DNA from: a virus
Lineage: Duplodnaviria > Heunggongvirae > Uroviricota > Caudoviricetes
Reading direction: 5' to 3' (one strand)
Length of the DNA: 64,000 nucleotides
Virus record (IMG/VR): IMGVR_UViG_2681813318_000003
In this document: positions 1 to 64,000 of the stretch, one piece after another
How the letters are laid out: every line of letters starts with the position of its first letter
Numbering within the stretch: position 1 is the stretch's first letter
Position numbers and translations under genes: made by a program
Notes under the pieces: generated by a model
The model's input: the letters and a program-made list of their open reading frames with translations, nothing else
What the model was told of the DNA's origin: nothing
Database searches by the model: none

Positions 1-167
1 CCTTCCAACCGAGTTGATGAACTCCTGCCATGGAACGTAGTACTCACCAATAAATAAGCGTCAATACGGTGCTCCGTTGACGCTTACAATCGAGATCGAG
101 TAATTTGGTCATTGGTTAAAATCCTTTTAAAAGAGAGGCCCATCCTGAGCCTCTGCTTAATTACTGA

Positions 168-914
168 TTAATCTGCGGGGTTAATCGTTACTGATTTAGT
201 TGCCTTCTTACCACCGCTATTGCTGGTGAAGGAGATATTTGTAGAACCCTGCGCCACACCACGTACCAGACCCGTTTGATCTACCGTGGCCTTTTCCTGG
301 TCTTCGGATTCCCAAACACCGGTTTTGTCTGCGGCATCAGCTGGAGTGATTTCGGCTGTCAGTTGCACAGTTTCTCCAGCTTTTACGGTTGGAGATTCCG
401 GTGCGATCGACACAGTTTTTACCGGTTTAGGGCCGCTCATTCTTCCCAGAACGCCTTCGTCATCAGGGTATGCGCTGAACTGAACAGAGAACACACGAAC
501 ATCATCAGACTGGTAGGTCATAGTGAAGTTGCCCGCGGTTGCCGCTTTCGGGATGGTCAACACATAGTCGGTGGTGTCCTGCGGAGTCAGAACCAGCTCC
601 TTCGCCACATCAATCAGGTTAACGCCCTGTGCAGATGTGATCGTGACAGAGTTGTCATCTTCGCTCAGAGTAGAACCAGGCATCAGGTCAACCATGTTTT
701 GGAGTACAGACTCAGCCAGAGGCGCGGTGATGGTAATGTTGCGCCCCTGAACTAATTCGGAAATTACGGTCTGCCCCAACTGATCGACGGTGACTTTCAG
801 CGTTTCAGTGGCTACTTCAACCTGAACACCACCTTTGGTGTAACCCAAATCCACACCACCAAACGACACCTTACAGGCACCAAGTTTGATGTTTTTTACA
901 TGGGTATTAGACAT
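168..914 (-). CDS. Major tail protein with C-terminal Ig-like (Big_2-type) domain
   Basis: ORF 168..950; probable start ATG at 914 preceded by AAGGAG. N-terminal tube-like region plus C-terminal Ig-like repeat, same architecture as lambda gpV-type tail proteins. Last gene of the virion operon inside the window. Confidence 0.55.
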   Translation of the reverse strand: MSNTHVKNIKLGACKVSFGGVDLGYTKGGVQVEVATETLKVTVDQLGQTVISELVQGRNITITAPLAESVLQNMVDLMPGSTLSEDDNSVTITSAQGVNLIDVAKELVLTPQDTTDYVLTIPKAATAGNFTMTYQSDDVRVFSVQFSAYPDDEGVLGRMSGPKPVKTVSIAPESPTVKAGETVQLTAEITPADAADKTGVWESEDQEKATVDQTGLVRGVAQGSTNISFTSNSGGKKATKSVTINPAD

Positions 915-988
915 TGATGGAAAACTCCTTTTTCCGTTAATTCTACGCATTCATTGCGCTAATAGTAAGTATATACTTACTAATTGAG

Positions 989-1345
989 TTAATTCAATAA
1001 ATAGCCAGCAAATTCAACAGGAATGCCTGCTTCTATTAATGCCCCATCATTTTTGGGATAAATGATTGGCATCGCCATCGGTCGTACAAGTCGAAAATAA
1101 ACACCACCAGATTCCGTTTCCTCTACTGGAAACATCTCAATGATTTTATTGGCTTTCTCAACCGTCGTAGTAATTGACGAACCACGCACAATGATTGTGA
1201 ATGATTCGAGATAAAAGCCCTGTAGCTCATGATCGATGCTGATACCGGTATTTGGGTTAATAAGCAGGACGCCAGATTTCACATTGGCAGGCAAGTAGTG
1301 ACAGAAAATGTCAGTCCCGACCGTGCCAATCTTTGCCTTCTGCAT
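989..1345 (-). CDS. Tail component (possible tail terminator or completion protein)
   Basis: ORF 989..1495 trimmed to the internal ATG at 1345 so it does not overlap the upstream gene; lies between head-tail genes and the major tail gene. Confidence 0.35.
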   Translation of the reverse strand: MQKAKIGTVGTDIFCHYLPANVKSGVLLINPNTGISIDHELQGFYLESFTIIVRGSSITTTVEKANKIIEMFPVEETESGGVYFRLVRPMAMPIIYPKNDGALIEAGIPVEFAGYLLN

Positions 1346-1373
1346 CAAACTTGCAAACGCTTCAATAAACACA

Positions 1374-1847
1374 TTAACCTCTCGTAAATCCGGCTTTTCT
1401 GGCAGCCTCAAGAATCGCTTCTGAGAACTGCTTCTCGCTAATTTCCACCGCTCTTTCCAGAAAGTGTGGCCCAACACGGGGTTTAACACCGGCAATTGGT
1501 GGGTTTGTCACGTTCTTCATTCGAGAAAGATAACCGAGTCGGTATTTACCCAGCTCCATGTACTTAGCATAGTCACCTACTTCTACGCCCGGATGCCCCT
1601 GACGTGGTTTTGCTCCAGACACAGAAAGCTCAATACGCAGCCCTGAATAACCTTCTTTAATCACCCTGGCAAAGATGGCTGTCTCCAGAGATCCGGTTTC
1701 CAGCGGGGCCATTGCACGGCTGAAACGCTCAACCAAACGCGCCAGCTTTTCCATGTCCCGAATAAGATATCGCTTAAATGCTTTCTGGCTGTTGTTGAGT
1801 CTATTCCCCGCACGTTTGAACTGATGCGCATCGTATTTCAGACCCAT
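1374..1847 (-). CDS. Head-tail joining or tail component (HK97 gp10-like, tentative)
   Basis: 157-aa ORF in the conserved position between head-closure genes and the tail terminator. Confidence 0.35.
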   Translation of the reverse strand: MGLKYDAHQFKRAGNRLNNSQKAFKRYLIRDMEKLARLVERFSRAMAPLETGSLETAIFARVIKEGYSGLRIELSVSGAKPRQGHPGVEVGDYAKYMELGKYRLGYLSRMKNVTNPPIAGVKPRVGPHFLERAVEISEKQFSEAILEAARKAGFTRG

Positions 1848-2182
1848 ATATTCGCCCCTACTTCAAGATGCCCAGGTCTTCCTCGTAGCCCCCAGCGGCG
1901 ATGAACACTGGACACCTTTAATTTTTGACCTTCAAGGATCAGTACATCATCAAGTTGTACAGCCGCTTCCAAAGGGACAACTAACACAGCATCAAACAGC
2001 TCCAGACTCGCCTTACCACGACTACCAGAGCTATCAGCACGAACTGACGATTTCTCATTACTCTGTTCGAACTTAACCACGCCGACATTCGTCTTCCTGA
2101 CGAATTGTAATTGCGCCTCACCGTAAACGTTCTTTGCGCCAAAGCGGTAGATCGCAATTTCTGTTTGCCATGAAATATTCAT
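1838..2182 (-). CDS. Head-tail connector or head closure protein (tentative)
   Basis: ORF 1838..2278 trimmed to ATG 2182 with SD-like CAGGGAGAG upstream; synteny only. Confidence 0.3.
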   Translation of the reverse strand: MNISWQTEIAIYRFGAKNVYGEAQLQFVRKTNVGVVKFEQSNEKSSVRADSSGSRGKASLELFDAVLVVPLEAAVQLDDVLILEGQKLKVSSVHRRWGLRGRPGHLEVGANIWV

Positions 2183-2261
2183 GCTCTCTCCCTGTTGTTG
2201 TCGGTCGCTCTCATTACTGGCCAAAAACCCTTTAGACCAAAAGTAAATAATGCGACTGGCG

Positions 2262-3095
2262 TTACGCACGGCGAACAATCATACGGTTGTTGATGTAACT
2301 GACCAGCAAGCGCCAGGTACTACGAGCCACATGCACGTTTGCAGCTTTACCGGTACGGTACATGTTGGTTGTTTCACCGATGGACTCTGACAAAATGCCA
2401 TCCTCTCGTGCTGCGGCTACATCATTGCCATTTGCGATCTCACACGCTTCGTTGACAACGGCAAGCATCAACGCTTCTTTGAAGTAGTCAGGGAACTCTT
2501 CAAACTTCTCCTGCGTCATCTTTTCCCAATCGACTAAATCATGCCGGTACGCTCCATCTGCTCCCCACGGAATGTCATACACATTCAGCATATTTTGAGG
2601 GCGATCGTATCGGTCAAAGTCGATACGTAGAATTTTGCGGATTGAGAACGGTAAAGTTTTAATACGTCTGGTAGCCTCAATGAGACGCTTGCGCATTAAG
2701 CCTTCACCATCCGACAGCAAAGTGTCCCCATTCAGCATATCGATCGCCTGCATTTGAGCATCAGCGACAGTTGCAAACGACTGTTCTGGTATCGACAGTT
2801 CAAAAGTATTCAGCAGAACATACATTTGACGCTCTTCATGCGTCAGGCCCGATGCAACAGCCTTCACAATGACGTACCGCAGATCTCGCTCTTTCTCAGA
2901 GAGCTGGTTATATTCAGCCGACACGACAACCGGAATCGACATTTGACCGTTGGTAATTTCTAGCGGCTCGCCATCAACGAGAATAGCCCCGGTGCTGTCC
3001 TTTACTGTGTAGGTGGCAGATTCGATATCCAGCACGTTGAAGGCAAATGAAAGAGAAACAGCTTCACCGCTACGATACGAGTCGATCTGCGCCAT
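2262..3095 (-). CDS. Hypothetical virion protein (possible head-tail adaptor)
   Basis: 277-aa ORF within the structural operon, start coupled to the stop of the upstream gene. Confidence 0.3.
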   Translation of the reverse strand: MAQIDSYRSGEAVSLSFAFNVLDIESATYTVKDSTGAILVDGEPLEITNGQMSIPVVVSAEYNQLSEKERDLRYVIVKAVASGLTHEERQMYVLLNTFELSIPEQSFATVADAQMQAIDMLNGDTLLSDGEGLMRKRLIEATRRIKTLPFSIRKILRIDFDRYDRPQNMLNVYDIPWGADGAYRHDLVDWEKMTQEKFEEFPDYFKEALMLAVVNEACEIANGNDVAAAREDGILSESIGETTNMYRTGKAANVHVARSTWRLLVSYINNRMIVRRA

Positions 3096-3529
3096 TACTC
3101 ACCACCTTGTGCTTTCAGGATGCCGTCAATCATTTCGACAATTCCTTTCGCTTTGACACCAACCTGATTACCAATAACTCGTAGACCGGCAATACCTTCG
3201 TTGTCTGCAATTGACTCCAGCTCTTCTCGTGTGAAAGTCTGGATCTGTTTGGCCGGTTCATCTGGTGTCCCACGTTTCATTGGCACAATGTCAGGCGCTG
3301 CTGGCTCGGTAATCAGGTCTGCTGTCAATTCACCACGATCACTGTATGCGGCAGACGGAGAAACATTTTTGCCCTCTACTGTTGACGCTCGCATTGAAGC
3401 ACAAATCCTCTGCTGATCGATAAAAGGCAACTCCGCTACGGATACCCCGTTCTCGAACTGAACGCCACACAGCATTCCCGAATAACCGGAAAATTGCGGT
3501 TCTAATAAAACAATTTTTGCTGGTTTCAT
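3095..3529 (-). CDS. Hypothetical virion protein
   Basis: 144-aa ORF, ATG at 3529 with GAGAGAAAG upstream; position between decoration and head-tail genes. Confidence 0.3.
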   Translation of the reverse strand: MKPAKIVLLEPQFSGYSGMLCGVQFENGVSVAELPFIDQQRICASMRASTVEGKNVSPSAAYSDRGELTADLITEPAAPDIVPMKRGTPDEPAKQIQTFTREELESIADNEGIAGLRVIGNQVGVKAKGIVEMIDGILKAQGGE

Positions 3530-3573
3530 AACGCTTTCTCTCTACATGGGCGGCTTTCGCCGCCCAATATTGA

Positions 3574-4494
3574 TTATTCCTGTGCAGCAGTGACTTCTAC
3601 GGTCGCTGTCGCTTTGTGGCTACCATCTTGGGTAGTAACCTCGATTGTGGCAGTACCAGCCGCAACGCCAGTTACAACACCGGTTTCGCTATCAACCGTT
3701 GCAAACTCGGTATTTTTGGATTCCCAAGTAACGGTTTTATTTGTTGCTCCTGCCGGCTCGACATTTGCGGTCAGCTGAACAGTTTTGTTTGCCTCAACGG
3801 TTGTGCTATTTGGGTCGATTTCGACGCCGGTAACAGCCACAACAGGCGCAGTTACTTCCACCGTTGCAGTTGCCTTTTTGCTGCCATCTTGGGAAACGAT
3901 CTCAATCGTCGCAGTGCCAACTTCTACACCAGTAACGTTCCCGCTCTGGTCTACCGTTGCCTTATCTTCATTTTTTGAAGACCAGGTAACAGCCTTATTC
4001 GTCGCATTTGACGGCTGAACATTCGCTTTCAGACTGACTGATTTCCCTTTCTCAACAGAGGTTGAGTCTGGCGTTACCGTTACGGATTGAACGGCTACCG
4101 GATTTACGGTGACTTCCACTGACGCGGAAAGCTGGGTTTCCTGATCAGTTGCAGTAATTTTTACTTTGCCTGGTGCTACACCAGTTACTAATCCAGTGCC
4201 GTTAACGGCTGCAATTTGATCATTAGCTGACTTCCAAGTGAATGAACTGGCACTCTTACCCATACTAATACCTGCACTAAGTTGAACAGTTTTCCCAACC
4301 AAAACTGACGGTGAAGCCGGGGTTATGTTTACGGATTGGGAGAGGGGAACCGCCTGCAAACAAGCAGATAGCTGACTTTGTTGCCGCTCGGTTAAAGGTT
4401 CATCGGAGATAGAATTGGTAAATCCGGCGCGGCACATATGCCCCGTAAAATCCGAAAATGCCTCTTCCGTAATCTTCATCTTTTGTTCTGGCAT
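3574..4494 (-). CDS. Ig-like domain (three Big_2-type repeats) head decoration protein
   Basis: Three tandem about 80-aa repeats of the type VTVTP..SV..G..V.L.A.V.P..A.NK.VTW.S...ATV; ATG 4494 preceded by AGGAG; directly downstream of the capsid gene. Confidence 0.55.
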   Translation of the reverse strand: MPEQKMKITEEAFSDFTGHMCRAGFTNSISDEPLTERQQSQLSACLQAVPLSQSVNITPASPSVLVGKTVQLSAGISMGKSASSFTWKSANDQIAAVNGTGLVTGVAPGKVKITATDQETQLSASVEVTVNPVAVQSVTVTPDSTSVEKGKSVSLKANVQPSNATNKAVTWSSKNEDKATVDQSGNVTGVEVGTATIEIVSQDGSKKATATVEVTAPVVAVTGVEIDPNSTTVEANKTVQLTANVEPAGATNKTVTWESKNTEFATVDSETGVVTGVAAGTATIEVTTQDGSHKATATVEVTAAQE

Positions 4495-4510
4495 TTCTTG
4501 CTCCTACAAA

Positions 4511-4536
4511 AAGGGTGGGCGTATAGCCCACCCTTA
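4511..4536 (-). terminator. Rho-independent terminator or attenuator after the capsid gene
   Basis: GGGTGGGC..GCCCACCC hairpin followed by a T-run on the minus strand, between capsid and decoration genes. Confidence 0.5.
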
Positions 4537-4567
4537 AACATAGATAATTGCTTATCTACCACACTGA

Positions 4568-5443
4568 TTAAATTTTTACATTGGTCAGTGCAGCGATAGC
4601 CTTATCGTGCTTATTCGCCAGAGAGCAGTACCACTTCACACGGGTACGTACTGCGTCTTTGTTCTGTACAGTACCAATGTTTTCAACAACGATACCTGCG
4701 TTATCGCCGCCATACAGACCAGTAACGCCGTTCTCTTCTGACAGATGCAGGCAATAGATGCTTGCTTTGCCAGCATCGGTCGGGATGAAGTCGTTGATGA
4801 TGAACGGAACGCCGTTATGACACAGCATCGGACGACCAAAGTTCTCCATCATGATTTCAGACGGACCTACGTTTACTGTACGCAGCAGCGCACGATAAGC
4901 ACGCAGGTGCTCTGAACGCATCATGATGCAGTCAGCACCAAGATCTTTCACCGCATCGACCAGTTCGTCGAACATAGAGAAAGTCATAGATGCACCGGCG
5001 ATATCGATCTTCTGATCTGCGTGCATCAGGCGTGGAATGCCGTCAAACGCTTTGTTGTTGGAGCTGGAGTCACCCAAAATCAGGTTGCGGCGGAACGCAC
5101 GAGCCAGACCTTTAACTTTCTGACGAACCTGAATAGCCAACTGGTTATTGGTGTCGGCCATAGTGGTTGCCAGGAATTTATCAACGTCTACGTCACCAGC
5201 CAGAATACGCAGTTTCGCAACGCATTCTTCGAAGGTTGCTGCACCTTCCGGGATGGTGTCGTTAACGTCGATGAAGGTAGCTTCACTCAGCGTTTTTTCA
5301 CGGTTGTACAGATATGCCTTTGAAGTAATTTTCATAAAAGGCAGGATGGCAAACAGGTCATCGCGATCGATGATGGTTTCAATCACGCCCTGTTCAAGTT
5401 CGTTGTTAGACAGCTTTTCAGCTTCTTCACGCAGTAATGGCAT
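4568..5443 (-). CDS. Major capsid protein (HK97 fold)
   Basis: 291-aa ORF with AAAGGGA SD; follows portal and scaffold in canonical order; terminator downstream consistent with high expression. Confidence 0.65.
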   Translation of the reverse strand: MPLLREEAEKLSNNELEQGVIETIIDRDDLFAILPFMKITSKAYLYNREKTLSEATFIDVNDTIPEGAATFEECVAKLRILAGDVDVDKFLATTMADTNNQLAIQVRQKVKGLARAFRRNLILGDSSSNNKAFDGIPRLMHADQKIDIAGASMTFSMFDELVDAVKDLGADCIMMRSEHLRAYRALLRTVNVGPSEIMMENFGRPMLCHNGVPFIINDFIPTDAGKASIYCLHLSEENGVTGLYGGDNAGIVVENIGTVQNKDAVRTRVKWYCSLANKHDKAIAALTNVKI

Positions 5444-5468
5444 CTATCAATTCCCTTTGATTTAGATG

Positions 5469-6356
5469 TTACTTAAGTCCAATTTTCCCCAGACCGGAGG
5501 CCAACTTATCCATAGTCGACTTGTTCTTCGGTTGGGATATTGTGTAGGTCGATTTGGAATGTGAGCCTACACCCTGCTTGGCTTCGCTACGCATCAATGC
5601 GTCAGCTTCCGGATCTGCCCGCACAATGCGTTCAATCGCGGATTCAAACGGCAACGGCTTACCTTCACCGTCAACCAGAACAGCTCGTTCTTTATGACCT
5701 GCCGGTTTGTCATAACCCACTACGCTACCGTCTTCACCCACTTCAAAATGAGAACCGTAGATCACGCGGGCTTTTGCCGGAGTCATCAGAACTTTGTCAC
5801 GTAGGAAGAGAGAGTTACTGAAGGAAGCGCCCACGGTCATCTCGACTAATTGAGATTTCAGTGATGCGTTTTCACTTTCCAGTGCTGCATAACGTTCGTC
5901 ACGCTGTGCCAGCTCTGCCTGGTGTGCTTCGATCATCTGTTTTTTAACAGCATCGAACTCACCACGACGCTCCAGTTCAGCTTGCTCCGCCTCACGACGT
6001 GCGTTTTCTGCGGCCTGTTCAGCTTCTAAAAGCTGGCGAGCACGCGCCGGGTCGATATCACCGTACTGAGCAAGCTGATCGGCCAATGTGCGCTCTTTCT
6101 CTTTGCGCTTCATGTTCTCTTTCAGCAGTTCAGCACCAGCTTTCTTGGTTTTGCGAAGTTCGACCAGTAACTCTTCATGAGTCATGCCAGCGTATTCGTC
6201 ATCACCCTTCGGCTGCTCTTTTTGTTCACCCTGCTTGTCAGGATCTTGTGTACTCTGCTCATTATCAGCAGCTACACCGCCAGCGCCCCCACGCTCATGC
6301 GCTTCAGCAACATCCATCAGACCACGACGGGCCAAAAGCATTTGCCACAGTTTCAT
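5469..6356 (-). CDS. Scaffolding protein
   Basis: 295 aa, strongly charged E/A/Q/R-rich central coiled-coil-like region; located between portal and capsid genes. Confidence 0.5.
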   Translation of the reverse strand: MKLWQMLLARRGLMDVAEAHERGGAGGVAADNEQSTQDPDKQGEQKEQPKGDDEYAGMTHEELLVELRKTKKAGAELLKENMKRKEKERTLADQLAQYGDIDPARARQLLEAEQAAENARREAEQAELERRGEFDAVKKQMIEAHQAELAQRDERYAALESENASLKSQLVEMTVGASFSNSLFLRDKVLMTPAKARVIYGSHFEVGEDGSVVGYDKPAGHKERAVLVDGEGKPLPFESAIERIVRADPEADALMRSEAKQGVGSHSKSTYTISQPKNKSTMDKLASGLGKIGLK

Positions 6357-6377
6357 AAAAATTCCCTTTGTTACTTA

Positions 6378-7952
6378 TCACTCGTTCTCTTGAGTAGATG
6401 AGTCCCCATTCCCTCGGGGTTGATCTTGCCCGCTTTCTTGGGCCACACCACGATCATAAGTAAGTACTGACTTATTTTCAAGGGTATTTAGATCATTTTT
6501 TGGCGGAAAATTCAAGAGATCTTTATCAAATTCCTTTTTCATCGCCTCAGTAATGTTCGGGAAAATCTTCTCAATAAGCATTTCCATCTGGTGACGACGT
6601 ACAGAGTCCGGTGCCTGAAGTAATGACAGTTTCTCGGCAACAGAAAATTCATCTGTAAGGCCACGAATATCGAAACTTTCTGGATACGCAATTAAAGAGT
6701 GGTCTTCGTCCAGATCTACCCCCATCCATTTCGCAACCAGTAGCATGATTTGGCGTTCAGCCCTTTCCAGACGCTCTGCTTTTGTGACAAGCAAGCTATT
6801 TACACGCTGGAAGTCATACATTTTTGCGGCACCAGATGAGTTATCGATTCCCTGTGCGTTGTCCTGCTTCGTTCGCTCACCAGCTACACCAACTGAATGG
6901 TAGATTTCGTTAATCACCGTCTTAATCGTAGTGATGATCATCTGAGCTTGTTTCGGGTCTGGTGACAGATAAAACGGCTGGTTTCCACCTTCAGAATCGT
7001 AGGTGAAGACTCGCTTTGTGCCCATTTCAAGCACTTTAGTGTGGTTTTCATCACCAGGTAAAAGCGACTGTACCGGTATAGCCAACTGGCTAAATGTCTG
7101 ATCCTGAATAATGGCATCAAGGTTTGACAGATAGTTTGCAACCGCACGATCAAGATAAGCGATATCATCGATCAACGATGGGCTGAAATACGGTGATTCA
7201 CTTTCTCCAATACAATCAACAGGAAACACAGGAACTACGCCGAGATTATGCTCACCGCTATCCTCTAAAATAACTTTTGCCTGACGGCGACCTGCTCCAC
7301 CAGCGCCCTTCTTCACTTCCTCACGGAACAGATACCACTCGTTTTGTGTCCACAGACGATAACGTTGGTATTCCTGACCTGTAGAAGTAAAAGGATCTGC
7401 GTCATCACGAGCGACTTCCACAATTAACGCCCACAACATATTCCCGTCGTCGTCCCATGCCACATCCAGCATTTGCTGAGGTGAAATCCAGTAGGCGTAG
7501 GCGCGAGCATCTTTCTTTTTCTCGTCAGCTACTGACTCAACATCACCACTCATCGTGCTATCGACAACAACCCATATGCGACCGTAAATAGACGACTGCA
7601 AATCAATAGCGGCCATAAATAAGTCAATAGAGGCATTCTGGCGAGTCGCACGTTTCCAGAAATTGCGGATCTGCTCTGGTGCCTCTTCGATATTTCTATG
7701 AATGTCTTCTTTAAAGAGATATTTGTTGATGAGGTTTACCACCTCACGAGTGTGGTTGAAGCGATAAGCACGTTCAACTCGCTCCTTAAACTCCTGATCT
7801 CCCTCTTTAAAGTAACGAAAGATATTGTCTGTAAACCAACCACGCCCGCCAGCGTAAGTGCTGGCGAGGAAGTCCCAATGTTCTTTTTTCTTTTCGTATT
7901 CCGGGTGGCGTCGCGCCACCAGATCCTTAATTTGTTTGTCGTTCAATTCCAT
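6378..7952 (-). CDS. Portal protein
   Basis: 524-aa ORF immediately downstream of terminase large subunit; size and position typical of portal. Confidence 0.65.
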   Translation of the reverse strand: MELNDKQIKDLVARRHPEYEKKKEHWDFLASTYAGGRGWFTDNIFRYFKEGDQEFKERVERAYRFNHTREVVNLINKYLFKEDIHRNIEEAPEQIRNFWKRATRQNASIDLFMAAIDLQSSIYGRIWVVVDSTMSGDVESVADEKKKDARAYAYWISPQQMLDVAWDDDGNMLWALIVEVARDDADPFTSTGQEYQRYRLWTQNEWYLFREEVKKGAGGAGRRQAKVILEDSGEHNLGVVPVFPVDCIGESESPYFSPSLIDDIAYLDRAVANYLSNLDAIIQDQTFSQLAIPVQSLLPGDENHTKVLEMGTKRVFTYDSEGGNQPFYLSPDPKQAQMIITTIKTVINEIYHSVGVAGERTKQDNAQGIDNSSGAAKMYDFQRVNSLLVTKAERLERAERQIMLLVAKWMGVDLDEDHSLIAYPESFDIRGLTDEFSVAEKLSLLQAPDSVRRHQMEMLIEKIFPNITEAMKKEFDKDLLNFPPKNDLNTLENKSVLTYDRGVAQESGQDQPRGNGDSSTQENE

Positions 7953-7978
7953 TTGAATAACCTTAGATAATTACTTAC

Positions 7979-9235
7979 CTATCGAGAACCACCAAGAATA
8001 ACACGGTTTTTGACTGGATACCTACGATGTACTGGATAGCCCAATGCGTCTGCACTATGCTCAATGCCACCTGTCTTATCCATATCTCGTGTTCCAGGCT
8101 TGTAGATGACTTTTTCCAGTGAATCAATCAAATGCTTGCACTTCGGATCGATATACAGCCGGATATCTCCAGATGCGGTCATCAGCATTCGGTTAACAGC
8201 ATTAACACGATCCGCAATTGGCGGGTGCTTTTTCGAATAATCGACACGTAAGAATCCCTTCTCTTTGAATATGTCGACGTCAGACTCCCCGCGAGCATGT
8301 TGGCGATAAGCACCTGCCGGATCTGGAAATATCGTTATCTGTGATTTCCAGCGCCAGAAGCGTCTCTCAAGCTCATCACAAACCTCTGCCGTGTTAGAGG
8401 AAAAGAGCACCAATTCATCAATTGCCCATAGTTCACCATTTGGCTGAGGTTGCAAAATTACGGAAGACATCGGGTCAATGTTGAAGTCCTGCCCTACCCA
8501 TATAGGTAACCGAGGGTTGAACTGAAGCGGTTTTACATGCACGTTACGATCGAACGGGTAGTAAACGCGCCCGGACATGTTCTCAAAGCTGGCCAGGTAC
8601 TCCTGAGCGAACGATTTGGGGTCCATATCGTTCTTAGCAGCTTCAATTTCCGCCGTAGGTACAAACGGAGAATCGGCAGTTACAAACTGCCAGCTCTTCC
8701 ACTGTCCCTTTCTTTGCAGCTCTACGTTCTGGCCTATAGTCCACAGTTTGTGAAATTCCGAGAAGCCTTTTGGCGTACCAATGATCAGTGCACCGCCGCG
8801 TGTCGATGAAAGAGTAGGTCGTAACACCTTGTACCAAGTGTCAGCCTTCATATCCTGAAATTCATCAAGCACTACAAAATGCAACGCTACGCCGCGCAGA
8901 GTGTCAGGCTTATCAGCACCTTTGAGGGCGATCTCCGAACCGTTCTTCAACACGATTGTCATCGTGGTGTCGTTCTTTTTCCTAACCCACTTACGAGGCA
9001 GAACTTCCTGTAGATCGTCCCACAAAATCTGGCGAGCCATCTGGTAAGTAGGAGCGACATACCAGACCCTTTGCTTTTTTTCCTTTGCCGCCGCACGAAT
9101 AATAGTGGAGATCGACAACCGGGATTTTCCCCAGCGTCGACCAGCACAAACAACTTTAAATCGATGCGGAGACTGGAAGACTTTCATCTGTCCAGAATGC
9201 AGTTGCACAAGACTGAGCGAGGACGGGATTGCCAT
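7979..9235 (-). CDS. Terminase large subunit
   Basis: N-terminal Walker A-like VVCAGRRWGKS, ATPase plus nuclease size class, start overlapping the stop of the upstream small-subunit gene. Confidence 0.7.
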   Translation of the reverse strand: MAIPSSLSLVQLHSGQMKVFQSPHRFKVVCAGRRWGKSRLSISTIIRAAAKEKKQRVWYVAPTYQMARQILWDDLQEVLPRKWVRKKNDTTMTIVLKNGSEIALKGADKPDTLRGVALHFVVLDEFQDMKADTWYKVLRPTLSSTRGGALIIGTPKGFSEFHKLWTIGQNVELQRKGQWKSWQFVTADSPFVPTAEIEAAKNDMDPKSFAQEYLASFENMSGRVYYPFDRNVHVKPLQFNPRLPIWVGQDFNIDPMSSVILQPQPNGELWAIDELVLFSSNTAEVCDELERRFWRWKSQITIFPDPAGAYRQHARGESDVDIFKEKGFLRVDYSKKHPPIADRVNAVNRMLMTASGDIRLYIDPKCKHLIDSLEKVIYKPGTRDMDKTGGIEHSADALGYPVHRRYPVKNRVILGGSR

Positions 9236-9867
9236 TATTCGTCCTCCCCTTCACTTCCATCATCTGTCGCATCAAATTCGCTTAGAGCTTCTTCTTCCAA
9301 CGTCTCAAGCAATTCGTCATCGATGATTTCAGGCTCGTCGTCTTCCTGACGTAATTTCGCCACCTGGGAAGGCGTAAGCTCACCAAATACCAGATTCGGA
9401 ATTTCTTCCTCGTCATTTTCCGCATGATCCATGCCCAATGCTTTGGACGAAACTTCAAAGCATTTTGCAAGGGTATTACTGGCTCTCTGTAAGCTCTTGA
9501 GAGAATCCTCAATCGCCCCTAAAGGCTTACCCTCACGTTTGGCCGTAGTGACTTCGACCATCACCATCTGCCCCAACGCATACGCCCAGCCGTCATAACG
9601 TGTACGACGTTCTTCTATCTTTTCTGCACGGGCTTTAGCGCGAAGCTCTGCGTCAGATTTAAGAGACTCACGAACCATCTTCCCAACAGAGTCCGCGCCT
9701 TTCTCTAATCCTCGCTTTTTGAAATGTCTGGAGAGTGTTTCACGACGAATGCCGTACTCTTCCTCCAGCTTTGAGAGTGTATATTCGCCTGACGTCCATT
9801 TGGCTTCAGCTTCGGCCCACTCCGCTGGTGTCAGGCGAGTTTTTACCTCGTCTTTTTCGACCGTCAT
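9235..9867 (-). CDS. Terminase small subunit (DNA-binding, acidic C-terminus)
   Basis: 210-aa ORF directly upstream of and translationally coupled to the large subunit; SD AGAGGGA before ATG 9867. Confidence 0.5.
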   Translation of the reverse strand: MTVEKDEVKTRLTPAEWAEAEAKWTSGEYTLSKLEEEYGIRRETLSRHFKKRGLEKGADSVGKMVRESLKSDAELRAKARAEKIEERRTRYDGWAYALGQMVMVEVTTAKREGKPLGAIEDSLKSLQRASNTLAKCFEVSSKALGMDHAENDEEEIPNLVFGELTPSQVAKLRQEDDEPEIIDDELLETLEEEALSEFDATDDGSEGEDE

Positions 9868-9981
9868 AGATCCCTCTAAAACACACAGAGCGCGTCCATG
9901 CGCTCTAAAACAACTTGTTTACTGCATCTGCTAACCAACTTGTTTTCTGGGGTGTTTAATTAGGTCTGGCATGTCTTACGA

Positions 9982-10040
9982 AGCCTGCTTCCGTATATAT
10001 TTAATAAGTTACTTATTATTTATATATACAGATGCAGGTC
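9982..10040. terminator. Long AT-loop hairpin (bidirectional terminator-like)
   Basis: CCTGCTTCCGTATATA..TATATATACAGATGCAGG inverted repeat; a near-identical element recurs at 38654-38710. Confidence 0.45.
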
Positions 10041-10062
10041 TTTAAATAAGCTCCCAGACCGA

Positions 10063-10329
10063 TTACATCACCAGTAACTTCGCTTTGGCTCGACCTAAAG
10101 TGGTTAACCCAAGAGTTCGGCGGTGATAGCGATTGTCACTGCGTTGGCGCGTATGCCCTTTCTCCACCAGCCCCTTTTTTATCAGAGCGCGAATTGAGAA
10201 CTGGATACTTTGCTTGGTTGTCTTGTACGGCAAAACTTCAAGCAATTCGTCCAGGTCAAGTAGATGACCTCGCTCATAACCGAGATTGAGCGTTTTGATG
10301 ATGTCCTTTTGTTTATCGGTTAACGTCAT
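10063..10329 (-). CDS. Small basic DNA-binding protein (winged-helix-like, tentative)
   Basis: 88-aa ORF with SD AAGGA; basic C-terminus; upstream of the packaging genes. Confidence 0.3.
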   Translation of the reverse strand: MTLTDKQKDIIKTLNLGYERGHLLDLDELLEVLPYKTTKQSIQFSIRALIKKGLVEKGHTRQRSDNRYHRRTLGLTTLGRAKAKLLVM

Positions 10330-10338
10330 GGCAAATCC

Positions 10339-11229
10339 TTATGCCGGTAAAGCAATTTCTAACGGTTTATCCAAAGGTTGTTTGTCGAATGCCAGCAGTG
10401 GCAGCGTGTCAGGCAGTCGACGGCCAAAGTCAGGGTTTCGGTACACACCATACAACGGAGACGTAAAGCTCAGGTTGTGAATGTCCTTGAGCAGCTTCAC
10501 AATGCTGGCCTCGTCCACCAGACTGTCGGCAATGTCCTGAATCGTCGTGCCACGATTCCGCCCAGCTTTTGCCAGGGAACTGTTCTTGTGGTAGTCCGCC
10601 ACCAGATCACGCAGTGCACGGCGACGACGAGACTCGCTCATTGCGAACAACTCTTTGACGATCGCCTCGTTATCACCCGGGTCGGAACGGAAATGGCGCT
10701 GGAATACACGCAGTGCACTTTCATAGCTCTTCGGTCGCTCAGGGCGGATGAACTTAAACCCTGCTTTCATGGCGAAGGGATTGTATTTGCTCATCGAGGA
10801 CTGGATCTCAATGATTGGCCGGTCATGCATCCTGCTAACCAGGTTAATCATTCGATAAGAGACGCCTACGCCACGATACTGAGTATCCACAACTGAGCGA
10901 CTGATCACCGCAAAGTTGTTATTCACGTACCGACCCCAGTACTGGTTAGCCACGGTGGTATTAGTGGTTGGTTTCAACTTAGGAAACATGCGGTGGCGAG
11001 GTGCCAGCAGTAGTTTCGGGTAAGCCATAACCACGACGCCCACCAGACGGTCATCAAGTTCGCAGCGATAGTAAGTTGGCGCGAAAGGTTTGCCGTCTGT
11101 TTTGTAGTGAAGCGACTTAAGAGCGTGCCAGTCCTCTACAGTTCCCTTTGTGACAGTCATTCGCTCCAGAAAGTCCAGATGACGCGGAAACTCTTCAGGG
11201 CGGTAGCGTTTAATGATGATGTCCGTCAT
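10339..11229 (-). CDS. GNAT-like acetyltransferase-fold protein (tentative)
   Basis: Contains Q-Y-R-G-V-G-V-S resembling GNAT motif A (R/Q-x-x-G-x-G/A); translationally coupled to the upstream ABC ATPase gene. Confidence 0.35.
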   Translation of the reverse strand: MTDIIIKRYRPEEFPRHLDFLERMTVTKGTVEDWHALKSLHYKTDGKPFAPTYYRCELDDRLVGVVVMAYPKLLLAPRHRMFPKLKPTTNTTVANQYWGRYVNNNFAVISRSVVDTQYRGVGVSYRMINLVSRMHDRPIIEIQSSMSKYNPFAMKAGFKFIRPERPKSYESALRVFQRHFRSDPGDNEAIVKELFAMSESRRRRALRDLVADYHKNSSLAKAGRNRGTTIQDIADSLVDEASIVKLLKDIHNLSFTSPLYGVYRNPDFGRRLPDTLPLLAFDKQPLDKPLEIALPA

Positions 11230-11891
11230 AAATGAACCTCATCATGACTACCATTGTGATATTCCACCTTCACGCGTTCTTTGTAGTGCTTGGTGATCTG
11301 CATATCCGGGCGCAGCGCGTTCTTCAGGTCTTCGTGAGTCGTCGCCACCATTACCGTCGCACCAACCTTTCGAGCGGCACGCTGGAGGTTAGATGCCACA
11401 ACCTGAGCGGTTACACGGTCTAGAACAGCACCGAACTCGTCAGCAGCCCACACTTTAGCGCCTGACTCAATCAGTTTGGCAATCTTGAGACGATATTTCT
11501 GACCGTCTGACATTTCAGAAGGCTTGCGAACAAACAGATATGCATCGTTCAGACCAGCCATAGATAACAACCCAAGCGCATCGCTGGTCGTTTTGCCCAA
11601 CTGATCGATGACGTTAACCTCATTATCGAAGGTAAAATCATCGATGGAGGCTACAGACAGCCCTTCATCCTTCATCTGTCGTTGCAACTCGCGCAGCACA
11701 ACGGATTTGCCGGAACCGGATTGGCCGGTGATGTACACCACATCGCCCTGCTTCACTTCCAGCTCCAGATTGTCGTAAAGCGTCCACTCTTTTTCGTCCA
11801 GGCCAAGCCCGAACGACTCAGCGATTTCCAACGTGCGCGTGGTTTTATTTACGCGTGTCTGAAACGATACGTTGATGATGTATTTGCTCAT
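11226..11891 (-). CDS. Stand-alone ABC-type ATPase (no transmembrane partner)
   Basis: Walker A GQSGSGKS, ABC signature-like MSDGQKYRL, Walker B VWAADEF, H-loop ATTHEDL; 221 aa. Confidence 0.6.
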   Translation of the reverse strand: MSKYIINVSFQTRVNKTTRTLEIAESFGLGLDEKEWTLYDNLELEVKQGDVVYITGQSGSGKSVVLRELQRQMKDEGLSVASIDDFTFDNEVNVIDQLGKTTSDALGLLSMAGLNDAYLFVRKPSEMSDGQKYRLKIAKLIESGAKVWAADEFGAVLDRVTAQVVASNLQRAARKVGATVMVATTHEDLKNALRPDMQITKHYKERVKVEYHNGSHDEVHL

Positions 11892-12589
11892 ACAGCCATC
11901 TCCCCGGAAGAGATCTTCTCCGCATATGCCACAAATGCGTCTACCCCGCTTTCTCCCGTCATTTCTTCCATGTGGGCAAGCAAATCACCAACAACAATGG
12001 CAGAGCCAGCAGGAAGCGTTTTAAAGCCCAATACGTCGACAACACGTACTTCTTCCGCTGCAACTTCACGACTGATCTCGGTGTGTTCATCCTTCTGTCG
12101 TTTAGTTTCTTCGCCAAGATCGATAACTAGCGAGTCGGTGTCCATTTCTTCTGTCATGCTGCCAACGAGAACATTCAACTCACGCTCTTCAAAGCCGAAA
12201 ACCTCGATATCGTCCAGAACAAGCGACTCAAGCTCTTTCTGTAGCTTAATTGCATCGTAATCAATGCTGGCAAGTCGGTTATCTTCAAGGCGCTTCGCAC
12301 GAACCTCATCATCACTGAGATCATCGCGAACAATAACCGGTACGCGCTCAAGTCCAGCAAAAATTGCAGCCTCACGGCGGCCGTGGCCAGTAATAATTAC
12401 GTCGTTCTTATCGACCGTAATTGGCTGGTCAAATCCGCGCTTTTTAATGGCTGCGGCTAGATCTCGGATCTGCTGTTCATCATGCTTTTTGGCATTCATC
12501 TCATAGGGAATAAGATCTGCCGGGTCGCGATATACGATTTCAAACTTTTTGGTCATTACATACGCTCCTTGTAGTAGTCGACCAGCCAC
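11888..12589 (-). CDS. ParB-like nuclease domain protein
   Basis: ParB/Srx-type motif ITGHGRREAA (GxxRxxA) near the N-terminus; acidic C-terminal half. Confidence 0.55.
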   Translation of the reverse strand: MAGRLLQGAYVMTKKFEIVYRDPADLIPYEMNAKKHDEQQIRDLAAAIKKRGFDQPITVDKNDVIITGHGRREAAIFAGLERVPVIVRDDLSDDEVRAKRLEDNRLASIDYDAIKLQKELESLVLDDIEVFGFEERELNVLVGSMTEEMDTDSLVIDLGEETKRQKDEHTEISREVAAEEVRVVDVLGFKTLPAGSAIVVGDLLAHMEEMTGESGVDAFVAYAEKISSGEMAV

Positions 12590-13236
12590 ACCAGAGCCTC
12601 ACCAGCGTTCTCCATTTCATTACCGGTGTTAATAGCCTGCTCTTTGATGATGTTTTTTATGGTTTCTGCAACACGATCTGACGCATCGAAAGTTACTTTG
12701 AAGCGCATGGTCTGATGTTCCGCCCCCACACGTTCGGTTTTCTCTCGTTTGTCGGTATCGACAGGCTCATCACTACCACGAGACAACGCCTCCAGTGCTT
12801 CAAGGTCGATTGCCGCCTCTTTTGCTAAAACCATCGAGATTTCGTCGTCATACGGGGCGATTTCAGACAGTTGATAGTCAAGTTCTGACTGAATTTCTTC
12901 AATGAAGCGTTGCAATGCGATTTGGTCGTCTTCACCGTATCGCTCGTTGTCCACCAGTGACATCTGTTTAGCTACGACATCGCTAATTTTGCCCACAGAA
13001 AGCACTGGAACCGTTGAAATTCCTTGCTCAATAGCGGCACGCCAGCGATGTTCGCCGCCGAGGATTTCAAAAAATCCATCTTCAAGTTCACGAGCCAAAA
13101 TTGGCTTAAAAAAGCCCAATTTTTCGATAGAACCTTTCAGTTTTTCAAAATTCTGCGCACCAACCGAATTGGTGTTCCAGGTATTCGGGCGAAGGTTGGC
13201 AACATCAACCTGCAAAATCGTGATTTTTACATCCAT
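12556..13236 (-). CDS. ParB-like nuclease domain protein (second copy)
   Basis: ParB motif ILGGEHRWRAA; start trimmed to ATG 13236 (MDVKITI); paralogous architecture to the adjacent gene. Confidence 0.55.
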   Translation of the reverse strand: MDVKITILQVDVANLRPNTWNTNSVGAQNFEKLKGSIEKLGFFKPILARELEDGFFEILGGEHRWRAAIEQGISTVPVLSVGKISDVVAKQMSLVDNERYGEDDQIALQRFIEEIQSELDYQLSEIAPYDDEISMVLAKEAAIDLEALEALSRGSDEPVDTDKREKTERVGAEHQTMRFKVTFDASDRVAETIKNIIKEQAINTGNEMENAGEALVWLVDYYKERM

Positions 13237-13318
13237 TTTATTGCTACAATCCACTAAGTAATCACTTACTTATTATAATAGCCAAATAACATACAAAAGG
13301 CACTAAGGAAAGAGGTTT

Positions 13319-14878
13319 ATGACTGTTCGGATTGTATCTAACGCAGTTAATGCGCTTATTTCTGGCGCAGATGACAAGGTAAAGCAACTGGTGCAACAGA
13401 TGTTGAGCTACGAAGTCGAGACTGGCGACTGGAAGGGCACAAGCACAATGTTCAACTGGAGTAAAAACTCGTTCCCTGCAGGCTTTGCCAAGCCTGTAGC
13501 GGCGAACTTGAACAAGGCGGGCATCAAATGTGTTCATATCCGCAAAGACAAAGCCCCGGCGCTTGGAAAACCAAATCCGGCGGTTAACCCATTCCCATAC
13601 AATCCTGATTATGCGTATCAGGATCAGACTGTGGAAACACTGGTTCGAGAGGGAATGATGATTGCGCAGATCGCTACTGGTGGCGGGAAATCTAATGTTG
13701 CCTGCAAAGCAGCTGCACGTATCGCTCGAATGACATTATTTTTAACAACCCGCTCTGTTCTGATGTTTCAAATGGCCGAAAACTTCCAGAGATCCATCGA
13801 CTACCGCGCCAAAAATGGCGAACCGTGGTTAAAAGACCAAAAGGTTGGAGTCATTGGCTCGGGTGAGTTCCAGGTATCACGACATATCAACGTCGCTACA
13901 GTTCAAACTCTTGCAAGTTTCCTCGAAGAACCACCACGCGATGCAACACCAGATAAGAAAAGCTACCACCTCAAACGTCGGGAGTTGGTGAAACGCTTCC
14001 TTTCAAGTGTCTCTCTTCTTATTCTGGAAGAGGCGCATGAGTCTTCAGGCTCAAATTTCTATGACATCGCCAGATTATGTGTGAACGCAGACTATCGTCT
14101 GGCGCTTACAGCCACGCCGTTCATGAAGGATTCGACGGAAGCCAACATGCGCCTGATGGCGGTGGCCGGGCGAATTGAAATTAAAGTCACAGAAAAGTAC
14201 CTGATTGATCGAGGCATTCTGGCAAAGCCGTACTTCCTTTATCATAAAGTTGCCTACAAGCCAGACGAGGCCAGAATCAAGGCCGAACTTGCCAACAAAC
14301 ATCTCAATTTTAGAGTTGGTATGAGCACCGCCTACCAAAAGGCTTATCAGTTGGGGATCGTGTATAATTTGGGACGTAACGAGGCCATAGTGCGCGAGGC
14401 ATTGCTTTATAAGCAACATTCACTCAACTGCATGACTCTGGTTCGTCTTAAACGCCACGGGCAAATCCTGATGGAGATGATGAAGGAGTCAGGTCTTAGA
14501 GTTGATTTCATCTATGGGGAATCTAACCAGACGACAAGGCAAGCAAAGCTGAACAGTTTAGCGTCTGGTGAAATAGATGTTTTAATAGGCTCGACTATTC
14601 TGGATGTTGGTGTTGATGTGCCAAGCGTTGGTGCGGTCATTCTTGCTGGTGGTGGGAAAGCAGAAGTTGAAATGAGACAGCGTGTCGGTCGTGGCTTACG
14701 AGCCAAAAAAAATCAGGCAAACGTGTGTTTTATCACTGATTTCATTGACATTAGCAACAAATACCTGTTGTCTCACTCTTATGAGCGAAAACACATCATC
14801 GACACCACACCTGGCTTTGCAGAAGGTGTATTGCCTATTGATGGAGCATTCGATTTTGGAGTTCTGAAACGAGATTAG
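13319..14878 (+). CDS. Superfamily 2 DNA helicase (DEAH-like, UvsW or type III res-like)
   Basis: Motif I ATGGGKS, motif II LEEAHE, motif III TATP, motif VI QRVGRGLR; SD AAGGAAAGAGG before ATG. Confidence 0.7.
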   Translation: MTVRIVSNAVNALISGADDKVKQLVQQMLSYEVETGDWKGTSTMFNWSKNSFPAGFAKPVAANLNKAGIKCVHIRKDKAPALGKPNPAVNPFPYNPDYAYQDQTVETLVREGMMIAQIATGGGKSNVACKAAARIARMTLFLTTRSVLMFQMAENFQRSIDYRAKNGEPWLKDQKVGVIGSGEFQVSRHINVATVQTLASFLEEPPRDATPDKKSYHLKRRELVKRFLSSVSLLILEEAHESSGSNFYDIARLCVNADYRLALTATPFMKDSTEANMRLMAVAGRIEIKVTEKYLIDRGILAKPYFLYHKVAYKPDEARIKAELANKHLNFRVGMSTAYQKAYQLGIVYNLGRNEAIVREALLYKQHSLNCMTLVRLKRHGQILMEMMKESGLRVDFIYGESNQTTRQAKLNSLASGEIDVLIGSTILDVGVDVPSVGAVILAGGGKAEVEMRQRVGRGLRAKKNQANVCFITDFIDISNKYLLSHSYERKHIIDTTPGFAEGVLPIDGAFDFGVLKRD

Positions 14879-14880
14879 TT

Positions 14881-15159
14881 ATGAGTGAAAAGAAAACAAC
14901 TTACTGTCAGGTAGCATTGTCTGATAAGGCCAATGACAAACTTGGAAAGTTTCAAGTGAAACTAAAAGAAAAAAATATCAAAATGTCTAAGGCTGAAGTC
15001 ATTAATACCATTCTGGAACAATTGACAATGGCCGACTTTGACAAGGTTATATCTTCTGTCGGGGCTTCCGCTAAGACTCGTGAGAAAATCATGCGTATCT
15101 ATGAGAACTCTAATATGACAAAGGAAGATCTCGAAACGCTATTAAGCAGATTAAAATAA
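14881..15159 (+). CDS. Hypothetical small protein
   Basis: 92-aa ORF immediately after the helicase stop; Lys-rich. Confidence 0.35.
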   Translation: MSEKKTTYCQVALSDKANDKLGKFQVKLKEKNIKMSKAEVINTILEQLTMADFDKVISSVGASAKTREKIMRIYENSNMTKEDLETLLSRLK

Positions 15160-15185
15160 TCACGCTATCAATTAGGGAGACAAAG

Positions 15186-15650
15186 ATGAAGTCTCCCATA
15201 CTGTTCACTTTCTGTTCTAAAACTAACATGAAATACTCGCTTCTCCCTCTACTAACGTTACCAGTGTTGATGCTTACCGCGTGCCAATCACGTCCAATAT
15301 CAATCCATGACGCCAAACCAGCACCGCAGGCCAAAGTGTTCAAGTATCAAAGCGCAGCGCCAGCTACGTTGGTGGTAATGAGAGACACAGGTTTTGTAGG
15401 AGCTGGATGTGATGCTTCCATTTTCATCAATGGCGAAACTGTCGCAAAACTGGCTACAGGCGAAAAAGCGACTTTCCATTTCAATGCCGGAGAATTAATT
15501 GTGGGTGCATCTCTTGAAGGTGCAGGTTTATGTGCTCTAAACCCCGCTCGTCAAGAGCGAGAAACGACTCTGAAGAATGGAGACACAAAAGCGTTCAGGG
15601 TGTTCACCAGCAATTCTGGTAACATCGACATTCTGCCAACAACTCTGTGA
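15186..15650 (+). CDS. Lipoprotein (lipobox LTAC), possible superinfection-exclusion factor
   Basis: Signal peptide LLPLLTLPVLMLTAC with Cys lipobox; SD AGGGAGA before ATG 15186. Confidence 0.5.
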   Translation: MKSPILFTFCSKTNMKYSLLPLLTLPVLMLTACQSRPISIHDAKPAPQAKVFKYQSAAPATLVVMRDTGFVGAGCDASIFINGETVAKLATGEKATFHFNAGELIVGASLEGAGLCALNPARQERETTLKNGDTKAFRVFTSNSGNIDILPTTL

Positions 15651-15654
15651 TGAC

Positions 15655-16179
15655 ATGACAACCAAAGATATTACCTACGGTATCCAAGCTGAACTCTTGC
15701 CGCGAGATTACACTAACGTTGAAAAACTACTGATGTTCTGGCGCAGAGAACAAATTCCTGTAAGGGTCACTCTCGAAGATGGTCAGGCGTTTTGCATGTA
15801 CGTTTATGGCCTCATGCCATCTCGCAACAAAGTTGACCTTTGCCCAGCCCCTTTTGACAAAGAAAATCGTATAAGGCTCCCACTTGAACGCATTAGTACA
15901 ATTGAATCAGGTGTGGTTGACAGTATCGCTCACGATTTCAAAGGTCGATTAACAGTTCACCCTGATTATGTCGATAATCGGCCATCACGCCGCGATTTTT
16001 TTGCAATTTGCAACCAAGCCTACAAAGCAAACAAATCTATAAGGGTGTACATGGCGGATGGCCGTGAAATTGAGGGGGTGTCAGCAGGCGCAGATGCTTG
16101 TCAGGTTACACTACGTGTCGAGAACGGTAGAAAAATAGTTGTTTTGTTCGATTGGGTTGAACGAATTTTGCCTTTTTGA
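15655..16179 (+). CDS. Hypothetical protein
   Basis: ORF 15577..16179 trimmed to ATG 15655 (MTTKDITYG), which is coupled to the preceding stop TGA. Confidence 0.4.
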   Translation: MTTKDITYGIQAELLPRDYTNVEKLLMFWRREQIPVRVTLEDGQAFCMYVYGLMPSRNKVDLCPAPFDKENRIRLPLERISTIESGVVDSIAHDFKGRLTVHPDYVDNRPSRRDFFAICNQAYKANKSIRVYMADGREIEGVSAGADACQVTLRVENGRKIVVLFDWVERILPF

Positions 16180-16182
16180 GTT

Positions 16183-16491
16183 ATGAAATCGATATTGTTA
16201 CCACCATTATTTTTACTTTGCTCAGTTGCGGCAAATGCAATGGACTATAAGCCTGTCATTCAGTCGCTGATGAATGACGTGTGCTCAACGTCTCAGAATG
16301 TATCAGTTTGCATGTATCAATTTTCGGCAGCCGTAAAAGCAGGAAAAGCGATAGGTGAGAATGTGGAACTGTGTAAGAAAGTGGCAAATGAAGAACGGGC
16401 AATGTTGGATTGCGAATCTAGCGAGTCATCGGCACAGTTCGTTGATGCGCTATTTGACACCAATCGTAAGGCTGTAGAGTCTGTTCAATAA
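16183..16491 (+). CDS. Small secreted or periplasmic protein
   Basis: N-terminal signal peptide MKSILLPPLFLLCSVAANA followed by a Cys-containing mature region. Confidence 0.45.
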   Translation: MKSILLPPLFLLCSVAANAMDYKPVIQSLMNDVCSTSQNVSVCMYQFSAAVKAGKAIGENVELCKKVANEERAMLDCESSESSAQFVDALFDTNRKAVESVQ

Positions 16492-16506
16492 ATCTATAAG
16501 GTTAAT

Positions 16507-16534
16507 AACCGGCTAAGTCCGGTTATTATTTTTC
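16507..16534 (+). terminator. Rho-independent terminator
   Basis: AACCGGCTAAGTCCGGTT hairpin followed by ATTATTTTT. Confidence 0.55.
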
Positions 16535-16682
16535 ACATCACTTCTTTATATCTACAAATCAAATAACCTAAATATATATAAGGTCGAAAGCCGGAATCGA
16601 TTATTTATTTAGGGAACACCTTCGACGATCTCGCTTTTATTTCTAGGACTTTCATCCCTGCAAAAAATTTAAAAAAAATACT

Positions 16683-16730
16683 TGCAATCTTTTTTCGCGT
16701 ATCGATAATTGAACTCGTCGAAAGCGAAGA
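16683..16730 (+). promoter_or_regulatory. Strong sigma70-type promoter with upstream A-tract
   Basis: TTGCAA, 17-bp spacer, GATAAT-like -10, preceded by an AAAAAATTTAAAAAAAA tract (UP-element-like); drives the AT-rich three-gene cassette. Confidence 0.45.
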
Positions 16731-16774
16731 CGCTAACGACAATAAATTTTAAATTTACATAAGGAAAAATTATC

Positions 16775-17425
16775 ATGGCTAACATTATCATTTCTAAAAA
16801 ATCCATCATTGAAGCTGCTTCCATTGTATCCGATGAACTGCGCGAAAAAGCAGATCTGGCAACTCAAACATATAACGAACATTATAAAAATGGTACGCAC
16901 ACTAAAGCAGACAAAGCAAATATGCAAGCTGCGTCCACTAAACTTGCTTACTTCATCAACAACGTCGTAAACGCTGTAGAAGACGAAAAATTATGCTCTG
17001 TTTTCTACTATGCGATTAAAGCAAGCAAACAAGCGCCAGAAGTATTTTTCCGTGATGCTATGACTAATAGTTATTCACTGGAAAAACTGGTTTATCTGGT
17101 TAAATCCATTAAAGCTGGTAAATGCGTTTATTCCGTCGCTGATATGTCAGGATCTCGTGTATTTGCTTTAATCGATATGATTAACGACGAGATCGACACG
17201 TTCACTAATGGCGCTGTTTTCGATTTAATGAATGAAGCTAAAAAAGCGTGCGAAATTAAATTGGACGCTGGCTATACTCAAGCCAACCAGTTGATCAATC
17301 TTTGCGAACGTCTTGGACTTGTTGAAAAAGTCAAAGGAGCTGGGAGCGCAAAAGCTGGTACTCAGCAATATCGCTTCATTAAAAATGATTTCTACAATTA
17401 TTTAGCTGATGCTTTCAAAGCGTAA
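16775..17425 (+). CDS. Hypothetical protein (first gene of AT-rich cassette)
   Basis: 216-aa ORF with SD AAGGAAAAA; codon usage biased to GCT/AAA/GAA/CGT/CTG, unlike neighbouring genes. Confidence 0.5.
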   Translation: MANIIISKKSIIEAASIVSDELREKADLATQTYNEHYKNGTHTKADKANMQAASTKLAYFINNVVNAVEDEKLCSVFYYAIKASKQAPEVFFRDAMTNSYSLEKLVYLVKSIKAGKCVYSVADMSGSRVFALIDMINDEIDTFTNGAVFDLMNEAKKACEIKLDAGYTQANQLINLCERLGLVEKVKGAGSAKAGTQQYRFIKNDFYNYLADAFKA

Positions 17426-17473
17426 TTAATGGAATCAAGCGCCCACTATGGGCGCTTTAAAGGAGCTTTAAAA

Positions 17474-17677
17474 ATGGTCAGCTATGACAAGATCCGCGCA
17501 GAATATCGCGCAAAGTATCGCGCTTATAAACTGGAATTAATCGATGATTTGATCGCGCAACGCGACCAATTAAATTTTACGTTTTCTGATTTGCTTAACA
17601 GCAAGCGAGATTGCAAGCGCAAACGTGAATACTTACGTTTAAGCGCATTAATCGGAAAACTTCAAAATTCTATTTAA
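17474..17677 (+). CDS. Small basic coiled-coil protein
   Basis: ORF 17429..17677 trimmed to ATG 17474 (MVSYDK) with SD AAAGGAG; the upstream in-frame codons run through the GCGCCCACTATGGGCGC hairpin. Confidence 0.4.
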   Translation: MVSYDKIRAEYRAKYRAYKLELIDDLIAQRDQLNFTFSDLLNSKRDCKRKREYLRLSALIGKLQNSI

Positions 17678-17698
17678 TTTTTTTTAAGGAGCTTAATC

Positions 17699-17929
17699 AT
17701 GTTTGTTCTTATCGCTGGCGTTAACGTCCATAACGAATATTATGTTAATCGCATCGCTGGGATCGCTGGTTACGCTGGGCGCGCAGTCGAGCTTATAGAT
17801 GAAACGACGCGCAAAATTGACTTATTGAGCGACCAGGAGCGAAAAAAAGCAGACGTGAACGACGCTGATATATTTTTAATGTTAAAAGCGTTTGTAGAAA
17901 TGGGATTTGAAATCAGTCTACATAAATAA
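17699..17929 (+). CDS. Hypothetical small protein
   Basis: 76-aa ORF with SD TAAGGAG. Confidence 0.45.
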   Translation: MFVLIAGVNVHNEYYVNRIAGIAGYAGRAVELIDETTRKIDLLSDQERKKADVNDADIFLMLKAFVEMGFEISLHK

Positions 17930-17980
17930 AATCGAGCGCTCACTATGGGCGTTTTTTTCGTTTCCAATACTTCCACCATA

Positions 17981-18010
17981 ACGCGCCAATGATGGCGCTT
18001 TTTTTATTGT
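17981..18010 (+). terminator. Rho-independent terminator
   Basis: GCGCCAATGATGGCGC hairpin followed by T8; a related hairpin with a T7 run sits at 17933-17958. Confidence 0.6.
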
Positions 18011-18384
18011 CTTTGACTCAAGCCAACAACATAAAAATAAGCGCCAAAATAACGCCATAGACGCACTTTTATATCCTTACCAGTACATACCCATTACTTA
18101 GCGCATTAACGCACTTAAATCGCGTTATATTGCGTTATGGTGTATGGTTAATCATTGGCTTTTATTCTTGCTATGTGATCCGCGTTTAATTGTCGGCGCG
18201 GATCGGCATTTTGTTTTGTTCCGTATCCGCTCGCGTATTATGTGCGCGTGATTTTTCACATAATCACACCACTTAATCACGTATGTGATTACGCTACGAA
18301 AGAAATCTGGATGTCTCAGGCGACGAAAGTCATCATAATTTTCCCCGCTCACCTGTCCGACAACCGCTGGTTGGATTCCACCAG

Positions 18385-18535
18385 CTTCCCGATGTTTTTT
18401 CTATATAAAGGCGAATGCAGCCGTTTCCCGAAAAAATCCTGGCCGTTCCCCGTCGGCTCATGAATACGTTCCTCGCCGTTTCTGAAAATTTCCCTGCGGC
18501 AGCTGGTGGCTATATAGAAAGGGCCGTTTCTGGCC
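18385..18535. repeat. Cluster of about five degenerate direct repeats CCGTT(T)CC(C)nGAAA
   Basis: CCGTTTCCCGAAAAAA, CCGTTCCCCG, CCGTTTCTGAAAATTTCCCTG, CCGTTTCTGG seen in tandem; second cluster at 21550-21690 in the same orientation. Confidence 0.5.
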
Positions 18536-18545
18536 CTCTTCTCAG

Positions 18546-19028
18546 TTACACGCCATCAAGGATGTGGATGCGGTTGCTGGCGTATACATTCAGCATAAAG
18601 TTAGCGCAAAACAGTTTCCATGTATCAACGCCAGCGGTATACGTAATGTTTTTGCATTTAATCGCATTGTTGGCGATCCGCATCCCCTGCGATACTGCTT
18701 CATCGTCGGAAAATTTGAACGACGATTGAGTTTTAATCCAGACAGAAATCTGCGTAGCAAACTCAATCAGCTTGGACTGGCAGAATCGCCCGGAGCGTAC
18801 CGGGAAGACGAACGTTCCGAATCCAGAATTTACCACATACGCTTTCTCAAATACCCGCGAGTAACGACGATTACCAATGATGTCACGTGCAATAATGCAT
18901 TTTTCTTGTGCTGACAGTTCTACCGTCTCATTGTCGCGCCATGCACCAAGTACTCGTTTTTCAATGTCAGAGAACGTTACAGCGATATTGCCATGTGCGG
19001 GTGCGTTTACAGTAGCGATAAAATTCAT
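18546..19028 (-). CDS. Hypothetical early protein
   Basis: 160-aa ORF; class A promoter/leader motif immediately upstream (19045-19086). Confidence 0.4.
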   Translation of the reverse strand: MNFIATVNAPAHGNIAVTFSDIEKRVLGAWRDNETVELSAQEKCIIARDIIGNRRYSRVFEKAYVVNSGFGTFVFPVRSGRFCQSKLIEFATQISVWIKTQSSFKFSDDEAVSQGMRIANNAIKCKNITYTAGVDTWKLFCANFMLNVYASNRIHILDGV

Positions 19029-19378
19029 GATTAATTCCTTATCGTAAATAACAAATTGTTTTCTTGTTGGTGTTAATTATCGTTGTACGAATAAGGCGTC
19101 AAAGTGGAAAGTTGCGGTAGCCGGACGGGAACAGGTGTGTTTGTCGGTTGCCTGGAGGTAAGAGGTTGGTGTTTTTAGCCTGCGGGAAACAGGATGGTCA
19201 TTTAAGACCACCAATGGTGATGGCCTTAATAATTATCGCCCGATTACGCTAAGGATCTTTTCCTCAACTGATTTGTTGTTGCGACTAAACTGCCTTGCGT
19301 ATCTGATGACAGCAGAGGCGTTTTGCTTTCTGACCATCTCGGCTCTTTCCTTCTGGCGTTTCTTGAAATCGCCCATAT

Positions 19379-19753
19379 TTACCACCAGGCGCAGAAGGTC
19401 AGTCTGTTATTGTGAAAGTCGTGGTTCCTGATCAGGTCTTCCACAAGTTTTTTCAGCTTATCCACGTCATGCCAGTAACCTTCGTCGTACTCCTGACTGC
19501 CGAAGAAAAAACCTTCCCGAGTAGGCAAGTACTCTTCGCAATTGCTTTCGTTTATGTGCATCAAATGAGCCTTCAGAAAACAAATGTCATTCATCGTTAA
19601 TTCTAAAAGCTCACAATTTTCGACTTCACCTACGTTGCGCTCCATCCACCCAACGAGCGCATTGAACTTACGGAAGTAAGCAACCTGCTTTCTGGATGCC
19701 TCGTTATTCAGATCGTTTTTAGGCTGTGTCTCGATATAGATATCAAGTCCCAT
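19379..19753 (-). CDS. Hypothetical early protein
   Basis: ORF trimmed to ATG 19753 (MGLDIY) with SD AAGGAAACC; class A-like motif at 19807-19827. Confidence 0.4.
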   Translation of the reverse strand: MGLDIYIETQPKNDLNNEASRKQVAYFRKFNALVGWMERNVGEVENCELLELTMNDICFLKAHLMHINESNCEEYLPTREGFFFGSQEYDEGYWHDVDKLKKLVEDLIRNHDFHNNRLTFCAWW

Positions 19754-19836
19754 GATGGTTTCCTTATTAAGTTGCTTCAGTGAAATCATTTTCACAAATC
19801 AGATAAGGCAGAAAACAAATTGTTATCGGGCATAAT

Positions 19837-19862
19837 AAAATGGCGCGGTTTGCGCGCCATTT
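19837..19862 (-). terminator. Rho-independent terminator
   Basis: GGCGCGCAAACCGCGCC hairpin followed by ATTTTATT on the minus strand, downstream of gene 19871..20266. Confidence 0.55.
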
Positions 19863-19870
19863 AAAGAGGA

Positions 19871-20266
19871 TTAAGCGAATACGCTTTCAGGGATTAAGGT
19901 GTCGGCAGGAATGCCAGAGGTAATGCGCAGACCGTACTGGCCAATCCAGGTGGTGCTGGTGTTCAGGCTGGAGGCGAATACGGTGTTAACCATATTCATC
20001 ATGGTTTCAAACACCTCTTCATCAACCTGGCGGAAGTAGTTCTCGATTTTCAGCAGCAGCGGGTCAGTTGCATCGAGAATGGACTGGTATTGAGTCGCGT
20101 ACTCGCCGCCGGAGGCATCACCTTTACGCACGATCGTACTGGCCTGTACTTCGGCACCAGTTTCGGTGTTGTACGTAACAACGGTGATTTTTGCCACATT
20201 CTTACCTTCGGCGGTTTCAGAGGCATAGTAAACATCAACTGTCAGTTTTTCGCGTTTAACGGTCAT
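19871..20266 (-). CDS. Hypothetical early protein
   Basis: 131-aa ORF with SD GGAGAG; class B palindrome and a terminator lie upstream. Confidence 0.4.
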   Translation of the reverse strand: MTVKREKLTVDVYYASETAEGKNVAKITVVTYNTETGAEVQASTIVRKGDASGGEYATQYQSILDATDPLLLKIENYFRQVDEEVFETMMNMVNTVFASSLNTSTTWIGQYGLRITSGIPADTLIPESVFA

Positions 20267-20330
20267 TTCACTCTCCGTAGTGTCTTGATTATTTTTCTAT
20301 TTTATAATCGTAGGTATGTACTTACAATAC

Positions 20331-20358
20331 AAAAAAGCCCCGTAAGGATGGCGGGGCT
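20331..20358 (-). terminator. Rho-independent terminator
   Basis: AGCCCCGCCATCCTTACGGGGCT hairpin followed by TTTTTTG on the minus strand. Confidence 0.6.
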
Positions 20359-20392
20359 GTCGTACTGTCGACTAATTACCACTTGCACATTA

Positions 20393-20704
20393 TCAGGCTA
20401 TTGCCATCACTGATGCTCTCTGAATTTCTTGCTGGGCCACGCGGTTAACTTCCATCAAGGCCAGTTCGAGCTGATGTTCCGGCCACATTCTTTGAAATGC
20501 CACCCATCCTTTTCCACGCTGGCGACGAACATTCATTACATAACGAGTAAAGGTGTTTTTATCGAAAGACACCGCTGTTTCACGGAACAGACGAATAGAA
20601 GTTCCATTGGCAACGATGTCTAGCAAAGTTAATTGAGCAACCAGTGCAGGCTTCTCTTTTCTCTTCTGGTCTTTGTCCAGACCAAGAACCAATGATTTTT
20701 TCAT
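20393..20704 (-). CDS. Hypothetical early protein
   Basis: ORF trimmed to ATG 20704 (MKKSLVLG) with SD ACGGAG; class A motif overlaps the leader. Confidence 0.4.
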   Translation of the reverse strand: MKKSLVLGLDKDQKRKEKPALVAQLTLLDIVANGTSIRLFRETAVSFDKNTFTRYVMNVRRQRGKGWVAFQRMWPEHQLELALMEVNRVAQQEIQRASVMAIA

Positions 20705-20857
20705 CACAACTCCGTAAACAACTTGTTTTCTCAATGGCGTAAATAATACCAGTAAGAAAACGGCTACAAAGCATAATGATCAGGTGCATGATCGATATGC
20801 AGGTTCCTCCCTGCGGCTATAGAGAAATTAAGCCAGCATTGCTGGCTTTGGTTGGGG

Positions 20858-21187
20858 TTACTCGAATACTTCAAGAAACTCCTGAACGTCCCAATGCTGG
20901 ACGAGGTGAAGATAGACCTTAGAAATCACGTCATTTTCGCTATCGCATGTGAAGTAGTACTTCTGGCTGCGGTTGTATGTGTCCACACAAAATTCGCTCA
21001 TATCCATAAAGTCAGCATCTTCACCCATGTCGCAAATCATCAAAGCAGGTGCGTCATCACGAGTCATCAGCTCAAGCACCCACCGCGAATTGATCAGAGT
21101 GGAAGACCAACCTTCTAACTCATAAAACTGATCAAACTCTTTTTGAGTTAATTTCTTGATTTGGTTGATGTCGATATTTGCAAACAT
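20858..21187 (-). CDS. Small acidic protein (candidate anti-restriction or DNA-mimic type)
   Basis: ORF trimmed to ATG 21187 (MFANIDI) with SD AAGGA; D/E-rich, about 109 aa; class A motif upstream. Confidence 0.4.
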   Translation of the reverse strand: MFANIDINQIKKLTQKEFDQFYELEGWSSTLINSRWVLELMTRDDAPALMICDMGEDADFMDMSEFCVDTYNRSQKYYFTCDSENDVISKVYLHLVQHWDVQEFLEVFE

Positions 21188-21198
21188 AAAGCAATCCT

Positions 21199-21236
21199 TA
21201 AACAACTTGTTTTCTCGTTGGTGTTATTATCGCAAT
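21199..21236 (-). promoter_or_regulatory. Class A promoter/leader motif (representative copy)
   Basis: Minus-strand reading TTGCGATAATAACACCAACGAGAAAACAAGTTGTTTAA: extended -10-like TGnGATAAT followed by palindrome AAACAAnTTGTTT 10-30 nt before the ATG. Related copies near 19045-19086, 19807-19827, 20714-20750, 24007-24075 (two), 31872-31892 (inverted), 34786-34820, 35501-35537, 36230-36268, 46450-46492 (two), 58371-58408. Confidence 0.5.
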
Positions 21237-21549
21237 AACGCACAGGCGAAAAAGGATTTTATTCCGGTGAATGTTGTTTTGGCAGTGAGTTTTCAGGTTC
21301 AGTATCGAGTACACTTTTTACATTATTCTGATTTAGTGGCCGAAGGTGGCTGGTGGGCAGAATAATCCTCTCCCCGAAAACCTACTGAAATCGATTGTGA
21401 CCCGTTGGCTGTCTGGCACAATTACGCTGTAGCTGGGCATTCAGAGGGAATCCAGCGGTAAGTAAGTTCGCCTGCACGTGAGCGCCTCTCTTCTTCCCGC
21501 ACATTACAGGTGGGTAGCCGCAACTCTCCCTCACGCTATACCGGTACGC

Positions 21550-21690
21550 CGCCGTTCCTGAACCGGCATCGAGCCTTTTCCCGAAATCCACACAGGCAAC
21601 TCGACCGTTTCCCTGAAAACCTCCAGCCGTTCCCCGAAGGCAACCCAGCCGTTTCTGTAGCGGGATGCAACCTTTTCCCTGTATGGACCG
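21550..21690. repeat. Second cluster of CCGTT(T)CC(C)nGAA(A) direct repeats
   Basis: CCGTTCCTGAACC, TTTTCCCGAAATCC, CCGTTTCCCTGAAAACC, CCGTTCCCCGAAGG, CCGTTTCTGTAGC, TTTTCCCTGTATGG; same orientation as cluster 18385-18535. Confidence 0.5.
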
Positions 21691-21699
21691 AAGGCTGAC

Positions 21700-22750
21700 C
21701 GTAGGGGTGTTACGGGGGATAAAATCAGGAGTTGAATAAATACGAAAAAGGAGGCGACACCCCTCCTTCCCTCCCCACTTATACATACCTGGCTTCTTCG
21801 CTATACACGTTGTGTTTTCTGCGTGTTTTATCTGTCTCAACCTCTCTATGGGCGTTAATGCACACTCCTTCCAGAACGTTCTATACGGCGACTATTTCTG
21901 TTGGTGAATTGGGTGTGTTGTTTTCTCTGTCGGTGTATGTGGTTTCGTTAGTTTTGCGGTGGTTCTTCTATGGGGTGTTCTCGTCGTTTTGGTGATTGTT
22001 CTTCTCCGTCTATGGAGTAATGGCAGGTGGGCGATTCCTTTCGTTATTGTGTTTGAGTTGTTTGTCTGGAGTGCGTGAAGGGCTTTTGTAGTTATTCGTG
22101 TATTGGGTAATGGCGTTTCCCGTGATTGTTATGTTTCGTGTCTTTTGGGATTGAGAGAAACCTTGCGGTTACAGGCTTCGTTGGGGTTTCAGTGATTCTG
22201 ATGTTTCTTCGCTGTTTGGGTAATGGCGTGTCGTGGGTATCGCGCGTATGAATGTTTTCGGATTGCCTGTGAAAGTTAGGTTGGTTCTCCGGTAGCCTGG
22301 GAAGAAGAGGTGGGTCTTTTCGGTAGCCTGCCATAAAGAGGTTGGTTGTTTTGGGAATGGCATATGTGTTATTTAGTTGTTTTGTTATGCCTGAAAATAA
22401 GTTGTTTATATGGTTATGTAACGCAACGGGAACGATTTTGAGCGTGTGTTTTTGTTGGTAGTGTGTTGGGTCGTCTGTGGTGAAAATTGGACGCTGTGGC
22501 GCTGTCTGCTGCGTAGAATTACGGGTATAAGCAGTGATGTGTGAAAACGTCAATTTTTTAGACCAAATCGGGTGAAAGCGTTGATGTTTCGTTGATCTGT
22601 TATTCAGTTGTTTTCTTGATTGTATAAACAACTATAACTTATTGATATTTAAGGATGTGATTGCGGGTATGGAAGGGGAGTAGTGGCGATCAACGGATTC
22701 TTATAGAAAAGAATCAAATTGTGACCGCCATTATCAATGAGTTGCAACCG
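21700..22750. other. About 1-kb non-coding tract with strong G+T skew on the plus strand
   Basis: No credible ORF; recurring GGTAATGGCG-type units at roughly 100-bp spacing (about 22010, 22095, 22215) and CGGTAGCCTG..AGAGGTGG duplicated. Confidence 0.4.
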
Positions 22751-23320
22751 TTAGTTGTTCAGATAAACATTTGGAACACGGACGTAGAAGTTCCTGTCGC
22801 CGGTAAGTTCCAGAGTAATGTTAATGTCATTACCATTGTCTAGTGTAGCCGTTGCTCTATAGAACTTATCCGTCACCTTGTCCTCTATTGTCACCTTCAT
22901 ACATTTTGGTGCAGTCGAACCGTTATTCTCTTTCAGAATAGTTGTCACGAGAGGGCAGGCTGCTTCTTCAAGAGCAACCTCGTCCTTGTGTGGGATGCCG
23001 ATGAAGATAACCCAAGCCAGCGACGCAACGATTATGATAAATGGCACTCTGCTGCCTTTTGTAATAGTCGCGCGCTTCCAGAGATAGACAGGCAGGAGGA
23101 ATACCCCCCATAGAATTGAAGGTGGTTCACAGCCAGACTCCGATAGAGCCATTCTGTCAGCTACTAACAAACCGATGGTAGTTACACCCCCAATTATAAT
23201 AGCGTAATTGGTATACTCTTCCGGCGATACTCCAAAGAAGAAAGGCATGAACGCTAGAATCCACGCATAAATGTTATTCAGAGGTTTTGTTTGTTGGTTC
23301 TGGGTTTCCATCACATCCAT
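22751..23320 (-). CDS. Membrane protein (about three TM helices plus C-terminal soluble domain)
   Basis: 189-aa ORF with hydrophobic segments IYAWILAFMPFFFGV, AIIIGGVTTIGLLV, FIIIVASLAWVIFIGI. Confidence 0.45.
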   Translation of the reverse strand: MDVMETQNQQTKPLNNIYAWILAFMPFFFGVSPEEYTNYAIIIGGVTTIGLLVADRMALSESGCEPPSILWGVFLLPVYLWKRATITKGSRVPFIIIVASLAWVIFIGIPHKDEVALEEAACPLVTTILKENNGSTAPKCMKVTIEDKVTDKFYRATATLDNGNDINITLELTGDRNFYVRVPNVYLNN

Positions 23321-23472
23321 TCCATCACATAAAAATCGCGTTTATATATTATCAATTTTCTCACTTGTATAACCTAAATACGCATCCGTTTATCAATCCA
23401 CCTTCCACAAACATCAGCTTTAGCTATGAAAAATAACAATCTCAAAGTGAAAACCATTATCATAGGAAACGA

Positions 23473-23658
23473 TTAGATGAGATGGTCTAATTCATCATCT
23501 ATCATTGCTTTAACACTTGAGTCATTAACCCCGTATTGATTTATGAACCGTTTCAGCTCCGGTGAAAACTGAAGGTAGATATCGTGAGCGTTTTTCACTG
23601 TAGGTTCAACGCCACGCATTTCAAGCGCCTTTAGTAGATATGAGTCTTCTTTAAGCAT
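23473..23658 (-). CDS. Hypothetical small protein
   Basis: 61-aa ORF with ATG at 23658. Confidence 0.3.
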   Translation of the reverse strand: MLKEDSYLLKALEMRGVEPTVKNAHDIYLQFSPELKRFINQYGVNDSSVKAMIDDELDHLI

Positions 23659-23694
23659 AAATTCTCCGTTGTCTAGTATGAAGCGATTGCCGGA

Positions 23695-23994
23695 TTACCA
23701 TTGCCAGCACTCTAGCCCTTCAACGACCGGTGCACCACAATCAAAATGTACAGAGTCAAAGCCTACATCAAGTACTTTCTGAATGTTCGCAATCGCGCCC
23801 TCGGATATACCATATCGACGCAACTCATCTTTCCAGTCATCGTCCTGTAACCCGGCGTGGACAATGCAACCGTACTCAATTTGTGAAACCCAATCCAGCT
23901 CATTGCTTGCGATCATGAATCGGCGAGCATCTTCCTCTGATGTATGAGATGAGCTGATCAATGCCACCTGGTAGGCTTGGGTAATGTTCAACAT
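23695..23994 (-). CDS. Hypothetical early protein
   Basis: ORF trimmed to ATG 23994 (MLNIT) with SD GGAGTGG; two class A motif copies upstream. Confidence 0.4.
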   Translation of the reverse strand: MLNITQAYQVALISSSHTSEEDARRFMIASNELDWVSQIEYGCIVHAGLQDDDWKDELRRYGISEGAIANIQKVLDVGFDSVHFDCGAPVVEGLECWQW

Positions 23995-24006
23995 TTCAAC
24001 CACTCC

Positions 24007-24075
24007 AAAACAAGTTGTTTTCTTATGTGGTTTATTATCTCCATCAACAAAAGGCAGAAAACAAATTGTTTTAGG
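24007..24075 (-). promoter_or_regulatory. Two tandem class A motif copies next to the host-like block
   Basis: AGAAAACAACTTGTTTTGG and AAAACAATTTGTTTTCTGCC on the minus strand, ending about 35 bp from the metG terminator. Confidence 0.45.
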
Positions 24076-24109
24076 TACTGTGTAAATCAGAAGGGATTGT
24101 GTCTATATG

Positions 24110-24136
24110 AAAATGCCCGGCGTGTTGCCGGGCATT
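24110..24136 (-). terminator. metG rho-independent terminator
   Basis: AATGCCCGGCAACACGCCGGGCATT hairpin followed by TTTCAT on the minus strand, about 20 nt after the metG stop. Confidence 0.6.
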
Positions 24137-24155
24137 GCGAAGAGAGGTTGTTTAA

Positions 24156-26189
24156 TTACTTAACCTGGTGGCCAGGTTTAGCACCAGCATCCGGGCTTAA
24201 CAGGAAGATATCTTTCCCGCCGGGGCCAGCAGCCATCACCATGCCTTCAGAGATACCGAAGCGCATTTTACGCGGAGCCAGGTTAGCCACCATAATTGTG
24301 TGACGACCAATCAGTGCCTGTGGGTCTGGATAAGCAGAACGGATGCCTGAGAAGACATTACGCTTTTCACCACCGAGATCCAGCGTCAGGCGCAGCAGCT
24401 TGTCAGAACCTTCAACAAACTCTGCGTTTTCAATCAGCGCCACGCGCAGGTCAACTTTAGCGAAGTCGTCAAAGGTGATGGTTTCCTGAATCGGGTCGTC
24501 TGCCAGTGGGCCAGTTACCGGTGCGGCTGTGGCTTTCACTTCTTCTTTGGATGCTTCCACCAGTGCTTCCACCTGTTTCATATCGATACGGTTATACAAT
24601 GCCTTGAACGGATTCACTTTATGGCCCAGCAGCGGTTGCTGGATACCATCCCAGGTCAGTTCTGTATTCAGGAATGCTTCTGCACGTTCAGTCAGTTTCG
24701 GCAGTACCGGTTTCAAGTACGTCATCAGCACGCGGAACAGGTTAATGCCCATAGAGCAAATCGCCTGCAGATCGGCATCGCGTCCTTCCTGCTTCGCCAC
24801 CACCCACGGAGCCTGTTCATCAACATAGCGGTTAGCCAGGTCAGCCAGTGCCATGATTTCACGGATAGCTTTACCAAATTCGCGGCTTTCCCATGCTTCG
24901 CCAATCACTTCAGCGGCATCAGTAAAGGTTTTGTACAGTTGCGGGTCAGCCAGTTCGCTTGCCAGCACGCCGTCAAAACGCTTGTTGATAAAGCCTGCAT
25001 TACGGGAGGCCAGGTTAACCACTTTGTTCACGATATCGGCATTCACGCGCTGAACGAAATCCTCCAGGTTGAGATCGATATCATCAATGCGCGAAGAGAG
25101 TTTCGCAGTGTAGTAGTAACGCAGGCTGTCGGCGTCAAAATGATTCAGCCAGGTGCTGGCTTTAATAAAGGTGCCGCGAGACTTGGACATCTTCGCGCCG
25201 TTCACCGTCACATAGCCGTGAACAAACAGGTTGGTCGGCTTGCGGAAGTTGCTGCCTTCCAGCATGGCAGGCCAGAACAGGCTGTGGAAGTAAACAATAT
25301 CTTTACCGATGAAGTGGTACAGCTCGGCGGTGGAGTCTTTCTTCCAGTATTCATCGAAGCTGGTGGTATCGCCGCGCTTGTCGCACAGATTCTTGAAGGA
25401 ACCCATGTAGCCAATCGGCGCGTCCAGCCAGACGTAGAAATATTTGCCCGGCGCGTTCGGAATTTCAAAACCGAAGTAAGGCGCATCGCGGGAGATATCC
25501 CACTGTTGCAGGCCGGATTCAAACCATTCCTGCATTTTGTTCGCCACCTGCTCCTGCAACGCGCCGCTGCGGGTCCATGCCTGCAACATTTCGCTGAAAG
25601 AAGGCAGATCAAAGAAGAAGTGTTCGGAATCACGCATTACCGGGGTAGCGCCAGAAACCACCGATTTCGGCTCGATCAATTCAGTCGGGCTATATGTTGC
25701 GCCGCAGACTTCACAGTTATCGCCGTATTGATCTGGCGCTTTACATTTCGGGCAGGTGCCTTTTACAAAACGATCCGGCAGGAACATGCCTTTTTCCGGG
25801 TCGTACAACTGAGAGATAGTGCGGTTTTTAATAAAACCGTTCTCTTTCAGGCGAGTATAGATAAGCTCAGACAACTGACGGTTCTCTTCGCTGTGCGTCG
25901 AGTGATAGTTGTCATAGCTGATGTTAAAGCCTGCGAAATCAGTCTGATGCTCATGACTCATTTCGCCAATCATCTGCTCCGGTGTGATACCAAGCTGCTG
26001 TGCTTTCAGCATGATCGGCGTACCGTGGGCATCGTCGGCACAGATGAAATTAACCTCGTGGCCGCGCATTCGCTGGTAACGAACCCAGACATCAGCCTGG
26101 ATGTGCTCCAGCATATGGCCGAGGTGGATTGAGCCGTTAGCGTACGGCAGCGCGCACGTCACCAGAATTTTCTTCGCGACTTGGGTCAT
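24156..26189 (-). CDS. metG: Methionine--tRNA ligase (host-type)
   Basis: 677-aa protein starting [31 protein letters not shown], class I HIGH motif, zinc knuckles CPKC/CEVC, KMSKS motif. Near-identical (a handful of substitutions) to Escherichia coli MetG as recalled from memory, not from a database search. The longer ORF to 26318 is an upstream read-through. Confidence 0.95.
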
Positions 26190-26346
26190 AGTAGGCATTA
26201 CTTCTTTGTAGTGAAAAGGGGCTTGATAGTAACAAAATGGCCTTATGTCTGCCATGTGATAACAGCATTTCTCATAAATGATTAAATGTCGTAGCTGGAG
26301 TACACTACAAGGCGACAATTGCGCAAATTAAAATAAAGGAGACGGG

Positions 26347-27447
26347 ATGAGCGAGTCCAAATCGCCGGATGCCCTGAGAGCAATGGTAGCCGGTACGCTG
26401 GCTAATTTTCAGCACCCAACCCTGAAACACAACCTGACTACGCTTAAAGCGTTACACCATGTTGCGTTGATGGATGACACACTGCATGTCGAACTAATCA
26501 TGCCTTTCGTGTGGAATAAGCCTTTTGAAGACCTGAAAGAGCAATGTAGTGGTGATCTGCTCCGTATCACTGGCGCAAAGGCTATTGACTGGAAGCTGTC
26601 GTACAACATTGCCACGCTTAAGCGCGTCAAAAACCAACCAGGCATTAATGGCGTTAAGAACATTATCGCCGTCAGCTCAGGCAAGGGCGGCGTGGGTAAA
26701 TCCTCCACGGCGGTAAACCTGGCACTGGCGTTGGCTGCTGAAGGTGCGAAAGTTGGTATTTTGGATGCCGATATCTATGGTCCATCAATTCCAACCATGC
26801 TGGGCGCGGAAAACCAACGTCCAACCTCACCTGACGGTACTCACATGGCACCTATCATGTCTCATGGCCTGGCAACCAACTCTATTGGTTATCTGGTCAC
26901 CGACGACAATGCAATGGTGTGGCGTGGACCGATGGCCAGCAAGGCGCTGATGCAGATGTTGCAGGAAACTCTATGGCCTGATCTGGACTATCTCGTTCTC
27001 GATATGCCGCCGGGCACTGGTGATATTCAGTTGACGCTGGCGCAGAACATTCCTGTAACTGGTGCGGTTGTGGTAACTACGCCGCAAGACATCGCGCTGA
27101 TCGATGCGAAGAAAGGCATTGTGATGTTCGAAAAAGTCGAAGTGCCGGTACTGGGTATCGTCGAAAACATGAGTGTGCATATTTGCAGTAACTGCGGTCA
27201 TCACGAGCCAATTTTTGGCACCGGTGGCGCACAGAAACTGGCCGAGAAATACAACACGCAGTTGTTAGGCCAAATGCCACTTCATATCTCTCTTCGTGAA
27301 GATCTGGATAACGGAACACCAACCGTTATTAGTCGTCCAGATAGCGAATTTACGGCTATTTATCGTGACCTCGCAGATCGCGTTGCTGCCCAAATGTATT
27401 GGCAAGGTGAAGTAATACCTGGCGAAATCGCATTCCGCGCAGTGTGA
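26347..27447 (+). CDS. apbC: Fe-S cluster carrier ATPase Mrp/ApbC (host-type)
   Basis: 366 aa, P-loop SGKGGVGKS, CxxC motif ICSNCGHHEP; divergent from metG with a 157-bp intergenic region as in the enterobacterial chromosome. Confidence 0.95.
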   Translation: MSESKSPDALRAMVAGTLANFQHPTLKHNLTTLKALHHVALMDDTLHVELIMPFVWNKPFEDLKEQCSGDLLRITGAKAIDWKLSYNIATLKRVKNQPGINGVKNIIAVSSGKGGVGKSSTAVNLALALAAEGAKVGILDADIYGPSIPTMLGAENQRPTSPDGTHMAPIMSHGLATNSIGYLVTDDNAMVWRGPMASKALMQMLQETLWPDLDYLVLDMPPGTGDIQLTLAQNIPVTGAVVVTTPQDIALIDAKKGIVMFEKVEVPVLGIVENMSVHICSNCGHHEPIFGTGGAQKLAEKYNTQLLGQMPLHISLREDLDNGTPTVISRPDSEFTAIYRDLADRVAAQMYWQGEVIPGEIAFRAV

Positions 27448-27452
27448 TAAAA

Positions 27453-27478
27453 AGGCGGTGCATTGCACCGCCTAATCA
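27453..27478. terminator. Bidirectional terminator shared by mrp and the UmuD'-like gene
   Basis: GGCGGTGCATTGCACCGCC hairpin flanked by AAAAA on the plus side (T-run on the minus strand). Confidence 0.55.
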
Positions 27479-27484
27479 GTTCTC

Positions 27485-27874
27485 CTACATCACGGGACAA
27501 TCATCAAACTCGCCACTTCTTGCGTCGTTGATAATGTGAGTGATCACACCAAACACGGCATTGCTGCCCGTGCATCCATCGTCATCCTTTGGCAATGCTT
27601 CCTTCTTACCGGTTCTTAAATCCTCCAGATGCTGACGTGGGTACTTCCGGTATCTTTTTACGCGATATTCCCCACCCAGAGCGCATACAAGCAGAGAACC
27701 ATCAACCGGGGTAAGTGAGGAATCGACCACCAGCAATGCACCCTGTAATATTCCCTCACGATGATGACTATCAGCTGCCCTCATGAAGTAGGTCGCTGAA
27801 GGATGTCTAATTATCTGCTGATCAAGAGAAATACGGCTCTCAGCATAATCCGCCGCAGGAGAAGGGAAGCCCAT
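27485..27874 (-). CDS. UmuD'-like peptidase S24 protein encoded in pre-processed form (HumD-like)
   Basis: Starts MGFPSPAADY, corresponding to UmuD residues just after the Cys24-Gly25 autocleavage site; HPSATYF motif; Ser (ADSH) and Lys (RVKRYRK) of the catalytic dyad present; in-frame TAA five codons upstream excludes a longer N-terminus. Confidence 0.8.
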   Translation of the reverse strand: MGFPSPAADYAESRISLDQQIIRHPSATYFMRAADSHHREGILQGALLVVDSSLTPVDGSLLVCALGGEYRVKRYRKYPRQHLEDLRTGKKEALPKDDDGCTGSNAVFGVITHIINDARSGEFDDCPVM

Positions 27875-27890
27875 AATACTCGCCTCTTAA

Positions 27891-27910
27891 TACTGTATAT
27901 ACATACAGTA
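27891..27910. promoter_or_regulatory. LexA (SOS) box
   Basis: TACTGTATATACATACAGTA, a CTGT-N8-ACAG match to the SOS-box consensus, 17 nt upstream of the UmuD'-like ATG and overlapping a TTCAAA-17-TATACT promoter on the minus strand. Confidence 0.75.
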
Positions 27911-27964
27911 TATGTTGAAGCTATATATTTTTGAACTCTATCTCTTAAAAAAGATGTTAATAAG

Positions 27965-28207
27965 ATGCTAACTATTGAAAGGCATAAATATATACAATTC
28001 CATCAAACGTTATTTTTAACAAATTTTTTCTCTCCGTTGACTTTTGCGAAAGCCTTGTCTGGCCTAAATTGCGCGGAAGATACTTTTTCCTTCCTGAGTT
28101 ATCCACAGAGTTATGCACTTGCATGCATAACCTATACACACTATCTTAATTCGCAAGACACTGATGTTGCGGTATTGAAGGTTCATTGGGTTAAAAATAG
28201 ACATTAA
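27965..28207 (+). CDS. Hypothetical small hydrophobic protein (low confidence)
   Basis: 80-aa ORF divergent from the SOS-controlled gene, followed immediately by a terminator; weak SD. Confidence 0.25.
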   Translation: MLTIERHKYIQFHQTLFLTNFFSPLTFAKALSGLNCAEDTFSFLSYPQSYALACITYTHYLNSQDTDVAVLKVHWVKNRH

Positions 28208-28236
28208 AAAGCCCAGTTGACTAGGCTGGGCTTTTT
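28206..28236. terminator. Bidirectional rho-independent terminator
   Basis: AAAAAGCCCAGTTGACTAGGCTGGGCTTTTT. Confidence 0.6.
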
Positions 28237-28271
28237 AAAAGGAAACAGAGTTTGCGCCTCTGTTCCTGAGC

Positions 28272-28572
28272 CATAAGTATCTGGCGACTGAGCTAAGATT
28301 AACCGAATGTACTGGATTCATCAAGAAACGTTGAGCCGTCATGCTAGGTAATAATGACCATTTACCAAACATCGTTGTTCTCAAAGAAGATTTAAGTCCA
28401 GGTTTTTGGTGACTCTAAAACCTTACCTTAACTCGAAATCGTGCCGTAAGTATCTGGCGACTACAGATATTGCAACTGCAAAGGCAAGCTCAAAGGTATT
28501 TGCAGCTAGGTGCGATAAAACTAAGTGAGGCCTATAGTGCTTAACTTACTTTTCAAAATCGTGCCGCCTATG
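28272..28572. repeat. Two tandem imperfect repeat units in a non-coding region
   Basis: Both units begin with TAAGTATCTGGCGACT (28276 and 28449) and end with AAATCGTGCCG (28437 and 28555); no ORF. Confidence 0.45.
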
Positions 28573-28630
28573 TTCGCAATCATCGAAGCGATCATTGAGT
28601 ACGTCAACCAGCGCCCATAATGCTAGTTGT

Positions 28631-28660
28631 TACCGGCCCCATCCAAATGGGGCCATTTTA
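28631..28660 (+). terminator. Rho-independent terminator
   Basis: CCGGCCCCATCCAAATGGGGCC followed by ATTTTATT. Confidence 0.55.
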
Positions 28661-28669
28661 TTGTATTGA

Positions 28670-29341
28670 CTACATACTTTCTGATCTAATTGAGTTGTTC
28701 ACTGCTCTGGCAATTTTCTCCCGCAATTGCTGCGTTCCGTGGTACTGAACCGCAATATCCCGCAACTCGTTCACCAGTTCTCTAATCTGGTGATCTTTAA
28801 GCTCATTATTTGGGTGATGGGTAACAACTCTGGTTAATTCACCCTTGTCTTTTGCCCTTACGTATGCAGCTCTTGTGCATTCGACCCATGTATTACCGCC
28901 TACATTAACTTCGTAGATTAGGCTAGACTTATCTGTCAATTCGGAACAAATACGGGCCGTGGTCTGGCAACTAGAGCATTCGCAGTTATCGCGGAAACCG
29001 TGGTCTACTGGCTTCGGTTTCACATCATCAACTTTTTCTACCCTATTGGAATTTAAATACTTCGAAGCCTTGCTATGCCAATCGCTGGTTTTAGGATCTT
29101 GTCCATCCATCAAACGCCAGGCTTCAGCGATTAACTCATAACTAGTGACTGTAGCTTCCTGCGCATCACCAATAAGTCGTGTAATCTCTCTTTCAAGCCG
29201 ACCGCCTAGCTCTGTTTTAGTGCAATGTTCTGACCAATCGCCAGCCTCAAGCAGCGCGAGAATGCTTAAAATATCGTCCAATAGATCAGTGGTATTATCG
29301 ACTTCCTTCTGAAGCTCACCGGCTACTGATTTATGCATCAT
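28670..29341 (-). CDS. Hypothetical protein
   Basis: 223-aa ORF, first of a run of small minus-strand accessory genes. Confidence 0.4.
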   Translation of the reverse strand: MMHKSVAGELQKEVDNTTDLLDDILSILALLEAGDWSEHCTKTELGGRLEREITRLIGDAQEATVTSYELIAEAWRLMDGQDPKTSDWHSKASKYLNSNRVEKVDDVKPKPVDHGFRDNCECSSCQTTARICSELTDKSSLIYEVNVGGNTWVECTRAAYVRAKDKGELTRVVTHHPNNELKDHQIRELVNELRDIAVQYHGTQQLREKIARAVNNSIRSESM

Positions 29342-29559
29342 TCGTCATCCTCATCCGAGTCATCCTCATCACAGAATGAAAGTAGTGGGTTAGTCATTCG
29401 CCCTACCTGAGTAGCGTAGCCACGCCGACAGAGATTGCGCAGCACACTGTATATTTCGAACATCTCGGTTCGTTCACCGCCAACATCAAGCTCAGATGCT
29501 ATAGCGTGACATTCAGTCGCGAGAGCCGATATTTTCTGAAATAACTCTGCTTTATTCAC
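29338..29559 (-). CDS. Hypothetical small acidic protein
   Basis: 73 aa with poly-acidic C-terminus DEDDSDEDDE; translationally coupled to neighbours. Confidence 0.35.
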   Translation of the reverse strand: MNKAELFQKISALATECHAIASELDVGGERTEMFEIYSVLRNLCRRGYATQVGRMTNPLLSFCDEDDSDEDDE

Positions 29560-30256
29560 TCTGCGACTCCTGCGGAGGTTCTGGTAGCGGCATCCAATGG
29601 GTTACGTTGCTAATCAGTCCATATTCATTAGTTTGAGGATGGCCGCCGCGATCGTCTCCGTATTTAAAACTTTCCATAAAACCATAATGCTTACCCCCAT
29701 TAACGCTCACAAAGCCGTAATAAGCTGGTATAACGCCGATCTCACACGTAATCAGCAAAGGAAAACCAGTTCTCCAATTTAGCTCGCCGATTACAGGCAT
29801 TCGCTCACTACAGCTTATCCAGCTATCCTTAATGCCACTATCTTGACTCTGAAGCATGGCGGCACGACAGGCGTTCCAGCCTCTCACCTCTGCAATAGCG
29901 GCAACAGCATCGACCGCGTACATTTTAAGAGGGTTAGGCATTGGTTTTTCTTCAGGTACTACTGGAATGGGTGGGGCGGCGTAGACCTCAATAATTCCAT
30001 TATCAATAGGCCATTCTCCATCCTTGAGGTAGTCACTTGTGCCGTCAACTTGCTGTTCTGCAATGTGGAATGCACCTATTGGTTTTGCCTCAAGCGAGGC
30101 CAGTGCAATTCGTGCCAGTTCTAGATCTCGTTCAACCATCTCAAGAACAACTTTGCAGTCCGCACCTTCTTTGCTAACACGTCCTTTCAAGTTTTCCAGA
30201 TAACTAACGCTTTCGCGTGCATGGGAGATTAACTGTTCTTTGGTAAAGGTGGTCAT
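29552..30256 (-). CDS. DUF551-like phage protein (tentative)
   Basis: C-terminal GDDRGGHPQTNEYGLISNVTHWMPLPEPP resembles the conserved C-terminal motif of DUF551 proteins common in enterobacterial prophages. Confidence 0.35.
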   Translation of the reverse strand: MTTFTKEQLISHARESVSYLENLKGRVSKEGADCKVVLEMVERDLELARIALASLEAKPIGAFHIAEQQVDGTSDYLKDGEWPIDNGIIEVYAAPPIPVVPEEKPMPNPLKMYAVDAVAAIAEVRGWNACRAAMLQSQDSGIKDSWISCSERMPVIGELNWRTGFPLLITCEIGVIPAYYGFVSVNGGKHYGFMESFKYGDDRGGHPQTNEYGLISNVTHWMPLPEPPQESQSE

Positions 30257-30444
30257 TAGGCAGCTCTCTCAACAACAAGCAATTCGTCGTAGTCATAATC
30301 AGTTTCGGAGCCATCCGTACCGAACAGAGTCACTTTGTCACCGTCCATCCAGAAAGATTTAACCGCACATTGTTGACCTTTAGATGTTATGACCACATCA
30401 CCAGGTATTACGTCCTCAGCGCGAACTTCTATAGTTCTCATCAT
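30256..30444 (-). CDS. Hypothetical small protein
   Basis: ORF 30256..30570 trimmed to the internal ATG (MMRTIEV) that abuts the upstream stop. Confidence 0.3.
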
Positions 30445-30764
30445 GCTGATCCCTCTTTCTCTCCCCGGATAATTCTGTTGCACACATCCACGCACTCGTC
30501 GCAGATAAAAACGGCGTCCCCAGCAATTAACTTTTTGACGGCGTGCTGGGATTTGTTGCAGAAGCTGCAATAAAGCGTTCGCCTAACGGATACGGATGGT
30601 GCGCCAGATGTCAGCCGCGCCATATCGTTCTTGCGGCGCAACATCACACGGCTGAACTCAACCAGTTTCTCTGGGGATATCTCCTCCTCCGTAGCTAGCG
30701 TCTCTAGTCGTTCGAGTATGTGGAAGGCTTTTTCCTGGGTAATTGCAGAATGCGATGTGGTCAT
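30441..30764 (-). CDS. Small protein with ClpX-type C4 zinc-binding domain
   Basis: [36 protein letters not shown] closely parallels the ClpX N-terminal zinc-binding domain ([36 protein letters not shown]); no AAA+ module follows. Confidence 0.55.
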
Positions 30765-31106
30765 CTTCTTTCACCTTAATTTTCGACACGATCATGATTT
30801 AGCCAAAATCCACCATCCCGAAATGAGTGCATAATCTGACCAACATGAGTGAACAATCCCGTTCTCCTGTTGCTGATTCTTGTCCATTGCAAGACTCGAG
30901 GGTCGTTTCTACGAACTAATAGAATCTTTGCTTTACGGTTTTTCATCGTTTTGCTCTCCTGCGTTTCTTTGCTGCACGCCGAGCCGCCGCGATACCAGTA
31001 CGACGCTTTGATGCAGGAATACCGGTTCCATCAGAAAAGACATGCGACTTTATGAGTGATGTTGACGCCCAAAGGCGAATTGGGTGTGGAAGCAAGCCGA
31101 AGAACA

Positions 31107-31352
31107 CTATCTGCATTTCACACCACCATTTGTATTCGGTGAGCTATTTACTTCTTTCGCGTTAGCTTTGCGCTTAACTTCTCGAACGGTATAAGAAAGG
31201 TCATTAAGCATGATGACCGACGCCATAATATTGCAATGCAGTTGCTCTTCGACACGGTTAAGCATTATTCGCAAATCCGGGTGTTCCGCTTCAAATCTTG
31301 CACGCTCAATCTGCCATAAGTTGGCGGCTTCTAACGTTTTATTGGTTGCCAT
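31107..31352 (-). CDS. Hypothetical small protein
   Basis: 81-aa ORF with ATG at 31352. Confidence 0.3.
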   Translation of the reverse strand: MATNKTLEAANLWQIERARFEAEHPDLRIMLNRVEEQLHCNIMASVIMLNDLSYTVREVKRKANAKEVNSSPNTNGGVKCR

Positions 31353-31353
31353 A

Positions 31354-31803
31354 TCAAACTCCTTTGCGAAGCTCAGCGGCGAAGGCTACTGCGTGATCAT
31401 GATGTTCAAGTGTGTATGCATACTCCGCAAACATCTCCACGCCCTGCGCACGTACTTCAGCCAGAAAAGCATCGGTGGCTGGAGTCTCCGTCAATTCGCT
31501 AACCCAATTATCTCCGTGTTCCTCGGCACACATCGCATCGAATGCTCGCTCAGATTCTTTCAGGGCTGCATTCTCCGCCGCTAATGCGTCTCTTTGCGCC
31601 CGCAACTTCTCAATTTCGGCAGCCATGTAGTAACCAACCATAGCGAAGACGGCAAAAGAGTTGTCTGCCTCATCAGGCGACACTGAGGCCATTAGCAGGC
31701 CATCGTAAAAATCGTGACTCCCATTGGTGATCGCCACCGCATAGGAGTCGTGGTTCTCGCGCTTGTGAATGAGAACTACGGGATTTTCGATTTTGTTACT
31801 CAT
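31354..31803 (-). CDS. Hypothetical protein
   Basis: 149-aa ORF; conserved start context AGAGAAAAACACATG; inverted class A motif about 70 nt upstream. Confidence 0.4.
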   Translation of the reverse strand: MSNKIENPVVLIHKRENHDSYAVAITNGSHDFYDGLLMASVSPDEADNSFAVFAMVGYYMAAEIEKLRAQRDALAAENAALKESERAFDAMCAEEHGDNWVSELTETPATDAFLAEVRAQGVEMFAEYAYTLEHHDHAVAFAAELRKGV

Positions 31804-31941
31804 GTGTTTTTCTCTTCTTTGCTGTTACATAAGCACTACCAAGTGCTGGTTTATTTTCACAAATAAGAAAATGTAGAAAACAATTTATTTAAGGCCATAA
31901 GTTATGGCCTTTATTTATTCATGCAGAAGGATTTGTAGCGC

Positions 31942-32322
31942 CTAATTGCCGGATAAAATGGGTTGAGGTGCTTGCCAGTAAGCTCCACCGTCCCATGTGA
32001 ACCCCATGCGAATAAGAGTGTTTATTGCGGCTTTGGTAGACTCTGATTCGACGCTGACTTTTCGAAACTCTTGAACCTCTTTCGCCAACTTGTATGTAAT
32101 TGTGCAGGGGACGATTGCAGCCCAGCCTTTCTCATGACTGTTAATGACCATCTGGATGTGACCATCCAGAATAGGTTGATTAGGCATGTTATTGAAAACG
32201 TCTGCCTGTTTTTGAATGTGAAGAAAAAGCCTTGCCAGCGCCATTTGCTCACTACGAGACAAGGGATTATCAAGAGGACTTTTTGCAAAAGCTGCTATAC
32301 GCTGTGCATCAATGCCAAACAT
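31942..32322 (-). CDS. Hypothetical protein
   Basis: 126-aa ORF, start coupled to the stop of the upstream gene. Confidence 0.35.
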   Translation of the reverse strand: MFGIDAQRIAAFAKSPLDNPLSRSEQMALARLFLHIQKQADVFNNMPNQPILDGHIQMVINSHEKGWAAIVPCTITYKLAKEVQEFRKVSVESESTKAAINTLIRMGFTWDGGAYWQAPQPILSGN

Positions 32323-33026
32323 CAGCGCACCTCACCATCTTTATGGCTGGAGTTAACTTCCGCCATTAAATGTCTGACGTAATCGACAAGAGAGCCATCT
32401 GGTGGAATCTGGCATTCCTCAACTAACTGGAAGTAGATATCCGCTGCATTACGTGTATTACTACCCGCGCATATTCTTTCTTCCCGAAGTGCATGAAGCT
32501 CGTTGATCAAACGGTCACACTCTCCGTTACGCTGATCCACAACGGCCTCAAGCTCTGCGACGCGTTCACCTGGCGTCTTACCTTCTTTGCGTTGGATGGT
32601 AACGACGAAATCGCCAATTGCAGGGACGTTGTAATCCAGCTCAAGGTAGTTTTTGGCACCGCTGCGGACGAACTCACCCGCGAACATGGTGGCGAACATC
32701 GCAGAGGCCACTTCGCCGTTGAAAAGTGACTCCAGATCTAACGGAGTCCCGGCAGCAAGAGCCTCTTTTGCTGTATCCATTGCATCCATGAACCGATCAA
32801 ACTCACTAGCGCGCTTTTCCAGGTCTTTCCATTGCTCGCTCCAACGTTTGGCAACGAAGTCTATGAATGTTTTCGCGGATTCATCAAAATCCCCCTCAAA
32901 CTTAACGATGCCTTTATCAATAATGATCTGGCCTACCGCATCCTCTGCATAACCTTTCAATGTAAACTTGAAAGGAAAATCAGAATGGCCTGTGACGTTA
33001 AAATGCTCTAACTGGAGGTTGTTCAT
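32322..33026 (-). CDS. Hypothetical protein
   Basis: 234-aa ORF; start context GAGAAAAACACATG. Confidence 0.4.
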   Translation of the reverse strand: MNNLQLEHFNVTGHSDFPFKFTLKGYAEDAVGQIIIDKGIVKFEGDFDESAKTFIDFVAKRWSEQWKDLEKRASEFDRFMDAMDTAKEALAAGTPLDLESLFNGEVASAMFATMFAGEFVRSGAKNYLELDYNVPAIGDFVVTIQRKEGKTPGERVAELEAVVDQRNGECDRLINELHALREERICAGSNTRNAADIYFQLVEECQIPPDGSLVDYVRHLMAEVNSSHKDGEVR

Positions 33027-33087
33027 GTGTTTTTCTCTTATCGTTTAGTTATTACATTCTTACACAAATTAAGTAAGTATTTACCTA

Positions 33088-34773
33088 TCATTTAACGCAT
33101 TTGAAAACGTATACGCTGACTGTGATCCCTGTGTCTTCAAACTCGTTGGTAAACGACTTCCCTCTGGCATAAACGTAATTATCCATCGTCATCCAGTCCA
33201 GTATTGGCGCAGTGCCCGGCAATACTGCTACAAGACGCCCGCCGACTTTCAGATGCCCCAGCGCAGCCAGCGTGTGCTCTCTATGACGACCAAGCGAGTA
33301 CGGCGGGTTCATAACGATTTTGTCGAACTGATAACCTGCGTTGTCCTCAGACCACTTTATGAAGTCGCAGCAAATCGTGTTCGTATACCCTTTTCCACGC
33401 AGGATATCAGCGAAGAGAGGTGCGATTTCTATGCAGGTAACATCTTCCAGATCGGCGTTAATATAGGCCAGAAGATCCCCACGTCCGGCTTGAGGCTCCA
33501 ACAGCTTCTCACCAGGCTTCAATTCAGTGGCTCTGGCAACGTACTCAGCAATCAAGCGTGGGGTAGGGTAGAACTGGTGTGATTTTGTATCCGGTATTAA
33601 ACCGGTAGCCACAATCGTATTTAGCGTATGGCCGATCTCATACGGGAACTGCCAGTGCTTTTTCTCCTGCACGCCGCCAATGAAGCTCAGTGTGCGCTCA
33701 AGCTCTTCCACCTGCGACTTCTGGAGAGCTGAATCAGAGAAGTACCATACGCCTTTGTCTTTGCTCAATCGCCCGTCACGAAGCGCAGTGCGAACCGGCA
33801 TGGAGATCGTCTTCTGGATTAACCCGAACTGCTTTGGTGCCCGTGTTTTTGGCGCAGTTCGGCATGGCGCGGGAATTGCAGCAGGCATACTGTAAGCCAG
33901 CACCTCATTCAACTTCCAGGCCACGTCAGGATGTATTTCAAAGTGAACGTTGCCGTTCTTGAACATCTTCACGCGCATCAGATTTCCATCGACGTTCATC
34001 CAGTCACCGGTCTGGCAGTCGTTTGCCCGATACGCAGCTGATAGCACCTCAGCAGTGCGGTTGATGGTAATAAATTCTTTGTGCGCGAAGAAATGAAGCA
34101 AGACACGCAGATCGTCGATGTAGTCCTCTTTGCGATAGTTCACGCTAACGCTGTCCCGCCAGAAATCAGAAATGCAGTCAGCGATTATCAGACGCTCGCT
34201 GAAACCGTTTGTCTTATTTGTCTTGTGCGCAGGACTCAGCGCCTTAAACAAGCCATACACGCGCTCAGAGAGATATTTGTGCCTGTCATTCAGCAAATTA
34301 AGCATCGTGGGTATGACCGTTTCTGCTTTGAACTCCGGTACACCAACGAACTCTTTAACCTTCATCTGGTAGCCGGTTCTGTCAGTTTTGATGACTTCCT
34401 GTTTGCCCTCTATAAACTGCTCGCGCCACTCATCTCGACGGGAAGCTGGCATGATCAGCAAAACGTTAGTCATATCCGTGACCTTCCTCCAGTACTCGGC
34501 CCAAATATTCTGTTTCACCCATTCCAGATCGACTTTATCCAACCAACCTCGATTTAAACGCGAGCGATCTTCATCTGGTCGATGGTTTAGTCGCAGCAGG
34601 CGATTAATCATGTTGTGGCGTTCGTCGCCATAAACGAAGTCGTGTACCTGATACATGAAGGCGATCTCTTTCTCGCACTCGGCCACGATTTCGTGGATGA
34701 CATTCATTTCCTGACGATAGTCGATAGCCGTGTTTGAGCTGGCATCGTCGATGATGGAAAGGGCTGTATTCAT
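33088..34773 (-). CDS. DNA N6-adenine (or N4-cytosine) methyltransferase with large N-terminal domain, orphan
   Basis: C-terminal SAM-binding LLEPQAGRGDL and catalytic IVMNPPY; 561 aa; no restriction endonuclease partner nearby. Confidence 0.6.
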   Translation of the reverse strand: MNTALSIIDDASSNTAIDYRQEMNVIHEIVAECEKEIAFMYQVHDFVYGDERHNMINRLLRLNHRPDEDRSRLNRGWLDKVDLEWVKQNIWAEYWRKVTDMTNVLLIMPASRRDEWREQFIEGKQEVIKTDRTGYQMKVKEFVGVPEFKAETVIPTMLNLLNDRHKYLSERVYGLFKALSPAHKTNKTNGFSERLIIADCISDFWRDSVSVNYRKEDYIDDLRVLLHFFAHKEFITINRTAEVLSAAYRANDCQTGDWMNVDGNLMRVKMFKNGNVHFEIHPDVAWKLNEVLAYSMPAAIPAPCRTAPKTRAPKQFGLIQKTISMPVRTALRDGRLSKDKGVWYFSDSALQKSQVEELERTLSFIGGVQEKKHWQFPYEIGHTLNTIVATGLIPDTKSHQFYPTPRLIAEYVARATELKPGEKLLEPQAGRGDLLAYINADLEDVTCIEIAPLFADILRGKGYTNTICCDFIKWSEDNAGYQFDKIVMNPPYSLGRHREHTLAALGHLKVGGRLVAVLPGTAPILDWMTMDNYVYARGKSFTNEFEDTGITVSVYVFKCVK

Positions 34774-34920
34774 AATTACACCATTAAATAATTTGTTTTC
34801 TTATTGGTGTAATTATCGCAAACTTGAAAAGGCATAAAAGCTGCATTCATAGGCGTTACAGCAGATTTAAGGCGTAAAAATGGGGGCTTTCGCCCCCTGT
34901 CGACTTGTGCGGTATTAGAA

Positions 34921-35484
34921 TTATGCGTATTGCGTTTTGTGCGGTTGCTTATTCAAGTCGTGGCGATGCGTAAGCTCCCGCATCATGTCTTCAAGCCGAC
35001 TTTTCGTATCATCAAGCTGGTCGGCCATTGCTCCCAAAAGCTGGCGAACGGCCATTGGATCGTCACTGTTTAGTGATGGCATTTTATATCCCGCTTTAGA
35101 AGACATAAGATTGATTGCAGACATCAACATCGTTAGAGAAGACTTAAGTCCGGCAATTTCACGATCTTTGCTGGCAATAATCGTCTCACTATTGTTACCG
35201 TCATGGGTTCCTTGAGTCTCGCTCACCATATCCAAAGTCGCCTGCAACTTATTAGCGCGCTCTTTTTCAGCAAGATAATGAACACCGAAATGGTGTGCCA
35301 AAGCTACAACCTGAGTTGGCTCTTCAAAGGTGGAATTAAAATTAAGTACTGTAAACAGTCTCTCAAATATAGAAACGTCTTCTGTTCCCCGAACAATGCC
35401 TAACATTTTGACAAGTTCATTAGCATCCATTTCTTCGAATAGGGCGTTTTGTTCATCAGCTATTGCTTTGCATTTCTCGCACAT
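34921..35484 (-). CDS. Hypothetical protein
   Basis: 187-aa ORF with start context AAGGAAAACACATG and a class A motif upstream. Confidence 0.4.
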   Translation of the reverse strand: MCEKCKAIADEQNALFEEMDANELVKMLGIVRGTEDVSIFERLFTVLNFNSTFEEPTQVVALAHHFGVHYLAEKERANKLQATLDMVSETQGTHDGNNSETIIASKDREIAGLKSSLTMLMSAINLMSSKAGYKMPSLNSDDPMAVRQLLGAMADQLDDTKSRLEDMMRELTHRHDLNKQPHKTQYA

Positions 35485-35781
35485 GTGTTTTCCTTAATGC
35501 TTAAACAAGTTGTTTTCTAATTGGATTTATTGTGATGTGGCATAAAAGGGGAGCAAGCTAAACGTAAAGGTGCAAACTCTCTATTTCGGTCAACGAAACA
35601 CAAGGGCCATTTGGCCCTTGTCATTAACACGTTGCTTTACGGACTAGCGGATAAGCGAAGTAGATCGCCAGGCCAATGAGGACGCCATCAGAAATGACAG
35701 ACATCATCTTTCCCGTAAAATCCACCAACACCGCCATCACCAGAAGAGCAATGACGGTCACAAGCCGGAATCTCTCAAGCA

Positions 35782-36207
35782 TTAGAGATAAGCATCCAGT
35801 GACAACTGAAGCGCCTGGGCTATCTTTTTCAGCGCCTGCTCTTCTTGTTCTCCAATACCGTCTTGGTCGGCAATATCAAGGCACAGACACAGAACATCGA
35901 CCGCCTCTGGAGTACCCGCAATATCAGACAGCTCACGAATAGCCTGTGCATTAGCAGAACGAGGGGACGCTTCGTAACGAGCACGGATATTGGCGCTCAT
36001 TTGGGCAATTTCACCAGCAAACGGAGAAAACGCAGGCAGAGCTGCAATTGTCTTCTCAAGAATGGCAATTTCTTTTGCGTCACATGTGCCGTCGGCATAG
36101 GAGATCATGTACGCGCCCCACACGGTGGCCTCAACCGCATCACGGTTCTCCATTTTTTTGACTTCAATAACAGCTTTACGAGTTTTCTTTTTGAAGAAAC
36201 CTAACAT
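35782..36207 (-). CDS. TerB-like domain protein (tentative)
   Basis: YADGTCDAKEIAILEKTIAALPA segment resembles the TerB fold signature; class A motif upstream. Confidence 0.35.
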   Translation of the reverse strand: MLGFFKKKTRKAVIEVKKMENRDAVEATVWGAYMISYADGTCDAKEIAILEKTIAALPAFSPFAGEIAQMSANIRARYEASPRSANAQAIRELSDIAGTPEAVDVLCLCLDIADQDGIGEQEEQALKKIAQALQLSLDAYL

Positions 36208-36300
36208 GTGTTTTCCTTTTATTATTTGTCAGAACAAGTTGTTTTCTAGTTTCATAAATTGCTTGCGCAAAGATGGTCAATGCATATGCACTAACAACCG

Positions 36301-36489
36301 TCAGAAATAACCAAGTACCGAACCAACTGGAAAAACAAAAATCCCAACTACACGAGCCAAGGTCATGCCAGCCTGAAACTGGAGATCACCAGAGCAAACA
36401 AGTTTTATAATGTTCGATACCCAACCGGCGGCCATGAGGGCCAGAATTGCCAGCCAAATTTTTCCAAAGTGATTTGAAAACCAGTTCAT
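36301..36489 (-). CDS. Small two-TM membrane protein
   Basis: 62 aa with hydrophobic stretches IWLAILALMAAGWV and VVGIFVFPVGSVLGYF. Confidence 0.4.
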   Translation of the reverse strand: MNWFSNHFGKIWLAILALMAAGWVSNIIKLVCSGDLQFQAGMTLARVVGIFVFPVGSVLGYF

Positions 36490-36737
36490 ACAACCGCCTT
36501 AGTCACAACATGATCCTGAGTAACTGGATGAACTTGAGGTATCGCATCCACCGTCATCCCATCCAGAGTGACAGGACGCTCTACTGGAGTGGTGGTAATT
36601 GTCGTCGACGGAGGTGTGGTGATGGATGAATCCGGCATCAAAAGGCTCTGGCCGGCTGGAACAGCTACCGTCGCCAGTGAAACTATAATGAGAACGTAGG
36701 CCATTGGTTTCAGCCTCTTTCTTTGAAAATTTTCCAT
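36486..36737 (-). CDS. Small signal-anchored Pro/Thr-rich protein
   Basis: 83 aa, TM segment MAYVLIIVSLATVAVPAG, SD AAGGA before ATG 36737; lies in a different frame inside the longer ORF 36499..36993. Confidence 0.4.
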   Translation of the reverse strand: MENFQRKRLKPMAYVLIIVSLATVAVPAGQSLLMPDSSITTPPSTTITTTPVERPVTLDGMTVDAIPQVHPVTQDHVVTKAVV

Positions 36738-36993
36738 TCGAACTGTCCTTGTTGTTTTTCTCCTTCACTAAAGGCCGTGCATTTTTCGCTTGGTGTGAAG
36801 AACCAGAGGTAACAATCGCCCCCACGTTCGCAACAACTGACGCTTGCTTATCTAAACGTTCATTCAGCAACCGAACGGTAGTCTCCAGTTCATCAAGACG
36901 TGACAGAACACGACCGCTAAATAATTCGGCCAAAATTTGACGTAGTGAACGAGGACGTTTAGTTGCAGAAGTGAAATAGGTTTGACGTGCCAT
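36499..36993 (-). CDS. Hypothetical protein (extent uncertain; overlaps the 83-aa gene out of frame)
   Basis: 164-aa ORF with SD GGAG before ATG 36993; C-terminal half is low complexity, so either the real gene ends early or this is an embedded-gene arrangement. Confidence 0.25.
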   Translation of the reverse strand: MARQTYFTSATKRPRSLRQILAELFSGRVLSRLDELETTVRLLNERLDKQASVVANVGAIVTSGSSHQAKNARPLVKEKNNKDSSNGKFSKKEAETNGLRSHYSFTGDGSCSSRPEPFDAGFIHHHTSVDDNYHHSSRASCHSGWDDGGCDTSSSSSYSGSCCD

Positions 36994-37138
36994 GTGGACT
37001 CCATCCAGTGTCAGAAAGAGTTGCGGCTGGCGATTGCCAGCCGCCTTTCTCGTTCCATCCTGGAACTGTGTCTTACCGACACATTGTCATCCTGACGCCG
37101 ATAAGATACATGATTTAATATGATAGGTAAACACTTAC

Positions 37139-37732
37139 TTACCACTTGTTGTAAATAAAACCAATGTCTTTCTTGTGAGGCGTATCGGCTGCGGAAAAAG
37201 CTGCGATCTTCGCGAGTCGATCACATATTTCATTTTCACGATGCCCGGCGTGACCTTTAACCCACTTCCAGCGAACATTATGTCGACTTGCGGCCTCATC
37301 CAGACGTTTCCACAGATCAACATTCTTTACCGGTTTTTTATCAGAAGTCATCCATCCATTACGTTTCCACCATTTCATCCACTGTGTCATGCCGTTTTTC
37401 AGATACTGGCTATCAGAGTACAAAATAACGTTGCATGGATATTTCAAACGCTCCAGCCCGATAAGTGCGCCCATCATCTCCATGCGGTTATTGGTGGTGC
37501 TATGAAAACCATCTGAGAACTCGCGTTCCTCACCACGATACTGGAGAACGATACCGTAACCGCCCGGGCCACCCGGATTTTTAAGGCAAGAGCCATCACT
37601 AAAGATTTTCACGGTTTTGAGCTGGGGATTGAACTCTACGACAGGCGTTGTGGGATTGGTGCGGGGAGAATTTTTGTTTTTGTCTTTTTTGCGAGTTTTT
37701 GCTTGCGATCGGGCTGGTGTCTTCGTCGTCAT
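37139..37732 (-). CDS. Ribonuclease HI with basic N-terminal extension
   Basis: [58 protein letters not shown] align to E. coli RnhA catalytic motifs; start at ATG 37732 with SD CAGGAG. Confidence 0.85.
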
Positions 37733-38316
37733 ATAAACTCCTGAATCAATCGCCGCGCCGATTTTTTTTCCTCGCGCGTGCGCACACGCGTGCGTGTTAA
37801 TAATTATTAAAATAAACAAATTACTTCCCAGAACAGGTTTTTATAAACCTGAACTGAACGAACGAAGTGAGTGAAGTTCACCTCGAACGAAGTGAGAGGT
37901 TGTCTTTTCAGGTAATACTCTCCCAGGGAGGTGAGTATAAAATTCCTCACCAACCTGGTCGTTTCATAACCTGAAAAGCTATGGTCTAAGTCTACTGCCA
38001 GCTTAGACTTGGGAAGTTATGGATGACAGCACCCCAGAACCGAGATCTTCCCACACTTTATGAAGGGGAGTACTGGATTCAACCTCTCGAAACACCCCAG
38101 ACTCGACAATCATAAAGTGACCCTTGTCTCTGCTCACTTTGGTTCCCCCTTCCCCGACACCTATACGGCACCGGTTCTACGCTGGTAGTGAGCTTTTTTA
38201 AACCTGACGCCAGTGACGCTTACCCCCACCCATCAGGTCGAGCCTCCAGTCTACGACTGGAAACTATCATATCTTAGCACTTACAATTCACTTTATGAAT
38301 AGTTTGTACTTATCTA
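37733..38316. other. About 580-bp non-coding region with multiple inverted repeats (candidate structured RNA or cis element)
   Basis: No ORF; alternating GC tract CGCGCGTGCGCACACGCGTGCG, GAACGAAGTGAG direct repeats, CTCCCAGGGAG and TAAGTCTA..TAGACTT palindromes. Confidence 0.3.
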
Positions 38317-38547
38317 TCATTGTGATTGATTATTTTCTCGACCATGTAGTTGAACATTCAAGGCAAACACCTCATTGATCAACTCACCTAAAAGCTGTTC
38401 AACAAGTTCGCGATGCTCGCCAAGATGCAAGCACTTAATTGCCCACTCGTACAAGTTGAAAGCCTGCTCACGATCTTTCATCATTTCACGAGCCTGGGCC
38501 AGAAAATCGCTCTCTACGAGCGCAACGACATTAGTCGGGTATGACAT
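38317..38547 (-). CDS. Hypothetical small protein
   Basis: ORF 38317..38571 trimmed to ATG 38547 (MSYPTNV) with SD AAGGA. Confidence 0.35.
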   Translation of the reverse strand: MSYPTNVVALVESDFLAQAREMMKDREQAFNLYEWAIKCLHLGEHRELVEQLLGELINEVFALNVQLHGRENNQSQ

Positions 38548-38653
38548 GTTGGTTTCCTTAAAGTGGTTCATAAAATCGATTTTAAAGCGTCTGGGAAGGG
38601 GTTCTAGTGGATTCTGTAGTGATGTTCAGGTCTGGAGTCTCTGATACAAAACA

Positions 38654-38710
38654 GCCTGCTTCCGTATATTAATAATTAATATGTAGTTATTTATATATAC
38701 AGAAGCAGGC
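38654..38710. terminator. Long AT-loop hairpin (bidirectional terminator-like), paralog of 9982-10040
   Basis: GCCTGCTTCCGTATATT..TTATATATACAGAAGCAGGC. Confidence 0.45.
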
Positions 38711-38732
38711 TAATTACAGACGCCAGAACAAA

Positions 38733-39326
38733 CTAAGCAGCCTTCTTTGATGGTCTTTTTTTCCTGATCACATTCGCAGGATCATACCCTCCCAGACTTT
38801 TCATGACGTCCAAAGGGATCTTGCTTATAGAGTGCCCAGCGTCCTGACAGAATCCTCGAAAAACAACGAGCATACTGCCACCGGGGTTGATGTTTACTTC
38901 TACCTGACCCAAATTGACGTCAGGCTCGACAAACGCTACGCGGCCACCAGACAGAATAATCGTCTCATTCGCACACTCTGTTGCACGCTCATACCACTTT
39001 GTATCGAGGGATTGAGGAATTAGCATCACTGTTGTAACTCCGCGAGCCTGCTCACGTATAGCCGCATCAATCCAGGGGGAGATTTTGGAGTAGGGTGGAT
39101 TGAGGAAGGCAATTGTACCTGGCTGTCCCCATTCAGATTTCAAAGCATCACGCTCAACGCCTATGAAAATAGGCAGCTTTGCGTTGTCCTTGTTGCAGGC
39201 AACGTCAACATCAAATGTCACTCCAAGATAACGTTGAATGGCAGAAAACAGCCAATCAGGTGTTCTCCAGAGGTCACGAAGAGAGTTGTCGCGCTTTCGC
39301 TGTTTGATTTTTTCGGCTGCAATCAT
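38733..39326 (-). CDS. Phage-type Dam-like DNA N6-adenine methyltransferase, orphan
   Basis: 197 aa with FLNPPYSK catalytic motif; size and layout of the small phage Dam family. Confidence 0.6.
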   Translation of the reverse strand: MIAAEKIKQRKRDNSLRDLWRTPDWLFSAIQRYLGVTFDVDVACNKDNAKLPIFIGVERDALKSEWGQPGTIAFLNPPYSKISPWIDAAIREQARGVTTVMLIPQSLDTKWYERATECANETIILSGGRVAFVEPDVNLGQVEVNINPGGSMLVVFRGFCQDAGHSISKIPLDVMKSLGGYDPANVIRKKRPSKKAA

Positions 39327-39336
39327 CTTCTTTCTC

Positions 39337-39357
39337 GATAGGTAAGTGATTACCTAT
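39337..39357. promoter_or_regulatory. Class B palindromic motif (representative copy)
   Basis: GATAGGTAAGTGATTACCTAT, 8-bp arms ATAGGTAA/TTACCTAT, about 12 nt upstream of the Dam ATG. Related copies near 963-982 (perfect 20-bp palindrome TAGTAAGTATATACTTACTA), 4542-4559, 7964-7983, 10003-10017, 13253-13274, 20309-20331, 33070-33089, 37121-37145, 44177-44198, 48890-48913, 53571-53593, 59511-59535, 63035-63062. Confidence 0.5.
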
Positions 39358-39509
39358 TTTTGCATTTGATTTTATGTCTGGCAATCAAATAAAACGCGCC
39401 AGAAATGCAAACGAGAAGCTCTCTGGCGCGTTTTTGTGGTGCTGGGTATGTGATTGGCTTACCCAGCACTATAAAGCTCTCTATGGGCTTTATTTTCAGT
39501 AGGGGGACG

Positions 39510-40319
39510 TCATCCAATAGTGTACTCCGCTACAAACTTCTTAACGATCGGTGATTCTTCGTTCAATGTTAGATTTCCACCGTCTCTAACGGCAATTCCT
39601 GTCGCTGGAAATACAGCCATCATTTGCCCAGCCTGAGTTGACGCAGTGTTAAGCGGATACGGTTTTTCTGGATTGCTCATTAAAGCAATCTTAATACTAT
39701 TACTTGTAGCCTTCTTTTCTGTGAGAAGGTGTCTCATGGAAATTACCGTGTAAACACTAATATCTGGACCTCCGCTAAACCAATTAAGAAGGTTTAATAT
39801 CTTATCCTTTGCTTTGACAGGCGCGTTTTCGTAAGTGTCTAAGAAAATATCTTTTTCTAAGCCTGCTTTATTGAAAAACAAATCATCTTTATCACTTAAA
39901 GTAAAACGAGGACCTCTTGCAGTACGAGCTTTTTTATTTGTATTGCTATCATTTGACTGTTGAACTTTTAATTCATCATTAACCTCAACACACTCTTCAA
40001 CCTCAATAAACCCCAATTGTTCTGGCTCGTTTTCGGCAGATTCAACACTTTCAGCCTTAATTACGTTTATAGGCTCATGAGCTAACTCCAACTCATTTAA
40101 AGCGGAGCTGAAATCACCTGCTTTTTCTTCATTGAACAGTTCTTCGGCAACATCATCAGAACTCATGGCTACGCCAGCATCGAGGCCGAGAAGCAGATCG
40201 TCAATATCATCAGTATTTTCAACCTGTGCAGCTTTTTTTACTGGTTCATCAAGTGATTGCAACATGGCTGTCAGCTCATCCAGATCATCATTTGTCATTA
40301 CATTTTCAACCGAACTCAT
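39510..40319 (-). CDS. Hypothetical protein with highly acidic N-terminal half
   Basis: 269-aa ORF with SD AAGGAG; N-terminal 120 aa rich in D/E. Confidence 0.4.
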   Translation of the reverse strand: MSSVENVMTNDDLDELTAMLQSLDEPVKKAAQVENTDDIDDLLLGLDAGVAMSSDDVAEELFNEEKAGDFSSALNELELAHEPINVIKAESVESAENEPEQLGFIEVEECVEVNDELKVQQSNDSNTNKKARTARGPRFTLSDKDDLFFNKAGLEKDIFLDTYENAPVKAKDKILNLLNWFSGGPDISVYTVISMRHLLTEKKATSNSIKIALMSNPEKPYPLNTASTQAGQMMAVFPATGIAVRDGGNLTLNEESPIVKKFVAEYTIG

Positions 40320-40440
40320 GTAAGTCTCCTTCTGTTTAGTTGCATTTGCGTTTCGATGGCTACATTTTGACTAAACCTATCAGGCGGAAAAGTATTAAAT
40401 ACAGGCAGGAAATGATTGAAAGGCGACTGTTCTTTAAAAG

Positions 40441-40482
40441 AAAGCCTGCTTCAAACTCTCTTTAAAGCAGGCTTTTGTTTTA
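40441..40482. terminator. Hairpin terminator (bidirectional)
   Basis: AAAGCCTGCTT..AAGCAGGCTTTTGTTTT. Confidence 0.5.
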
Positions 40483-41037
40483 CACAATTTCAGAGGGTAA
40501 TTTAAAAAATCCGTATTTATTACGTGCCTTAAAGAAGCATTGCATCATTAAGTTTGTGTCATATAAGGCACTATGTGCTTTGGCATGATCGTATATAAAG
40601 CCAAGAGAGAAGGCCAATTCTTCAAGGCGAGGACGTTTACCGTCTTCTGTGGCCCACAATCCCGATAACATAGTATCTATAACAGGAACTTCTGGCAGTC
40701 TTACTCCATACCCTGAAAACTCGTGTCGAATAAATGGTATATCAAACGCTTCGCCGTTATGAGCAATCCACGCACTACATGCCCCCATATAAGCGCCAAT
40801 TTCGCTGGCATGATTTGACAACAAAGGTTCAGCTGCGAGCTGTTCTAATGAAATGCCATGAACGGCTTGAGCTTTCGGATCTATGTTTCTGCGAGGGTTA
40901 AAACGCATCTCCAGACTATCAATATGTCTCTGTGTCTCCAGTTCATAGCGGGTAATTGCGATTTCAATAATTTTATGACCAGCAAGGAAATCCAGTCCCG
41001 TAGACTCGATATCGATGCCTGCAACAATCGTTGTCAT
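40480..41037 (-). CDS. DnaQ-like 3'-5' exonuclease (DEDD family)
   Basis: Exo I GIDIESTGL, Exo II HNGEAFDIPF, Exo III HSALYDT motifs; SD AAGGAG. Confidence 0.7.
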   Translation of the reverse strand: MTTIVAGIDIESTGLDFLAGHKIIEIAITRYELETQRHIDSLEMRFNPRRNIDPKAQAVHGISLEQLAAEPLLSNHASEIGAYMGACSAWIAHNGEAFDIPFIRHEFSGYGVRLPEVPVIDTMLSGLWATEDGKRPRLEELAFSLGFIYDHAKAHSALYDTNLMMQCFFKARNKYGFFKLPSEIV

Positions 41038-41046
41038 CAGAACTCC

Positions 41047-41466
41047 TTACAACTTCTTAGCGCCCTTAAGTAGGGCGCTACGTACAAATTGAGCCGCTTT
41101 TTTCAAAGTTTCTTCACTGGTTTCACAGACAATCGGATCTTTCCACTTACCTGACGCAGTGTTGAGAATATTGATTTGGTTGCTATCCAGACAAATAGAG
41201 ATATAAAGCACCGTGCCACCAGCCAGCATCAAATGCATAGGAAACAGAGGCTTTTTACTGTCTTCACTGAACTGAGACATGGCGATGTTAATGGCTTCAC
41301 CTACTTGTGCGCCAACAAGCCCCTGCGCAGTTTCGAATATGGCACGAATAGCCAGACGAGCCTCTCGATCGCTCATAAGCGACCGGGAATGTTCGTCCGC
41401 TACACGAATCAAAGCCTCTGTTGTTTTCCGATCCAGTTCATCTTCAAGCAACATTTCACTAAACAT
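41047..41466 (-). CDS. Hypothetical protein
   Basis: 139-aa ORF with SD TAAGGA. Confidence 0.4.
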   Translation of the reverse strand: MFSEMLLEDELDRKTTEALIRVADEHSRSLMSDREARLAIRAIFETAQGLVGAQVGEAINIAMSQFSEDSKKPLFPMHLMLAGGTVLYISICLDSNQINILNTASGKWKDPIVCETSEETLKKAAQFVRSALLKGAKKL

Positions 41467-41527
41467 TTTTTATCCTTAACCCATTTTGAGAGTTTTATTG
41501 TCGCAATGTCGAAGAGGCGAACAATTT

Positions 41528-42172
41528 CTAATGAACGGTTACTCGGCCACAGAACCGGTTTTCTATCTTTTCTACAGCGTTATCTAGCATTCTCATCACT
41601 GATCTGGCTCTTGCTTCAACCGTGCGATATCGGTTGGAAACGACGAAGGTTTGCAGATCTCCCCTTTGCGGATGCAGGTGAATTTTTGTCAGTTCCCCGC
41701 ACATCAACGCATCAATACGAGCGACATACAGACGGTCTAATGATGCTCGTTGTGATCGCAAGTAATCTCGCTCTGAGAGAGCGACTCCCGGGCGTAAGCC
41801 AGCAATGGCGTTAAAGTTTGAAATAGCAGTTTTGTGGCAAAACTTTTCGATATCGAGGGCTAACTCAATACATCGATCTTCATTGGTATGGCCGACCAAA
41901 TCCAACGTGTAGGCCATAACATCAGCAGGTGTGCGATCGATAACAAAGCCTTCAACACCACGCGTAAGTAGCTCTATATGCTTTGCTATTTCCATTTGAA
42001 TCTGAAGCCGCTCATATAGAGGCATAGACTCACCTACTCGAACACCGAGGCGGCTCATCAAACTTCCGACACCAGCATCCACGTAAGGGATTCCGTAATG
42101 TTTGTCGATATATTTAGCCAGGGTTGTTTTCCCACTGCCCTGAGCACCAGTGATCCCAATCCGGTAATCCAT
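41528..42172 (-). CDS. P-loop nucleotide kinase (putative dNMP kinase)
   Basis: Walker A GITGAQGSGKTT at the N-terminus, 214 aa, start coupled to the DHFR stop within a nucleotide-metabolism operon. Confidence 0.5.
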   Translation of the reverse strand: MDYRIGITGAQGSGKTTLAKYIDKHYGIPYVDAGVGSLMSRLGVRVGESMPLYERLQIQMEIAKHIELLTRGVEGFVIDRTPADVMAYTLDLVGHTNEDRCIELALDIEKFCHKTAISNFNAIAGLRPGVALSERDYLRSQRASLDRLYVARIDALMCGELTKIHLHPQRGDLQTFVVSNRYRTVEARARSVMRMLDNAVEKIENRFCGRVTVH

Positions 42173-42648
42173 TACGACCTTCTGTATACGATCTGCGAAA
42201 AGCCAGGCTCTTCCTCGCTGGCTCGTTGGGTATAAGCTGTTTCAACAGGCACAAAGCCTAAGTTACGCATCATGCTTGCCGGGAAGAATGCATCGGCGTT
42301 TGGTACATCAACGCCGATGTGGGAGAGCCAAATCTCTTCAACATGCGGCATGAATAGCGAGTAAATTTGTTCCCCGCCAATCACCCACACAGGCTCTGGT
42401 AATCGCAACACATCATCCACACCAGCAGGGTAGAATCCATTTGGTACAAAGCCATGAGAGCGCGTCAAAACGAGGTTATGACGCTCTGGAAGAGGGCGTT
42501 TGAGACTTTCCATCGTTTTACGCCCCATAACAACAGTGGCGTTTTTGGTGAGTCTCTTAAATAGCTTCAGATCGGTAGAACAACGCCAGGGCAGTTCGTT
42601 CGCTATGCCGATCTCATAGTTACGGCCAACAGCAGCTATCATCTTCAT
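42172..42648 (-). CDS. Dihydrofolate reductase
   Basis: 158 aa, MIAAVGRNYEIG..LPW N-terminus and VVMGRKTMESL motif typical of DHFR; adjacent to thymidylate synthase. Confidence 0.75.
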   Translation of the reverse strand: MKMIAAVGRNYEIGIANELPWRCSTDLKLFKRLTKNATVVMGRKTMESLKRPLPERHNLVLTRSHGFVPNGFYPAGVDDVLRLPEPVWVIGGEQIYSLFMPHVEEIWLSHIGVDVPNADAFFPASMMRNLGFVPVETAYTQRASEEEPGFSQIVYRRS

Positions 42649-43058
42649 TTGCTCACCTCATAGATGACCGGTCTATGATGAGAGTCAGCTAAAGCGGCAC
42701 GGAGTCGAGGATCGTGCACCAGCGCAGCGATAAGCAGATCGCCTTTATGCTCCGCTAATGTGCGCTTAATATGCTTCTCATAACTGGTGCCATTCGGTAC
42801 GAGATGAAGCCAGTCGTAATCAACGCCAAAATCTTTCAGCCATCGTTTAGTGGGCGCTTCAAGAGTTTCAGAGCGGCTACTGATAAGCACCACTTCAGCC
42901 CCTGAGCGAGCAAAACCACGCAACATACGGCTGGTGGGGAAAATGAGTTCATCACCGGCAATGAGCTGGCCTGCATCCGCGTCAGATACAGATTTACGAT
43001 GACTGGTATTTGCCAGCACACCTTCAATTTCGCATAAGACATACATACCTCTTGCCAT
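42645..43058 (-). CDS. Hypothetical protein
   Basis: ORF 42645..43106 trimmed to ATG 43058, which is coupled to the thymidylate synthase stop. Confidence 0.3.
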   Translation of the reverse strand: MARGMYVLCEIEGVLANTSHRKSVSDADAGQLIAGDELIFPTSRMLRGFARSGAEVVLISSRSETLEAPTKRWLKDFGVDYDWLHLVPNGTSYEKHIKRTLAEHKGDLLIAALVHDPRLRAALADSHHRPVIYEVSK

Positions 43059-43059
43059 A

Positions 43060-44163
43060 TCACACCGCCACTGGAACCTTGATCCACGGTAGAGGGTCAT
43101 AGCCAAGAATTAAAACCTCGTCCCATTTGAAATCATCCAACTCTGACCATTCATGAGGGAAAATAACGACCGGATCTGAATGCTCTGGAGCCTGTCGTTT
43201 CATTAGCTCACACACACCTTCCATTTGGTTGTTGTACAAATGCACGTCAAAGCCAAAATGTACAAATGCACCGGCCATGTGACCCGTAATCTTCGCGAGA
43301 AAATGAGTGAGAATGCCATAGCCAGCAATATTGAATGGCATACCAACAAAAGTGTCTACGCTACGCTGTACGAGGCAGGAGTTGAGGATGCGTTTGGGGA
43401 TTCCAAGTTCATCCAGTTCAGCTTCAGTAACACTGCCGTCCATCTCCAGATCGTATAGCATCTTGGTGTAGATAGACTCATAACCGAGGCGACTGTGTTG
43501 AAGACCAATGTCAGTTGCCATCGTTAAACGGGTTTCAAAATCAAGCTCACGACTCCACAAAGAGAAGACAAAGTGGCAAGGTGGCAGTTTCATATCCTCA
43601 AGCTCGCCTACGTTCCATGCGTTAAGCATGATACGACGATCGGTGGGGTTCGTGCGCAGTGTATCGACAATACGCTGTAGCTGATCGATTTCACGGGACA
43701 GCACTACGCGATCTTCACTGATACCCAGGTATCCCTCGACTTTGTACCCGCGTTCACGGAAAGTATCGATCTTGCTCAGATATTCACTATGGCTCACGAT
43801 GCGGGTATCTTCCCATCGACGCCACTGCTTACCGTAAACCGGCCCCAAATCGCCATTCTCATCGGCCCATGCATCCCAAATCTTAACGCCGTTATCCTTG
43901 AGAAATTGGATGTTGCCCGTGCCTTTCAGATACCACTCAAGTTCGACAAGCAGTGGCTTAAGATTTACCGCCTTTCCAGAAATAAGCGGCACAGTCCCAC
44001 CAGTAAGCATGTAGTAAGAGGGAACGTAGCAGGTGCTTAAAGTACCAGTGCCTGTGCGATCATCAGCCTGCACGCCGCTTTTAAGCACCGTCTCAATAAC
44101 TTTTGCATACGATGCGTTTGTTACCTGACCGTTCGTATGCTCACGATTCAAAAGGAGTGACAC
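43060..44163 (-). CDS. thyA: Thymidylate synthase (ThyA family) with two internal insertions
   Basis: DRTGTGT, WADENGDLGPVYGKQWR, NPTDRRIMLNAWNVGEL, catalytic LPPCHFVF, QRSVDTFVGMPFNIAGY, GYDPLPWIKVPVAV; probable GTG start at 44163 with SD GAGG; about 100 extra residues relative to E. coli ThyA. Confidence 0.8.
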   Translation of the reverse strand: MSLLLNREHTNGQVTNASYAKVIETVLKSGVQADDRTGTGTLSTCYVPSYYMLTGGTVPLISGKAVNLKPLLVELEWYLKGTGNIQFLKDNGVKIWDAWADENGDLGPVYGKQWRRWEDTRIVSHSEYLSKIDTFRERGYKVEGYLGISEDRVVLSREIDQLQRIVDTLRTNPTDRRIMLNAWNVGELEDMKLPPCHFVFSLWSRELDFETRLTMATDIGLQHSRLGYESIYTKMLYDLEMDGSVTEAELDELGIPKRILNSCLVQRSVDTFVGMPFNIAGYGILTHFLAKITGHMAGAFVHFGFDVHLYNNQMEGVCELMKRQAPEHSDPVVIFPHEWSELDDFKWDEVLILGYDPLPWIKVPVAV

Positions 44164-44334
44164 AAAAACCTCACAAAGATAAGTAACCACTTATTCCTTA
44201 AGTGAGTTTACATTTATTGAGGGAACAAGGCCAGATAGATAAAAAAATGGTGGCCATAGGCCACCAAAAACGAATAGTTGTTTCAGAAATTTAACGCGCC
44301 AACGCAATATACACAGATAGATAACTACCTACAA

Positions 44335-45204
44335 TTATTTTTTGATCATTCCGTACATTGCTGAGGCTTTAGCTTGCTCAACAAAGGAGGATAAATCGAC
44401 ATCACTATAGGTTGGAGACTTCAGAATCTTTCCATCGGAAATTCGAAAACCGATCATCTTATCGGTGCCATCAGCATGGCGAAATCCCAGGTCAGAAGAG
44501 TCGTATTTGCAGTTGGCCACAGCATGGCGACGCTCTTCGGCATCTGCAGGCCATAATTTTGTCATGTTGGACCGATGAATTTCGCCAACCAGCTCGACGA
44601 CATTGATACCGAGGAAATCAGCCAGTCGATAGGTCATCATGCACGCCACATAGATTTTGTTCATTACACGGCGCAGTTCCTGAATCAGCTCAGAATCCTT
44701 AACAGTCTTGTTCTCAAGTTTATCTGCCAGCTCTTCGAGCATACATGACGCCTCACGAGCTTCCTGAAATGGCATTGCCATATCATCGAAAACAGTGTTA
44801 CCAGGCACAAAAATTGTCTGCATAAAGCGATCAATGCTCTGTTCCTGCGTGTAATAGGTCATGCCGGTAGAAATACCACCTTTGATGGCGACCATCGTAC
44901 CAACACCAACGTATAAAAAGTCGGCCATTGCATCCAGCAGTTGCTCAATATCCCCATTCATTGCGGCTGGAATACCTTCCACTACAGCTTCTTCATGAAT
45001 CAGGCTTGCACGGAGACGAAGCAGCTCTGGTGTCGGCATAACGCGTCTCGGATGCTGGAAGAGTTCATGAAACTGATCGACCATCTTGTAAATACTTTCA
45101 GTAGCTACACCATGACCTTCATGCAACTCATATGGTTCTGGCTTAAATCCAATGAGTCGATCGGTGGCAAGTTTCAGGTGGTCAGTCAGTTTGGTAAAGT
45201 TCAT
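44335..45204 (-). CDS. Hypothetical protein in nucleotide-metabolism operon
   Basis: 289-aa ORF with SD AAGGA; no confident motif recognised. Confidence 0.4.
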   Translation of the reverse strand: MNFTKLTDHLKLATDRLIGFKPEPYELHEGHGVATESIYKMVDQFHELFQHPRRVMPTPELLRLRASLIHEEAVVEGIPAAMNGDIEQLLDAMADFLYVGVGTMVAIKGGISTGMTYYTQEQSIDRFMQTIFVPGNTVFDDMAMPFQEAREASCMLEELADKLENKTVKDSELIQELRRVMNKIYVACMMTYRLADFLGINVVELVGEIHRSNMTKLWPADAEERRHAVANCKYDSSDLGFRHADGTDKMIGFRISDGKILKSPTYSDVDLSSFVEQAKASAMYGMIKK

Positions 45205-45281
45205 GCTAGTTTTGTTCCTTCTTAATTCTTGTGATCCATTGTGGCCCAGCGTTGCCAGGCCACATAATGCTTTGTATCGGT

Positions 45282-46424
45282 TTACAGGTCTGCAAACTGG
45301 CTTAGAGAAGCCTTATCCACGGTAGAATCGATCTGACCTACCAGATATGTGCTTTGCTCTGCCTCTTGTGGTGCAATTTGCAGTGTGTCGGTTAACAACC
45401 ACTTGTTCATCCAGACCAGCGGATCTGTGGTAACTTCTGGAAATAAAGCCTTCAGGCCAAGACGATTCATAGCCAGATTGGTGCGGTATTTTACATAGGT
45501 CTTCAGAATATCCGCGTTTAAACCAATCATCGAACCGTCTTTGAAGAGATAGTCTGCCCAGTTCATTTCTTGTTCGGCGACTGATTTCATGGTGTCGTAA
45601 ATGACGTTTTCTTCATCAGCAGCAATCTCTTTCCACAATAAACCTTCGCGACCGGTACGCATGAAGCGGATCATGCGTTCAGTTCCTTCGCAATGCAGAG
45701 CTTCATCACGGGCAATAAAGCGCATAATTTTGGTGTTGCCCTCAAGCAACTTCCGTTCGCCAAAGGCAAACGTACATGCAAAACTTACATAGAAACGGAT
45801 CGCCTCAAGCGCATTAATGGACACCAACGTGCGGAAAAGCTGACGGTGCAAAGGGTATGGCTCCCAGCCATATTCATTTACGTACAGACGTTCAAACTCT
45901 TTCTCACCTAACGACTGGCGCTCGCAGGTCATCCCATAAAGCCTGTCATATTCAGCAGAGATACTGATCGCTCGGTTGATGATTTCTTCATCCGTAACAA
46001 TACCGTTAAAAACAATGCTCGGATCGTCCACCATGCCACGAATAATGTGGGTGTAGCTGCGGCTATGGATAGTCTCAGAGAAAGACCATGTTTCAACCCA
46101 CGTTTCCAGTTCAGGAATAGAGATAAGCGGCAGCAGCGTTGCATTTGGGCTACGTCCCTGAACTGAATCGAGTAACGTTTGATAACGGAGATTGCTCAGA
46201 AAAATGTGACGTTCGTGGTCCCGCAGCTTCGTGTTGAAGTCGATACGATCGCTCGAAATATCAACTTCTTCCGGCCGCCAGAAGAAAGACAATTGACGTT
46301 CAATCAACTTTTCAAAATCACGGTATTTTTGCTGATCGTAACGTGCCACGTTGACAGATTGTCCGAGGAACATAGGCTCTTTGGTTGCATCATTAGCACC
46401 CAAACGGAACGTTGAATATGACAT
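45282..46424 (-). CDS. nrdB: Ribonucleotide reductase class Ia small subunit
   Basis: 380 aa, co-linear with E. coli NrdB ([39 protein letters not shown], iron ligand region EALH..GT, C-terminal SYLVGQIDS). Confidence 0.9.
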
Positions 46425-46504
46425 GTGTTTTCCTTTTGCTTATTGATGTGTTTAAACAAGTTGTTATCTTATTTGTTTAAACAAGGTTTACAAATCAAAG
46501 AGAA

Positions 46505-46523
46505 GGTGGGGATATCCCCCACC
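46505..46523 (-). terminator. Rho-independent terminator after nrdA
   Basis: GGTGGGGGATATCCCCACC perfect hairpin followed by TTCTCTTTGATTTG on the minus strand. Confidence 0.55.
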
Positions 46524-46528
46524 ATATG

Positions 46529-48844
46529 TCAGATTTTGCAGGCTCCGTCGCACTCATCTTCTGGCTCGACGGCTACAGCTTGCGTCAGTGGATTCTGCGG
46601 TTCGTCGTCATCACGCTTTCCTGCCCCATCTCTGGTGTTGTGGTAGTAAAGCGTTTTAACTCCCATCTTGTAGGCGAGAAGCAAATCTGACAGTAGCGTC
46701 ATCATTGGGACTTTATCGCCTTCAAAGCGAGAAGGGTCATAGTTGGTATTGGCTGAAATAGCCTGGTCAAAGAACTTCTGGATGATCGCCACCTTTGTCA
46801 GATAGCCGCGGTTGTCCGGCATATCCCACAGGTATTCATACTGTTCCTTCAGTTTTTCAAACTCAGGCACGACCATCTTAACGATGCCGTCCTTAGAAGA
46901 TTTCACCGACACCGGGCCACGAGGCGGTTCGATGCCGTTGGTGGAATTAGTGATCTGGCTGGAAGTCTCGCATGGCATTTGTGCCGTCAGTGTGGAGTTG
47001 CGAAGGCCGTATTTTGCAATACGTTCACGCAGTTCTTCCCACGGCATCTTTAACTCAAAGTTGGTTTCGCCACTTTCGTCTAATGAAGAACGGTAATGGT
47101 CGATCGGCAACTGACCAATTGCGTACTTGGTCTGCTCAAACCAGTCACACTCACCTTTTGCTTCAGCAAGTCGGCAGCTGGCATCAAGAAGGTAATACTG
47201 GATAGCTTCGAACGTTTCATGCACCAGTTTATTGCCAGCGGTATCAGAATAACGAACGCCATTCTTTGCCAGGTAATAAGCAAAGTTGGTTACACCAATT
47301 CCCAAGCTACGACGAGCTTTGGCAGGCACTGCGGCTGCCTCCATCGGATAGTCTTGATAATCCAGTAACGAATCCAGTGCAGCAACGGCATAGAACGCCA
47401 CCTCTTTAAGAGACTCCAGTGAACGGATGGCTCCGAGGTTAAAAGCGGATAAAGTGCATAGCGCGATCTCACCGTTCGGGTCGTCGGTAAATGCCAGTGG
47501 ACGAGTGGGTAGAGTGATCTCCATGCACAGGTTTGACTGGCGGACAGGTGCAAGAGCAGGAATGAAAGCGCCATGCTCATTAATATGATCGACGTTCGCA
47601 ATATAAATTCGGCCCGTGGACGCTCGTTCCTGCATCAGAGATGAGAACAGCTCAATGGCAGACACTGACTTCTTGCGAATTGAATCATCGGCTTCGTATT
47701 TATGGTACAGCTTTTCAAACAGATCCTGGTCTGTGAAGAAGGCTTCGTACATATCAGGCACATCATGCGGGCTGAACAGAGTGATGTTCTCGCTTCTGAC
47801 GAGTCGACGGTACATTAGACGGTTACTCATGACGCCGTAATCAAGATGGCGAACGCGGTTTTCATCAATACCACGGTTATTTTTCACCACCAGCAGACTT
47901 TCAACTTCAAGATGCCAGATCGGGTAAAACGCTGTTGCTGCGCCACCACGAACACCACCTTGCGAACAAGATTTAACAGCCGTCTGGAAATGCTTCAGGA
48001 ATGGAATAACTCCGGTATGGGTGGCTTCACCATTGCGGATCTCGCTGCCCAGCGCACGGATACGGCCAAAACCAATACCAATTCCAGCACGACGTGAAAC
48101 GTAGTCGATAATTGCGGCTGAAGCTGCACTAATCCCTTTCAGACTATCGCCAGACTCAATCAGCACACAACTGGAGAACTGACGGGTTGGAGTACGGACG
48201 CCGGCCATGATTGGTGTGGGCAGAGACAGTTTGAACGTACTTGTAACGTCATAGAAACCTTTGACCATCTCCATACGTGTTTTACCAGCGCAGTCGTCTT
48301 CCCAATTCTGGAACAGACACATGCCTACCAGCATATAGATATGTTGCGGCCCCTCATGAATCTCACCAGTAACACGGTTTTGAACGAGGTATTTGCTTTG
48401 CAACTGCACCGTAGCTGCATAGCCAAAAAGATCGTCACGTTTCGGCTTAATGTAATTGCCGAGTTCTTCGATCTCTTCAAACGAATAATGTGTCAGCAAA
48501 TCCTTGTCATAAACGCCCTTGTTAACGTTCTTGACAATGTGTTGGTAGAAGTTCGGATAGTCGTAACGACCGAAGGCATCTTTGCGGATTTTAAAAATGT
48601 TCAGGCGGGCAGCCACCTGTGAGTAATTTGGTGCTTCTGGTGAGATCAAATCAGCGGCAGATTTAACCAAAGCCTCATGCAACTGGCTGGTGGTAATCCC
48701 ATCAAAAATGCTGGCCGCAGCTCCCATTGCTACAGCGGATGCGCTTACACCACGAATGCCTTCTACGCCATACATTACGACGCGGTTGTATTTTTCTTCG
48801 GATAACGGCTCTGTTTGGCCGTTACGTTTTACGATGCTTATCAT
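46529..48844 (-). CDS. nrdA: Ribonucleotide reductase class Ia large subunit
   Basis: 771 aa, N-terminal ATP-cone region and active-site region NLCMEI, C-terminal Cys pair; directly upstream of nrdB. Confidence 0.9.
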   Translation of the reverse strand: MISIVKRNGQTEPLSEEKYNRVVMYGVEGIRGVSASAVAMGAAASIFDGITTSQLHEALVKSAADLISPEAPNYSQVAARLNIFKIRKDAFGRYDYPNFYQHIVKNVNKGVYDKDLLTHYSFEEIEELGNYIKPKRDDLFGYAATVQLQSKYLVQNRVTGEIHEGPQHIYMLVGMCLFQNWEDDCAGKTRMEMVKGFYDVTSTFKLSLPTPIMAGVRTPTRQFSSCVLIESGDSLKGISAASAAIIDYVSRRAGIGIGFGRIRALGSEIRNGEATHTGVIPFLKHFQTAVKSCSQGGVRGGAATAFYPIWHLEVESLLVVKNNRGIDENRVRHLDYGVMSNRLMYRRLVRSENITLFSPHDVPDMYEAFFTDQDLFEKLYHKYEADDSIRKKSVSAIELFSSLMQERASTGRIYIANVDHINEHGAFIPALAPVRQSNLCMEITLPTRPLAFTDDPNGEIALCTLSAFNLGAIRSLESLKEVAFYAVAALDSLLDYQDYPMEAAAVPAKARRSLGIGVTNFAYYLAKNGVRYSDTAGNKLVHETFEAIQYYLLDASCRLAEAKGECDWFEQTKYAIGQLPIDHYRSSLDESGETNFELKMPWEELRERIAKYGLRNSTLTAQMPCETSSQITNSTNGIEPPRGPVSVKSSKDGIVKMVVPEFEKLKEQYEYLWDMPDNRGYLTKVAIIQKFFDQAISANTNYDPSRFEGDKVPMMTLLSDLLLAYKMGVKTLYYHNTRDGAGKRDDDEPQNPLTQAVAVEPEDECDGACKI

Positions 48845-48917
48845 GTATCACCAAATAAAGAGGGCCACTAAATATAGTGGCCCATGTTAATAGATAAGCA
48901 CTTACCTATCAACGAGA

Positions 48918-49487
48918 TCAAATGAGAGACTTGAGAACATCGCGCACCTGGCGAAACTGATCTGTTTGCATACCGGTATGGATGGCAGCCACCGCATCAG
49001 CCAAATGTTCGTTTTTGTTCACGAGAACATCCTGTCCAGATTGCTTACGACGCAGCCACGGTGCTTTAGGGTGTTTTTTCGTAGCCCACTGGATAATCTC
49101 TTCTTTCGATGTAGTAAGTTTATTGCCGACAAAATGCTTGATTTCGTTTGGAGTAACCTGGATCAATGGCTTATCCACACACGCAAGTACACCGATACAA
49201 ATACCGTAAGACGTCTGCGAACGAGAGTTTTGGCTCCCAACCGGTAGCTCACAAAAAACCATATTTGCCTTATCAATGATTGGCTTCGCAACACGCCATA
49301 TTTCACTGGCTCGGCGCAGATCGTCACTGTTCACACGAACGGTCTTTTTGTTACTCCCCGCTTTAGTCTCAACAAGAGTAAGGCCGTGAATCTCAAGTTC
49401 GTCCGTCTCAAGGTCTAAAGTGCCCACAGCAAGCCCAAAGTTGCTCATTGAGGGATCAACACCAACTACGCTGATTTTTTTACTCAT
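48918..49487 (-). CDS. RuvC-like Holliday junction resolvase
   Basis: N-terminal VVGVDPSMSNFGLAVG resembles the RuvC/YqgF catalytic Asp motif; 189 aa; SD AAGGAG. Confidence 0.5.
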   Translation of the reverse strand: MSKKISVVGVDPSMSNFGLAVGTLDLETDELEIHGLTLVETKAGSNKKTVRVNSDDLRRASEIWRVAKPIIDKANMVFCELPVGSQNSRSQTSYGICIGVLACVDKPLIQVTPNEIKHFVGNKLTTSKEEIIQWATKKHPKAPWLRRKQSGQDVLVNKNEHLADAVAAIHTGMQTDQFRQVRDVLKSLI

Positions 49488-49496
49488 ATAGTCTCC

Positions 49497-50240
49497 TTAC
49501 CATGTTCCCCATATAGGGTTTTCCAATAATCTCGCCTCCAACGAATTGGCTACTATTGCCGTTTGCAACGTTGGTTGGGGATAGTTTGCAAAGTCTGAAT
49601 ACTCATTTTCCTGCGTGACACGTTTATCTGCGGCATGTTTAACACCACTTGCTATGAAATGACGCATGATGCCCAACAGCCTCCGACTGTCTGCACTATC
49701 GTTTGCTAAAACATGAGGGAGCTGAAGTTCGATTTCTACCATTTCTCCATACTTACCAACAAACTGTAGTTTGTCCGCACTGTACTTTTTATCCCTCCTT
49801 TGGATAAGGAAACCAGTAAAAGCATCACCTGGCGATGCCAAACTATCCGCCCGCTTATTGGCAAGTCGAATAAGGTTCGTGAAAGCCATACAGAGATGCG
49901 CATCCATTGCCCCAAAGAACCCTTCGCTATTAATGTTAAGATCTTCAGTTTCATGGGTTGCGATAAACCCAGGTCCGACGTTGGGAAGATATCCCCCCTC
50001 AACAAAAGGATTAATCAAGATCGGCGCAATACATCCAGACGGCAGTGATTCCAAACTTTGCATCAATGGTGTCTCGGATATTAGACCAAGCAACGGGGCG
50101 AATTGTGCTTTGTCAATATTATTGCTGCCCCACAGAATACGTGGAGCCGCACTATTGGAAGTATGCCCATTGATCAGTTTTATCGACTGCATCACTGCAA
50201 ACACCTGCAAAAACTGCGAGCGGCTTAATTTAAACGACAT
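49497..50240 (-). CDS. Hypothetical protein co-transcribed with SbcCD
   Basis: 247-aa ORF with SD GAGGGG; start overlaps the SbcC stop region. Confidence 0.4.
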   Translation of the reverse strand: MSFKLSRSQFLQVFAVMQSIKLINGHTSNSAAPRILWGSNNIDKAQFAPLLGLISETPLMQSLESLPSGCIAPILINPFVEGGYLPNVGPGFIATHETEDLNINSEGFFGAMDAHLCMAFTNLIRLANKRADSLASPGDAFTGFLIQRRDKKYSADKLQFVGKYGEMVEIELQLPHVLANDSADSRRLLGIMRHFIASGVKHAADKRVTQENEYSDFANYPQPTLQTAIVANSLEARLLENPIWGTW

Positions 50241-52146
50241 AGCTGCGCCCCTCTTTAACTTCCAGCGTAATAGTTTCGCGGAACCATGACTTCATCTCTT
50301 TATGGGAGATAATCAGCACAGTGCCCCGTTCGCGAGCTTTGGACTCCAGAATACCCATGAGGCGTTCAAGACCGGCTGTATCGAGTGCATCGTCAATTTC
50401 GTCGCCGATAAACAAATCGATGTTTTTACTCGCCCGGTTACTAACCAGATCCTGCAATGCCAAAGAACACGCAATGCGAACCTTCCGCTTCTCACCACCA
50501 GAGAGGGTCTGGAACGACTTACTTGAACCTTTCTTCTGCACACTAATGTTGAATTTGTCGCGATACTCACCTTTTTTAGTGACATCCATCGTCGACCACT
50601 CAGCAGTAATATTCCCGTCAGACAACGTATTGAGATACTCGGCTGTGCGTGTATTCAGGAAAGGCGTAACAGACGTCAAAATATGAGAACGCACCCCGGC
50701 AGGAGAGTAGACCTGACGAGCTTTTTCCAATAGCAACGTTTGTTCCTGAATAGCCTTCAACTCATCTTTTAAGGACTTGAAGGTAGACTTACTGGATACC
50801 AGGTTATCTTCGTGTCTGGCGATAAGAGCAATAAACGGATTAATCTCTTTTGATATACGATCGACCTCAGTACGAGCACGAGTAACAAGAGACTCAATAG
50901 CAACAACCTCCTTCTCACGATGACGCAAAGATGAGAGTTGTTTAGTAAGTTCTTCAATCCGGGCAATGATAGCCGTTACATCAGGTGTCGTTTTAACAAG
51001 GGCAGACTCAATGCTTAACGCCTTCTCAAGATTCGTTTTGTGTTTAGCCATTGCCTCTGCAAGTGTCTTCGCCTGACCAATTTCCTGACGTGCTTGTTCA
51101 ATGAAATTCTCCTTCACCGTTGATAGATCTTTTTCGCAGTAGGCTTTGCCACAAGTAGGGCATGGTGATCCTACTTTAGTACCAACCTCTTCTGCTTTGG
51201 TCTTAAAATTGCGCGCGCGGCTCATTGCATCAGCCTGACTATTTTCTGTAGCTTTGATGCTTGCCCGAATATCAGTTATCGCTCCACGCACTTTGAGCAA
51301 CTTGGCGTCATGTTCTTCTTTTGAGGCTAACTTTTTGCGCTCACTTTCGATTGCCTTCTCGGTATCACAGATCTGTTCGGGAAGAGTGCGGATCTCAAGT
51401 TCAACTTCTGTTAACTCAACTTCGGCACTTGCCAGCCCAGCCAGGGCATCGTCATAACGTTTAGAACGCTCTTGTTCCCATGATTCAGAGGAGGCTTTCG
51501 CGGACTCAATTTCTGACTGTGTTGCCTCAATGGTCGAGATTGTCGACTCCAATTTGGTTTTAACCACGTCCATACGTGCGGCAGCTGCGTTAGCTCGTTC
51601 ACGAGCAATAGCGTAGGCGCGTGTCAGTCTGTCAACGCCAGCGGCTTCTTCTACGATGGTTTTGAGGTTTTTGTCGGACATTCCAGGTAGATCTGGCATA
51701 GCTTCTTGGCTTGCATAGATGGAAGCCATGAAAACCTCTTTAGATGCACCGATCAGACGTTCGACGAACTCTTGCGTCAGCGCATCTTTGCCTTTCGTCA
51801 TATCGCCGTCTTCACCACGAACGATAAGCCGATTTTTGAACTCTTTGTGTTTACGGTGACGAATGATCGCATATCTCTTGCCTTCATCCTCGATGGTTAC
51901 TGCAACACGACAGTTCTTTTCATGGTCGGTAGACAACACATCGTCCCCCTTCACACCATGAGCTGTTTCACCATAAAGACACCACATCAGGCTATTCATT
52001 AGAGTTGACTTTCCAGAGCCATTACTTGATGCGGAACTATCATCACTATTAACGCCCTGAATTAACACTAAACCACGCTGATCTAACTCGACCTCCGCGC
52101 TGGCGATAGCCATAAAATTCTCAACCTGGAGTTTTAAAAACTTCAT
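50230..52146 (-). CDS. SbcC/Rad50-like recombination ATPase
   Basis: Walker A NGSGKST, long coiled coil with central CPTCGK zinc hook, C-terminal signature LSGGEKRK and Walker B LFIGDEID. Confidence 0.8.
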   Translation of the reverse strand: MKFLKLQVENFMAIASAEVELDQRGLVLIQGVNSDDSSASSNGSGKSTLMNSLMWCLYGETAHGVKGDDVLSTDHEKNCRVAVTIEDEGKRYAIIRHRKHKEFKNRLIVRGEDGDMTKGKDALTQEFVERLIGASKEVFMASIYASQEAMPDLPGMSDKNLKTIVEEAAGVDRLTRAYAIARERANAAAARMDVVKTKLESTISTIEATQSEIESAKASSESWEQERSKRYDDALAGLASAEVELTEVELEIRTLPEQICDTEKAIESERKKLASKEEHDAKLLKVRGAITDIRASIKATENSQADAMSRARNFKTKAEEVGTKVGSPCPTCGKAYCEKDLSTVKENFIEQARQEIGQAKTLAEAMAKHKTNLEKALSIESALVKTTPDVTAIIARIEELTKQLSSLRHREKEVVAIESLVTRARTEVDRISKEINPFIALIARHEDNLVSSKSTFKSLKDELKAIQEQTLLLEKARQVYSPAGVRSHILTSVTPFLNTRTAEYLNTLSDGNITAEWSTMDVTKKGEYRDKFNISVQKKGSSKSFQTLSGGEKRKVRIACSLALQDLVSNRASKNIDLFIGDEIDDALDTAGLERLMGILESKARERGTVLIISHKEMKSWFRETITLEVKEGRSYVV

Positions 52147-52375
52147 ATAACACCTTTGATACCGTGTGTTAGCTTTTGACCTTCTTTCAATCTGAACTCC
52201 GTATGCGCCGGGAAGGATCTGCGCCTCAATACGCCTTTTCTGGTTAACCTTCCAAGATAAAACGCTACGGGATTTCCTTGTGGCGGGTAGGGCTTGTGAA
52301 ACATCACCGTCTGGCCTCGTTCAAGTCTTTTCATCGTGATGGCAAAGTCTCGAAAGCTCCCATAACGACTTTGCC

Positions 52376-53461
52376 TCACACAGCCTCCGAACTCTCCGCT
52401 TCGGTGAGGATTTCCTGACACAAAATATCCAACTTGCTCAGATCAAATCCGCCGTCAGTATCGTGGACAATCTTGCAATAAGCAGATACCGACTCTCCCA
52501 GGCTATCGATTTTGCTGGTTTCCGTTGTGCTTGCTGTCCCTTCCATCATTGATGACTTACGGATGAAGTTGCACACAACACCTTTTGCACCCATTGTTTT
52601 GAGGATGTTCTGGTACTTAATGCCTTCTTCGTCGTTCTCGATTACGGCGCGGAAACGCACGTAGTTGCCGCGAATTTGGTCATCAGCAACATAATCTTCC
52701 AGGTTAATGAATTTAGGCGCACTGGTTTCGTAGTGACTGAAACTGCCGTCCGGGTTTACGATCATGTAACCAGCCAGAGATCCAACATCTCCCCAATTTT
52801 GATGGGTCAGTGCACCGACACTGATAACTCCAGGAATGACCTCTTTGTGGTTGTGGTAATGCCCACTAAGCACGAGACGAAAGCCGATATCCTTTAACTC
52901 CTGCGCATCGATACCGACGTCAGGCATTGTTGGAATGGCTTTGTTAATGGATGTATGGATAACAACATCATGATTATCACCTTCTACGCTCTTACGTAAT
53001 GCTTTCAGATCGCTGATAAGCTCTGCATGATTGTTACGCCAGCTAATCAGGTGGACAGTCACATCACCAATTTTTATTGAGTGTGGGCGCTTGCCACATA
53101 CGATTACCACGCCGATAGAACTCAGCGATGCTGCTGCGTTGGCGCTATATACTGAATCGTTGGTTTCAAGATCGTGATTACCGGCCAGCATTACTACTGT
53201 CAGATCAAGCTCGTTGATAATCCACTTGTACGTTTCAGTTACGTAATGCAAAACAGAAGGGGACACAGTTCCTCGGACGTGAAATGTATCACCGGCAACC
53301 AACATGTACTTACAACCGGCCTTCTTCATGGCGATGGCTGCTTCTTTCGTTGCTTCCAACTGTATTTCAAGTCTGGAGTTAAGCCCCTCAGCGTTCGTCG
53401 TGGAGAACGCATCCCATTTGTGGTAGTGGCAGTCAGAAATGACGCCGTATGGCAAAGTCAT
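52376..53461 (-). CDS. SbcD/Mre11-like nuclease (calcineurin-like phosphoesterase)
   Basis: Phosphoesterase motifs LVAGDTFH, LAGNHD, LSGHYH; start at ATG 53461 with context AAAGGAAAAACACATG. Confidence 0.8.
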   Translation of the reverse strand: MTLPYGVISDCHYHKWDAFSTTNAEGLNSRLEIQLEATKEAAIAMKKAGCKYMLVAGDTFHVRGTVSPSVLHYVTETYKWIINELDLTVVMLAGNHDLETNDSVYSANAAASLSSIGVVIVCGKRPHSIKIGDVTVHLISWRNNHAELISDLKALRKSVEGDNHDVVIHTSINKAIPTMPDVGIDAQELKDIGFRLVLSGHYHNHKEVIPGVISVGALTHQNWGDVGSLAGYMIVNPDGSFSHYETSAPKFINLEDYVADDQIRGNYVRFRAVIENDEEGIKYQNILKTMGAKGVVCNFIRKSSMMEGTASTTETSKIDSLGESVSAYCKIVHDTDGGFDLSKLDILCQEILTEAESSEAV

Positions 53462-53782
53462 GTGTTTTTCCTTTGTGGTTATTTGATACAAATCTTAAGC
53501 TTGCTCGAGAGGTGAGCAACCAAGACAGCACGGCACAGAAGAACATCAACAGGCATAGTATTACAAAATAAATAGGTAAGTGAATACCTACCAAAATTGT
53601 TGAATGGATTGCTTACAAGGCGGCTAGAGTTTCATTGAAGTGCTTAGATGTATATGGTAGGCAAAAGTCTCATCGTTACATATGAATGAACTATCTCATG
53701 GGTCATGTATCATTTGATATTTTTATTATCAACAATTACTGTATAAGAGGAATTTTCCAAATTGAAAAAGGATTGATTATCA

Positions 53783-54040
53783 ATGGCTATTGATGAAAGA
53801 AATATTGTTGTTGGTGGATTGTACAAGACCCATACGAATCAAGAACGGGTCGTTCTAGAAATAAAAGATGATGAAGTGAAATACGCTCCTCGAGGTGGAA
53901 ATGTAGAAAATAAATTTGACCATATGCAAAAAGCCAAATTGATCACATTTGCAGGAGCATGTTCAGAAAAAATTAAAGATTTACCCTCCGATGAATTTAA
54001 TAAAATTCGACAACTATTTGTGGATAGAAAACTTATTTAA
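53783..54040 (+). CDS. Hypothetical small protein in AT-rich moron
   Basis: 85-aa plus-strand ORF in a low-GC island between minus-strand operons, followed by a T-run terminator near 54132-54165. Confidence 0.4.
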   Translation: MAIDERNIVVGGLYKTHTNQERVVLEIKDDEVKYAPRGGNVENKFDHMQKAKLITFAGACSEKIKDLPSDEFNKIRQLFVDRKLI

Positions 54041-54187
54041 ATAGTTGTATTAGTTTTGAGGGTTTGTCTCTTAAAGGATTACCATTACTTGGATGAGTAA
54101 ATTTTAAACAGGAAAAGTTCTAAAAGCCAATGAGCGCCTATGTAACGAGCGCTCTTTTTTTGTTTGTGGATGGGCCTACTAAACCAT

Positions 54188-54841
54188 TTAAATCGTGTCG
54201 GAGGGCTTTTTACGCGCGTTACGCGCTGCGTTTATGCTTATGACGCCAGCTTTTGGACGTGGGTCAACAAGGTTAAGCTCTTCTTCACTGTGGTATTCGA
54301 GGTCGAACTCACGTTTTACATGTCTGATGTAGATTGCGGTGAGCAGGCTATCTTTGGTTAGGAAGTGTCCGTAGGATTTGCGGATCACTTCTTCTACCTT
54401 CTCGATTTTCTCACCCCCCATACAGAGATGATTAAACCGGCTGTGTTTTCGCAACATTTCGTCTACTGGACCTGAGTAAACCTTGTCTACTTTCCCAAAA
54501 CGGATGATTTTCCCTGTGTCTGCGGATACAAGGCAAATCAGCTTGTCTGGTGATAAACGATCTCGCCACGTCACACCTGAACGGAGTGTGTTGAAGTAGG
54601 GGGCATCCAATCCGATGATCGGTTTACGAAATGCGAGCAATGGAACGTACCTGATGCAACTGTTTAAATGAAAATTCACACCAGCCTTATCAAGTTTAAT
54701 TCTGGTTTCGTAGATCGGGCACTTCGCCGCTATACCGCAGATGTCACAAAGCAACTTCTGCTTATTCAGGTTGGAATTTGATTCGATAGTGTAGGAGCCG
54801 TCTTCAAGACGACGAACCCAGCGCGTGCGTTTTAGATCCAT
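54188..54841 (-). CDS. Hypothetical protein adjacent to the replication origin
   Basis: 217-aa ORF with CxxC (LCDICG) and further Cys residues; divergent from repA. Confidence 0.4.
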   Translation of the reverse strand: MDLKRTRWVRRLEDGSYTIESNSNLNKQKLLCDICGIAAKCPIYETRIKLDKAGVNFHLNSCIRYVPLLAFRKPIIGLDAPYFNTLRSGVTWRDRLSPDKLICLVSADTGKIIRFGKVDKVYSGPVDEMLRKHSRFNHLCMGGEKIEKVEEVIRKSYGHFLTKDSLLTAIYIRHVKREFDLEYHSEEELNLVDPRPKAGVISINAARNARKKPSDTI

Positions 54842-54918
54842 ATGTCATTTTTCTGTGATTGTTAGCCGAGGCAACGATAACCCACCAGGTGCGCCGAAGG
54901 TAGTAAATGCCTGTTTTA

Positions 54919-55145
54919 ATTATTCACATATCCACAGGATAGATCCTAATAAAGAGATCCATAGATAGATCCTTGTATAGATCAAATAAGATCCCCGATC
55001 GCTGTAAGCCGCGCCACGACTGGTCTGAAGCCATGTTCATGTATGCTACCAGCGGTAATTGATAGTCTGTCAACGGTTCGCCGTATGCTGCCAACTGTTT
55101 TTGGTATGCTGCCAGCGGCAAATCAAGTATGCTGTCAGCGGTTGA
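54919..55145. promoter_or_regulatory. Plasmid-type replication origin: tandem DnaA boxes, GATC-rich repeats, upstream iterons
   Basis: TTATTCACATATCCACA (two overlapping DnaA-box matches), six GATC sites within about 60 bp in AGATCC units, then four iteron copies GTATGCT(G/A)(C/T)CAGCGG at about 55041, 55083, 55104, 55127. Confidence 0.7.
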
Positions 55146-55162
55146 ATGACAAAGGTGTCCAC

Positions 55163-56257
55163 ATGTCCACAAAAAATAAAAAAGGTAAAAATAACAAAGA
55201 AGTAGAAGATAATCTCGACAACTTTGAAGAAGGTTCCCTTGAATTGTACACAGGGGAACTTGTCCCTAATAGCAACAATACAGTCCAACCAATTGCGTTG
55301 ATGCGGCTGGGGTTGTTCGTGCCCACGCTCAAGGGGACAAAATACAGCAAGCGTAACAAGCCAAATGAGATCGATGCTTCAAAGGAGCTTGTTCAGCTCG
55401 AAGTAGCCCGTTCTGAAGGTTATTCCGATATCAAGATAACCGGTCCTCGTCTCGACATGGATCATGATTTCAAAACGTGGGTGGGCGTTGTGCGTTCGCT
55501 GGCAGAATACGGCGAACCTAACGGTCGTGTCGAGTTAAGCATCACGAAATTTGCGAAGTTTTGTGGCTATCCATCGTCACAGATCCGCAAAACACTCCGC
55601 GACCGGCTTACAAACAGTCTTTTGAAGATCATGCGTACAACTCTGTCTTTTCAGAGAACGTATGAAGAAAAGAACGTCGACGGCTCTAACAAGATCTCGC
55701 TTCTGATGGTGCACCTCATCAATAGCGTGGACTACAACGAGCAGAAAGATACGGTGGTGTTCTATGCAGAACCGAAGCTGGCCGAACTATATCGCTTTGA
55801 CCATAAGGTTCTTTTGCAGTTAAAGGTTATCAATAAGCTACCACGCAAAGAAACAGCACAGGCTCTGTACACCTTCATCGAAAGTCTTCCAACCAAGCCT
55901 GCGCCGGTATCGCTTGCTCGATTACGTGCGCGACTCAATTTGAGTAGCAGGAATGTCAGCTCGCAGAATCAGACTATACGTAACGGCTTAAAAGCTCTCC
56001 AAGATTTGGGCTATCTCGAATACAGCGAGATTAAGCGAGGGCGGTCGATCTATATCCAGATTCACAGCCGCAATCCAAAACTCAAAGTCGCACCGCCAAA
56101 ACCTGAAGACATCGAACCCAAAAAACCAGATGAGAAAGCTGGGGAAATTGATGCCAAACAGAACATTATCAACAAGATAACCGAACTTTCGCAGAATTTG
56201 ACGCCTGAAAATATCAAGATGATTGAGATCCTTTCCAATAGTCTCAAACTGCTTTGA
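55163..56257 (+). CDS. repA: Iteron-binding replication initiator (RepA-like)
   Basis: 364-aa ORF flanked on both sides by same-orientation iterons; start taken at ATG 55163 (MSTKNKKGK) after SD AAGG; architecture matches P1-type incC-repA-incA replicons. Confidence 0.7.
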   Translation: MSTKNKKGKNNKEVEDNLDNFEEGSLELYTGELVPNSNNTVQPIALMRLGLFVPTLKGTKYSKRNKPNEIDASKELVQLEVARSEGYSDIKITGPRLDMDHDFKTWVGVVRSLAEYGEPNGRVELSITKFAKFCGYPSSQIRKTLRDRLTNSLLKIMRTTLSFQRTYEEKNVDGSNKISLLMVHLINSVDYNEQKDTVVFYAEPKLAELYRFDHKVLLQLKVINKLPRKETAQALYTFIESLPTKPAPVSLARLRARLNLSSRNVSSQNQTIRNGLKALQDLGYLEYSEIKRGRSIYIQIHSRNPKLKVAPPKPEDIEPKKPDEKAGEIDAKQNIINKITELSQNLTPENIKMIEILSNSLKLL

Positions 56258-56792
56258 TATGCTGTCAGCGGTGAAATGTATGCTATCAGCGGCTATTTTT
56301 CTGAAAAGTATGCTGTGAACGGTTAAAGATATGCTACCAGCGGTATAGTGAGATAAACGTATGCTGTGAGCGGTAAATCATCTATCACCACTCAATGCTC
56401 TGGCATACCTCCCCAGTGGTTACTAACCTCGAAGAGTGCATTCCATATAGGTTTGCGCTCACTAACATTCTATTGCCGTTGCGCTGATTGCTTGTAGTGA
56501 AAGGCATTTATTGCCTGCTGCTCCCTGATAGAACGTATGCTGTCAGCGGTGTTTTATTGAGGAATTTTTGTTTGGATATGCTATCAGCGGTAATTAATGG
56601 TATATGTCAGACCTTCGTATGCTGCCAGCGGTAATTTTGTTCTGGTTATAACCATACCGGTACACATTATTCATGCAATGTCTTAAGTATGCTGTCAGCG
56701 GTAAAAAATCGAGTAAAGTATGCTGTGAGCGGTGAGATAAACTCTCGATATGCTATCAGCGGTAATTGATTGTGTATGCTGTCAGCGGTGAC
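56258..56792 (+). repeat. Downstream iteron arrays (incA-like), about 12 copies
   Basis: 19-bp units (G)TATGCTGTCAGCGGT(A/G)A at about 56258, 56279, 56308, 56329, 56359, then after a 150-bp spacer at 56535, 56576, 56617, 56687, 56718, 56748, 56774; irregular spacing. Confidence 0.8.
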
Positions 56793-56836
56793 GACTATGA
56801 AATATGACTGCGGCACGTGCCGCAGTCAGTTTGCAT

Positions 56837-57049
56837 TTAGTGTATTTTCTTTAACAGACCCCAAAGTGTTCCGGCTTTTGTAGTCAGTTTTCCTGTTTCT
56901 GGATCGTACATACGCCATTCACGCCGCTGGTGGACGATATACCCATCTTCACGTTCCAGACGCTCAAGAATGCCAGGCTGCTTGAAACCCTTAGCACGCC
57001 AGTAGCCGCTTGTTTTCTCGATTTCCAGACCTGCCAGTGTTAATGCCAT
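56837..57049 (-). CDS. Hypothetical small protein
   Basis: 70-aa ORF, start overlapping the stop of the upstream gene. Confidence 0.35.
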   Translation of the reverse strand: MALTLAGLEIEKTSGYWRAKGFKQPGILERLEREDGYIVHQRREWRMYDPETGKLTTKAGTLWGLLKKIH

Positions 57050-57384
57050 TATCCAACCTCCTTGCAGTCATCGAAAAGGTAGCTTTGCTGAGAAGCGTGA
57101 ACGCCATAGAAGCCCTTGTATTTGTTGTATACGAAGTGGTCTTCTCCGACGCCGGTTAATTTGCCATTACGGTTTGTGAGATATGGGGATGACAATACTC
57201 GATCGTCACGCACTACATAGAACTGGTCGCCGCTGTCTACGACCATCGCGCCATATGGTGCTTTTATGACGTCGGTAAAAGCGCCATTCTTAATGTCGGC
57301 TACAGACATTTCACACTGATAAACAGTGGTGTCGGCCACAACGATCGAAGAAAGGAACAACAAAGCGAATGGGATGGCCTTCAT
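57049..57384 (-). CDS. Secreted or periplasmic protein
   Basis: 111 aa with signal peptide MKAIPFALLFLSSIVVA. Confidence 0.45.
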   Translation of the reverse strand: MKAIPFALLFLSSIVVADTTVYQCEMSVADIKNGAFTDVIKAPYGAMVVDSGDQFYVVRDDRVLSSPYLTNRNGKLTGVGEDHFVYNKYKGFYGVHASQQSYLFDDCKEVG

Positions 57385-57560
57385 GCTGCCACCTCTTTGA
57401 TTACATCAAATGCTGAATTAAATACGAGCACGATAGCCAAAGCGTTTATGACTACTTCGTTCACCGGGGAAAATACTTTACGAATGACACCAGTGAAAAT
57501 GCAGTCGATGACAAAAGCTATTGACACGATGAGTAACAAGTATTCAATAAAAATCTTCAT
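57381..57560 (-). CDS. Small membrane protein (below the ORF-track size cutoff)
   Basis: 59-aa ORF read manually (MKIFIEYLLLIVSIAFVIDCIFTGV...); its stop overlaps the next start as ATGA; two hydrophobic segments. Confidence 0.3.
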   Translation of the reverse strand: MKIFIEYLLLIVSIAFVIDCIFTGVIRKVFSPVNEVVINALAIVLVFNSAFDVIKEVAA

Positions 57561-57599
57561 GATAGGTAGATACTAACTTATATAAATTTTACTGTAAAC

Positions 57600-57875
57600 T
57601 CACTCAAAAGTGCTGATGCTTAAAATACGCTCAAGATGTGCGGCATCTTCATCACTGATTTGTTGAGTCTCTTCTACGTACCAACAGTTGCCGTTATGCC
57701 AACAAACACCATCATCATCAACCATCACTGAATCAGCGTCATGACCTGTATATTCAACGAGAATGTGCTGGATCAGCGCGTCAGTTTCTTCGTCGTTAAG
57801 GCCATCGGCTTTGACCATAAAAAGCGGAAACACGTCATAGACAGTGCTGGTAACGATTCGAACTAAAACTCTCAT
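57600..57875 (-). CDS. Hypothetical small acidic protein
   Basis: 91-aa ORF with start context AAAGGAAAAACACATG. Confidence 0.4.
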   Translation of the reverse strand: MRVLVRIVTSTVYDVFPLFMVKADGLNDEETDALIQHILVEYTGHDADSVMVDDDGVCWHNGNCWYVEETQQISDEDAAHLERILSISTFE

Positions 57876-57930
57876 GTGTTTTTCCTTTTGTGGTTAGTGT
57901 TTACTTATTTTGTTAGTTATGAATAGGCGA

Positions 57931-58356
57931 TCAATCTTCTTGTTTAGGGAAAAACTGTTCAATAACTCTGTCAACGGCTGTGTCTATATGGAGTAGATGC
58001 CACACAACCATATCTTTGCTTCCCATGCCTTGTGTGAATATCACGTCATACTTACGCCATGCGCAGTGGAACCAATATGCTGAGTCATCAATTGGTAAAT
58101 CCTCTCCCGCCTCTTTGAAGTATTTCAGCAGCATTGCCTGCTCTGCCGTTGGCGTTGGACCTATTTCCTGAGCGTACATACGGATGAATCGCTGCCAGTC
58201 TGTCTCGTCGGGGGTTGGATCTGGTGGGGTCATTTCTGCGATAGCGTTTCGTAGCTGATGCGCCCAATCAGGTTCAGGAAAGCCTTTTGCTACTTCATCA
58301 TCAATAACATCCAGAGCCACGTTTGCGGCATCGTAGAGTTTCTTAATAGCTGTCAT
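57931..58356 (-). CDS. Hypothetical protein
   Basis: 141-aa ORF; class A motif upstream. Confidence 0.4.
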   Translation of the reverse strand: MTAIKKLYDAANVALDVIDDEVAKGFPEPDWAHQLRNAIAEMTPPDPTPDETDWQRFIRMYAQEIGPTPTAEQAMLLKYFKEAGEDLPIDDSAYWFHCAWRKYDVIFTQGMGSKDMVVWHLLHIDTAVDRVIEQFFPKQED

Positions 58357-58404
58357 GTTTTCTTATCCTTTTAAACAAATTGTTTTCTTAATAAGATAAT
58401 TGCG

Positions 58405-58432
58405 ATAAAAAAGGCGTCCAACTGGACGCCTG
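58405..58432 (-). terminator. Rho-independent terminator (GGCGTCC hairpin family)
   Basis: AGGCGTCCAGTTGGACGCCT followed by TTTTTT on the minus strand; same stem family at 59545-59570 and 61877-61906. Confidence 0.65.
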
Positions 58433-58447
58433 AACTTTTTAGGGGAG

Positions 58448-59278
58448 TTATTTCACTGTAATGAAAGGAGTGTTAGCCCCTTGAGTCATGTACTGCGGTA
58501 ACTGGCCATTCCATTTATTGATGGCTTCCAGTTCCATAACGTTCGGGTTTTGACGCAGAGCTTCACCGCGCAGACGAATGGCGTCTGCTTCTGCTTGCGC
58601 ACGAGCACGGATAGCATCAGCTTCACCATTAGCCTGTTCACGTAGCATATTCGCCTCAGCTTTACGTTGTTCAACTTCCTGCTGACGTTGCAGAGTACGC
58701 TGGTTAGCCGTTACTTTGGCGTTAATAGATTCAATGACAGTTTTTGGGTAATCAGGCTTTCCAACCCATGACAGGCTCAGTACCTCAATACCAACCGGAG
58801 ACATCTCTTTCTGAATATCTTTCAGTGCGTTGTCCAGCAATTGTGCCTTACCACCGTCGATAAATGAGTCAGTGGTCATACGGCTGGCCAAACGGTTTAG
58901 AGAGTCGGCAATTTTCTGACGCAGATCTGATTCGGTGATATCGTCTACGCCTTTGCGATAGGTCTGGAACACCGTCGTTACCTTGTCACGATTAACCAGA
59001 TACGCAACGCCAATTTTGTGACCAATAGCAGTACCGTCACTCATCTGGAATGTGAACGGCTCGTCGTAGGTCTTCATTTGTTTGAAGGTCGGGAATACGT
59101 AAAGTTCGGTGTTAAGACCTGTCCATTGGCGACCAACGCCAACCACTTCACCAATCCCTTTGTCTTCACCTAATTTGTTTACTTTGATGCCAACGTATCC
59201 AGGCTCCACGCGATCGCAGCCAGTAAGACCCATTGTGCAAATAGCCGCCAGAGCAACTGCAAGTAAACCTTTCTTCAT
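58448..59278 (-). CDS. SPFH (band 7/prohibitin-like) domain lipoprotein
   Basis: Lipobox LTGC after a signal peptide, followed by an SPFH-like domain and an A/E/R/Q-rich coiled-coil C-terminus. Confidence 0.55.
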   Translation of the reverse strand: MKKGLLAVALAAICTMGLTGCDRVEPGYVGIKVNKLGEDKGIGEVVGVGRQWTGLNTELYVFPTFKQMKTYDEPFTFQMSDGTAIGHKIGVAYLVNRDKVTTVFQTYRKGVDDITESDLRQKIADSLNRLASRMTTDSFIDGGKAQLLDNALKDIQKEMSPVGIEVLSLSWVGKPDYPKTVIESINAKVTANQRTLQRQQEVEQRKAEANMLREQANGEADAIRARAQAEADAIRLRGEALRQNPNVMELEAINKWNGQLPQYMTQGANTPFITVK

Positions 59279-59281
59279 TAC

Positions 59282-59482
59282 TTATTTCCCCTTTGCTTTG
59301 ATTAATGAGTTGATAAACTTACGACCAGCAATAAGACCGATTACAGGAGCACCAAAACCAACGATAACTCCAAACATGACGGCTAAATCACTCTTGGTAG
59401 AAATCAGCGACGGAACCAGTAAACCGTAGATGAGAGCCACTGAAAGGCCTGTGGCTACTGCCAATAGATAGATTTTGATCAT
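59282..59482 (-). CDS. Small two-TM membrane protein upstream of the SPFH gene
   Basis: 66 aa, hydrophobic helices LLAVATGLSVALIYGLLV and VMFGVIVGFGAPVIGLIAG. Confidence 0.45.
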   Translation of the reverse strand: MIKIYLLAVATGLSVALIYGLLVPSLISTKSDLAVMFGVIVGFGAPVIGLIAGRKFINSLIKAKGK

Positions 59483-59544
59483 GTGTTTTCCTATGTGGTT
59501 GTTATGCGAAAATAATAAGTAAGTACTTATATATTTTCAAGAGA

Positions 59545-59570
59545 TAAAAAAGGCGTCCTGTGGACGCCTT
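59545..59570 (-). terminator. Rho-independent terminator (GGCGTCC hairpin family)
   Basis: AGGCGTCCACAGGACGCCT followed by TTTTTT on the minus strand, after the RecA-like gene. Confidence 0.65.
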
Positions 59571-59574
59571 GTGT

Positions 59575-60648
59575 TTACTCTTCTACTGACTCGGTGGGGT
59601 TGTCTTTTGCTCTTCGGTCGTCGATTGCCTGCAAAGCCGCAATGATTTCAGCCAGTGGCTTCTCCCGATACATCTCGACGATCTGCGATTTGGTGTATTT
59701 CTTGTCACCAATTTCAACTCGCCCGCTGGCGTTCTTTGGCAGGTATCCTTCTTCCAGCATGTACTCGACGAGCGATTCGATAACGTCGAGGCCACGAGTA
59801 GGATCGAAGTAGAATTTCCAGGTGCATTTGCCATACGGTGGTGCAACTTTGTTTTTGATGCATTCTGCGCCTACGTCCTGGCCGATCTTCTCTTTACCAT
59901 CCTTCATTACCGATGCACCAAGACGGATACGTACAGAAGCGTAGAACTTCGGTGAATCTCCACCTGGCGACGTAGTAGGGTCGCCAAACATTACACCGAT
60001 TTTTGTGCGAACCTGATTCAAGAAGATGATGCAGGCGTTGTATTTGCGTGCCCACAAAGCCAGAGTAGGGAAGTTCGCACTTGTCGCACGAGCCAGTGCC
60101 GTATTGTCGTTCATGTTTAGCTGATCTTTGTCTTTGGCAGTGCCTTCAGCCATCTTTTCGAACTTCTCGGCTTTGGTGTTCGGAACCATAGACGCAAGTG
60201 AGTCAGCCACGATACAGATAGGTGCTGATTCAGGGATAAGCTCTTCATCACGTACCAATTTAAGTATTGTGCCGATCAACTCTACAGAGTCTTCGAAGGT
60301 GTCAGGCTGCTTGTATACCCACTGACCGTCATCCTCATCTGCGTTCAGGCCATTGGCTACAGCCAGGCCAACGTCAAAACTGTTTTCATGATCGAGGAAT
60401 ACCGCCAGACCATCTTGTTTTTGAGCGGAGATCATCGCTGCTGTCGCAAGGAACGTTTTCCCTGCACTTGGAGGACCGAATACTTCGACGATACGACCAC
60501 ATGGGAAGCCGCCATCGTAACGACCGGAAATAGCTTTGTTTAACGGTGGAAAGCCTGTATCAATCCAATGAGTTACTTTCTGAATTTCGTCGTTGCTACC
60601 GATTTTCTTTTTCAGAGCAAGTGCCAGTGCGGATTTTCCTTTTGCCAT
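59575..60648 (-). CDS. RecA/UvsX-like recombinase
   Basis: Walker A GPPSAGKT in a RecA-type core, 357 aa, SD AAGGAG. Confidence 0.7.
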   Translation of the reverse strand: MAKGKSALALALKKKIGSNDEIQKVTHWIDTGFPPLNKAISGRYDGGFPCGRIVEVFGPPSAGKTFLATAAMISAQKQDGLAVFLDHENSFDVGLAVANGLNADEDDGQWVYKQPDTFEDSVELIGTILKLVRDEELIPESAPICIVADSLASMVPNTKAEKFEKMAEGTAKDKDQLNMNDNTALARATSANFPTLALWARKYNACIIFLNQVRTKIGVMFGDPTTSPGGDSPKFYASVRIRLGASVMKDGKEKIGQDVGAECIKNKVAPPYGKCTWKFYFDPTRGLDVIESLVEYMLEEGYLPKNASGRVEIGDKKYTKSQIVEMYREKPLAEIIAALQAIDDRRAKDNPTESVEE

Positions 60649-60650
60649 GA

Positions 60651-60923
60651 TCAGGCTCCTTTTGTTTCGTTGATTCGTTTTAAAGCGGCGGATTCGTCGA
60701 ATACAATCGCATCGTGATTAAGGAGTCTGGATACACGAGCGAGGATTTTTACGACCTGCTCGCTGACTAATCCAAACTCGCGATCTGTCGCTTTCATTCC
60801 GGCAGCGCCCAGAATTGACGGCAGTGCGATGACAGCGTACTCACCGTGATAAAAGACAATCTCTTTTGCCAGTTGGGTGGGGGTGGTTGTAGCGCCATTA
60901 ATAATCGATTTAAGCATTAGCAA
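60651..60923 (-). CDS. Hypothetical small protein
   Basis: 90-aa ORF between the flap endonuclease and recombinase genes. Confidence 0.35.
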   Translation of the reverse strand: MLMLKSIINGATTTPTQLAKEIVFYHGEYAVIALPSILGAAGMKATDREFGLVSEQVVKILARVSRLLNHDAIVFDESAALKRINETKGA

Positions 60924-61861
60924 TACCTTTCGAATGGAAGAACAAACACTTCAAGGTCTTCAAGGAACGAACGGAAATTCAGCTCGTAGCACAGTTGCTC
61001 GAATGCTTTCACGTCACGATTGCCTTTGATTGTTTCGATTTCGGTAGGCGGAAACTTCGTCTCAATCAGGTTCATTAGCGTGATGTTTCTCTTGAACGCT
61101 TCGAGCATTCGACAGCCTGTTTTCTCGTTGAAGGCATTCTTCGCTAGTTTGTTGAAGGCGGTCTTATGGCGTCCTTTGTCAACCACGATTGAGCCGTCGT
61201 TGATGCCGCGTACCATCGTTGCGACACTTCCCCATTCATGCAGCAGCTCTTTCGCACCGCCAGCACCAATGCCACCAACACCGCTAATGTTGTCCGATTT
61301 ATCGCCTTGTAATGCTTTTGCTTCCAAAAATGCGCGAGGAGTAGCGAATCCTGTCAGCTCCGCAAATTGCTCAAAATTAACCTGCTTGTTTTTGGCGTCT
61401 TCGCGCAGGCTTACCCAGCTTACGTTTTCGCGAACTAACTGAAGCCAGTCGCTATCGCCTGTTAACAGATAGATGTGTTCAACGGTTGGCTGCGCTGCCA
61501 TGCGGGATACCAGCAGCCCGGCCAGATCATCCGCTTCTGCATCTTTTGCAATGAGTTGGGTAACTCCAAGCGCGGTCATCATTTTGAGGATGTATGGCTT
61601 CTGGATAGCAAAGCCTTCCTTCATCTTTTTCATATCAGGATCGTCGTCGCGATTTGCTTTGTAGTCCGGGTAAAAGTCGCGACGCTTGTCACTAAATCCA
61701 TCCCAAAGAATCATAGGTCGGGCATGGAGGATGGAGGCATAACGACGGACGTTCTTAACAAAGCCGAAAGCAGCCTGTACTTCCATTTCGCCGTTGTGCA
61801 ATTTGTCAGATTGTTGGTGGTAATAACCCAGGCTATTGCCATCTACGAAGAGATAATTCAC
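60917..61861 (-). CDS. 5'-3' exonuclease / flap endonuclease (FEN family)
   Basis: N-terminal LFVDGNSLGYY PIN-like motif and H3TH motif GDKSDNISGVGGIGAGGAKELL; start taken at GTG 61861 after SD GGAAGGA. Confidence 0.75.
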   Translation of the reverse strand: MNYLFVDGNSLGYYHQQSDKLHNGEMEVQAAFGFVKNVRRYASILHARPMILWDGFSDKRRDFYPDYKANRDDDPDMKKMKEGFAIQKPYILKMMTALGVTQLIAKDAEADDLAGLLVSRMAAQPTVEHIYLLTGDSDWLQLVRENVSWVSLREDAKNKQVNFEQFAELTGFATPRAFLEAKALQGDKSDNISGVGGIGAGGAKELLHEWGSVATMVRGINDGSIVVDKGRHKTAFNKLAKNAFNEKTGCRMLEAFKRNITLMNLIETKFPPTEIETIKGNRDVKAFEQLCYELNFRSFLEDLEVFVLPFERYC

Positions 61862-61876
61862 CGGTACATTCCTTCC

Positions 61877-61906
61877 AAAAAGTAAGGCGTCCGTAGACGC
61901 CTTACT
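61877..61906 (-). terminator. Rho-independent terminator (GGCGTCC hairpin family)
   Basis: AGTAAGGCGTCTACGGACGCCTTACT followed by TTTTTGG on the minus strand, after the SSB-like gene. Confidence 0.6.
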
Positions 61907-61921
61907 GGTCACGTAATGGGA

Positions 61922-62950
61922 TTACAGAGAGTCCAGCTCTCTCAGTAGGTCATCCAGACCTTCATCTTCCGTCGCAGATGCGGTTGCTACAGATGTCGCT
62001 GCGACTGCTTCAGACTCTTTGACTGATACGGCAACGGCAGCGGAACTTGCCTCTGGTTTAAATTCAGTTTCAACGGCACGGAGGATTTCTTCATCAACCA
62101 GACTGGTTGGTTCAGAAGCCGGTGTGTGCGCGGTTGCTACAGCCGTCGCTCCTTCTGTATGACCAGTGACAGAGCCAAATCCAGGTAGTGCCGCAGCCGA
62201 TGTTTTCGCGGTTGAGGAAATTGCTGGTGCAGATGCTGCGGCAGTTGGTGCAGCGATGCCAATCAGACGACCCATAGTGCGAACTGTCGACAGAAGACGA
62301 GTTTCATCAGCCTGATTTGCGTATGCGATCAGATCATGCTGAGTGTTCCAGAATTTATCTTCGATATCGCCTTTGTAGACTTTACGCTTAGGCGAGACGT
62401 CATATTTGGTATCGCGACCAGAGCCAGTACGTTTAATCAGGAATGCGTAGCCTTCCTCTTTGCTCAGTGGATTGCCGATATCATCAGCGATGTCTTCGGT
62501 GATTGCTTTGCAGATATCATCGAATACAGTAGACGGCAGCTCGATTAACTGGCATTTCTCAGCATCTGCGAAATCCTCACGAGCAGAAAGAATGCCGTTG
62601 ACCAGGTAGCGAGGAGTGGCACGCATTTGACCGATGCGTTCTTCCATTGCTTTGTTACCCTTGTGACGAGCGCGACCTTCCATCACCATTTCGCATAGCT
62701 GACAAGCGCGACCGTGAGTATGTTGCTCACAAATATAAGCGTTGGTTGCTTCTTTACCTTCCTCGTTCTGATACTTAACGTAGTGCATACCGAAAGTCTG
62801 GAAGAACTTACCGTTTGGGTCGTCTTTATTCGGGAAGATGCGGATATAGTTGACGCCGTCTTTTAAGCGAGTCAGATCAACGTTGTTACCACGTTTGGCG
62901 GCAATGTCTTCACGAGTTTTGTTAAGCAAATCAAGTAATGTCTTAGACAT
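61922..62950 (-). CDS. Single-stranded DNA-binding protein (T4 gp32-like, tentative)
   Basis: Cys/His cluster YICEQHTHGRACQLCE, Ala/Ser-rich linker, acidic C-terminal tail DEGLDDLLRELDSL; sits with recombinase and FEN genes. Confidence 0.5.
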   Translation of the reverse strand: MSKTLLDLLNKTREDIAAKRGNNVDLTRLKDGVNYIRIFPNKDDPNGKFFQTFGMHYVKYQNEEGKEATNAYICEQHTHGRACQLCEMVMEGRARHKGNKAMEERIGQMRATPRYLVNGILSAREDFADAEKCQLIELPSTVFDDICKAITEDIADDIGNPLSKEEGYAFLIKRTGSGRDTKYDVSPKRKVYKGDIEDKFWNTQHDLIAYANQADETRLLSTVRTMGRLIGIAAPTAAASAPAISSTAKTSAAALPGFGSVTGHTEGATAVATAHTPASEPTSLVDEEILRAVETEFKPEASSAAVAVSVKESEAVAATSVATASATEDEGLDDLLRELDSL

Positions 62951-63067
62951 GTGTTTCTCCTTGTTGTGATTTGGCCGATGGCGCTATGCGCGTTGGGCTT
63001 TCGTTCATTCGTGGCTCTTTCGAGCTGTTAAATGATAGATCAGTACTTACTTATTATCTATCAAAAA

Positions 63068-63499
63068 TCAACGGGGAGTAATAAAGCGTTCAGAGCCTAA
63101 TCGCTCTAATTCAACGATGGCCATCTTTGACGCCTGAACGATCATGTCTCGGCGATGCGAAAAGGCGGCGACAGCATGTTTGTATATGTCTGCGATGTGC
63201 CGTGCTTCATCCAACTTCTGCCGTTTAGACAGATACTGTGGGTTTGTTTTAACCTTAGCGTCCAGTACAGATTCGTTGAACTTAATGCCGTTCATACTCA
63301 AGTTCTTACGCTCTGTGTCGTATAGCTTTGCTTCAACAGCTTCAAGGTTAAGTTTTGCTTCTGCGACACTTCTTTCTGCATGGGCGAGTTTTGAGCCATA
63401 TTCCATCAACAGGCGGGGTTGTCTACGCCAGACTTCTTCCAGATTGTCTCGGTCAAACTCGAGATCAGACATTATTTTCTCGTAAATATCGGCGATCAT
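63068..63499 (-). CDS. Hypothetical protein
   Basis: ORF 63068..63523 trimmed to ATG 63499 with SD AAGGAA. Confidence 0.35.
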   Translation of the reverse strand: MIADIYEKIMSDLEFDRDNLEEVWRRQPRLLMEYGSKLAHAERSVAEAKLNLEAVEAKLYDTERKNLSMNGIKFNESVLDAKVKTNPQYLSKRQKLDEARHIADIYKHAVAAFSHRRDMIVQASKMAIVELERLGSERFITPR

Positions 63500-63626
63500 G
63501 CACATTTCCTTATCACTTATCATTTTGTATTGATTATATCATTGTAATGATGAGGCAATGAGCTTGAAGATAGGGGGGGGTGAGGGGATAAGGGAAAACA
63601 TGGCCTTTATGGCCATGTTTATTGGA

Positions 63627-64000
63627 TCACGTCTTAATAGTTTCTGCTACGTCGGCTAATATCGCTTCTAGTCGTTCTCCCTCTTCAGGTCTGAAGTAAA
63701 GAATGTTGGGGTTAAACCCGTAAAAGACAGTAACGTCAAGGTCTGGAAGATACTCCTTCCTGCCGACCAAATCGGATGGCTTGTTTTTGTTGTTAAACAA
63801 TGCCGTTGCCCGGCTGCCACACGTCAGCACATAGGTCGGACGCACCAGATTGATCTCTTCACGTATAAAGTCGGTGAACTGGCCGATCTCGTCTTTGGTG
63901 TAGTCTTTTTCTTTGTCTTTAACCTTCTTGCAAACGCCTGTGACATAGAGATCGCCCATTCGTAAATCTCCAGCCGTCAATAGCTTGGCCTTAAAGTCGT
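63627..64000 (-). CDS. Hypothetical protein, 5' end probably beyond the window
   Basis: Minus-strand reading frame stays open to the window edge; the first in-window ATG is at 63959. Confidence 0.3.
   Translation of the reverse strand, partial: DFKAKLLTAGDLRMGDLYVTGVCKKVKDKEKDYTKDEIGQFTDFIREEINLVRPTYVLTCGSRATALFNNKNKPSDLVGRKEYLPDLDVTVFYGFNPNILYFRPEEGERLEAILADVAETIKT

Follow-up and report, generated by a model that had tools for sequence, protein, structure and literature searches.

Organization of the locus

The DNA analysed here (the window) is a stretch of 64,000 nucleotides from an SSU5/Cyrano-like phage-plasmid of E. coli. Phage-plasmids of the SSU5 type occur commonly among clinical strains of E. 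coli, Klebsiella, Salmonella, and Cronobacter. The region of the window studied here is 98% identical to the phage-plasmid Cyrano/pLF82 and matches 418 plasmid records. An initial sequence-only reading described four open reading frames (ORFs), namely a TerB-like gene, a gene for a small membrane protein (gene C), and two overlapping genes in different frames (genes A and B). All four were found where they had been placed. Their direction had been misread: all four ORFs lie on the minus strand, so the order of expression is the reverse of that description. In the direction of transcription, rnhA is followed by A (overlapped by B in the +1 frame), C, TerB/TciA, and TciB/DUF3927 (Table 1). The last of these, a fifth gene after TerB, was missing from the initial reading.

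Two hairpins delimit the module. The G+C-rich hairpin between rnhA and gene A forms its upstream boundary, and an intrinsic-terminator-like hairpin just past TciB forms the downstream one. Each of the two overlapping ORFs has a Shine-Dalgarno (SD) sequence of its own, as had been proposed. The ATG of gene C overlaps the stop codon of B (ATGA; either ATGA or GTGA across the relatives), and C is read in the same frame as A, from which it is separated by the A stop codon and three further codons. This A stop lies inside the SD sequence of C (TAAGG), 10 nt upstream of the gene. The start codon of TciB likewise overlaps the stop codon of TerB (TAATG).

A and B lie among genes of DNA metabolism. The locus is best explained as an accessory, non-lysis cluster within this region of the SSU5-type phage-plasmid, and its transcription is assumed to occur early in lytic growth. 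In the LF82 lysogen, CYRAN_83-86 are outside the set of highly expressed genes (PMC9928086).

Table 1. Positions of the genes and sequence features of the A/B locus in the window.
Feature	Position	Strand	Description	Basis or context
G+C-rich hairpin	37023..37044	-	9 bp, terminator-like, symmetric on both strands	between rnhA and gene A
SD sequence of gene A	36999..37002	-	GGAG	5 nt before ATG
Gene A	36499..36993	-	164 aa, phrog_10411	ORF list, PHROGs
SD sequence of gene B	36746..36750	-	AAGGA	8 nt before ATG
Gene B	36486..36737	-	83 aa, phrog_15659, +1 frame relative to A	ORF list, PHROGs
Dual-coding stretch	36499..36737	-	239 nt, frames A and B	clade comparison
Invariant block	36555..36568	-	14 nt, CTCTGGATGGGATG (minus-strand reading)	all 50 distinct sequences of the first six clade groups
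Gene C	36301..36489	-	62 aa, phrog_6006, two transmembrane segments	ORF list, PHROGs, hydropathy
TerB-domain protein	35782..36207	-	141 aa, 79% (78.7%) identical to P1 TciA	PF05099, PHROGs
DUF3927/TciB-like protein	35624..35782	-	52 aa, two hydrophobic segments	PF13064, 47.4 bits (cut-off 25)
Intrinsic-terminator-like hairpin	35600..35621	-	followed by a T-rich tract	just past TciB

Properties of the encoded proteins

Protein A starts with a basic N-terminus and a long helix (residues 17-70). These are followed by a disordered Ser/Gly/Arg spacer and by a tail rich in His and in Cys/Ser/Asp, which ends in ...CHSGWDDGGCD...SGSCCD. It has no transmembrane (TM) segment, with a value of 0.72 for the best 19-residue Kyte-Doolittle window. 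The AlphaFold2 model shows a single long helix and, after it, a disordered tail, with no hydrophobic anchor and with low confidence outside the helix. Protein A is predicted to be soluble and cytoplasmic, with a coiled-coil-like helix. Among 1.84 billion representative proteins, searched exhaustively with an HMM, only 21 relatives of A were recovered, all of them from the same kind of element.

Protein B begins with a charged N-terminus (MENFQRKRLK), which is followed by a hydrophobic helix at approximately residues 12-34 that runs into VPAGQS, and then by a Pro/Thr-rich extended region with a conserved LDGMxxDxIP motif. The hydrophobic helix is retained despite the divergence in sequence between clades. 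Hydropathy analysis finds a single N-terminal segment, and a lipobox Cys is present in none of nine clades. The product had been rightly described as Pro/Thr-rich and free of a lipobox, with a hydrophobic anchor at its N-terminus. AlphaFold2 models of B are of low confidence apart from one helix. The protein is predicted to carry an N-terminal membrane anchor or signal sequence and to expose its Pro/Thr-rich part outside the cytoplasm.

Gene A is called in RefSeq/PGAP (NZ_CP029421.1) and in the depositors' annotations of Cyrano and SSU5, and B is absent from all of these. PHROGs holds A and B in two separate families of unknown function, with no link between them. Searches of Pfam, NCBIfam, PADLOC, and PDB sequences yielded no match for A, B, or C, and word-based protein searches retrieved close relatives alone.

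Hydropathy analysis agrees with the two TM segments previously attributed to the 62-aa product of gene C. Remote homologues of C in phages of Aeromonas, Vibrio, and Octadecabacter stand alone and are uninformative on A and B.

The TerB assignment is well founded (PF05099, 31.5 bits at a cut-off of 24.4; phrog_632, E=5e-63). Among 120 loci with sufficient downstream sequence, A and B are accompanied by C and TerB-TciB in 81, by C only in 25, and by TerB without C in 2, and they occur alone in the other 12. A and B are the constant core of the locus, and C and TerB-TciB are facultative. The proposed grouping with TerB is one of position and is not obligatory. TerB and TciB form a separately mobile pair, which also occurs in lambdoid phages, jumbo phages of Erwinia, and numerous other tailed phages. 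A phenotype of phage TciA was reported in none of the papers found, and the name, which points to tellurite or colicin resistance, comes from homology only.

A similar arrangement is known from the tciA-tciB-tciC genes of P1; in the window, too, the gene for the TciA homologue overlaps, stop codon on start codon, with a downstream gene for a TciB/DUF3927 membrane peptide. In contrast to the window, P1 has tciC and has no homologue of A, B, or C (our searches gave no P1 match). The tciA operon of P1 is located behind the C1-controlled ban promoters, and tciA, tciB, and tciC were found to be non-essential by CRISPRi (PMC10695390). The neighbouring P1 genes upl and plp were considered as counterparts of A and B, but they are unrelated and are read from the other strand, and were therefore rejected.

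Conservation of the overlap

The 83-aa ORF had been described as embedded in the 164-aa ORF. The out-of-frame overlap is real and comprises 239 nt, but enclosure is incomplete, because B ends 13 nt beyond the end of A (10 nt in one clade). Relatives of the pair group by sequence into nine clades, with members in E. coli, Salmonella, Klebsiella, Cronobacter, Kluyvera, and metagenomes. In approximately 114 of the approximately 125 loci in which both frames are readable, the two ORFs are uninterrupted and share this geometry. A metagenome scan returned 44 loci and no new deep clade. The start codon of B is conserved in the nine clades, and in each of them a purine-rich, SD-like tract lies 8-10 nt before its ATG or GTG. 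Over the overlap, the third forward frame contains between three and seven stop codons in six clade representatives, whereas frames A and B contain zero. The double ORF exceeds what chance would give, and the suspected out-of-frame pair is a genuine and conserved one.

Conservation extends to the end of A. The A stop codon keeps its position in all clades, even where gene C is lacking. The tail motif C-x-S-G-W-D/N-x-x-G ... C-D-stop is kept in the most distant relatives (P0050 and P0056), in which constraint on A is at least as strong as that on B. In the invariant 14-nt block, frame A reads SGWD and frame B reads LDGM, and four B-synonymous sites in a row fall within it.

Selection on the two frames

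Upstream of the overlap, variability by codon position follows the order A3 > A1 > A2; within the overlap, the order is B3 > B1 > B2. Substitutions were counted by parsimony, which ignores saturation on deep branches and recombination (visibly frequent in this gene); on this basis, the start and TM region of B contains 52 B-synonymous changes versus 10 A-synonymous changes (p=2e-8), and omega_B is 0.44. In the C-terminal third, the corresponding numbers are 19 and 26. This contrast between A and B alone gives p=0.07, and the switch in pattern between the two regions gives a Fisher p=1e-5. Here the B-synonymous rate per opportunity is down to 0.24, from 0.54 (p=0.001), and omega_A is 0.70. Over the whole overlap omega_A is approximately 1 (95% CI 0.74-1.49), so the amino-acid constraint on A is confined to its C-terminal part; this constraint is local and modest.

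The openness of the frames is a further source of evidence. Given the B protein, the probability that frame A is open is 0.024-0.134 per clade, and the joint product over seven deep clades would be 2e-9 if they were independent, which they are not strictly. Approximately 9.2 stop-creating substitutions were expected in frame A and 0 were observed. Across the N-terminal part of B, the probability that frame A is open is 0.22-0.58 per clade. Conversely, the probability that B is open given A is 0.015 in one clade (L085) and 0.09-0.71 in the other eight. Given the composition of A, the openness of B alone is not surprising, and it is weaker evidence than that of A.

Use of the same codon at conserved residues is raised in B, at a frequency of 0.69, compared with 0.56 in upstream A and 0.41 in gene C; this speaks for a coding frame A in the overlap. 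Codon usage, compared as a guide to the older frame, is equally atypical in frames A and B. RNA structure was considered as a source of the synonymous constraint and rejected, with no Rfam match and a folding z of -0.05 relative to shuffled sequences.

Two open frames, a start and TM region selected in frame B, and a tail constrained in frame A point to a genuine dual-coding pair with partitioned constraint. The comparison with relatives indicates that both frames are maintained by selection. We consider it likely that the locus encodes a dual-coding pair of a cytoplasmic A and a membrane-targeted B, and that this is not a spanin pair.

Alternative explanations

Several other explanations of the overlap were weighed. 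If only B and the N-terminal half of A were functional, the last 80 residues of A would be translated but meaningless and stop-free by chance, which is compatible with an omega_A of approximately 1.0 over the whole overlap, with a frame A that is unconstrained over the TM region of B, and with the disorder that AlphaFold2 predicts for the tail. We regard this as rather unlikely, because frame A is open in nine clades at a chance of only 0.02-0.13 each, none of the roughly nine expected stop-creating changes is seen, the position of the A stop is constant even in clades that lack C, the motif CxSGW(D/N)xxG...CD reaches P0050 and P0056, and the B-synonymous rate dips in the C-terminal third (p=0.001). 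In a milder form of this explanation, frame A may be kept open solely for the delivery of ribosomes to gene C. The opposite possibility, that A is the only gene and B a spurious ORF generated by the Ser/His/Asp/Gly-rich composition of A, is very improbable. It would agree with the RefSeq/PGAP and depositors' annotations of Cyrano and SSU5, which call only A, and with a probability of 0.4-0.7 that B is open in five clades out of nine, which all belong to the E. coli, SSU5, and Cronobacter groups. However, the third codon positions of A are the least variable in the overlap, the reverse of the pattern of a single gene, and B-synonymous changes are in excess by 52:10 in the start and TM region. 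In addition, the SD sequence and start of B are conserved in nine clades, its hydrophobic helix survives sequence turnover, its stop codon overlaps the start of C (ATGA), and an independent PHROG family exists for it. Programmed ribosomal frameshifting could join the two frames and produce either a fusion of the N-terminus of A to the C-terminus of B, or of the B anchor to the Cys-rich tail of A. Fusions of exactly the former type are encoded by database variants with single-base deletions (P0012, P0014, P0018, P0021, P0023, P0048, P0051, L059, and L075), and constraint does change frame, from B to A, in the course of the overlap. These variants are nevertheless few, at approximately 3% of loci, and would also fit assembly errors or pseudogenes. 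No slippery run is shared across the clades, and the T4 run at which P0012 and P0014 shift is missing in the SSU5, Cronobacter, and Klebsiella clades. Gene B has a conserved SD sequence and start of its own, frame A is also open across the N-terminal part of B, where a B-to-A shift would not need it, and no stimulatory RNA structure was detected (folding z = -0.05). As the T-run and A-run of the variants are not conserved, programmed frameshifting is rejected as the main mechanism and seems scarcely credible.

The remaining explanation, which the sequence-only reading had raised by analogy to Rz/Rz1, is that the pair is a divergent two-component spanin or another device for lysis or lysis timing. 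In two-component spanins, the i-spanin is anchored by an N-terminal transmembrane domain and continues as a periplasmic coiled coil, and the o-spanin is a lipoprotein of the outer membrane whose lipobox ends in Cys; their genes are part of the lysis cassette, beside holin and endolysin. Like Rz and Rz1 of lambda, A and B form a same-strand pair in a tailed phage of enterobacteria, in which a small +1-frame gene with its own SD sequence encodes a Pro-rich, envelope-targeted product. The +1-frame embedding is shared with spanin genes, though B extends 13 nt past the A stop, and the next gene in line, C, encodes a small, holin-like protein with two TM segments. In contrast to lambda, the outer gene encodes a protein predicted to be cytoplasmic, with no N-terminal TM domain, and the inner one a TM anchor or signal sequence with no lipoprotein box in any clade. 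The proteins of the locus gave no match to spanin, holin, or endolysin families in PHROGs and Pfam, and hhalign probabilities against Rz and Rz1 of Cyrano were 0.2% and 0.05%, respectively. A and B are located outside a lysis cassette, among DNA-metabolism genes. The window holds no holin, endolysin, Rz, or Rz1, in line with the initial remark that no endolysin is near the pair, and the phage family has an Rz/Rz1 pair of its own. Cyrano owns a complete holin-endolysin-Rz-Rz1 cassette approximately 52 kb away (lysis genes at 26.7-28.2 kb, A/B pair at 79.8-80.3 kb). The analogy fails on these grounds: A and B are not a spanin pair, and a role of the pair as a spanin or other lysis device is extremely unlikely.

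Proposed mechanism and function

For the dual-coding pair favoured here, translation of B would start at its own SD sequence and ATG within the region that encodes the spacer of A, in the +1 frame. The anchor of B is written over the unconstrained spacer of A, and the conserved tail of A over the less constrained end of B. Because the B stop codon lies over the start of C, and the A stop codon lies 10 nt upstream in the SD sequence of C, both A and B probably feed ribosomes to gene C.

Predicted topology and gene neighbourhood are the basis of a functional proposal, in which the membrane-stress or exclusion role suggested in the initial reading may still have a place. Tentatively, and at rather less than even likelihood, the products of A and B may assemble at the inner membrane, optionally together with C and TerB-TciB, to modify envelope physiology or to exclude competitors during lytic growth. 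A more specific reading is speculative, and we give it only a low likelihood as a whole. According to it, A and B would be partners encoded together, one on each face of the inner membrane. A would be a cytoplasmic coiled-coil protein with an invariant His/Cys/Asp tail (HH...CxSGWDxxGxD...CCD) that binds metal or reacts with thiol-active compounds, and B an anchor that faces the periplasm and arose by overprinting of the disordered spacer of A. Together with C and the facultative TerB-TciB, the two proteins would constitute a previously undescribed phage device for envelope stress or superinfection exclusion, and the overlap would enforce their co-inheritance and coupled expression. A twist that we still entertain is that the single-base indel variants joining the N-terminus of A to the tail of B might represent a real switch instead of sequencing errors.

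Significance

Overprinted viral genes with one ordered and one disordered partner (reviewed in PMC8227390) offer a close comparison. There, as in A and B, a long same-strand overlap places a constrained part over a disordered, weakly constrained part, and amino-acid composition is skewed in both products. A and B differ in that the constraint switches frame inside a single overlap, and in that they belong to a dsDNA phage-plasmid of approximately 100 kb, with little pressure for compactness.

The annotations examined call one frame only, so one conserved protein is missing from each of them. As the TerB-TciB "tellurite resistance" pair is separable from A and B, the transfer of function by proximity should stop. 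Genome compaction is no obvious driver of the overlap, and A and B represent a clean, sequence-rich case in which a large dsDNA phage encodes two proteins over a long stretch of the same strand. With constraint handed over between frames within 240 nt, the pair is useful for tests of overlapping-gene detection and for studies of gene birth by overprinting.

Genomic setting and gene layout

By sequence similarity the window element is an SSU5-type phage-plasmid, because Escherichia phage Cyrano (phage-plasmid pLF82 of E. coli LF82) is 98% identical over 1.8 kb around the A/B locus and more than 160 E. coli plasmids, typed in PLSDB as IncFIB and non-mobilizable, are 95-99% identical to this region. 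Klebsiella elements give weaker matches. In annotated relatives, the locus belongs to a long run of DNA-metabolism and accessory genes that all point the same way, ordered as Dam methylase, a small gene, RNase HI, the A/B pair, TerB, DUF3927, a 187-aa gene, and a DUF4942 methylase. The RNase HI gene (rnhA) of the window has an ambiguous start; its longest ORF begins with TTG and encodes 226 aa, relatives are annotated at 197-254 aa, and its N-terminal 50 residues form a Lys/Arg/Thr/Pro-rich extension ahead of the RNase H domain. A 44-aa ORF is the counterpart of CYRAN_81, which is transcribed 12-fold above background in the LF82 lysogen, in contrast to A, C, and TerB close by (PMC9928086). This counterpart may represent a moron or a non-coding RNA.

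All ORFs proposed in the sequence-only reading were recovered at the same positions. It had placed the TerB-like gene first, then gene C, which has two transmembrane segments, and then the overlapping genes A and B. All of them lie on the minus strand, so the order is A/B, C, TerB, and TciB, the last being a DUF3927 gene missing from its list. B had been described as lying inside A; the two share 239 nt, with B in the +1 frame, but B is not strictly embedded and extends 13 nt past the stop of A. The TerB-like assignment and the separate Shine-Dalgarno (SD) sequence of each overlapping ORF both held. Hydropathy analysis gave one hydrophobic segment in B and two each in C and TciB, with none in A or TerB. 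PHROGs places A (10411), B (15659), and C (6006) in separate families of unknown function; different annotators evidently called different frames. Strong G+C-rich hairpins flank the five-gene A/B-C-TerB-TciB unit. The upstream hairpin is symmetric and has a terminator score on either strand, and no promoter was detected by a simple scan of the stretch from there to gene A.

Features of the A/B locus and its surroundings (window coordinates)
Feature	Position	Strand	Remarks
rnhA	37819-37139	minus	RNase HI; first in transcription order
A, 164 aa	36993-36499	minus	After rnhA; GGAG 5 nt upstream of start
B, 83 aa	36737-36486	minus	+1 frame to A; AAGGA 8 nt upstream of start
C, 62 aa	36489-36301	minus	After A/B
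TerB	36207-35782	minus	After C; above Pfam threshold
DUF3927/TciB	35782-35624	minus	After TerB; above Pfam threshold
44-aa ORF	38003-38137	minus	Counterpart of CYRAN_81
Upstream hairpin	37023-37044		G+C-rich
Downstream hairpin	35600-35621		G+C-rich
T4 run	~36628-36631		Shift site in fusion variants
Invariant block, 14 nt	36555-36568		SGWD in A, LDGM in B
A/C junction	36487-36501	minus	A stop and three codons

Conservation of the A/B pair

About 130 related loci were gathered from phage records, IMG/VR, GTDB genomes, metagenomes, and Logan/ENA contigs, and about 125 were readable in both frames. They form nine sequence clades (two from E. coli, SSU5, mosaic, Cronobacter, Klebsiella, a further plasmid clade, and two distant metagenomic lineages), between which A is 29-93% identical. 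Both genes are intact in about 114 of the readable loci, with B ending 13 nt beyond A (10 nt in one clade); the departures are few and consist of copies with frameshifts or rearrangements. The third forward frame of the overlap holds 3-7 stops in six clade representatives. Some copies of gene A (P0005, P0008, L064, L048) combine an N-terminal half of SSU5 type with a tail of E. coli type, or the reverse, which indicates that recombination inside the gene is frequent. In an SSU5-like sub-lineage (L005 3005-3112 and 11 similar loci; L109), C is cut after about five codons and followed by unrelated sequence, with A and B intact.

Selection on the two frames

Comparative sequence evidence indicates that the overlapping pair is real and that both frames are maintained by selection, with the constraint partitioned. 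Upstream of the B start, nucleotide diversity is highest at A-frame position 3 (0.40), followed by positions 1 (0.27) and 2 (0.19), the pattern of frame-A coding. Within the overlap the ranking is B3 (0.26), B1 (0.22), and B2 (0.18), so that the third positions of A are the least variable there. Substitutions were inferred by parsimony on a neighbour-joining tree of 50 distinct sequences, ignoring recombination within the gene (the P0005, P0008, and L064 mosaics). Over the start and transmembrane region of B, 52 changes were B-synonymous and A-nonsynonymous versus 10 that were A-synonymous and B-nonsynonymous, the opportunity for both kinds being equal (p=2e-8; selection ratio for frame B, omega_B, 0.44). 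The SD-like purine tract and start codon of B are kept in 9/9 clades, and its charged N-terminus and following hydrophobic helix are retained despite residue differences. The probability that B is open given the A tail is 0.015-0.71, and its openness by itself is therefore not convincing.

For A, exact calculation from the B protein and the codon usage of the element gave a probability of 0.024-0.134 per clade of lacking a stop, or 2e-9 jointly over seven deep clades if these are treated as independent. Observed substitution rates predicted about 9.2 stop-creating changes in A on the tree (bootstrap range 6.0-13.6), and 0 were seen. Where a residue is shared between clades, the codon is also identical with a frequency of 0.69 in B, higher than the 0.56 of the upstream part of A and the 0.41 of gene C. 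The overlap-wide average of omega_A is about 1 (CI 0.74-1.49), leaving the A spacer free to vary. The pattern is reversed in the last third, with 19 B-synonymous versus 26 A-synonymous changes and estimates of 0.70 for omega_A and 1.13 for omega_B. This switch of pattern is significant (Fisher p=1e-5); the A-versus-B contrast inside the last third alone gives p=0.07. The 14-nt block is invariant in 50/50 sequences and spans four consecutive B-synonymous sites. P0050 and P0056, the most distant relatives found among 1.84 billion representative proteins, still have a recognisable A tail motif, in which a His-rich stretch is followed by C-x-S-G-W-D/N-x-x-G-x-D, a run rich in Ser, and C-D at the very end; there the stop position of A is unchanged although gene C is absent.

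Spanins, frameshifting, and RNA structure

The sequence-only reading had likened the pair to embedded Rz/Rz1 spanin genes, and this likeness is one of architecture only, as A has no transmembrane domain and B no lipobox. Neither spanin families nor the Rz and Rz1 of Cyrano matched A/B, and spanin membership was rejected. Cyrano carries a complete holin-endolysin-Rz-Rz1 cassette at 26.7-28.2 kb, apart from its A/B pair; all four genes are absent from the window, in agreement with the earlier remark that no endolysin is nearby. The annotated Cyrano Rz1 spanin (L077 28038-28157) is a 39-aa ORF with a GTG start and no obvious lipobox (VLFCDGAEP...), located after Rz and not inside it, so its annotation may be doubtful.

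Programmed frameshifting could also join A and B, and single-base deletion variants do link the N-terminal helix part of A to the C-terminal part of B in several database proteins (P0012, P0014, P0018, P0021, P0023, P0048, P0051), two IMG/VR loci (L059 and L075, ~4001-4500), and L092. These variants recur in independent records, with shift sites such as the T4 run or an A5 run. The runs are not conserved among clades, however, which makes programmed frameshifting unlikely. The fusions are more simply read as assembly errors or pseudogenes, and could also be tolerated variants. RNA structure as the source of constraint in the overlap was rejected.

Predicted products and neighbouring genes

The predicted membrane anchor of B is encoded over the unconstrained spacer of A, and the conserved tail of A over the weakly constrained end of B. 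The AlphaFold2 model of A has a helix at residues 17-70 (pLDDT up to 92), a basic N-terminus, and a disordered remainder; its product is predicted to be soluble. The low-confidence AlphaFold2 model of B shows a helix at residues 3-23, with the rest of the chain extended. The B product is predicted to have a Pro/Thr-rich part outside the cytoplasm, the protein being either anchored in the inner membrane or exported through it, and signal cleavage may follow an invariant VPA.

C is likely to be translationally coupled to both A and B, because the B stop overlaps the C start (ATGA in the window, ATGA or GTGA among relatives) and the A stop lies 10 nt upstream of C, within its SD (TAAGG or TGAGG) and in frame with it. 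A and C are parted only by the A stop (TAA; TGA in other clades) and three codons, an arrangement found in every clade that has gene C. Read-through of this stop would yield an A-C fusion with two C-terminal transmembrane segments.

A/B is the constant element of the cluster. Among 120 loci with enough downstream sequence, 81 carry A/B, C, TerB, and TciB, 25 carry A/B and C, 12 A/B alone, and 2 A/B and TerB without C. TerB-TciB is a separately mobile pair: P1 carries it, as do Erwinia jumbo phages, lambdoid phages (where it lies between Q and the holin gene), and many other tailed phages. Remote homologues of C stand alone in Aeromonas, Vibrio, and Octadecabacter phages. Because these parts occur in varying combinations and apart, the cluster is a mosaic of small soluble-plus-membrane modules and not one obligate system. 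In a CRISPRi study of P1, plaque formation did not depend on tciA, tciB, or tciC (PMC10695390).

The genes with transcription well above background in the LF82 lysogen do not include Cyrano genes 83-86 (PMC9928086), and the homologous tciA operon of P1 sits behind C1-repressed ban promoters; lytic growth is thus the more likely setting for expression of the cluster. A putative membrane-associated accessory or exclusion role for A/B is plausible. The pair belongs to a known class, that of same-strand overlapping phage genes, and its interest lies mainly in a conserved protein that has gone unannotated in a plasmid family common in the clinic, and in a tidy dual-coding model.

What the first reader, a model, noticed from the sequence alone, without database searches (positions are those of the whole stretch)
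37733..38316. About 580-bp non-coding gap with dense inverted repeats between RNase H and the next gene
In a tightly packed genome this is the longest gene-free gap after the GT-rich tract. It contains an alternating purine-pyrimidine GC tract, short direct repeats and several hairpins, suggesting a structured RNA or a cis-acting DNA site.
Basis: seen in the sequence. Interest (0 to 1): 0.4.

Follow-up and report, generated by a model that had tools for sequence, protein, structure and literature searches.

The report
Unannotated large structured RNA gene in phage-plasmid
The "empty" 580-bp gap next to the RNase H gene of this SSU5/pHCM2-type phage-plasmid encodes a roughly 450-nucleotide, highly folded non-coding RNA that matches no described RNA family, is conserved better than the neighbouring genes, and whose function is still unknown.

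Summary
Window 37733-38316 has no credible ORF, holds the window's only long alternating purine-pyrimidine run, a 13-nt direct repeat and many hairpins.

The window is an SSU5/pHCM2-type phage-plasmid. The gap core (about 37820-38243) is 94-99% identical among relatives whose flanking genes are only 60-80% identical. It occurs in 687 PLSDB plasmids and 232 of 5426 complete E. coli genomes, and no feature was annotated under it in the listed RefSeq hits.

Diverged lineages show strong covariation: 29 of 94 pairs change on both sides (0 of 500 shuffles reach this), with 98.6% of cells paired. Wobble pairs fit only the minus strand (150 G.U against 3 A.C).

A positionally conserved sigma-70 promoter with an extended -10 sits just after the upstream 76-aa ORF. 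A 5' hairpin follows, then about ten hairpin domains. Two of them are twin hairpins with the same apical sequence, which explains the direct repeat.

A sister clade carries a second, non-alignable structured RNA in the same slot, with its own promoter and intrinsic terminator. Rfam gives no match and no literature was found.

Best reading: a new, independently transcribed, trans-acting structured ncRNA. Its function is inferred only. Rivals are a giant rnhA leader and an R-loop primer.

The parts
37815..38265 (-). Predicted structured ncRNA ('type A'), about 450 nt. The 5' end is inferred from the promoter; the 3' end is inferred from where conservation drops and a U-rich tail begins.
   Evidence: 94-99% conserved core against 60-80% for the flanks. 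Covariation on alignment A3. Wobble pairs fit the minus strand only. No Rfam match.
38271..38299 (-). Sigma-70-type promoter: -35 TTCATA (38299-38294), 17-nt spacer, TGc, -10 TAAGAT (38276-38271). Predicted transcription start about 38265-38263.
   Evidence: The same layout occurs at the same position in all clades. The scan tool calls it in SSU5 (TTTAAA-17-TAAAAT with TG) and in type B (TTTACT-17-TATGAT). The window version scores 8 of 12, below the tool's threshold.
38299..38317 (-). Degenerate copy (ATAGATAAGTACAAACTAT) of the dispersed palindrome ATAGGTAAGTACTTACCTAT. It abuts the -35 and overlaps the stop codon of the 76-aa ORF. Putative operator or activator site.
   Evidence: The core GGTAAGTACTTACC is perfect at this spot in SSU5, pHCM2 and the Enterobacter plasmid. 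The window holds 11 copies against 1.4 expected. Other clades carry clade-specific inverted repeats at the same spot.
38246..38260 (-). P1: 5'-terminal hairpin CCAGUC-GUA-GACUGG.
   Evidence: The sequence is completely different in each clade, but it is a hairpin at the same distance from the -10 in most clades; none could be identified in the diverged L206-L210 clade.
38201..38239 (-). P2: long hairpin with a G-rich apical part (GAUGGGUGGGGGUAAGCGUCACUGGCGUC) and a conserved U.G pair.
   Evidence: Compensatory changes occur in the Klebsiella, Buttiauxella, L206 and L216 lineages.
38132..38193 (-). P3 domain: closing helix GCUCAC/GUGAGC around an inner hairpin and the invariant GGGGAAGGGGGAACCAAAG.
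   Evidence: Three pairs carry double changes and there are U.G intermediates.
38054..38119 (-). P4 domain: CACUUUAUGA/UCAUAAAGUG closing helix, an inner helix GAGUCUGG/CCAG(U)ACUC, and an apical AGAGGUUG.
   Evidence: Three compensatory changes in Buttiauxella. Five pairs with double changes on A3.
38010..38053 (-). P5: UGGGAAG/CUUCCCA helix with a 30-nt conserved loop (GAUCUCGGUUCUGGGGU) and an inner helix GGGUG/CAUCC.
   Evidence: Three pairs with double changes in the outer helix and two in the inner helix, 100% paired. This refutes the long-range pairing with 37829-37822 that alifold proposed.
37984..38008 (-). P6: GUCUAAG/CUUAGAC hairpin with loop CUGGCAGUAG.
   Evidence: Five pairs with double changes. 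The helix is valid in all sequences only when read on the minus strand.
37904..37978 (-). P7: long three-tier hairpin (CUUUUCAGGU/ACCUGAAAAG; CCAGG/CCUGG; GGUGAG/CUCACC).
   Evidence: Double changes occur, and whole base pairs are inserted or deleted together in L216 and L206.
37850..37899 (-). P8 and P9: twin hairpins that both display UCACUUCGUUC (apical AC-UUC-GU).
   Evidence: The P9 stem has 3 pairs with double changes. In L216 the P9 stem changes again and the apical A-U becomes G-C.
37815..37849 (-). P10 small hairpin (GGUUU/AAACC), conserved CUGGGAAGUAA, then a U-rich tail. The 3' end is uncertain and there is no canonical terminator.
   Evidence: Conservation ends at about 37820. No terminator was called here. 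In the Klebsiella clade one pair of this hairpin fits the plus strand better.
37733..37814 (-). rnhA leader outside the RNA core: AT-rich spacer, 25-nt alternating Pu/Py tract (37773-37797), GC hairpin with an A8 loop (37751-37778), and Shine-Dalgarno AGGAG (37742-37738).
   Evidence: The tract and hairpin are also present in SSU5 and in L216. This region is less conserved and carries indels.
38317..38547 (-). Upstream 76-aa ORF (84 aa if the ATG at 38571 is used). It accompanies the RNA slot in both type A and type B loci. Function unknown.
   Evidence: No Pfam hit. The family is restricted to these phage-plasmids. The AF2 model is a three-helix fold with pLDDT 79. No PDB fold match.
37139..37732 (-). 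Downstream RNase HI gene (rnhA). It is a neighbour, not an obligatory partner.
   Evidence: Pfam RNase_H, E = 1.2e-45. It is replaced by other genes in Buttiauxella and Citrobacter plasmids that keep the RNA.

Best explanation
The gap is a gene for a roughly 450-nt, multi-hairpin non-coding RNA. It is transcribed from the minus strand, in the same sense as the surrounding early/replication genes of an SSU5/pHCM2-type phage-plasmid.

Shown:
- The sequence is under much stronger constraint than its neighbours.
- It folds into at least nine helical domains supported by compensatory substitutions.
- The wobble pattern fits the minus strand.

Inferred from sequence:
- It has its own sigma-70 promoter with an extended -10, immediately after the stop codon of a 76-aa ORF.
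- That promoter sits next to a palindrome that recurs at about ten other intergenic positions, mostly 13-50 nt upstream of minus-strand start codons, in the same genome. The RNA would then belong to a co-regulated early gene set.
- The transcript begins with a protective 5' hairpin.

Inferred, weakest step:
- The RNA acts in trans as a discrete molecule, presenting invariant loops to a protein or RNA partner. The most notable loops are two adjacent hairpins with the same apical sequence UCACUUCGUUC.
- A sister clade carries a different structured RNA in the same slot, so the RNA may carry lineage-specific recognition, for example in replication control, immunity or incompatibility.
For: - Identity and spread: the element is in 687 PLSDB plasmids, 12 phage records and 232 of 5426 complete E. 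coli genomes, and the listed hits there carry no annotated feature under it.
- Conservation: the core is 94-99% identical against 60-80% for the flanking genes.
- Covariation on A3: 94 pairs, 98.6% of cells paired, 29 pairs changed on both sides. No shuffle out of 500 reaches this, and slid controls give 3-5. Adding the intermediate lineage L216 gives 30 of 92 pairs and 98.9% canonical.
- Strand: 150 G.U cells against 3 A.C cells. In 29 pairs Watson-Crick alternates with G.U, against 2 pairs where it alternates with A.C. The P6 helix is valid only on the minus strand.
- Promoter: it is positionally conserved and is called by the scan tool in SSU5 and in type B.
- Independence from rnhA: the RNA is retained where rnhA is replaced and where no co-oriented downstream gene exists.
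- Type B: it occupies the same slot, has its own promoter, a 5' hairpin, covarying helices and a strong intrinsic terminator, so it is a discrete transcription unit in the gene direction.
- Not coding: ORFs are under 50 aa and a 1-nt deletion segregates within the largest of them.
Against: - No expression data exist. The promoter, transcription start and 3' end are predictions.
- The window's own promoter is weak by consensus (8 of 12) and was not called by the scan tool.
- No canonical terminator was found for type A. The RNA could therefore continue into rnhA as a leader.
- No complementary target of 13 nt or more was found anywhere in a complete relative genome. No partner protein is identified.
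- The structure was derived from the same alignments on which the pairs were counted, which inflates the percentage paired.
- Divergence comes from a few lineages: five near-identical sequences in the L206-L210 clade, plus single sequences for Buttiauxella and L216.
- One 3' hairpin pair in the Klebsiella clade fits the plus strand better.
Confidence: 0.6

Rival explanations
1. The RNA is not an independent gene. It is a giant structured 5' leader (an attenuator or riboswitch-like sensor) that controls read-through into rnhA and the genes behind it.
For: - No promoter-like site was found between the RNA core and the rnhA start, so rnhA is probably transcribed through the element.
- In type B a strong intrinsic terminator sits about 100 nt before rnhA, with no palindrome or promoter in between. 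This is the classic attenuator layout.
- A conserved GC hairpin lies directly before the rnhA Shine-Dalgarno sequence.
Against: - The element is kept at about 87% identity, with compensatory changes, in a Buttiauxella plasmid where the downstream genes are convergent (AAA ATPase and UvrD helicase), and in a Citrobacter plasmid with a different downstream gene.
- Conservation stops about 80 nt before the start codon, and the intervening spacer is indel-rich.
- No alternative terminator/antiterminator pairing was found in type A.
Confidence: 0.2
2. The transcript is a ColE1 RNA II-like pre-primer. It would form an R-loop at an adjacent origin, possibly the lytic origin, and be processed by the phage-plasmid's own RNase HI.
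For: - It lies immediately upstream of rnhA, inside the replication and nucleotide-metabolism module.
- The transcript is G-rich with many G-runs: plus-strand GC skew is -0.18 to -0.31 over 38000-38300.
- An AT-rich tract and a Z-DNA-prone GC tract follow its 3' end.
- Near-total sequence conservation, including in stems, would fit a combined RNA and DNA constraint.
Against: - The element is retained where rnhA is lost.
- The type B RNA ends in a strong intrinsic terminator.
- No promoter for an antisense RNA I-like transcript was found over the RNA body.
- The adjacent small protein gave no significant match to any solved structure, so a Rop-like fold is unsupported.
- There is no inflection of cumulative GC skew at the locus.
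- These plasmids are typed as IncFIB replicons, and the replicon gene was not located here.
Confidence: 0.1
3. It is a phage-plasmid immunity antisense RNA of the P1 c4 / P4 CI / N15 CA kind. Its repeated loops would pair with repeated target sites in an mRNA such as an antirepressor operon.
For: - The host element is a phage-plasmid.
- Two loops carry an identical 11-nt sequence.
- Different clades carry different RNA versions and different promoter-proximal palindromes, a heteroimmunity-like pattern.
- In SSU5 and pHCM2 an antirepressor/Rha gene lies three genes downstream on the same strand.
Against: - No complementary site was found in the window or in the rest of a complete 98%-identical genome. 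The best is an 11-mer with one mismatch, at chance frequency.
- The conserved unit is about 450 nt, several times larger than the c4 and CI RNAs as I recall them.
- The antirepressor gene is absent at that position in the window's own clade.
Confidence: 0.08
4. It is a purely DNA-level cis site (origin, pac or recombination site) or a missed small protein gene.
For: Both strands fold better than shuffles. A palindrome and a Z-DNA-prone tract lie at the edges.
Against: - G.U-specific, strand-asymmetric covariation is not expected for DNA sites.
- There are no iterons or tandem repeats.
- ORFs are under 50 aa and a 1-nt deletion segregates within the largest of them.
Confidence: 0.02

Closest known systems
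GOLLD, ROOL and OLE-type large structured ncRNAs of unknown or poorly known function (Rfam families; the properties cited are from my own knowledge)
   Same: They are large (over 400 nt), intricately folded, supported by covariation rather than by experiment, often carried by phages or prophages, and have no obvious target.
   Different: There is no sequence or structure match in Rfam 15. This RNA has a string-of-hairpins architecture without a demonstrated long-range closing helix. No tRNA genes are nearby. It was found only in Enterobacterales phage-plasmids.
P1 c4, P4 CI and N15 CA immunity RNAs (from my own knowledge)
   Same: They are RNA genes of phage-plasmids or satellites. They use repeated recognition sequences, have lineage-specific variants, and are expressed from the early region.
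   Different: Those RNAs are about 70-200 nt and pair with repeated sites in the same operon. Here the conserved unit is about 450 nt and no complementary target exists in the genome.
ColE1 RNA II / RNA I / Rop replication control (from my own knowledge)
   Same: RNA II is a structured transcript of about 500 nt with 5' stem-loops and G-rich segments, functionally linked to RNase H. A small helical protein gene lies nearby.
   Different: No antisense promoter was found. The adjacent small protein shows no Rop-like fold match. The RNA is kept without rnhA. The sister-clade RNA is terminated before rnhA.
Mu Mor/C-type or P1 C1-type dispersed regulatory sites (analogy for the palindrome at the promoter; from my own knowledge)
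   Same: A short dyad-symmetric site recurs at many intergenic positions of one phage genome, and one copy lies just upstream of the -35 of the RNA promoter.
   Different: The binding protein is unknown. Some copies lie only 13-14 nt before a start codon, which does not fit a simple promoter-proximal site.

Membership tests
Any Rfam 15 family (4227 covariance models, including tRNA, tmRNA, 6S, RNase P, introns, riboswitches, GOLLD, ROOL, OLE and RNAI) | Score at or above the family gathering threshold | tested here: not met
   There were 0 hits in the whole window at gathering thresholds. In the gap only chance-level hits appeared (E of 0.1 or more, bit scores far below gathering, e.g. an HCV stem-loop and miRNAs). 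Type B also gave none. ARAGORN found 0 tRNA or tmRNA genes.
ColE1-type RNA II/RNA I replicon | Antisense RNA I promoter opposite the 5' part of the pre-primer | tested here: not met
   The only plus-strand promoter-like sites point away from the RNA body (38258-38287 and further right). None lies over 37815-38265.
ColE1-type RNA II/RNA I replicon | Dependence on RNase H processing at an origin immediately downstream | tested here: inconclusive
   rnhA is adjacent in most relatives, but the RNA persists where rnhA is replaced. There is no GC-skew inflection. Cleavage and R-loop formation cannot be tested in silico.
ColE1-type RNA II/RNA I replicon | Rop-like helical-hairpin dimer protein | tested here: not met
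   The AF2 model of the adjacent 76-aa protein (pLDDT 79) gives no PDB match with E below 3.9.
P1 c4 / P4 CI-type immunity RNA | Repeated sequences complementary to sites in a target transcript of the same element | tested here: not met
   There is no complementarity of 13 nt or more in the window or in the remaining 44 kb of the 98%-identical phage PhiR41_1. The loop complement GAACGAAGTGA occurs only within the element itself.
P1 c4 / P4 CI-type immunity RNA | Small processed RNA of about 70-80 nt upstream of an antirepressor operon | tested here: not met
   About 450 nt are conserved as a unit. The antirepressor/Rha gene is downstream in SSU5 and pHCM2 but absent in the window's clade. Processing cannot be tested here.
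Transcription-attenuating leader or riboswitch | Lies in the 5' UTR of the regulated gene, with an intrinsic terminator as expression platform | tested here: inconclusive
   Type B has a strong terminator before rnhA. Type A has none by scan. The element survives without a co-oriented downstream gene.
Protein-coding gene | A conserved open reading frame | tested here: not met
   The longest ORFs are 48, 44 and 42 aa. A 1-nt deletion carried by 11 of 61 sequences falls inside the 44-aa ORF. Substitutions are compensatory in helices.
Independent structured ncRNA gene (generic) | Covariation-supported secondary structure | tested here: met
   29 of 94 pairs carry changes on both sides, 0 of 500 shuffles reach this, and slid controls give 3-5.
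Independent structured ncRNA gene (generic) | Own promoter and a defined 3' end | tested here: inconclusive
   The promoter is positionally conserved and is called by the tool in two clades. A terminator is clear only in type B. No transcript data are available.

The most novel reading that the evidence does not exclude
SSU5/pHCM2-type phage-plasmids carry, at a fixed locus, a previously undescribed class of large (about 450 nt) structured RNA. Two RNAs that cannot be aligned to each other (types A and B) occupy this locus in different lineages, and type A itself splits into diverged sub-lineages. The version present changes together with a lineage-specific palindromic regulatory site. The RNA would then be the specificity determinant of a new RNA-based control circuit for replication, immunity or incompatibility, or alternatively a large RNA-protein or RNA-only assembly comparable to ROOL and GOLLD.
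Probability: 0.25. Interest if true: 0.8.

Novelty: categorically new. Interest (0 to 1): 0.65.

Why it matters
- **Prevalence.** SSU5/pHCM2-type phage-plasmids are common in clinical Enterobacteriaceae. The element is in 687 PLSDB plasmids and in 4% of complete E. coli genomes.
- **Strength of constraint.** This RNA is the most conserved stretch of the 1.7 kb compared around it, more conserved than the flanking genes. Even so, no feature is annotated under it in the listed hits, and it is absent from Rfam and from the searchable literature.
- **Rarity of the class.** Bacterial and phage ncRNAs above 400 nt with dense covariation are rare. As I recall, each earlier example (OLE, GOLLD, ROOL, raiA) opened a line of work.
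- **Testable hypothesis.** The locus suggests lineage-specific function: two unrelated RNAs in one slot, twin identical hairpin tips, and promoter-adjacent palindromes that change with the lineage. This can be tested with available lysogens such as E. coli K-12 carrying PhiR41_1, LF82 carrying Cyrano, S. Typhi CT18 carrying pHCM2, and K. pneumoniae HS11286 carrying pKPHS1.
- **Practical uses.** The RNA sequence is a sensitive marker for typing these phage-plasmids, and it should be added to annotation pipelines.

Tried and rejected
- **Rfam.** Gathering thresholds on the whole window and E up to 10 on the gap gave only chance hits. Type B gave none either.
- **tRNA and tmRNA.** None found.
- **Antisense targets.** blastn-short of the element against the window and against the rest of the PhiR41_1 genome gave at most 12-nt exact matches, which is the chance level. 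A pair of 11-mers at window 442-485 lies inside a coding gene and was judged chance. The loop complement occurs only in the element.
- **Rop-like neighbour.** The AF2 model of the 76-aa protein has no PDB fold match and no Pfam hit.
- **Origin of replication.** No GC-skew inflection and no tandem repeats or iterons.
- **Type A to type B homology.** nhmmer --max found no similarity, and eye comparison found only short shared words. A covariance model of the full RNA exceeds the tool's size limit and was not built.
- **RNAalifold on the whole alignment.** It proposed a long-range helix, 38014-38007 with 37829-22. The diverged clade refutes this, because the local P5 helix covaries instead.
- **Literature.** Six searches (SSU5, pHCM2, phage-plasmid, ncRNA, sRNA, repressor, RNA-seq) found no description. 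The S. Typhi RNA-seq paper does not mention pHCM2. The LF82/Cyrano paper contains none of the RNA-related search terms (non-coding, ncRNA, sRNA, intergenic, RNase H, origin of replication). The 2026 heteroresistance preprint concerns another phage-plasmid family.
- **Locus L217.** It is a bisulfite-converted read assembly (all C read as T) and was discarded.
- **Moellerella relative.** It has a protein gene and a terminator in the slot and no recognisable RNA, so the slot is not universal beyond Enterobacteriaceae.
- **Record starts near the element.** Their number fits chance, by a rough estimate made without a tool, and was not taken as evidence for a pac site.
Full report
**1. Observation**

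All genes around the finding lie on the minus strand. rnhA runs 37139-37732, with its ATG at 37732-37730 and its Shine-Dalgarno AGGAG at 37742-37738. The upstream small ORF ends with a stop codon at 38319-38317.

- No ORF inside it exceeds 48 aa.
- It is the second-longest stretch of the window free of ORFs of 60 aa or more.
- The 25-nt alternating purine-pyrimidine run at 37773-37797 is the only run of 16 nt or more in 64 kb.
- A 13-nt exact direct repeat lies at 37859 and 37884, and there are 16 inverted-repeat pairs.
- Both strands fold better than dinucleotide shuffles, with z = -3.3 and -3.5 and 0 of 100 shuffles as stable.

**2. What the window is, and how the gap is conserved**

The region matches SSU5, pHCM2, pKPHS1 and related phage-plasmids. 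There are 12 phage records, 687 PLSDB plasmids (Klebsiella, Escherichia, Enterobacter, Salmonella, Citrobacter, Cronobacter and others) and 232 of 5426 complete E. coli genomes. No feature was annotated under the element in the listed RefSeq hits.

In an alignment with eight relatives, 50-nt windows of the flanking genes are 50-80% identical to the window sequence. Positions 37851-38150 are 94-99% identical. The block of high identity runs from about 37820 to 38243. For several Klebsiella records, megablast aligns only the gap and not the genes.

The element is kept where rnhA has been replaced. In Buttiauxella the replacement is a convergent AAA ATPase and UvrD helicase. In Citrobacter it is a different gene.

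**3. It is an RNA, made from the minus strand**

The main clade is too conserved to show much covariation. Even so, the Buttiauxella copy shows three double compensatory changes in one helix, 38119-38110 with 38063-38054.

More distant copies came from two searches seeded with the neighbouring 76-aa protein.
- IMG/VR loci L206-L210 have 61-64% protein identity and an nhmmer score of about 170, against about 540 for the main clade.
- Logan contig L216 is an intermediate lineage.

On the 11-sequence alignment A3, a domain-wise consensus structure of 94 pairs has 98.6% of cells paired. Twenty-nine pairs change on both sides, 0 of 500 shuffles reach this, and structures slid by 1-3 columns give 3-5. 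The covariation score is 0.362 against 0.224 for shuffles. Adding L216 gives 30 of 92 pairs and 98.9% canonical cells.

Within these helices Watson-Crick pairs alternate with G.U in 29 pairs and with A.C in only 2. There are 150 G.U cells against 3 A.C cells. Read on the plus strand, the same helices would be only 84% canonical. The best-supported helix, P6, has five pairs with double changes and is valid in every sequence only on the minus strand.

Two caveats apply. The structure was derived from the same alignments on which the pairs were counted. Also, the divergence comes from a handful of lineages.

**4. Transcription signals**

Directly after the stop codon of the 76-aa ORF, every type A clade has the same layout:
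- an inverted repeat;
- a -35-like hexamer (TTTAAA, TTCATA, TTTACT or TTTACC);
- a 17-nt spacer ending in TGn (16 nt in L216);
- a -10 (TAAAAT, TAAGAT or TAACAT);
- about 10 nt further on, a hairpin whose sequence differs completely between clades. No such hairpin could be identified in the L206-L210 clade.

The scan tool calls this promoter in SSU5. In the window it is TTCATA (38299-38294), a 17-nt spacer, TGc, then TAAGAT (38276-38271). That scores 8 of 12 and falls below the tool's threshold. The predicted start is about 38265-38263.

The 3' end is uncertain. Conservation stops at ...CUGGGAAGUAA (about 37820), followed by a U-rich tract. No canonical terminator is called.

**5. Anatomy (minus strand, 5' to 3')**

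| Domain | Coordinates | Notes |
|---|---|---|
| P1 | 38260-38246 | 5' hairpin |
| P2 | 38239-38201 | G-rich tip, conserved U.G pair |
| Linker | between P2 and P3 | A-rich, UUUAAAAAAG |
| P3 | 38193-38132 | contains invariant GGGGAAGGGGGAACCAAAG |
| P4 | 38119-38054 | closing helix, inner helix, apical AGAGGUUG |
| P5 | 38053-38010 | 30-nt conserved loop |
| P6 | 38008-37984 | loop CUGGCAGUAG |
| P7 | 37978-37904 | three tiers |
| P8 | 37899-37881 | twin hairpin |
| P9 | 37880-37850 | twin hairpin |
| P10 and tail | 37849-37815 | small hairpin, then U-rich tail |

In L216 the P9 stem is rewritten (GAGCU/AGCUC) and the apical A-U becomes G-C. The tips are therefore small AC-UUC-GU hairpin caps.

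The GC tract and the hairpin with the A8 loop (37751-37797) belong to the less conserved rnhA leader.

**6. The same slot in other lineages**

Thirty Klebsiella plasmids, including pCAV1099-111, have a 76-aa protein that is only about 50% identical. They carry a 570-650-bp gap between the same two genes with no detectable similarity to type A, even with nhmmer --max. This "type B" region has:
- a promoter, TTTACT-17-TATGAT;
- a covarying 5' hairpin and several covarying internal helices;
- a strong intrinsic terminator about 100 nt before rnhA;
- no Rfam match.

This independently shows a discrete, gene-sense RNA transcription unit at this locus. A Moellerella relative lacks a recognisable RNA there.

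**7. The palindrome next to the promoter**

In SSU5, pHCM2 and Enterobacter plasmids the inverted repeat is the perfect GGTAAGTACTTACC. In the window only a half-site is intact.

The motif, extended to ATAGGTAAGTACTTACCTAT, occurs 11 times in the window against 1.4 expected, and 0 of 100 shuffles reach this number. Ten of the 11 copies lie in intergenic positions; eight of them sit 13-50 nt upstream of a minus-strand start codon, those at 48893 and 53575 have none nearby, and the eleventh, at 62799, lies inside an ORF and is probably chance.

Other clades have their own inverted repeats at the same spot. In type B they occur at three syntenic places: before the Dam methylase gene, before the RNA, and after rnhA. 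The RNA thus appears to belong to a co-regulated gene set. The binding factor is unknown.

**8. What it is not**

- It is not in any Rfam family, and there are no tRNA or tmRNA genes.
- It is not coding.
- It has no antisense target in its own genome.
- There is no evidence for an origin.
- The neighbouring small protein has no Pfam hit and no significant match to any solved structure, so a Rop-like fold is unsupported.
- No literature description was found.

**9. Mechanism**

Shown: a strongly constrained, covariation-supported RNA fold read on the minus strand.

Inferred: its own promoter, a length of about 450 nt, and action as a discrete trans-acting molecule that presents invariant loops, especially the twin P8 and P9 tips, to a partner.

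The near-total conservation of stems as well as loops suggests many simultaneous contacts. These could be a compact tertiary fold, a protein complex, or a conserved host partner.

Rivals:
- a giant rnhA leader (0.2). rnhA seems to lack its own promoter and type B has an attenuator-like layout, but the RNA survives without rnhA;
- a ColE1-like pre-primer (0.1);
- a c4/CI-like immunity RNA (0.08);
- a DNA site or small protein gene (0.02).

**10. Verdict**

The element is best described as a new, unannotated family of large structured ncRNA of SSU5/pHCM2-type phage-plasmids, with a second, non-alignable class in the same slot in a sister clade. Function remains unknown and no transcript data were available.

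Noticed in passing
window 6459, 7966, 20313, 33072, 37126, 39341, 48893, 53575, 59518, 63038 (14-bp cores); degenerate copy at 38299-38317: A dispersed 20-bp palindrome, ATAGGTAAGTACTTACCTAT, occurs 11 times against 1.4 expected. Ten copies are intergenic, mostly 13-50 nt upstream of minus-strand start codons. It looks like a genome-wide operator or activator site of the phage-plasmid. Sister clades carry different palindromes at syntenic spots.
   Followed up: partly
L131:3226-3700 (pCAV1099-111), L132, L211-L213: A second, non-alignable structured RNA ('type B') sits in the same slot in 30 Klebsiella phage-plasmids. It has a promoter, a covarying 5' hairpin, several covarying helices, a 10-mer (AACCGUUAAA) repeated twice, and a strong intrinsic terminator. 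It has no Rfam match.
   Followed up: partly
window 37751-37797: A 25-nt perfectly alternating pyrimidine-purine tract, which is Z-DNA-prone, adjoins a GC hairpin whose loop is A8 on the minus strand and T8 on the plus strand. Both lie just upstream of the rnhA ribosome-binding site. They are also present in SSU5 and in the diverged L216 lineage, so they are probably functional, perhaps in rnhA control.
   Followed up: partly
L003:1-2400 (Buttiauxella), L007:1805-2284 (Citrobacter), L133:4649-6186 (Moellerella): The position just downstream of the RNA is a variable spot. rnhA is replaced by an AAA ATPase plus UvrD-helicase pair, by an unrelated ORF, or is followed by a type I restriction gene. 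This may be a hotspot for accessory or defence genes.
   Followed up: no
window 56258-56836, 28208-28669, 19029-19378: These are the other long stretches free of ORFs of 60 aa or more (579, 462 and 350 bp). They were not examined and could hold further non-coding elements.
   Followed up: no
L217 (Logan SRR8137545 contig): This public assembly contig carries the element with essentially every C read as T. It is a bisulfite-converted library assembled as if native and is an artefact to ignore. It shows that the protein collection contains such converted sequences.
   Followed up: yes
E. coli genome search: Two of the 234 matches in complete E. coli genomes are on chromosomes rather than plasmids. 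This suggests occasional integration of an SSU5-type phage-plasmid or of a fragment of one.
   Followed up: no
window 37139-37732: The phage-plasmid RNase HI carries a basic N-terminal extension of about 40 residues ([28 protein letters not shown]) ahead of the Pfam RNase_H domain, which spans residues 43-181 of the query.
   Followed up: no

Follow-up and report, generated by a model that had tools for sequence, protein, structure and literature searches.

The locus described here raises the question of whether a phage-borne ThyA protein carrying two sizeable insertions is still a thymidylate synthase (TS), or whether the additional residues point instead to altered chemistry, to a mobile element or to some further function. 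The gene occupies positions 43060..44163 on the minus strand of the window (that is, of the entire 64,000-nucleotide stretch of viral DNA analysed), which is ~98% identical to Escherichia phage Cyrano, an SSU5-like phage-plasmid. It appears in the list of open reading frames (ORFs) as a continuous minus-strand frame ending at 43060, and its product, which matches PF00303, TIGR03284 and phrog_160, consists of 367 residues encoded between a GTG start and a TGA stop. The longest version of this ORF opens at a GTG at 44190; the true start, however, is the GTG at 44163, because alignment with SSU5 and pJN2-26 places a TTG at the matching position in both, with a conserved GAGG ahead of it, and because the codon equivalent to 44190 is GTA in both and hence is not a start there. 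In the window the corresponding GAGG, a Shine-Dalgarno sequence read directly from the DNA at 44169..44172 (minus strand), lies 5 nt 5' of the GTG and is kept in SSU5 and pJN2-26. Database homologues are likewise 367 residues long. Two numberings are used below: a 376-residue numbering for the boundaries of alignment blocks and a 367-residue numbering for residue positions.

A phmmer comparison with PDB chains divides the protein into three blocks, in which (by the 376-residue numbering) positions 27-127, 165-212 and 270-376 correspond to positions 3-102, 106-153 and 160-264, respectively, of E. coli ThyA, with 44% identity over the aligned columns. This confirms that the gene encodes a ThyA protein with two insertions, and the block boundaries agree with where the first-pass annotation had placed them, namely after the QWR region and between the catalytic cysteine region and the QRS motif. 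The same annotation had put the combined length of the insertions at roughly 100 residues, which proves too high. Compared with E. coli ThyA and other 264-residue bacterial TSs (EC 2.1.1.45; PF00303, TIGR03284), the 367-residue protein has gained 15 residues at the N-terminus, 34 after QWRxW and 51 within the hairpin past the catalytic-cysteine strand; thus the excess of 103 residues is made up of 85 in the two insertions, the 15 at the N-terminus and 3 that are scattered. The N-terminal extension (44119..44163, minus strand; delimited from the phmmer blocks) lengthens the first helix, which in the AF2 model runs over residues 11-29, residues 1-6 having a pLDDT below 50; among SSU5-like relatives the extension shows an amino-acid identity of only 56-69%.

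Its family scores identify the protein as a ThyA-type TS: it scores 260.4 bits against Pfam PF00303 (cutoff 24.3; E 2e-77), 215.1 bits against TIGR03284 (cutoff 108.35) and 316 bits against the thymidylate synthase family phrog_160, and it reaches the cutoffs of none of the narrower equivalogs NF002497, NF002499, NF002496 and NF010393. The first-pass statement that all ThyA catalytic motifs are present is borne out by the retention of 18 out of 18 key residues, which in E. coli numbering are R21, E58, W80, W83, Y94, R126, R127, C146, H147, Q165, R166, S167, D169, N177, D205, H207, Y209 and the C-terminal residue; the catalytic and binding residues are, moreover, all conserved across the 114 closest full-length homologues, which constitute the sample used throughout to assess distribution. 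The nucleophile and phosphate-binding set corresponds to C196, H197, R36, R176, R177, R267 and S268 in the 367-residue numbering, where C196 (E. coli C146), encoded at 43576..43578 (minus strand) within the motif PPCH, is invariant in the family alignment. Both R176 and R177 are conserved; their equivalents in TS reach into the active site of the partner subunit, TS being an obligate homodimer with shared active sites. Among the residues of the folate site and of hydride transfer, whose relevance is established TS enzymology, E58, W80, W83, Y94, D169, D205, H207 and Y209 are all kept, as is the C-terminal tail: the alignment places PVAV, the TS element that closes over the folate site, at 43063..43074 (minus strand), and the C-terminus reads IKVPVAV here versus IKAPVAI in E. 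coli. Finally, Asn278, encoded at 43330..43332 (minus strand) within PFNIA, aligns with E. coli N177, on which the preference for dUMP over dCMP, or for uracil over cytosine, depends (PMC8670742).

The predicted structure agrees with this assignment. The AF2 model has a pLDDT of 95.3 and a pTM of 0.93, and in a Foldseek comparison with E. coli TS it yields a TM score of 0.94 when normalised to the target and 0.68 when normalised to the query, which indicates a TS fold. Among SSU5-like relatives the ThyA core is under strong purifying selection (pN 0.055-0.12; saturation of the synonymous sites precludes dN/dS ratios, in place of which pN and pS are given here). Judged from sequence and predicted structure, then, the protein is very probably an ordinary ThyA-type thymidylate synthase and almost certainly active.

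The first insertion (residues 119-155, DTRIV...DRVVL; 43699..43809, minus strand) replaces 3 residues with 37, a net gain of 34, immediately past the QWRRW motif, and is modelled as a strand, two short helices and a β-hairpin. When its family profile is compared with the PDB, the sole match is 3V8H, the crystallised ThyA of Burkholderia thailandensis (NF010393/PRK13821), which contains a homologous segment aligned end to end (E 2.6e-6); a single-sequence phmmer search of the PDB finds no match, so that the profile is needed to reach it. Consistent with this, the insertion fits the pattern ...RG(Y/F)...VV..IDQL that follows QWRxW in a long cellular ThyA subfamily. The protein itself scores only 137.4 bits against NF010393/PRK13821, versus a cutoff of 576; in other words, the insertion is common to both although the query is no member of that subfamily. 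A Pfam search with this insertion alone, at E values up to 10, returns two chance-level matches only. Insertion 1 is a small β/α subdomain that sits just after QWRxW, where an indel hot spot is known.

The second insertion (residues 204-260, SRELDFETR...IPKRIL; 43384..43554, minus strand) replaces 6 residues with 57, a net gain of 51, in the hairpin that connects the catalytic-cysteine strand (PPCHFVFSLW) to the strand leading to QRS. It is predicted to form a three-helix module (helices 209-225, 231-242 and 247-253), and the block has an AF2 pLDDT of at least 95. Its two ends are anchored by conserved residues--S/T-R-E-L...R at the start and LD...(I/V)P.R.L at the end--and the middle varies greatly among homologues, both in sequence and in length (37-80 residues). 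It is subject to purifying selection (pN 0.11-0.16, pS saturated), as are the two insertions considered together (pN 0.02-0.23, pS saturated). Pfam finds no match to insertion 2 alone at E values up to 10; its profile has no significant relative among PDB sequences (best E 0.48); and among 1.84 billion representative proteins the profile matches five, all of them ThyA proteins or frameshifted ThyA fragments, and no other protein. Outside of the phage-plasmid clade the profile reaches one distant cluster only (P0042, E 3.5e-7), and homology of insertion 2 beyond that clade is suggested by its position and by the short anchor motifs. Literature searches for a description of either insertion found none.

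How widespread the insertions are bears directly on how they should be interpreted. Insertion 2 occurs in 69 of the 114 sampled homologues, in 67 of which it is accompanied by insertion 1. Both are present in all of the SSU5-like phage-plasmids sampled (77-99% identity) and also in SPN3US-like and Erwinia jumbo phages (37-40% identity), and viral TS models in BFVD resemble the query more closely (TM 0.80-0.87, normalised to the query) than does E. coli TS (0.68). Since insertion 2 is hardly ever seen without its partner, insertion 1 is probably the older of the two, insertion 2 having been added later in a phage lineage. In a neighbour-joining tree based on core columns, sequences with and without insertion 2 are interleaved; this tree is too crude to distinguish one gain followed by losses from repeated gains. 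The first-pass suggestion that the enzyme is set apart by its insertions is thus not supported, given both their joint presence in more than half of the sample (67/114) and the homology of insertion 1 to the cellular 3V8H segment; their frequency among phage ThyA proteins is, in addition, the very alignment result that had been named beforehand as speaking against unusualness. The insertions are additions to the surface, typical of the lineage, which do not affect the active site, and there is no sign of changed chemistry, because they are common to many phage enzymes and because insertion 1 is found in a crystallised bacterial enzyme as well.

The neighbouring genes, all on the minus strand, suggest the setting in which the enzyme would act. 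Reading in the direction of transcription, the conserved order is nrdAB-MazG-thyA-HAD-dfrA51-kinase. The class Ia ribonucleotide reductase (RNR) genes, identified from the ORFs and the syntenic SSU5 and Cyrano annotation, span 45282..48844 (nrdB at 45282..46424 and nrdA at 46529..48844). These are followed by a gene for a MazG/PRA-PH-like nucleoside triphosphate pyrophosphohydrolase (44335..45204; Pfam, PHROG and Cyrano annotation), between which and thyA there is a terminator-like hairpin with a T-run (44248..44266, from a reading of the sequence). Downstream of thyA is a HAD-type, PNKP-phosphatase-like gene (42645..43058; phrog_5387, SSU5 annotation, and a PF25109 score of 23 bits, which is below the cutoff), whose ATG lies 1 nt past the thyA stop. 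Two genes downstream is a dihydrofolate reductase (DHFR) of the DfrA51 type (42172..42648; PF00186, and NF047324 at 338 bits versus a cutoff of 322), DfrA51 having been found to be functional experimentally (PMC12217456), and then comes a P-loop (AAA_28) nucleotide-kinase-like gene (41528..42172; Pfam, NCBIfam and PHROG matches). The same gene order recurs in a Photobacterium element whose ThyA is 51% identical. In such a module, ThyA would serve nucleotide supply in an SSU5-like E. coli phage-plasmid alongside class Ia RNR, the MazG-like protein, the HAD phosphatase, DfrA51 and the P-loop kinase: it would convert dUMP and 5,10-methylene-tetrahydrofolate to dTMP and dihydrofolate, and DfrA51 would recycle the dihydrofolate, which is a product of true TS only.

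The alternative that fares best refines, rather than contradicts, the interpretation of the protein as a plain TS. It holds that insertion 2, with or without insertion 1, is a dedicated protein-protein or oligomerisation module, either tethering TS to other enzymes of dNTP metabolism (DHFR, RNR, the phosphatase or the kinase) or building a higher-order assembly. Insertion 2 begins directly after the equivalent of human TS Y202, a residue at the perimeter of the dimer interface (PMC9831607); it is confidently structured and under purifying selection; it is kept in both phage-plasmids and jumbo phages, and all but two of its 69 occurrences are accompanied by insertion 1; and in the phage-plasmids thyA is tightly packed with its pathway partners. 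Yet the variability of its middle, in length as well as in sequence, would be unusual for a conserved docking surface, and no partner gene is consistently adjacent: within the SPN3US thyA neighbourhood Pfam recognises neither DHFR nor HAD, yielding only a weak MazG match. Across the family, moreover, the net charge of insertion 2 is the same as that of the core, and that of the insertions generally does not differ from it, which provides no clue to binding of nucleic acids or partners. Such a dedicated module is therefore best regarded as a tentative proposal, less probable than not by a considerable degree. Somewhat more doubtful is its more specific form, in which insertion 2 is a phage-specific adaptor at the TS dimer perimeter that remodels quaternary structure or docks TS to phage enzymes such as DfrA51. 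Within the preferred interpretation of an ordinary TS, insertion 2 would most likely buttress or extend the dimer or provide a docking surface, the chemistry being unchanged.

Far less probable is that this is a repurposed ThyA homologue, namely a dUMP (or dCMP) hydroxymethylase supplying a modified base for phage DNA. Some ThyA homologues of phages are hydroxymethylases (PMC8670742, PMC8989533), the pyrimidine hydroxymethylases of the TS superfamily including SPO1 gp29, T4 gp42 and MilA; the adjacent MazG-like, HAD phosphatase and P-loop kinase genes could loosely mimic the dTTPase/dTMPase/dNMP-kinase set of hmdU phages (PMC8989533); and SPO1 gp29, like the query, is long (383 residues). The resemblance to characterised hydroxymethylases is nevertheless limited. 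SPO1 gp29 and T4 gp42 have in common with the query the superfamily fold, the catalytic cysteine, R166/S167 and Y94, but the query is closer to TSs than to either, with 21% identity to gp29 and 24% to gp42 as against 44% to E. coli ThyA; both lack W83, H147, Q165, D205 and the C-terminal tail, as goes with an open folate site, and the query keeps all of these; and the two insertions are absent from both, gp29 owing its additional length to its C-terminus. The equivalent of N177 rules out a preference for dCMP, a functional type of DHFR is encoded nearby whereas hydroxymethylation leaves the folate unoxidised, and within 20 kb on each side of the gene in Cyrano (98% identical) no dCMP deaminase, 5-HMUDK, aGPT-Pplase or glycosyltransferase is annotated. 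The family scores and discriminating residues thus uphold the earlier preference for a true TS over a hydroxymethylase, with which the nearby DHFR is consistent.

Still less likely, if only slightly, is that the insertions are in-frame remnants of a mobile element: a degenerate intein, a homing-endonuclease ORF or a translated former intron. Group I introns are known to invade td genes (as in T4 td, with I-TevI), and the first-pass annotation had placed insertion 2 near the intron site of T4 td. This holds only loosely: the T4 td exon junction (...VDVFLG|LPFNIASY) corresponds to G274|M275, which is uninterrupted here (43341..43342, minus strand); this site belongs to another structural element, 14 codons downstream from where insertion 2 ends, and no link between the insertion and the T4 td intron was found. 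An Rfam scan of the whole window finds no family reaching its gathering score and hence no intron, and Pfam searches of the insertions at E values up to 10 find no endonuclease or intein domain, nor any other apart from the two chance-level matches to insertion 1. The insertions, with 37 and 57 residues, are furthermore far below the length of any mini-intein; both are confidently folded within the enzyme model and under purifying selection; and insertion 1 belongs to a crystallised cellular TS. As for a catalytically dead or moonlighting ThyA-fold protein with a structural or regulatory role, nothing specific favours it beyond the general possibility that attends any enlarged homologue, and it is most improbable given the conservation of all catalytic and binding residues across the 114 homologues, the low pN of the core and the synteny of thyA with RNR and DHFR genes.

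On the interpretation of the protein as an ordinary TS, the dTMP made by SSU5-type phage-plasmids is ordinary and the extra length of thyA calls for no exotic explanation, a conclusion of little weight for basic biology. The analysis also delineates a large, mostly phage-borne ThyA clade whose members have, at the margin of the dimer interface, a conserved three-helix insertion for which there is no solved structure. And because thyA lies two genes from dfrA51, a trimethoprim-resistance DHFR gene of these phage-plasmids, the element would carry a full thymidylate cycle of its own into clinical Enterobacterales, with possible consequences for antifolate susceptibility and for thyA-loss phenotypes.

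Among the closest known systems are the TSs of SPN3US-like and Erwinia jumbo phages (such as SPN3US_0229, with 338 residues) and of phiKZ-like phages (201phi2-1), which, like the query, have both insertions at the same sites and whose second insertion has similar anchors (TRELS..ER ... LEIPRRIL). They differ from it in the sequences and lengths of their insertions, and the phages that encode them are lytic jumbo phages rather than phage-plasmids. In T4-like homologues, the site of insertion 1 holds a shorter insertion. T4 td itself (286 residues) is, like the query, a phage ThyA gene adjoining a DHFR gene (frd) and RNR genes, but its product lacks insertion 2 and the gene is split by a group I intron, whereas the gene described here has none. 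If insertion 2 were indeed an adaptor that docks TS to such enzymes as DfrA51, the resulting assembly would be comparable, though non-covalent, to the bifunctional DHFR-TS enzymes or to the T4 dNTP-synthetase complex.

The 367-residue protein encoded by thyA (window 43060..44163, minus strand) is very probably an ordinary thymidylate synthase (TS), into which two insertions have been built. The unbroken minus-strand ORF and its end at 43060 were confirmed. Its longest form begins with a GTG at 44190; from sequence comparison, the true start is the GTG at 44163 given by the first-pass annotation. A GAGG lies upstream of the latter, at 44172..44169 (-); Salmonella phage SSU5 and pJN2-26 share this GAGG, have TTG at the position of GTG 44163 and have GTA as the codon equivalent to 44190; and database homologues are 367 aa long. 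A phmmer search of PDB sequences aligns the query with E. coli ThyA in three blocks, from whose boundaries the insertion sizes were derived: insertion 1 (43699..43809 (-), residues 119-155) consists of 37 residues in place of 3 (+34), and insertion 2 (43384..43554 (-), residues 204-260) of 57 in place of 6 (+51). Of the 103-residue excess, what remains is 15 extra residues at the N-terminus plus three residues scattered elsewhere. Hence the earlier description of two insertions totalling about 100 residues is accurate except for the total, which is 85 by these block boundaries.

The query scores 260 bits against PF00303, 316 bits against phrog_160 and 215 bits against the TIGR03284 equivalog (cutoff 108), and its GenBank relatives are annotated as thymidylate synthases. 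As claimed from inspection, the ThyA catalytic motifs are all present: the query has each of the 18 residues mapped from E. coli ThyA (R21, E58, W80, W83, Y94, R126, R127, C146, H147, Q165, R166, S167, D169, N177, D205, H207, Y209 and the C-terminal residue, E. coli numbering), and these are near-invariant across 114 full-length homologues. The suggestion that this ThyA might have been repurposed as a hydroxymethylase (i.e., an enzyme making hydroxymethylated dUMP or dCMP) fares poorly. Replacing N177 by Asp shifts the preference to dCMP (PMC8670742); the equivalent query residue is Asn. Among characterised hydroxymethylases, SPO1 gp29 (dUMP) and T4 gp42 (dCMP) share 21% and 24% identity with the query, versus 44% for E. 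coli ThyA; unlike the query, both lack an insertion at either site and have replaced W83, H147, Q165 and D205, all of which the query retains. Both also lack the C-terminal PVA(V/I) tail, and gp29 owes its extra length to an extension at the C-terminus. The AlphaFold2 model of the query, built from 92 sequences, has very high confidence (pLDDT 95.3, pTM 0.93), and its core fits E. coli TS with a TM of 0.94 normalised to the target. The hmdU pathway has as companion genes a dCMP deaminase, 5-HMUDK, aGPT-Pplase and a glycosyltransferase (PMC8989533); the annotation of Escherichia phage Cyrano (OV696614.1) shows none of these in the 20 kb to either side. Two genes downstream of thyA lies a DHFR gene (42172..42648 (-)) that passes the cutoff of the NCBIfam DfrA51 model (338 bits versus 322). 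By established enzymology, hydroxymethylation leaves folate unoxidised, so it is a true TS that needs a working DHFR, and the argument drawn earlier from this neighbour holds. In view of the scores, residues, alignments, model, DHFR and absence of annotated companion genes in Cyrano, a hydroxymethylase is very improbable. Nor is any link seen in the sequence to the T4 td intron, near whose site insertion 2 had been placed: the td exon junction (VDVFLG followed by LPFNIASY) corresponds to that between G274 and M275 of the query (43342/43341), 14 codons past the end of insertion 2 and inside the next conserved motif, Rfam yields no family in the whole window, and no endonuclease or intein signature is seen in either insertion.

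The DfrA51 type was defined from SSU5, where it is protein AFL47010.1, and has been shown to increase the MIC of trimethoprim for E. coli (PMC12217456); the window, whose DHFR reaches this model, therefore harbours a recognised trimethoprim-resistance determinant. The intervening HAD/PNKP-phosphatase-like gene, mechanically called as 42645..43106 (-) from TTG 43106, overlaps thyA by 47 nt; its annotated start in relatives is ATG 43058, 1 nt past the thyA stop, which suggests that the two genes may be translationally coupled. Its product matches phrog_5387 (unknown function) and, weakly, PNKP phosphatase domains, and is possibly a nucleotidase. Directly after the DHFR gene, overlapping it at base 42172, comes a P-loop protein (AAA_28; 41528..42172 (-)) with weak thymidylate/cytidylate kinase-like matches, plausibly a dNMP kinase. 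Cyrano annotates it as 'ABC transporter ATP-binding protein', a label that looks wrong. On the other side, the 145-nt gap between the MazG-like gene and thyA contains a strong terminator-like hairpin (44248..44266 (-); 8 bp, 6 GC, then a T-run), so that thyA and the genes downstream may form a separate transcription unit; a search of the minus strand of this gap for sigma-70-like promoters gave none.

Over positions 42000-45500, the window shares 97.8-98.7% identity with Escherichia phages CMS-2020a, Cyrano and PhiR41_1 and 76.5% with SSU5, which indicates that it is part of an SSU5-like E. coli phage-plasmid. SSU5, pJN2-26 and Cyrano share the order nrdA, nrdB, MazG-like pyrophosphohydrolase, thymidylate synthase, small HAD/PNKP-phosphatase-like protein, DHFR, P-loop protein, hypothetical protein and DnaQ-like exonuclease, with which the Pfam and PHROG assignments of the window ORFs agree. 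This module also occurs whole and in order in a 2.0-Mb Photobacterium ganghwense replicon (CP071326.1, 802763-819824), where ThyA identity falls to 51%, an indication that an SSU5-like element, integrated or carried by a chromid, exists beyond the Enterobacterales. In Cyrano, the near-identical counterpart of the query (20001..21104) is labelled 'ThyX Thymidylate synthase', evidently a misannotation because the gene is ThyA-type (PF00303). About 17 kb from thyA, Cyrano also has an annotated methionyl-tRNA synthetase gene (38367..40400), an uncommon thing for a temperate element to carry.

Both insertions are widespread among phage ThyA proteins, jumbo phages included, the alignment outcome that the first-pass annotation had named as speaking against its point. 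Among the 114 full-length proteins within the best 120 matches from a search of 5.8 billion proteins, 69 have insertion 2 (at least 25 extra residues), 66 have insertion 1 (at least 20) and 67 have both when insertion 1 is counted from 10 extra residues upwards; by that count, insertion 2 stands without insertion 1 in just two. This near-obligate co-occurrence points to insertion 1 as the earlier of the two and to possible packing of one against the other; in a crude neighbour-joining tree, sequences with and without insertion 2 interleave, which is compatible with one origin or several. Close relatives (52-99% identical) lie on contigs of about 100-120 kb from Escherichia, Salmonella, Klebsiella, Enterobacter, Raoultella, Providencia, Morganella and Xenorhabdus, which are SSU5-like phage-plasmids. 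The next-best matches in the phage collection (37-40% identity, about 340-356 aa) come from SPN3US-like Salmonella jumbo phages and from Erwinia, Cronobacter and Proteus jumbo phages; direct alignment finds both insertions in SPN3US_0229, and the one metagenomic example inspected lies on a 356-kb phage-like contig. BFVD models of viral TSs (201phi2-1, Yoloswag and others) reach TM 0.80-0.87 normalised to the query, versus 0.68 for E. coli TS, and therefore span part of the extra structure. Between the window and SSU5 or pJN2-26, synonymous differences have reached saturation (pS 0.6-1.0), and non-synonymous differences are 0.02-0.23 in insertion 1, 0.11-0.16 in insertion 2 and 0.055-0.12 in the core, which indicates that both insertions are kept as protein, if somewhat less tightly constrained than the core.

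Insertion 2 is predicted to form three helices (209-225, 231-242 and 247-253; block pLDDT at least 95), with conserved ends, (S/T)RE(L/M)...R and (L/M)D...(I/V)P.R.L, around a middle of about 37 to 80 residues across the family. It matches nothing in Pfam and has no relative in the PDB; among 1.84 billion representative proteins, its profile found five matches and none outside ThyA or frameshifted ThyA fragments. Two of the five (P0121 and P0122) are such fragments, in which ThyA sequence continues into out-of-frame residues; these public records reflect pseudogenes or mistakes in sequencing or assembly. The insertion begins directly after W203, which aligns with human TS Y202, a residue lining a pocket on the perimeter of the interface between monomers, into which F59' of the other subunit fits (PMC9831607). 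A literature search found no description of insertion 2 or of an insertion-bearing ThyA clade.

We propose that the query would act as a normal homodimeric TS, supplying dTMP during replication of the element and coupled to the element's own DHFR and RNR. Insertion 2 would be a helical module added along the edge of the dimer interface, where we infer a structural or docking role with the chemistry unchanged, and insertion 1 would enlarge the small domain, as in Burkholderia ThyA. In the AlphaFold2 model, insertion 1 comprises a strand extending from QWRRWEDTRIV, two short helices and a beta-hairpin, with the conserved pattern WxDTR(I/V)V...RGY.(V/I)(E/D)G...VV..REIDQ. The sole PDB protein that its profile matches is Burkholderia thailandensis ThyA (3V8H; E = 2.6e-6), end to end over residues 114-162, so that insertion 1 is a feature, already crystallised, of a cellular ThyA subfamily. 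The query itself falls outside the NCBIfam equivalog for the 3V8H subfamily (137 bits versus 576), and T4-like enzymes have, at the site of insertion 1, a shorter insertion.
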